From Candidatus Vampirococcus lugosii (lineage in GTDB: Bacteria; Patescibacteriota; Gracilibacteria; Absconditabacterales; Absconditicoccaceae): a stretch of DNA of 22,680 nt. The stretch covers positions 1 to 22,680 of the forward strand of contig NZ_JAEDAM010000013.1 in NCBI RefSeq assembly GCF_018420025.1, given 5' to 3'. Shown piece by piece: positions 1 to 22,680 of this stretch. Below the pieces are notes generated by a model. The model ran no database searches, had not been told where the DNA came from, and saw only the letters and a list, made by a program, of their open reading frames with translations. A program made the position numbers and the translations under genes. How positions within the stretch are numbered: position 1 is the stretch's first letter; each line of letters begins with the position of its first letter.

Positions 1-226
1 TCTTTTAGTATTGAAGGATTCATAAAATTAAAAATTATATTTTAAATATTTATTAATTTAATTATATATATTATAATTAAATTATAAAAATATATACATT
101 ATATATATTTAATATCATTTTATCAAATTATTTTGTATTTAATTTTTGTAATAAAAAACTCTTTAAAAAAAATACAATTTATTTATAATGAAAAAAATAT
201 TTTTAATATTTAAAAATAAAAAAATT

Positions 227-1501
227 ATGTATAAATTAAAAGATGATATTGTTCAAAAAATAATTGATTGTGAAGTTCAAAGACAAGAAGATGGCTTGGA
301 AATGATAGCAAGTGAGAATTATGTTTCAAAAGAAGTAATGATGGCTTGTAGTAATGTTTTTACAAATAAATATAGTGAATGATATGTTTGAAAAAGATAT
401 TATTGATGACAAGAAAATGTTGATCAAATAGAATTATTGGCACAGCAAAGAGCTTTAAAAATATTTAATTTAGATGAAAATGTATGGCATGTAAATGTTC
501 AAGCATTGAGTGGTTGACCTGCTAATTTGGCAGTATATTTATGAGTTTTAAATCCTTGAGATACTATTTTATCAATGGATTTGTCGGCAGGTGGTCATTT
601 GAGTCATTGACATAAATTAAATTGATCTTGAATTTATTACAATATTATTTCTTATTGAGTAAAAAAAGATGATTATCTTATTGATTATGATGATATTGAA
701 CAAAAAGCATTAAAATATAAGCCTTCTTTAATTCTAGCATGATTTTCTGCATATCCTAGAGAGATTGATTGGAATATGTTTAACAAAATAGCAAATAAAG
801 TTCAAGAAAAATATTGATATAAACCTATATTGATGGCTGATATAGCTCATATAGCTTGACTTATTGCTTGATGAGTTTCGTCTTCTCCTTTTCCGTATTT
901 TGATATAATTACAAGTACTACTCATAAAACTTTGAGATGACCTAGATGATGAATTATTTTTTGTAAAAAAGAATTTCAAAAAAATATTGATAGATGAGTT
1001 TTTCCTTGAATTCAAGGTTGACCTCATGAAAATATAATTGTAGCAAAAGCAGTTGCTTTTGGTGAAATACTAAATTCTGATTTCAAAAAATATACTGAAA
1101 ATGTAATACAAAATGCGAAGACTTTTGCATATGAATTACAAAAATTATGATGGAATATTATTACTTGATGAACAGATAATCATATAGTTCTTATGGATAT
1201 TACTACTAAAAATAATAAAGAAACTTGATTATGATGAAAAATTGCTGAAGAAAATTTGGATAATATTGGTATATCTTGTAACAAAAATGTATTACCATTT
1301 GATAATAGAAAACCTATGGATCCTAGTTGAATAAGATTTTGAACTTCTGCTATAACAAGTAGATGACTTTGACAAAATGAAATTATTTCTATTGCTCAAA
1401 TTATAGATCAATCTTTATCAAATATTAACAATCCTGATAAATTAATAAAATTAAAAAGAGAGATTAAAAATATTTGTTCCAAATTTCCTTTAAATTATTA
1501 A
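227..1501 (+). CDS. glyA: Serine hydroxymethyltransferase (TGA read as Gly; alternative upstream ATG at 188)
   Basis: The track ORF 188..382 ends at a TGA, but the frame continues as ...[24 protein letters not shown]. This is the conserved SHMT motif EGYPGKRYYGG, with tga at 380, 389, 404 and 407. Further SHMT motifs follow in frame ([29 protein letters not shown]) up to TAA at 1499-1501. Confidence 0.9.
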
Positions 1502-1538
1502 TTAATATTTTTTTACATTAAGTTAATTTAAAAAATAA

Positions 1539-3035
1539 ATGAAATTTCATATTATAGTTTATGGATGTCAAATGAATTATTCTGATAGTGCTAGAATTAG
1601 AGCAGTATTGATAAATTGTTGATTTAATTATGTTGAAAATATAGATGAAGCTGATTTAGTTATAATTGATACTTGTTCTGTAAGACAAAAATCTGAAGAT
1701 AAAGTTTTTGGTAGATTGAAAGAAATTCCAAAAGATAAAAAAATTTGGATAACTTGATGTATGATACAACATAATTTAAATTTGAATAAATTTAATAAGT
1801 TTGAAGAAACTGTAAATAATATGTTTAATCTTTGAAATTTTCAATGAAATTTACAAACTAAAGAACCTGTAATTGCTTGATTACAAGAAAAAAGTTTGGA
1901 TGATATTATTTACAAATTTAATAAACAAAATCCTAATATTGAAAATTGATTAAAGAAAAATATTTTACTTTTGAATAATGCTTTTAATCCTTTGTACAAA
2001 AAAATAAAATCTACTTTTAATAATCTTGAATTAATTTTTAGAATTGATGATTTGGGTTATATTCCTGTTATTCTAAAAAAATTGGGTTATAGTATAGATG
2101 AAAATAATATAAAAGATATTACAAATGAATATACTTGAATAATACCAAATTGAGCAAATCAATTGCTTGACTACAATTCAAAAGTTGCATATATTCCTAT
2201 ACAGACATGATGTTCTCAATTTTGTGCTTATTGTATAGTTCCTTATGCTAGATGACTTGAAAAAAATAGAAAATTTGAAGATATTATAAATGAAGTAAAT
2301 TATCATATAAATAATTGAGTACAAGAAATTGTATTAGTTGGACAAATCGTAAATAAACATCCAGATTTTAATAAAATAATAAAAGAAATATTAAAAATAA
2401 AATCTTTAAAATGGCTTAGATATACTTCTCCATATCCTACTTATTATAATGATGAATTATTTGATTTACATGAAAATGAAGAAAAACTATGTCCTCATAT
2501 ACATATTCCTGTACAGTCATGATCAAATTCTATTCTTAAAAAAATGTTTAGATGATATACTGTAGAGCAATTTAAAGAATTTATAAACAAAATTCATTCT
2601 CTTGGTAGAGATATTAGTATTACTACAGATATTATCATTTGATTTTGTTGAGAAACTCAAGAAGATTTTCAAAAAAGTTTGGAACTTGTTAAATATTCAA
2701 AATTTGATATGATTTTTATGTGAATATATTCTACAAGACCAGGAACTATTTGAGCCAAAAGATATATTGATGATATATCACCAAAAGTAAAAAGCGAAAG
2801 ATGGGATCAAATGAACGAAGAGCTTAAAAAAATATCAAATGAAAATAATCAAAAAGAAATTTGAAAAGTTTATGATGTAATGATTACTAATATTTCAAAT
2901 TCTGCTATTGCTTATAATGAACAAATGAAAAATATAATTATAGACAAAAATTTAGATAAATTAAAAATATGAGAATTTTATAAAGTAAAAATTGTAAAAT
3001 GAGCTAGTTTTAATCTTTATGCTGAACTTATATAA
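1539..3035 (+). CDS. miaB: MiaB-family radical-SAM methylthiotransferase, with an extra insert between the N-terminal domain and the radical-SAM core
   Basis: The N-terminus MKFHIIVYGCQMNYSDSARI...DTCSVRQKSE is typical of the MiaB/RimO N-terminal domain. The radical-SAM cluster motif IQTGCSQFCAYCIVPYARG is present, followed by HIHIPVQSGSNSILKKMFRGY and a TRAM-like C-terminus. The frame is open only if TGA=Gly. TAA at 3033-3035. Confidence 0.8.
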
Positions 3036-3125
3036 ATATACAAATTAAAAATATTTATTCATTGAAAATATAATTAAAATATATATACTGATGAAATATA
3101 ATTTTTAATTATTGAAAATAATTTG

Positions 3126-4631
3126 ATGAAATTTTATGATAGAGTAAATATTGAAGTTTTTTCTTGAAAATGATGAAATTGAGCATCAACTTGAAGAAGG
3201 GAGGCAAAAGTTCCTTATTGATGACCTTCTTGATGAGATGGTGGTAGATGATGAAATATAATATTTAGATCTACTTACAATGAAAATACACTTTTGAAAT
3301 ATAGATATCAAAAAATATATAAAGCTCAAAGTGGTAAAAATTGACAGTGAAAAGATATGTATTGAAAATCTTGAGATGATTTAATTTTATATGTTCCAGT
3401 TGGAACTTTAATAAAAGATTTGCAAACATGACAAATTTTGAATCATTTTTCTAATGATTGAGAAGAATTTTTGCTTGTAAAATGATGAAGATGAGGTTGG
3501 TGAAATATTCATTTCAAAAACTCTATAAATCAATATCCAGAATTTGCACTCTTGTGAGAACCTTGAATACATAAAAAAATTTGTTTGGAACTTCAATTAT
3601 TGTGAGATTTATGTTTGATAGGTACACCAAGTGTTGGTAAATCTACAATTATTAATTCTGTGAGTAATGCAAAAGCTAAAGTTGCTGATTATCCTTTTAC
3701 TACATTGATACCAAATTTGTGAATGGTTAAACATTATGAAAAGGATTTTTGTATTGTAGATGTTCCTTGATTAGTTTATTGAGCATCAAGTGGTAAATGA
3801 CTTTGATATGATTTTTTGAGGCATATATTAAAATCATCTTTATGGACTTTTGTATTTGATGTTTCAAAATATGATGAATGAATTAAAGATTTTTCATTAT
3901 TATTTGATGAAATAATATGATATTTAAATTTTAGATATATTTGAACTAATGAATTTTGAGAAAAAATTGATTTATTGTATTTTGATATAGAAAATGATGA
4001 AAATTGAATATTATTTATTTGTAAGTGTAAATTTAATGATTGAAATAAAAAAATTATATTTAAAAAATATATTAATTTTGTGGTAAATAAATTAGATTTA
4101 TTAAATGATGAAGAAATAGTAAAAGAATATAATGATAGACTTTTGTATGAAATATCTATTTATATAAAAAAATATACTGATAAAAAAATTATTAATGAAA
4201 TTATTGAAAAAAATATAACATATATTTCTGCAGTAAATAAATTCGGTATACAGAATTTCTTGGATAATTCATATAATTTAGTGAAATTTGATTATTGAAT
4301 AAGTATTTATGATGATATAAAATATAATGATAATTTAAGTATTAAATCTTATATAAAAAATATTACACAGATTATTAAAGAAGAATTATTACAATGATGA
4401 TATATTGAAGAAAATTTTGAAAATCAAATTTGGGAAGTATATGAAAACGAGTTTTCATATTTTTCTTATATACTTCCTTGGTGAAATGAACAAGCAGAAA
4501 AACGATTTTGGGACAAAATGAATAAAGAATGAATACTTACTTGGTTTCATAAAAATTGAATAAAATATTGAGATGTTTTTAAAGTTATAAATAATTATAA
4601 TTTAGATCCGATATATATTAAATATGAATAA
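3126..4631 (+). CDS. obg: GTPase Obg/CgtA with an insertion in the G domain and an OCT-like C-terminal domain
   Basis: The N-terminal Obg fold is glycine-rich (FSGKGGNGASTGRRE..GGPSGGDGGRGGNIIF), and many of those Gly are tga. G1 is [10 protein letters not shown]2 YPFTT, G3 DVPGL, G4 NKLD. The C-terminus ...[21 protein letters not shown] resembles the Obg C-terminal (OCT) domain. The track ORF 4080..4298 is an internal fragment in the same frame. Confidence 0.85.
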
Positions 4632-5097
4632 AAATGAAAAAAATGTTTTAAAAAATTCAAAATTTAATTCAAGATTTATAAGATATACAGTTTTTTTTCT
4701 TACATTATTTATGTCTATTGGTGCTATTAGAAGTTATATTCAGTATTATAATACTATATTGTCTATTAATGAAACTATAAATGAATCACAAGAATATTAT
4801 TTGGAAACTTCTTTTATGACAAATTTTGAACTTCCTTATTTGGAAAGTGATTTGGCTCGTAAATTAATAGCACACGAATCTTGAATACCAGAACAAAATG
4901 AAAAAATAATAAGATTTGAAAATCAAATAAAAAAAAATATTGATAATGATATAAAAAAAGAAGAAATACAAGAAATAGAACAAAAAGAAGAAATTATTAA
5001 AATTATATCTCCTAAAGATTCTTGGAACCATTTTTTGAATTGAAAAATTAATAATATTGATTTTTTGGAAAAAATTAGTAAACTTAATTTAAATTAA
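4624..5097 (+). CDS. Membrane-anchored FtsB/DivIC-like (septum formation initiator-like) protein
   Basis: It has one N-terminal TM helix (FIRYTVFFLTLFMSIGAI). A segment SDLARKLIAHESGIPEQNEKIIRF resembles the conserved ...AR..LG...P.E.I.. tail of the DivIC/FtsB family. It overlaps the obg stop by 8 nt. The track ORF 4624..4884 is its N-terminal fragment. Confidence 0.4.
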
Positions 5098-5124
5098 TAT
5101 TTATTTAAAAAAATTACAAATAAA

Positions 5125-5544
5125 ATGTTTAAATTAATTGTTTATGTTTTAATTATTTTTTTTCTTAATATAAATTTTTCTTTTTCATCACAAGATTGGT
5201 CTGATGCTGAAACTGATCCTAAATGAATAATTGATGCTGTACAATCAGATGTACAAGATACTGAACTTGATAATGTAGGTTGAGATTGAGTATATTGAGT
5301 TTTGGATTCACTAAGACAAAATGTTTGACCATATATAAATTGGATTGTTTTTATTGGTTTGTCTGTTGCTGTAATTTTGATAATTTATAATTGAATATTA
5401 TTGATTACACAATCAATGGATGAAAGTGTTTTGTGAAAAGTTAAAACTAGAATTACTTATTTAGTTTTTTGAGTTATTATACTTACTTGATTTTATTTCA
5501 TATTAGCAATTGTTTGATCTATTATAGCAAATGTTGCTGGTTAA
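5125..5544 (+). CDS. Small secreted/membrane protein with VirB2/TrbC-like (T4SS-pilin-like) architecture
   Basis: 139 codons. Signal-peptide-like N-terminus (MFKLIVYVLIIFFLNINFSFSS), an acidic mature N-terminus, then two hydrophobic helices (WIVFIGLSVAVILIIYNGILLI and ITYLVFGVIILTGFYFILAIVGSII) separated by a short polar loop. This is the layout of VirB2/TrbC-type pilins. The call is architecture-based only. Confidence 0.4.
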
Positions 5545-5604
5545 TTATATTGAAATATCTTGTAATATATATTAGTGATTTATAAAAATAAATTTTTTTA
5601 ATAA

Positions 5605-6099
5605 ATGAAAGATTATTGATTTAAAATAAAAGTATCCGACTTATTATTGAATATAGGTAGTGAAGATAAAATAAAATTTGAAAATAAATTTGTTGATTCA
5701 ATAGATAATTTAACAGAAGATTGAATTGAATGAATAGTAAATCTTGAATGATTAGATCATAAAACTGTAAGAGTTAGATTAGAAAAATTAAAATGCAATT
5801 TGCAAGAAATTTGTGAATTAAGTTGAGAGAAATTTTTATTGGAAATAAATGTTTCTGATTTTGAAATGAATTTTTTGGCATTAGATTTGCAAGAAATAAT
5901 TGAAAATTATGGCGACGAATTTTGACAAATAGATATTAAAAATTTAACTATAGATATAAGTGATATGATATATCAAGCTATACAATTAAATAAACCTATA
6001 AGTATTAGATCAGAAAAATACTCAAAAATAAATGATATAAAAAATGAAGATTATACAAGTAATCTTAATACTATTAATTGGATTTATAAGAATAAATAA
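5605..6099 (+). CDS. YceD/DUF177 family protein (large-subunit rRNA accumulation protein-like)
   Basis: 164 codons. The pattern ...VRVRLEKLKCNLQEICELSGEKFLLEINVSDFEMNF...IDISDMIYQAIQLNKPI matches my recollection of the DUF177 layout (Cys-containing beta region, then a ...iDl...i.e.i.L..P tail). Open only with TGA=Gly. Confidence 0.5.
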
Positions 6100-6134
6100 A
6101 AAATAAATATTTAATAAATTAAATTTGTAAAAAT

Positions 6135-6911
6135 ATGAAAATAGCTTCTTGGAATGTAAATTGAATAAGAGCAGTTATAAAAAAATGATTACTAGATTGG
6201 ATAAATGATAATGAATTTGATATATTTTGTCTACAAGAAACTAAAGCTTTTGAAAATCAAATACCAAAAGAACTTTATACTGTTTTGGATAAATATTCTT
6301 ATATATGGCATAATTGAACTAGAGCAGGTTATTCATGAGTTGCAACATTTTTTAAGAAAAAACCTAATTCTAATAATAATAAATTGTTTTTTTGTGAAAT
6401 TTTTGAACAAGATTGAAGAATAATTGAAACTGAATATGATGATTTTGTCTTATTAAATATATATTTTCCAAATTGATGAACAAAATCAAATTGAGATGAA
6501 ATGTTATCTCATAAATTAAATTTTTATAAAAACTTAATTGAATATGTAAACAATATTTTAAAAGAATGAAAAGAAGTTATTATTGCTTGAGATTTTAATA
6601 TTGCACATACAGAAATAGATTTAGCTAGACCGAAAGACAATAAAAATTCAATATGATTTTTACCCATTGAAAGACAATATTTAGATTTATTACATAATGA
6701 ATGATATATAGATGTTTTTAGATATTTTAATCCTGAATTATTGGATAAATATACTTGGTGGAGTTATAGAGCTTGAGCTAGACCTAGAAATGTAGGTTGG
6801 AGAATAGATTATTTTTTTGTCTCAAAATGATTGTTATCAAAAATAAACAATGTATATCATCAAGACCAAATTTTGGGTTCTGATCATTGTCCCATAGTTT
6901 TAGAATTTTAG
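6135..6911 (+). CDS. xthA: Exodeoxyribonuclease III (AP endonuclease family)
   Basis: MKIASWNVNGIRA...DIFCLQETK...NIYFPNGG...IIAGDFNIAHTEIDL...[25 protein letters not shown]...GSDHCPIVLEF shows the full set of ExoIII/EEP motifs. About 14 of roughly 17 Gly are tga, counted by eye. TAG at 6909-6911. Confidence 0.88.
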
Positions 6912-6919
6912 TTGTGCGA
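6911..6919. repeat. Left arm of a 9-nt inverted repeat (GTTGTGCGA) bracketing the R-M cassette
   Basis: GTTGTGCGA at 6911-6919 starts on the last base of the xthA stop codon. Its exact reverse complement TCGCACAAC lies at 9245-9253. Both are G+C-rich words in a very AT-rich background. Confidence 0.35.
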
Positions 6920-7019
6920 CATATTTTTAAATATTTTTTCTCAAATAGAAATTTTGTTAAAGAATTTAAAAAAGGAATGGAATTTTTATCTTTTTATTTT
7001 AATTAGGGGTTAAGCGGAT

Positions 7020-7048
7020 ATTTTTTGCTCCAAGTATTCGCAAAAAAT
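7020..7048 (+). promoter_or_regulatory. Perfect 9-bp hairpin/palindrome upstream of the methyltransferase (possible xthA terminator or cassette operator)
   Basis: ATTTTTTGC (7020-7028), an 11-nt loop, then GCAAAAAAT (7040-7048), followed by a T-rich tract (gtttatttatttt). It lies about 85 nt upstream of the M start and about 110 nt downstream of the xthA stop. Confidence 0.25.
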
Positions 7049-7133
7049 GTTTATTTATTTTAAATGTAGAAAATTTTTAAGAAATTGTTATATATAGACA
7101 TAAGAATATTTAATCATTCAAACTAAAAAAGTT

Positions 7134-8081
7134 ATGAAATTTATTGATTTATTTGCAGGAATTGGAGGAATTAAAATAGCATTGGAAAATGCTGGTTTTC
7201 AGTGTGTTTTCTCTAATGATATTGATAATTATTGTAAAATAACTTTTGATATAAATTTTTCAGAAATATTTGAAATAGAAAAACAAATGTTTTTAGGTGA
7301 TATAAATAAAATATCAACTCAAAAAATTCCAGATTTTGACCTTTTATGTGGAGGTTTTCCTTGTCAACCTTTTTCTGTTGCAGGTTATAGACAAGGTTTT
7401 AAAGATGAAAAAGGTAGAGGTAATGTTTTTTTTGATATTATAAGAATATTAAAAGATAAAAAACCTAAAGCATTTTTATTAGAAAATGTAAAAAATTTAA
7501 AATCACATGATAAAGGAAATACAATAAAAGTTATTTATGAAGAATTGGAAAAACTTGGATATAAAGTTATTGATAAAGTTATGAATGCAATGGAATATGG
7601 TAATATTCCACAAAACAGAGAAAGAATTTATATTGTTGGTTTTTTAGATCAAAAATCTTTTAATAACTTTAAATTTCCTACAAAGATACCTCTTGAAAAA
7701 AATATTCACGATTGTTTAGAAAAAAATATCGATAAAAAGTATTATTATAATGAAAAACCACTATATAAAAAAATAAAAAATGATATTACAAAAAAAGATA
7801 CTGTTTATCAGTGGAGAAGAAAATATGTTAGAGAAAATAAAAATGGTGTTTGCCCTACTTTAACAGCAAATATGGGTATGGGGGGGCATAATGTTCCAAT
7901 AATTTTAGATGATAATGGAATTAGAAAATTAACACCAAGAGAATGTGCAAATTTTCAAGGTTTTCCTGATAATTATATTTTGCCTAAAATTGCTGATTCT
8001 CAGCTTTATAAACAGTTTGGAAATTCTGTTGTAATTCCAGTAGTACAAAGAATTGCTGAAAATATGAAAAAGGCTTTATAA
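7134..8081 (+). CDS. DNA (cytosine-5)-methyltransferase, Type II R-M modification subunit
   Basis: All canonical C5-MTase motifs are present: I FIDLFAGIGG, IV GGFPCQPFSVAG, VI ENVKNL, VIII QNRERIYIVGF, IX RKLTPRECANFQGFP, X QFGNSVVIPV. The TRD region is ...CPTLTANMGMGGHNVPII. The ORF is intact in the standard code. It has 22 Gly, none encoded by TGA. Stop is TAA. Confidence 0.93.
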   Translation: MKFIDLFAGIGGIKIALENAGFQCVFSNDIDNYCKITFDINFSEIFEIEKQMFLGDINKISTQKIPDFDLLCGGFPCQPFSVAGYRQGFKDEKGRGNVFFDIIRILKDKKPKAFLLENVKNLKSHDKGNTIKVIYEELEKLGYKVIDKVMNAMEYGNIPQNRERIYIVGFLDQKSFNNFKFPTKIPLEKNIHDCLEKNIDKKYYYNEKPLYKKIKNDITKKDTVYQWRRKYVRENKNGVCPTLTANMGMGGHNVPIILDDNGIRKLTPRECANFQGFPDNYILPKIADSQLYKQFGNSVVIPVVQRIAENMKKAL

Positions 8082-8106
8082 ATTTACTGTTTAATAATAT
8101 AAAAAT

Positions 8107-9168
8107 ATGAATTATTATAAATTAACATTAGAAGACTTTAAAAGAGTATTTGAGTTTGGAACAAATTATTACATTGATCCATCTAAAAATACTACAGGTA
8201 GAACAACAGGAGAACCAAGAGGGCTCGGTGCTATTCTTGATGCATTTACTTTAGGTAAATTGACAGAAATTGGAGTTGAAAAAATTTTATGGGAACATAA
8301 TAATCATAAAAAATATATTTTAGATTTTGATATAAAATCTAATTCACAAGTGAAAGATGAACCAGATATTATACAAATAAATGAAAGTCAAATAAGCAGA
8401 GAACCTAATATTTTTATTGAAATTAAAAATACTTCTGACAACGATCGTTGGATAGGTTTAACTGAAGAACAATTTAACACAATAAAAAGAAGTGCTGAAA
8501 ATAGAAAAATATATATGATCTATGCTTCGATTCATTCTGATACTATTGAAAACAATCCAAAAACAACAGATTTGACAGGAATGTTTTTTAAAGAAATTGA
8601 AGATCAAAATAAAAGTGTTATTTTTCAAAAATTTGCTAGTTTAAATGCAAAATGCAAAATTGAATTTATAATTTCTTCAGATGATTTAATAAATTTTGCA
8701 TTTCCTTTTGAAAGAGGAATGAATATGTATGAAACAAATCTTTTTGAAGAGAAAAAGATAACCTCTTTTTATTCACAAGGAGGAACAAAAATCAGAAAAG
8801 ATATTTTGAATATTAAAGAATTTAATAAATTTAATGGCATAAAAAAATTAGAAATATCTAACGGGATTCTTATAGAAAAAAAAGAAATTTCAGAATTTGA
8901 AATAAAAGGTGATTTTAAACTAATTACAAAAAAGAAAAAAACTTATATTGAATGTCTTTCTGATGTATTTATTAAAAATGAAATATTTGGTAAATTCCAA
9001 TTGAAAAGTAAAAAGTTTTATAGTTTTAATTTAGCGACAGTTGGAAGAGATCCTAAATTAAAAAGAAATAATTTATTTATTGCGAAAAATAGAATTTATC
9101 AACTTATAGATGATCAATCAATTAGAAATCCACAAGATATATTAGTAGAAATTGCAAATAATATTTAA
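8107..9168 (+). CDS. Putative Type II restriction endonuclease (PD-ExK nuclease core plus an uncharacterised C-terminal half)
   Basis: It starts 25 nt downstream of the MTase on the same strand. It contains a candidate PD-(D/E)xK catalytic motif: ...KDEPDIIQINESQISREPNIFIEIKNT (PD ... EIK). I recognise no other family. 17 Gly, none TGA. Stop is TAA. Confidence 0.6.
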   Translation: MNYYKLTLEDFKRVFEFGTNYYIDPSKNTTGRTTGEPRGLGAILDAFTLGKLTEIGVEKILWEHNNHKKYILDFDIKSNSQVKDEPDIIQINESQISREPNIFIEIKNTSDNDRWIGLTEEQFNTIKRSAENRKIYMIYASIHSDTIENNPKTTDLTGMFFKEIEDQNKSVIFQKFASLNAKCKIEFIISSDDLINFAFPFERGMNMYETNLFEEKKITSFYSQGGTKIRKDILNIKEFNKFNGIKKLEISNGILIEKKEISEFEIKGDFKLITKKKKTYIECLSDVFIKNEIFGKFQLKSKKFYSFNLATVGRDPKLKRNNLFIAKNRIYQLIDDQSIRNPQDILVEIANNI

Positions 9169-9189
9169 AATAAGGTGTTTTTCTTTTTT

Positions 9190-9262
9190 CAAGAGGGGTT
9201 AGTTTTCGGGATCGTTGCACTTTCGCTCCTAATGTCGCTCACCCTCGCACAACAGCATATAT
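9190..9262. other. Anomalously GC-rich patch immediately 3' of the R gene (foreign-DNA relic, structured RNA or small-peptide ORF)
   Basis: caagaggggttagttttcgggatcgttgcactttcgctcctaatgtcgctcaccctcgcacaacagc is far more G+C-rich than anything else non-coding in the window. It contains the right arm of the inverted repeat (9245-9253), the AGGGGTTA direct repeat (9194-9201; the other copy is at 7005-7012) and a TCGCTC...TCGCTC internal repeat. Confidence 0.5.
9245..9253. repeat. Right arm of the 9-nt inverted repeat (TCGCACAAC)
   Basis: Exact reverse complement of 6911-6919. It lies 77 nt after the R-gene stop and 72 nt before the dedA-like start. Confidence 0.35.
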
Positions 9263-9324
9263 ATCTTTTGATATTTATTTTAAATAAAAATTATTAATGA
9301 AAACTATATTACTAATTTTGAAAC

Positions 9325-9892
9325 ATGAAAAAAATTTATAAAAATTTACTTTTTTTTATCTTATTAATTTTATTTTGTATTTTTTTGTATATAATTTATT
9401 TGTTATGACCAGAAAATATAGTAAATTATATATGAGTTCAAAATACATATTTATTTATTTTTATATATTGACTTATAGCATGAGTTTTCTTTTTGACTGC
9501 AACAAGTTTTTATATAAGTTTAGGAACATTTGTAATTTGATGAGCTAATTTATATTTACTTGCTTTTATTGCTTCTTTTAGTTTGACATTATGAGATACA
9601 CTTTTTTATTTTTTTTGAAAAAAATCTAGAAAATTATCAAAAGAATCAAATTTTAACAAAAAAATTGAAAAATTCACTAATCGAATAAAAAATAAATCAG
9701 ATACTATTATATTTATGTTTATATTTTTTTATTGGAGTTTTTTTGCCTTTACCAAATGATATACCTTGATATGCTTTAGGTTTATTAAATTACCCTTTGA
9801 AAAAAATAATATTTGCAATATTTTTTTGAAATTTTGTTTATTGTATAATAATATGATTGCTTGCTATTAATTGATTTATGAAATTAACTTAA
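9325..9892 (+). CDS. DedA/VTT (TVP38/SNARE-associated)-like membrane protein with an apparent +1 frameshift in a T7 run
   Basis: The frame from ATG 9325 gives ...GANLYLLAFIASFSLTLGDTLFYFFGKKSRKL... (DedA-like G..lGD...Y..G). The family-like C-terminus IGVFLPLPNDIPGYALGLLNYPLKKIIFAIFFGNFVY...* is in the next frame, from 9731 to TAA at 9890-9892. The switch point is the T7 run at 9724-9730. The unshifted frame reads on to 9870 with non-family-like sequence. Confidence 0.5.
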
Positions 9893-9896
9893 AAAT

Positions 9897-10934
9897 TTAA
9901 CATATACTTTCAGGTGCCCAATCTATTTTGAAACCTTTTTTTTGTATATTTAATTTTGAATAAATTATTTCCATAAATTCTCTCAAATTCTCTCATTTTA
10001 GTATAATATTATATCTATATTTTCAAAACATTTTGTATATCATAGCTGGTGTAGAATATATTTCTATATCTTCTGCTCAATATTTTTTTTTCAAATATAA
10101 TATTTCTTTATATAATAAATCTACTTTTTTGAATAATTTTTCTTCAATTTCATCTTTGTATAATATACTACATATTTGAGTATATGGAGGATATGTAAAA
10201 TCTTTTCTAAATTTTAATTCTTCTTTTTTGAAATTTTCAAAATCTAATCTTATTCAATTTATAATACTATGATTTTCAGGATTAAATGTTTGTATGAAAA
10301 AATTTTTGGAATTTAAATTATTTATTCAATCATAAATAAATAAGAAATTTTTGTAATTTGAATTGTAATCTGGAATATTTAGTCAAATATCTGCATTCAA
10401 AAAAATTATTGCATCAAAATCTATATTTTTACTATCAATTAATGTTGATGTTCATATTATAATATTTATATTTTTTATTTCTTTTTTGCTTTTTATTGAT
10501 TTATTTATAGAATTTGTATGTTCATTTTGTAATATTTTGCTTTTTACTCAATAATTATCTTCCAATAATTTTTGAATTTTTTCCGTTCAATATCAATATT
10601 TATTTATTTGTTTCGATCAGCAATTACTGCAATTTTCTATATTATTATAACTTGTTTTGCATATATGACATAATCAAAAAAAAGATCAATTTTGATCTAG
10701 ATGATATGTTATTGCTACATCGCAATTTTTACATTTGGGTACAAATCAACAATTATTACATATAGTTCAAGAGCTATGTCATTTTTTATTTACTATAATA
10801 GCAATTTTTCAATTATTTTTGCTAAATTTATTAATAGCTTTGTTTGCTATCTCAGAAATTACTTTATTATTTTCTTTGGTCATATCTATCAAAAAACATT
10901 TTTTATTATTTTTTTCTATAAGTTCATAATTCAT
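9897..10934 (-). CDS. priA: Primosomal protein N' (PriA) homolog, C-terminal half only
   Basis: The minus-strand translation (TGA=Gly) shows the PriA Cys-rich zinc region: ...IIVNKKGHSSGTICNNCGFVPKCKNCDVAITYHLDQNGSFFGLCHICKTSYNNIENCSNCGSKQINKYGYGTEKIQKLL. Helicase-lobe-2 and C-terminal-domain-like sequence follows (IIIGTSTL..., FRKDFTYPPYTQ). The first ATG is at 10934 and an in-frame stop lies about 55 nt upstream. No Walker A/DExH lobe is encoded. The three plus-strand track ORFs at 10514-10976 are antisense artefacts. Confidence 0.7.
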
Positions 10935-11113
10935 ATTGCAAAAATTAATTATATTATTAAATATATGTTTATATAATGATTTATTTTTTTATATAAATAG
11001 AATTTTTATCTTTTACTAAATTTCTTACAAAATAGTATTTTGTGTTGTAATATAATAAATAAAGTATATACTATATAAAGTATATATTTTATTTTATTAT
11101 AATATATTTATAT

Positions 11114-11389
11114 ATGGAAAATATGACAGAAAGATTTGATTGTACAAAAAATGGAGAAAGTGAATTAATTAAATCAACTAAGAATAATATTTTAAAATTA
11201 TTTAATTCAGATTTAGAAGCTATAAGATATATTGATGAAGAATTACAAATATTATATGATGAAGTTTATTTAAGAGTTTCTAGGTGAATGTGAAATTTAC
11301 ATGAAGAAGAAAAAGAAAGAGTTGAAAAAGTTAATAAAGAAGTTAATAAATTAAGAAAAGTAAAAGCCGAGATTATGAAAAATAATTAA
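11114..11389 (+). CDS. Small hypothetical protein (91 aa, coiled-coil-like C-terminus)
   Basis: ATG at 11114 and TAA at 11387-11389. It contains two in-frame tga (..VSR-G-M-G-NLHEEE..), so it is absent from the 60-aa track. I recognise no family. Confidence 0.4.
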
Positions 11390-11618
11390 TTTATATAAAA
11401 AACTTCAAATCATAACTTTTATTTTTCTTAATTTAAACACCAAGATTTAGATAAGTTTTTTATCAATAAGTTTTTGATTTATACGAATTTCAATTTATTT
11501 TTGTCTACTACTGACAATTTAATGTTGTTTGCATATTTTAAACAATTTGTACTTGAAATATGTGTTTTTTTTCTTATTAGTTAATAACTTCTAATGTATC
11601 TAGAAATAGAGGTTTAAA

Positions 11619-11870
11619 ATGACTGAAGAAGATATGCTTATTAGATGTCCTGATGGGCTCACAAGAAGATTTCTTATTGTTAAAGAAAAAGGAGTATCTG
11701 ATATAGAGTATATAGTATATGAACGGGATTATTTTTGTAACAAAAAGATAGGTAAGGTCGAAAATAGCGAATCCGTTCCTGAAGTTATTAGAAGTTATTA
11801 CCATGAATGATTGTTAAATAGCTTTCATTCTTGTTTAGCCAAGGATTATTTATCCTTGGTTTTTTTATAA
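11619..11870 (+). CDS. Small orphan ORF (63 aa to the TGA at 11808; 83 aa to TAA at 11868 if TGA=Gly)
   Basis: AGAGG at 11608-11612 lies 6 nt before the ATG. Local G+C is visibly higher than in flanking DNA. All three Gly are GGN. The single TGA lies 28 nt before an intrinsic-terminator hairpin. In code 25 the frame reads through that hairpin. Confidence 0.45.
11839..11866 (+). terminator. Rho-independent terminator
   Basis: CCAAGGAT (11839-11846), loop tattt, ATCCTTGG (11852-11859), then T7 (11860-11866). Perfect 8-bp stem with G/C pairs. Confidence 0.65.
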
Positions 11871-12032
11871 ATTATTTTTTATAATATACTAAAACTTATA
11901 AAAAAGTTGATAAAATTTTGGAAATTATAAAACAAGATTTTTATAATCAAAAAAAATCTATAATAATAAAACTAATTATATGTTTTAGGGATTGTATAGA
12001 TTTTATTTTAATATTTGTAATATATAAAATAT

Positions 12033-12794
12033 TTATCAATTAAGATTATGATAAACTTGATCTACATCGTCATTATCTTCAAGTTCATCTATTAATCTAT
12101 ATAATTTTTCTATTCATTTTTCATCTAAATCAATAGTATTTTGTGGTATATATTCTATTCAATTATCTTCAATTTTGTATTTATTTTCTTTTAAATAATT
12201 TTTTATTTTTAAAAAATCTGTTTTATCTCAAATTATTTTATATTCATTTTCCAAACTTATTATATCTTCAGCTCAAGATATTATTGCATCTTCTTCTATT
12301 TGTGAAAAATTAACTTTATTTATTTTTTCTATTTCTTTTCATTTATCGTTTAATATTTCAATTTTTCAAGATATTAAAAAAAATGATTTTTCCAAAAACT
12401 GCCATGAAACACTTCAAGGTTCTCACATACTTCATCAAAATTTTGTAATAATTGATCTTATTTCTCATGAACTTCTATTTTTATTTTCAGTAATAGTTTT
12501 TATTAATATTGCAATTCATGATGGTCAGTATCATTCATAAAAAACTTCTTCCAAATTTTCATTATTATTTTGTCATGATCATTTTGTGATTGCTCTTTGT
12601 ATTACATCTTTTGGTAAATTGTAATATTTTGCTTTATCAAGAGCAGATGCCAAACTAGGATTAAGATTAGGATCAGCTCATAGTTTAGCTGACATTTGAA
12701 TTATTTTTCAAATTTTAGTATAAACTTTTGCTTTTTTACTATCTTGTGCTGCTTTTTTATGTTTTATGTTATGCCATTTACTATGTCATGCCAT
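12033..12794 (-). CDS. yebC: YebC/PmpR family probable transcriptional regulator
   Basis: The minus-strand translation begins [32 protein letters not shown]...ALDKAKYYNLPKDVIQRAITKGSG..., the hallmark YebC N-terminus. 253 aa, ending ...DDVDQVYHNLNG then TAA. Confidence 0.9.
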
Positions 12795-12814
12795 ATTTTA
12801 TTATTTTAATTTAA

Positions 12815-14263
12815 TTAAATTAACTTAAGTCATTCTTTTTTTATTTTATTGACCATTTCTTCATTTTTTATTTGAGCTTGAGCATTTTTGTTAGTGGTAA
12901 TATTTACTGTTTCATCTCAAGATTTTAATGTAATATCAGTGTTTTTCATACTAATATCAAAATTTATCATTATAATTTCTTTTTTTGATTTTTTTATTAT
13001 TTCAAAATCTATTTCTTTATTTCATATTGAAGAGATATTTTCATTATTAATTTCTTTACTTGTTCTTACAGATATACTTAATCAAATCATTTTTTCTAAT
13101 TCATTTATTTTTGCTCATTGTTTTCATATTATTGATCATTTATTTTTTTCATCTACAATAATTTTTATATTATTTTGTCATTCTGCTTCAATTTTTATAG
13201 GAAAATTGTATTGTTTTTCCAATAGATTTTGTAAATATCTAATTCAATATTTTATAAGTCATCAAAATGATTTATCCTTTTTTTCTTTTGAATTATTTAT
13301 TTCATCTATAGGCATTACAACAACTTCTTCTCAATAACTATACATTTCATATTCAAGATTTCAAGTTATGAAATTATATATTTGTATTACAGGTCTTGTT
13401 AAATCAGCAGATTCCATTCATTCAGGTGTCTTTACAGTATGTTGAAGTGTAAGAATTTTTTCAGGTTTACCTCATTTTATAAATATTACAGTATCTATAA
13501 CTTGTGGTATTATTCACATCTCTATATTTCATAAAAATCTCTGTATACTATCAACAGCATTCATAGCATGTATTACACCAATTAATCAAATTCATGTAAG
13601 TCTAAGATCTTTAAATAGTTGAAAATCATCAGCATTTCTTATCTCATCATATACCGTATAATCTGGTCTAGAAAGTAATAATATATCTCTTATTTCACTA
13701 TGAGGGGCATAAGAAAAACTATATTGAGTAACTTCATCTGGAACTAATAAATCTCTAGGAGATTCTATAGTTTTTATTATATTATCATTTTTTGTATACA
13801 TTTCAACAAGAGCTTGTGCAAAAGTTGTTTTACCTTGTCAAGGAGAACCACTTAATAAAATTCATTGAGAATTATTTTTTAATCTTTCCAATAAATTATT
13901 ATTTAATTCATAATCTTCAATTGATAATTTTTTTGTAGGTTTAACGACAGTTATTTCTATTCAATCAGATAGAGGAGGTAGTACTATTACTATTCTATAA
14001 GGTCATGCTTGTATTACTTTTGACATATTTTTATCAATTTCCAAAAAACAATCATCATATTGATCTATTTCTTTGTATAATTCATCAATAATATTATTTA
14101 AATAGTTTCTACTAACTTTTTTTTCCAATTTTTCAGATTCCCATCATCATGGCAATCATCTTTTTTTAAATATATTCATTCACTCTTTTAAATGTACAGA
14201 CATAGTATCAGTATCAAAAAATTCATCCATTACTGATTTATGTTTTGACTTAATTATTTCCAT
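12815..14263 (-). CDS. PilT-family (secretion/twitching-type) ATPase with a C-terminal KH domain (COG1855-like), lacking an obvious N-terminal PIN domain
   Basis: Walker A is ILLSGSPGQGKTTFAQAL, with tga (13838-13840) as the invariant Gly. Walker B-like region is DYTVYDEIRNADDF, followed by GLIGVIHA. The C-terminal KH motif is IKIIVDEKNKGSIIGKQGAKINELEKMIGLSISV (GxxG). The track ORF 13592..13801 is an in-frame fragment. The track ORF 12888..13337(+) is antisense. Confidence 0.8.
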
Positions 14264-14345
14264 AATGATTTGATTTTTTATAAAAAATATTTAAAATAGA
14301 ACATAATATTAAGTATTTTTATTTTTATTTCAACTAAAAATTAAA

Positions 14346-15509
14346 ATGAAATTTTTTCATGTATCATGACTTAAGGAAATAGATGAAGTTCAAGAAAAAG
14401 TAGATTTATTAATTTCTGAAGATAGTGCGAATTCTGTTAGGGAAGTGTTGAAACCTTTTGGTCTTGTAGTTTTGTCTTTGAAAGAATATTATTCTGATAT
14501 AAAAGAATTTTGATTAGTAGAATTTAAATATGATCTTGAATGAAGAAGTATTTATTGAGTTTTATCAGAAAAAAAAGTAAGAGATTGATATCATTTATTA
14601 CATAAATATTGATTTCCAATTATTTATATTAATAATTTGGCTAATCCATTAACTGATGATAAAATATCTTTGGTGCTTGATAAATTACAAAAAGAAGTAA
14701 ATCTTCATGAAGAAGAAAAAAATGCTGAATTAGAAAAAAAATCAAAAAAATCAAAAAAATCAAATATAGATAAGTCTGTAGAAAAATCTTTGGAAAAAGC
14801 AAAATCAATTATTGAAACAGTAATACAAGATTATGAAGATTTTAAAGTTGAATATAGTGATTTTTTGACTGTACAAAAAACAAAAAAAACTGATGATATT
14901 ATATGAAAGATTAAAACTATTAGAATGTGATGAAATGTAGATAAAATGTGAATTTTAGTTGAACAGGTTCTTTCTTTTATGGAAAATATAGAAGAAGAAT
15001 ATCTTGCATATTCCAAAAATTCTGAAACAAATAGTATGAATGACGAAATAATAGACGAATTAGATTTTGTTGTAGAATATGGTAAATATAAAAAAAGTAA
15101 AAAATTTACTGAAGTTTGAAGTTTTACAGATGTTAAAAAAACAAAAAATGATAATTATTATGCCGCATTATGAAAACCTTGAATATATTTAAAAGTTCTT
15201 TATAAAGAGTTATCAACTAAATTTTCTAGTTTATCGTATTTTTCAAATATTTTTTATAAATTTATAGATCTTTTATTGTTATTTTTGTTGATAGAAATAT
15301 CTATATATTATGTATATTTAAATATTAATGATTGAAATACTTCTGGTGCATTTTTTTATATGATAAATATATGAATATTTTGAATTTTATTTTGGGTTAT
15401 TAAGTTAATTACTAATAATTCATTTATATTAAATATTATTTTATTTGTTGTAGTTGTGATTTTGTTTTTATTTGTTAGATCATTGTTTTTAAATACTTTG
15501 GCTATATAA
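14346..15509 (+). CDS. Hypothetical membrane protein (soluble N-terminal region with two similar ~45-aa modules, K/E-rich linker, three C-terminal TM helices)
   Basis: 387 aa with TGA=Gly. The track ORF 14637..14906 is an in-frame fragment. C-terminal hydrophobic helices are FIDLLLLFLLIEISIYYVYL, FFYMINIGIFGILFWVIKLI and ILNIILFVVVVILFLFVRSLF. I checked codon by codon and found no in-frame TAA/TAG. Confidence 0.55.
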
Positions 15510-15518
15510 AAAAATTAA

Positions 15519-16871
15519 ATGTTATTATTATTGATAATATATAATATTATATTTGCATATTTTTTTTATCTTATTGATGCTTGGTATTTTTCTTTTGTGC
15601 CTTTATGAATGTTGTTATTTTTATTTCTTACAGCAAATAATTTCTTATCAACTTCATCATCATGATGATGAAGCCAAGTATCTATTAAAAAAATAATTTT
15701 TAATAATTTATTTTATATATCTTGGGTATTGATTATATTTTGAATATATTGAATATCTTATAATATTGAATTTTTTGATATATCAAATATTGATATTAGT
15801 TTGTGATTAATTTTTTTAAATATTTTTTTTCTTAGTATATCTTATTTATTTAATTATAATGATTGAAAAAATATTTTTCATTTTGGATATTATTTTAGTT
15901 TTGTTATATTTTTTTATAATTTTTTTACTATAAGTTTTGAGTGGATTGATTTGTTAAATTTATTTTTAATCTTTCTTTCTTTTACATTTATATTATATAC
16001 TTTTTTAGTTTTTGTCATATGAGCAATAAGTAATTCAAGTTTGAAAGAAATAAAAGAATTGAATTTTATATTTTTTTTATTTTTTGTTATTATTTTTATT
16101 TATATTAAATTATATAATTCTCCATATATTTCAGTTCTAATTTCTCAAGTTTTTTTGATGATATTTTTTCTTTTTATATATATAATAAATAATTTAGCTA
16201 AAAAAAGTGTTTTTATAAAAGAAAATGAACTTTTGCCATTGGAAAAAATTTTATCTTGAAAAAGACTTTTGGAAGAAAAAAAATATAATTATAATGTATA
16301 CGAAGATATTAATTCTTTTTTTTCTTGAATTCCTTGGTATTTGAAATTTTTGTTGGCTATATTAAATATTATTCTTATTTTTAGTCAAATATTGCTTTTT
16401 ATATTAAATATTTGATCTTGAGAACTTTTTTATTATGAAATAATATATTGGATATGAAATATTATATTTTTTATTAATTTTTTGTTATTAAAAAAAATTG
16501 ATTATTATTATTATTTACAAAGAATATTATCTTTTTTTGTTATTAATTTCTGAATATATTTAACTATTATTAATTTATTTTGAGAAAATTCTTTTTATAT
16601 TTCATTGTTTTGAGTATCTTGGAGTATTCTTAGTAGTTTATTGTTATTCTCTAGTAAATCTTTTGTTTATAAAAGATTGTTTTTTAAAGAAGATTATTAT
16701 TTTTGGATTTTTGCAAATTTTATAACTATATTTTTGAATATATATTATATATATGATTTGCAAGTAGAAATAAGCTTGAAAATATCAATAATATTATTAT
16801 ATATATGATTGTGGTTTTTTATTACATATTATAATGTCAGGTATATAGAAAAAACATATATTGAAACATAA
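15519..16871 (+). CDS. Polytopic integral membrane protein (about 450 aa, no recognisable family)
   Basis: It starts 9 nt after the previous stop. Hydrophobic helices run throughout. The track ORF 16041..16259 is an in-frame fragment. Frame checked open from 15519; TAA at 16869-16871. Confidence 0.55.
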
Positions 16872-16896
16872 ATTATTTATATAAATATATTATTGG

Positions 16897-17856
16897 ATGA
16901 ATAGAGGTGAATTAGTTGAGTCTTTACAAGATAATAGCAAAAATTGTATTATAGCATTAAATAATGAATTATGATTTGATTTTGATAAAGTGAAAAATCA
17001 AATTATAGAATTAAATGATACAATATCTAATTATACTTTATATGATTTGGATGATAGCTCATTTTTTTTGGTTGATGTTAAAGTAAAAGAAATATTAAAT
17101 ACTATACCTTATAATAAAAAACAGATATTTTTTGAACATTTTTATGAAAATCAATGATTTGATTCTGTTGAAAAATGATTTTCTTATATGCAAAATATAT
17201 TTGATAATCTTGAACAAATTTATAATATACAAATTGATAAATATAACTCGTATTTAAATTCTGTAAAAGATAATGCTTTCTTATGAAGTAAAGTTTGTAA
17301 ATTAAGATGACCTATATTGACAAATTCATTAAGTAATATTGAAAATAATTTGAAAGATGCTAAATTAACATTATCTAGATTGTTATGTAATGATACTAAT
17401 TTATATTTACATTATTTCTTGTTTTCTCCTCAAGCTAATATTTTTAAAAGATTTAGTAAAATATTTTCTGAAACAAATACTAATTTTAGTAGATGATTTA
17501 ATTCTACTATGTCAGTTTTTGAAAAATATAGAAGTAAAATATCTTTATGATTAGAAATGGCAGAAGTATCAGATTTTAATTTAGATGAAAATATTGATTT
17601 TACTTCAAATAGAATTAAAGAGAAATTAAATTCATTAGAATTTTTTGTTCAACTTTTTAGAATGTTATTAATATTTAGATTAGGTTCATCAAATCATATT
17701 AATAAGTACAATAAAAAAGTTTTGGATAAATATTTTGATATGTATATATCTTGAAATATTTGTTGTGATGAAAATACTGATTTACTTGTATATAATTTTT
17801 TTTGGAACATTATATTATCTTATATGAGAAAATGATTTTTGAAATGAAATATTTAA
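16897..17856 (+). CDS. Hypothetical soluble protein (319 aa), possibly the N-terminal part of the downstream HD-GYP protein
   Basis: ATG is 25 nt after the previous stop. The track ORF 17557..17754 is an in-frame fragment. The frame ends at TAA 17854-17856. Removing one T from the T5 run at 17836-17840 would fuse it in frame to the next gene. Confidence 0.5.
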
Positions 17857-19504
17857 TAATGCATTGGAAGTTGAGCTTAAAGAAGATAATCATACAAATG
17901 AAAATAGTGAACTTGATCAAAATGATGAAAATAATTCTATATCTGAAAAAGATAAACAAATATTTGAATCTGATAAAAATATAGAATATATTAGAGAAAT
18001 TATAATTAGAAATAAATATTATTATATGTTGCTTGATGTAGCATCAAAAATACAATACAATTTGTTCTGTATATCAACAAATTTAGATTTAATAGATTTG
18101 GATCAATTGCAAGAAAATATAAGTTCTTTAAAATCTGAAATAGATAAATTATTAGGAGATATATTTAAAAATATTCCATTAGATTTGTTTAATTATTTAA
18201 AAACTTTATGTAATACTATTTTAAAAGTATATATTTCTGGTGATTTATATGATACTTTGTCAGATGAAAATAAAAATGTTGAAGGAATTTTATGAGATAT
18301 TTTGGATGAAAAATCATCAATTCCAAAAACTTCTATTTTAGTTTTATCTATAATAATATCATTGTCTTTCTATATTAAACAATTATATAATGAATTAGTG
18401 AATTTATCTTGAATGGATTTTGAAACTTATGAAATTGATTTAAGTTCTTATAAAAAAATTTTTGATAAAAAAACTATAGAAGTTATTAAAAAAATTGATA
18501 CTGTTGAATCAAAAAATTTTTTGTATTTGTACAAAAATGTTATAGATATAAAAAATAAAGCTTGTTTTTTTAATAAATTAATTATTTTTAATAAAACTCC
18601 TAAATCAAATTTTGAAATAACAAAATATTTGACAAGTAATATATCAAAATTACATCCATGATGAGTTGAATTTTTTAGTTTTCAAAAAATAATGGATAAT
18701 ATTAATAAAAATTGAAATATTAATTTTGCGAATTGAATTGAATTGATGATTAAATTAATAGATGTTTTTGATTTAACTTATAGTCCATGACATAGTAAAA
18801 GAGTATCCAAATTATCTAATATAATATTGGAATTATTATTGGATGATGAAAATTATCATGATAAACGAAACGATGAAATACAAAAAAATATTGAAGAATT
18901 AGAATTAATTTTGGATGATGAAAAATTTGAATGAATAGAGGAAATTATAGATTTATCTGATAATATTGAAAATGATTTTTCAAAATGTATTCATTTATCT
19001 ACACTTTTGCATGATGCAGGAAAATTATGAACCGATTTATTAGTTCTTTCATCTAGAATTAAACTTAATGATGAAGAATTTAAAGAAGTAAGATCTCATC
19101 CTTGAAAATGAGAAGAACTTATTAAATTTTTTACTTGATTAGAGAATATACCAAAATTTATTTATGATGCTACTTTTCATCATGAAAGACCAGATTGAAA
19201 ATGATATCCTTTATGAAACATTTTGGAAGAAATTCCTTTGATTTCAAGAATAATTGCAGTGGCTGATATTATAGATGCAATGTTATGAAAAAGACATTAT
19301 GTATTTGAAGAAAAATCTGTTAAATATGTATATGATGAATTAATTAAAGCTAGTTGAAAACAATTAGATGCTGAAATTGTAGATATAATTACTAAAAATA
19401 AAGATTTTTTCAAAAAACTTTATGAAATTTATAAAGTTAATTTTTGGGATGCACAAATTGAGGCTGAATCATCGTGATTGTTAATGGTTGATAGTTTAAA
19501 TTAA
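17768..19504 (+). CDS. HD-GYP domain protein (cyclic-dinucleotide phosphodiesterase family) with a large uncharacterised N-terminal region; start uncertain
   Basis: The C-terminal domain carries HLSTLLHDAGK and FHHERPDGKGYP (tga at 19196 and 19202 supply both Gly of the GYP motif), then IISRIIAVADIIDAM. The track ORFs 17864..18295 and 18413..18661 are in-frame fragments. The first ATG in frame is 17768, which overlaps the upstream gene by 89 nt. Confidence 0.8.
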
Positions 19505-19524
19505 TTTTTATATAAAAACTTAAA

Positions 19525-20145
19525 CTATTTTACTATACTAATAAAAGGAAATGCTTGTTGTACAACATTATGAATTCATCAAAGTTTATAGTTATAATAA
19601 GTAAGATTATCAGAAAGTATTTCATATATATCAATATGGGTTTTTCAAAAATGTACTCAATAATAAAATTCTGCTTGTTTTATAAAATCAGTATCATTAA
19701 AAGGACTTTTTTTGCTTTTGAATTCTAATGACATATGTCTAGCAAGTGAGTTATTTGCAGCTCATACAAAATCTTCTCTTTCCAAAAATTGATTTATAGG
19801 TTTTTGTATCTGTAATTCTCATGAAAAAACATTATAAATAACTTCTGATAAATACAAAGAAACTGAAAATGAAGTATTATCAATAAGTCATTTTTTTTTG
19901 AAAGAATTTAGAAAATAATATTTAATATAGTCCTTGATCTGAGATGACTTTTCAGGATTTAATTCTTTTCAAACAAAAGAATTTAACAAATTTTCGCCTT
20001 CTTTTGATAGATCTTCCAATATTGCATTGATTGTATTATTTGTGTAAGAAGAATTTATAGAATCAACTTTATCACTAGTTTCAATTCAGCTAGATTCCAA
20101 TATTTTTTTATCAAAATAATCTGAAAAATTTATAATATCTGCCAT
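19525..20145 (-). CDS. Hypothetical protein (206 aa)
   Basis: Minus-strand ORF open with TGA=Gly, from ATG (20143-20145) to TAG (19525-19527). It is convergent with the HD-GYP gene with a 20-nt gap. No family recognised. Confidence 0.5.
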
Positions 20146-20290
20146 TAATAAAAAATTATTTATATAAATATATATCATATATACAAAACTATATTTATTT
20201 GTCAATAGTAAATTAGTGTTATATAAAAAATTTTATGAGTCAAAGTAAGCTATTAACTTAATTTAAGTGGAAATTTGATAAGTATAATCT

Positions 20291-20998
20291 TTACTGTAAA
20301 AGTTTTTTTAAAATATTTATAGCTATTTTTTGGTCTATAAAATAAGGTGAAGTAGATATAGTTATATATTTGATTTTATCAATTATTTTTTTTACATTAT
20401 TAATTTTTTCATCGTCATTTATCATATCTGGGTGCCAAAAATCTAAATCTATATTTAATATAGTTGATTCTTTATCAAAATTTTTTGAAACTATTTCTTT
20501 TAATTTATAATTTGTTCTTACTTGTATGTTATTTGATATAATTCACATTTTTTGGGCAGGTATGATATAATTTCAAACATTAAGAATATAATTTGTAAGA
20601 TAAAATATATTTTCAATGTTTATATTTTCAATATGTTTTCAATCTTTAAGATCACTGTGTTGGTCTATATGTATAAGATTTGCTCATTTTTTAAGTAAAT
20701 ATTTTTCTTGCATAATATACCAAAAATATAGTGCATGATTGTGATTGTCAAATATATAAATTTGTTTTCATTTTATTTTGACAAAATTTTTTAATCAATT
20801 ATAGAATATAATTTTATTATTTTCGTTTTTGCCTCGTATACTTGGATTTTCTCATATTTTAATATCTTTTATTGTTCATTCAATTAATTTTGCTACATAA
20901 ATTTTCAATTTTTCTCATTTTTTTTCTCTTTCTTCATAATGAAATGAATTGTTTCAAATATTTTTTTCTATCCAAAATCATTTTTCATAATTTCTCAT
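20291..20998 (-). CDS. UPF0489-like hypothetical protein (DxHxH...HxDxHxD metal-site-like motifs)
   Basis: The translation contains IYIFDNHNHALYFWY...(15 aa)...LIHIDQHSDLKD, then NVGNYI and LNIDLDFWHPD. This matches my recollection of the UPF0489 (C5orf22-like) domain pattern vvDdHnevL...l.H.DsHpDl. 235 aa. Confidence 0.45.
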
Positions 20999-21034
20999 AA
21001 TATATAATAATAAATTTAAATTAATATTTTTTTA

Positions 21035-21874
21035 TTATTTCAAAATATCATTAAGATTATTTTTGTTTCAAATTTTAGTTGTAAAATTTTTTTTATTGAA
21101 ATCTGATATTTCGCAAACAAAATTATTTTTTTGCATAAAATTTAATATATTTTTCTCAAAGTTTAGTAAATAAGTTTTTTTTTGATTATGATAGATATCT
21201 ATCGTAGATAGATAATTTTTGAAAACTTCCAGTATTTCCCAATCATTAATAATTATTTGTAAATCATTTCAAATATTTTTTTTTATATAAGAAAATTTAA
21301 TATTAATTCAATTTTTAATTAAAAAATCAAATATATCATTGAATAATGTTTCTTTTCATAATAGATTTCATCTCAAATATAAATTAATTTTTATTCAATT
21401 AATTGAATTATTTATTATTTCAATATCTCAATAAACCCATATTAATCAATAAATAAATGAAAAGATATTATTAATTTCTTTTTTATGTATTGCATCATAT
21501 ATATAATTTTCTATTTTTTCAAAATTTATTTTATTTTCATAAGTAACAAAATTATTTTCTAGTTTAACAAAAGTTTTTAATCAATAAGATTCTAATAAAA
21601 TATTAAAATCATCAATATCATTTTTTGGAAATTTATATAAATAAGTAATATGTTTTCATTTAAATTCATCAAAATCTTGAAATATACTTATTCAATAATG
21701 AAAAAAATTTTTATTTAAATTTTTGAATAAAAAATTTTCTCTGTTTAATATTTTTATAAATTCCATTCAATCTCATAATTGATTTTTTTCTATTATATTA
21801 AATTTATTTCTATAAAAAACTATTATTTTATTTTCACAAGTTAATAATCAATTTTTATCAAGTACAAAATACAT
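21035..21874 (-). CDS. Hypothetical protein (279 aa)
   Basis: Minus-strand ORF open with TGA=Gly. It starts 21 nt downstream of the ftsW/rodA stop. No family recognised. Confidence 0.5.
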
Positions 21875-21895
21875 AATAATATAAAAATTAAATAT

Positions 21896-22680
21896 TTAAA
21901 GATATTTTCATTCATTAATTATTTTATGTAAAATTACAATTTGTACAAAATTAATGATTAAAGCAGTTCATCAATAACTAATAAAAGGAAGAGTTATTCA
22001 AGTGATAGGTAATATATTTATATTTACTCAAATATTAATAAAAGATTGAAATATTATTAATGATATTATACCAACTCATAAATTTTTGTAATATTCATTT
22101 TTTACATTTTTTAATTGTTTCAAAAAATAGAAAGCTAATAAAAAATATAATGTCAAAAGTATAGAATTTCATAATAATCATATTTCTTCAGAAAAAGCAG
22201 CAAAAATAAAATCTGATTGAGCAATAGGAATATATCAAAATTTTTGTAATCATTTTCAATATCAAGTTCCTGTAATTCATCATCATCATATTGAGGTAAG
22301 TGCTTGTTGAGTTTGCCAACCAATTCATCTACCTGTTTCGTCAATTTCAGGATTGAAAAAATATTCAAATCTAACTCTAATATAATCAAATTGCATTCAT
22401 ACATTATATGACAAAAATAATCATAGAATCAATAGTCAAATTACATAATCAAGTCTACCTCATGCATACCAATACATCAATAGAGCAGTAGGAGCCAAAA
22501 CCATAAGTGTTCCCAAATCTGGTAATGCCAAAAATATAAAAGAAAGAAAAAATGTTAATATTAAAAATCAAATAAATCAACTAATAGTACTTAACATTTT
22601 CTTTTTTCTCACAAACCATCAAGCAAAAAATATTATAAATCATAATTTAAATACTTCAGCAGGTTGTACAGTTCATAAAA
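21896..22680 (-). CDS. ftsW: SEDS-family peptidoglycan glycosyltransferase FtsW/RodA (5' end lies beyond the window)
   Basis: The minus-strand translation reads ...LPDLGTLMVL...GRGIGWQTQQALTSIGGGGITGTGYGKGLQKFGYIPIAQSDFIFAAFSEEIGLLG...NILPITGITLPFISYGGTALI..., the canonical FtsW/RodA motifs. SYGG uses two tga (21968-21973). The track ORF 22153..22404(-) is out of frame with it. Confidence 0.88.

Follow-up and report, generated by a model that had tools for sequence, protein, structure and literature searches.

A predicted Type II restriction-modification module free of TGA codons in the TGA=Gly genome of Candidatus Vampirococcus lugosii, probably a recent import from standard-code bacteria

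A TGA-free gene pair among TGA-rich native genes

The analysis of a 22,680-nucleotide (22.7-kb) stretch of the Candidatus Vampirococcus lugosii genome, hereafter the window, reveals 21 genes once TGA is read as a sense codon, including the adjacent genes M and R (Table 1). The reading of TGA as glycine was verified through the canonical motifs of Obg and GlyA and is also given in the published genome paper (Moreira et al.). Under the standard code, the window holds four open reading frames of at least 100 aa. M and R, which an earlier note on this DNA had taken for the only long ones, are both found at full length, together with two more: one runs antisense to a native gene (12888-13337), and the other is a native-gene stretch that is in frame and free of TGA (17864-18295).

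Table 1. Features of the cassette and its flanks (positions in the window)
Feature	Position	Strand	Details
Leader upstream of M	6916..7133	+	Segment common to nearest copy, L016
Hairpin in leader	7016..7052	+	13-bp stem, ATATTTTTTGC...GCAAAAAAT; RNA fold -11.3 kcal/mol, z = -2.6
M, predicted C5 cytosine DNA methyltransferase	7134..8081	+	315 aa; Pfam PF00145, E=1.8e-93
M-R spacer	8082..8106	+	25 bp; M end 8081, R start 8107
R, predicted PD-(D/E)xK nuclease, uncharacterised family	8107..9168	+	353 aa; triad P86-D87...E105-x-K107
Tail common to L016	9169..9192	+	Left arm only of terminator hairpin
GC-rich patch abutting cassette	9189..9262	+	49% GC; ragged homology to L016 right flank

Across the 19 native genes of the window, TGA encodes 323 of 380 glycines (0.85), with a share of 67-100% in every one of them (19/19); for xthA our recount of 14 of 17 is identical to the earlier figure, and the remaining glycine codons include hardly any GGA (3% of native glycine) and no GGG (0%). 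Against this baseline, M (0 TGA, 22 GGN, 1 TGG) and R (0 TGA, 17 GGN, 2 TGG) are clear outliers in the gene-by-gene TGA/(TGA+GGN) ratio, as had been proposed: all 39 of their glycines are GGN and both genes stop at TAA. At the native rate, 0/39 would arise with a probability of 7e-33; the value from Fisher's test is 8e-29. GGA and GGG together make up 51% of cassette glycine, and GGG alone accounts for 4/39 as against 0/380 in native genes (p=6e-5).

Beyond glycine, codon usage in the cassette is host-like, an observation that runs counter to recent import and could suggest long residence. The earlier statement that the cassette is as AT-rich as its host holds nearly: GC3 agrees (0.096 vs 0.091 in the window), whereas total GC is somewhat higher (23-24% vs ~20%). 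Host-like GC3 was considered as proof of long residence and rejected, since the standard-code copies and L016 are similarly AT-rich (GC3 0.08-0.13).

A predicted methyltransferase-nuclease pair

From its sequence, M is a predicted M.HhaI-like C5 cytosine methyltransferase with a complete set of catalytic motifs. It scores 346 bits against TIGR00675 (cut-off 100.65), matches the PADLOC model MTase_II (E=2.6e-125) and, in likeness to the HhaI system (PDB 1MHT/10MH family), aligns with M.HhaI across its full length (E=2e-68), with the motifs FxGxG, PCQ, ENV, QNRER and GNSV (I, IV, VI, VIII and X) invariant across 45 M homologues. The catalytic domain aligns well, whereas the target-recognition segment (residues ~200-260) differs from that of M.HhaI and gives only a poor, gapped alignment; GCGC specificity can therefore not be assumed. 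The window holds no GCGC site where 1.0 is expected, a number too small for a test, and for GCNGC the expected count is likewise too low. One M homologue of 84% identity is paired with an NgoFVII-type nuclease, which offers a lead toward a target other than GCGC.

R is predicted, from conserved residues and a structural model, to be a PD-(D/E)xK nuclease of an uncharacterised family that is widespread and common in Patescibacteria. D87, E105 and K107 do not vary among 46 R homologues, and the AlphaFold model (pLDDT 91.6) retrieves Hjc resolvases in Foldseek at probabilities of 0.90-0.99 and, less strongly, EcoRV, SwaI and SPARDA. The match to Pfam NOV_C (PF13020) is borderline for R itself (22.2 bits, gathering threshold 22.1), and 19 of the 46 family members match NOV_C at E<=0.01 (best 5.9e-6). 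R shares the PD...ExK triad and an Hjc-like alpha/beta core (Foldseek to 0.99) with NOV_C/DUF3883-type (PF13020) nucleases and archaeal Hjc, from which it differs in its C-terminal part (~180-353), a large beta-rich domain; the Hjc/NOV_C-type matches cover only ~90 of its 353 residues. A PDB sequence search with R returned no match and no sequence kinship to solved restriction endonucleases, including R.HhaI and HinP1I, and none of the PADLOC and NCBIfam models matched it.

Like HhaI-type Type II systems, the cassette has a co-oriented nuclease gene closely downstream of M, a linkage kept in dozens of genomes; it departs from them in that R is unrelated in sequence to R.HhaI. Across 30 complete copies the aligned segments of M and R keep their order and are separated by 5-88 bp, and the two co-oriented genes presumably form an operon. 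Of 46 loci, 45 combine M with an intact triad (EIK motif), the exception being L011, a short contig, and E105 is replaced in four M-less loci that have 9-10 kb of upstream sequence. This loss of the catalytic Glu in M-less copies, together with a dN/dS of 0.10-0.20 for the cassette genes, indicates that function has been retained. Profiles, invariant motifs and fold thus bear out the initial identification of a C5 methyltransferase and PD-ExK nuclease candidate, and the pair is a putative Type II restriction-modification module. We infer its enzymatic activity: M would methylate cytosine C5 in a short target, R would cut unmethylated copies of that target, and the pair would guard against phage or other foreign DNA while acting as an addictive selfish unit.

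Cassette boundaries and probably imported non-coding DNA

The similarity between the window and its nearest copy, L016, extends beyond the genes and ends at the stop codon of xthA. The leader, 88% identical to L016 54-273 and beginning directly after that stop, is common to these two loci only and absent from every other lineage compared; its GC content is 0.19, against 0.08 in other intergenic DNA. The arms of its hairpin are kept in L016, with a different loop, and the structure may be terminator-like or insulating. At the other end, L016 has a complete hairpin after R (17-bp stem, z = -3.3), whereas the window is without the 3' arm (z = 0.21). The adjoining patch, with a GC of 0.49 vs 0.08 in other intergenic DNA, contains an 18-mer, TTCGGGRTCGTTGCACTT, present solely there and in L016, and probably represents un-ameliorated imported non-coding DNA. 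Rfam and tRNA searches of the patch and junctions gave no match.

Flanking direct and inverted repeats, sought as insertion scars, proved to be AT-rich chance matches, with no target-site duplication or terminal repeat, and the window contains neither an integrase or recombinase nor a tRNA. A promoter scan gave no more hits than shuffled sequences did. Among relatives of XthA, synteny around xthA is not conserved and no clean empty site was found. No R homologue was found in IMG/VR viral contigs, GenBank phages or PLSDB plasmids, so that these sets yielded no plasmid or phage vector for the cassette; M relatives in the viral, phage and plasmid sets reach at most 56% identity and carry generic names. 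A tyrosine recombinase adjoins a single related copy, L063.

The abrupt switch in coding style at both cassette ends, together with the presence of near-identical cassettes on many short contigs of other metagenomes, might point to an assembly chimera or contamination, in which a standard-code fragment was mis-joined into the Vampirococcus contig. This is hardly credible given that the cassette is internal to one contig, flanked by 6.9 kb and 13.4 kb of code-25 genes, and that identical M and R proteins are each recorded on two contigs as well as in several sources (NCBI, Logan, UniRef). The genome paper likewise describes a curated, contamination-free assembly and lists, alongside 126 HGT genes, one type II restriction enzyme and eight methylases in V. 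lugosii (Moreira et al.).

Relatives circulate mainly in standard-code bacteria

The M-R pair was observed at 60-95% protein identity in dozens of contigs, mostly from standard-code Patescibacteria and other AT-rich bacteria. Homologues (M 72-95%, R 43-84% identity) occur in MAGs of Moranbacteria, Berkelbacteria, Falkowbacteria, Peribacteria, Rickettsiales and Gammaproteobacteria, and all 14 species-representative loci (14/14) use the standard code. The tree does not unite the two TGA=Gly lineages as sisters; in it the window copy falls together with one TGA=Trp and one standard-code copy and is nested among standard-code copies. Relatives 95% identical in protein were found in four metagenomes, whereas the native neighbour XthA has no relative above 74% identity. 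The samples with the 95% copies are ERZ23498639, JGI 3300009008, JGI 3300007511 and SRR8062320.

These data argue for a recent horizontal import of the cassette from standard-code, AT-rich bacteria by ordinary gene transfer, with no special adaptation, a reading to which we assign a probability of about 0.85. It was the first of two readings offered in the earlier note and is now well supported by phylogenetic distribution, discordance with native genes, non-native codons and non-coding GC. Horizontal transfer would then have brought in the segment from ~6916 to 9262 as a Type II restriction-modification module, and its source would be the standard-code, AT-rich bacteria, Patescibacteria above all, among which the pair circulates. 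Because TGA is barred as a sense codon in a standard-code genome, genes arrive from it with every glycine as GGN, and because a TGA=Gly host translates GGN-only genes correctly, the import needs no adaptation. Residence in V. lugosii was probably too short for GGA-to-TGA substitutions to build up: the window copy and L016 are separated by a dS of 0.13-0.20, and of the 27 substitutions that could be polarised to the window branch after its split from this nearest relative, none is G>T (0/27), so that less than one GGA-to-TGA event is expected. While we infer the direction and recency of transfer and the type of donor, the nearest copies (L016-L019) lie on contigs of at most 2.6 kb, and the flanks of L016 are short and without an informative ORF for reading the host code; neither donor nor transfer date is thus pinned down.

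A long-resident pair could instead have avoided TGA for reasons of expression, for example if rare GGN codons throttled a toxic nuclease. Codons that are scarce in native glycine (GGA and GGG) are abundant in the cassette and would slow translation, and the host-like usage outside glycine would fit such a history. Yet the non-toxic methylase is as devoid of TGA as the nuclease, both genes carry TGA in the other code-25 lineage, and close copies elsewhere, set against the distant relatives of xthA, speak against long residence, as do non-coding ends of foreign GC. Expression avoidance is accordingly very improbable.

TGA in copies under other genetic codes

The second reading of the earlier note, in which the module is kept free of TGA and thereby translatable in codes 11 and 25, so as to cross code boundaries as a code-agnostic selfish element, is contradicted by copies in other recoded hosts. 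In another TGA=Gly Absconditabacterales lineage (L015/L032/L034), three TGA codons are observed at conserved glycines, and read in code 11 the L015 copy would be truncated at residue 21 of M and residue 39 of R. In three copies from TGA=Trp hosts (L020, L030 and L037), TGA stands at invariant tryptophans, and L020 encodes all of its Trp as TGA. Sense TGA in these recoded-host copies destroys expression in code 11. L042 was also considered as a code-25 copy and rejected, since the one TGA that would read as 'Gly' falls where the 3' end is frameshifted, and the M gene there apparently uses TGA as its stop.

Stop codons tell against code neutrality as well: TGA is the stop in 5 of 77 distinct gene copies (four M, one R), and in the TGA-stopped copies L008/L009 the next TAA or TAG lies 56 codons further. 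Some TGA-stopped copies belong to standard-code genomes. Moreover, a PAS/MCP gene at the code-25 locus L055, unrelated to the cassette and non-selfish, is equally free of TGA (0/26 Gly, P=2e-15), and zero TGA on the window branch is itself the neutral expectation. A code-agnostic element would, on the other hand, account for the fact that the window copy and L016, its relative at 95% identity, both lack TGA and stop at TAA despite their synonymous divergence, and for the L015 lineage having merely 3/35 of its glycines as TGA vs roughly 60% in its host genes. There is also a precedent in the same hosts, namely published TGA-free, code-11-compatible phages of Gracilibacteria and Absconditabacteria (Liu et al., mBio 2023, PMC10746230), which also means that such an adaptation would not be undescribed, as had been suggested. 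Like the cassette, these phages are mobile DNA of TGA=Gly hosts without in-frame TGA, readable in both codes; they are, however, whole phage genomes whose compatibility was proposed to broaden host range, whereas the cassette is a two-gene chromosomal module whose relatives in recoded hosts do gain sense TGA and do not retain the TGA-free state. On balance, a module held code-neutral by its own selfish interest is quite improbable.

A related possibility, to which we give a slim chance, is that TGA stays out of the clade of the window copy and L016 because genes keep flowing, or selection acts on whole lineages, across the border that separates code-25 from standard-code hosts. Only TGA-free copies are re-exportable, and the circulating module population would therefore be enriched for code-neutral alleles. 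If this were true, TGA-bearing copies such as L015 would be evolutionary dead ends, and restriction-modification modules would become a measurable tracer of two-way traffic over the genetic-code barrier.

Implications of the probable import

Under recent import from standard-code bacteria, the locus is a clean, quantitative case of a TGA=Gly genome freely importing standard-code genes, and none of its findings overturns current understanding. For TGA=Gly genomes, complete absence of TGA from a gene is a near-binary marker of recent import, and the PAS/MCP gene of L055 is a second, unrelated gene that bears this mark. In the amelioration model of Lawrence and Ochman, foreign genes reportedly start with donor codon usage and drift toward that of the host. 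The cassette shows similarly graded states, from no TGA in V. lugosii through 3/35 in the other Absconditabacterales lineage to the all-TGA tryptophans of L020; unlike GC content in that model, the ameliorating character here is a reassigned stop codon, and the signal is essentially binary and readily recognised. One two-gene module occurs under three genetic codes, and each of its copies drifts toward the way in which the host reads TGA. This amounts to a natural experiment on the speed at which reassigned codons invade foreign genes, and on the code barrier, which is one-way: import is easy, and the first TGA puts an end to re-export. The locus further draws attention to an uncharacterised family of candidate PD-(D/E)xK restriction enzymes for which direct cloning is possible. 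With regard to TGA, the earlier remark that E. coli can express the pair unmodified holds trivially.

A TGA-free cassette in a TGA=Gly genome

Under the standard code the window (22,680 bp, GC ~20%) holds only four ORFs that reach 100 aa, while 21 genes are obtained once TGA is taken as sense. Translation of TGA as glycine gives Obg and GlyA back their canonical Gly-rich motifs, and the genome paper assigns UGA to glycine in Candidatus Vampirococcus lugosii, a member of the Absconditabacterales (PMC8080830). The C5-methyltransferase (M) and PD-(D/E)xK nuclease (R) proteins are 100% identical to NCBI entries for this organism; the remaining two standard-code ORFs were rejected as genes: one lies opposite a native gene on the other strand, and the second is a stretch of a native reading frame that lacks TGA. 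The earlier note had described a cassette with all 39 glycines encoded by GGN and TAA stops, set among genes that use TGA, and this was borne out in every detail: M (22 GGN) and R (17 GGN) contain no TGA and terminate with TAA, giving 0/39 vs 323/380 glycine codons pooled over the 19 native genes (67-100% per gene; P for 0/39 = 7e-33, Fisher's test 8e-29). GGG accounts for four Gly codons of the cassette vs 0/380 among native genes (p = 6e-5). The codon anomaly is real and statistically overwhelming, and its explanation is ordinary.

Coordinates of features in the window and on the compared contigs
Contig	Position	Feature	Details
Window	7134-8081	M	C5-MTase gene
Window	8107-9168	R	PD-(D/E)xK nuclease gene
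Window	9189-9262	GC-rich patch	74 bp, 49% GC; 18-mer TTCGGGRTCGTTGCACTT plus one other short stretch in common with the L016 right flank
Window	9897-10934	priA-like gene	minus strand, 345 aa
Window	10989-12032	ORF-free stretch	~1.05 kb
Window	16897-17856	Code-25 ORF	
Window	17768-19504	Code-25 ORF	first ATG as start
L010	8901-10894	R-like gene without methylase	
L020	299-2331	Cassette	TGA at Trp positions
L030	201-1994	Cassette	TGA at Trp positions
L037	1-4820	Cassette	TGA at Trp positions
L039	3889-4941	M with E105K R	KIK
L055	9643-11229	PAS/MCP-signal gene	528 aa
L063	1-579	Tyrosine recombinase gene	250 bp upstream of the cassette
L064	803-2886	M with another nuclease	

Probable recent import from standard-code organisms

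Of the two origins proposed in the earlier note, the evidence supports recent import, and the cassette would be a Type II R-M module acquired from standard-code organisms, with other Patescibacteria as the most likely donor pool. Scans of species-representative genomes located it at 14 loci and those of metagenomes at 34, with none in the viral contigs, phages or plasmids scanned. The standard code applies at every one of the 14 genome loci, which take in Patescibacteria, a complete "Gracilibacteria" chromosome, Peribacteria/Peregrinibacteria, Falkowbacteria, and Rickettsiales and Gammaproteobacteria MAGs. Homologues of M number in the thousands, the best being 72-95% identical and named Moranbacteria, Berkelbacteria, Patescibacteria, Marinimicrobia or Gammaproteobacteria, and those of R number 142. 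The nearest copies (L016-L019, four metagenomes) show 94-95% protein identity, vs no relative above 74% for the native neighbour XthA. Moreira et al. (PMC8080830) list 126 HGT genes, among them a "DNA methyltransferase" and a "restriction endonuclease" under identifiers not mapped to the M/R locus.

Homology with L016, the nearest copy, starts at window position 6916, right after the xthA stop, spans a 218-bp leader, M and R, and then runs raggedly to ~9262; the terminator hairpin after R is complete in L016, and the window retains its left arm only. The non-coding ends of the cassette look foreign, the leader having 19% GC and the tail patch 49% vs 8% in other intergenic DNA. The patch has no match among Rfam families or tRNAs and does not fold significantly; no insertion scars were seen at the cassette edges, and no empty site was found in relatives. 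Between lineages, homology does not extend beyond M, R and the spacer between them. An 85% copy turns up in the index of 63 collection blocks. The six contigs read of it (L058-L063) share an identical cassette within differing flanks, and on one of them a tyrosine recombinase gene lies upstream, which suggests that an integrative element or a cassette array carries it in standard-code hosts.

The dS between the window copy and L016 is 0.13-0.20, and none of the 27 substitutions polarised to the window branch is G>T. Given 16 GGA codons, fewer than one GGA>TGA event is, by inference, expected over that time, so the absence of TGA would need no selection. A host-like GC3 (0.096 in the cassette vs 0.091 in the host) was rejected as a sign of long residence, since L016 and several standard-code copies are similarly low (0.08-0.13).

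One module under three codes

The other origin proposed, a module kept TGA-free to remain translatable in codes 11 and 25, was not sustained once each copy was read through TGA and its host code inferred from the flanks alone. In an independent TGA=Gly Absconditabacterales lineage (L015, L032 and L034), flanking ORF coverage is 0.00-0.19 under the standard code vs 1.02-1.33 with TGA as sense; its cassette carries three TGA codons, all at conserved Gly positions, vs 32 GGN. Three further cassettes (L020, L030 and L037) have TGA at M W227 (invariant) and at R W115 (conserved at 90% or more), with TGG depleted. TGA is used like Trp in genes flanking L030 (one neighbour has five TGA, no TGG and 16 GGN) and L037, where a DNPH1-like neighbour carries TGA, presumably at its conserved Trp. 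The hosts of these three copies read TGA as Trp. The copies lie on short environmental contigs of ~26-30% GC, whose hosts could be Mollicutes-like bacteria, phages with a recoded genome or an undescribed code-4 lineage. With TGA at Gly in the one lineage and at Trp in the other copies, a single module is found under three codes, having gained TGA in each host's sense; TGA also serves as the stop of four M genes and one R gene when distinct copies are counted. In a neighbour-joining tree built on M+R, the window copy pairs with L016, these two join one copy from a TGA=Trp host and one from a standard-code host, and the other TGA=Gly lineage lies apart, which implies independent acquisitions.

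The closest code-25 relative by XthA (L055, 74% identity) carries a PAS/MCP-signal gene with TGA at 0/26 Gly (P = 2e-15 at its neighbours' 73% TGA use) and 38.6% GC vs 21-34% for the TGA-rich neighbours. This gene is another recent import, and freedom from TGA therefore marks genes recently brought into code-25 genomes in general; selfish defence modules are not special in this respect. The idea of such an adaptation is also not new, as Liu et al. (mBio 2023, PMC10746230) described TGA-free, code-11-compatible phages of Gracilibacteria and Absconditabacteria. A weaker form acting at the level of lineages keeps a very slim chance, because re-export is open to TGA-free copies alone.

The methyltransferase and its nuclease partner

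M is a complete C5 cytosine methyltransferase (Pfam PF00145, E = 1.8e-93; TIGR00675; PADLOC MTase_II) whose catalytic motifs are all invariant across 45 homologues. It aligns with M.HhaI over its full length (E = 2e-68), but its target-recognition segment is unlike that of M.HhaI; the segment is invariant within the M family, which implies one common specificity. Both M and R are under purifying selection, dN/dS of the window copy to its nearest relative being 0.10 and 0.20, respectively. On contig L064, an M 84% identical to that of the window, with the same recognition segment, is paired with a Pfam RE_NgoFVII_C nuclease instead of a NOV_C-like R, so that the nuclease partner has been swapped inside one methylase family; this pairing is a lead to the recognition sequence.

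R belongs to an uncharacterised nuclease family, with no sequence relatives in PDB, NCBIfam or PADLOC and a score just at the threshold for Pfam NOV_C, which 19 of 46 homologues match. Its confident AlphaFold model (pLDDT 91.6) matches the PD-(D/E)xK core of archaeal Hjc resolvases with probability 0.90-0.99, and the modelled fold resembles EcoRV, SwaI and the SPARDA nuclease more weakly. The P86-D87...E105-x-K107 motif is invariant in 46 homologues. The triad is intact in 45/46 loci where M adjoins R, and the catalytic Glu is replaced in all four loci (two lineages) that lack M over 9-10 kb of upstream sequence, a pattern that fits an active nuclease tolerated solely alongside its methylase. 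The R-like genes without a methylase (L010, L013, L045 and L046) have the N-terminal 54 residues replaced and the Glu mutated (FIKIK or FIKII); that of L010, which may encode a DNA-binding derivative that has been inactivated or repurposed, adjoins a protein with an Mrr-like restriction-endonuclease C-terminus, as judged by eye. At L039, where M is intact, the nuclease looks to be decaying and the methylase to persist, the way in which orphan methylases usually arise.

Other features of the window

Downstream of the cassette, neither strand of a ~1.05-kb stretch has an ORF reaching 100 aa, even with TGA as sense; the longest minus-strand piece is 78 aa, and the GC of the stretch, 19%, is coding-like. 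The adjoining priA-like gene encodes the zinc-finger and C-terminal half only (PriA_C), and its N-terminal helicase half seems missing or degraded. Further along, two code-25 ORFs overlap by 89 bp (17768-17856), and the true start of the second probably lies further downstream.
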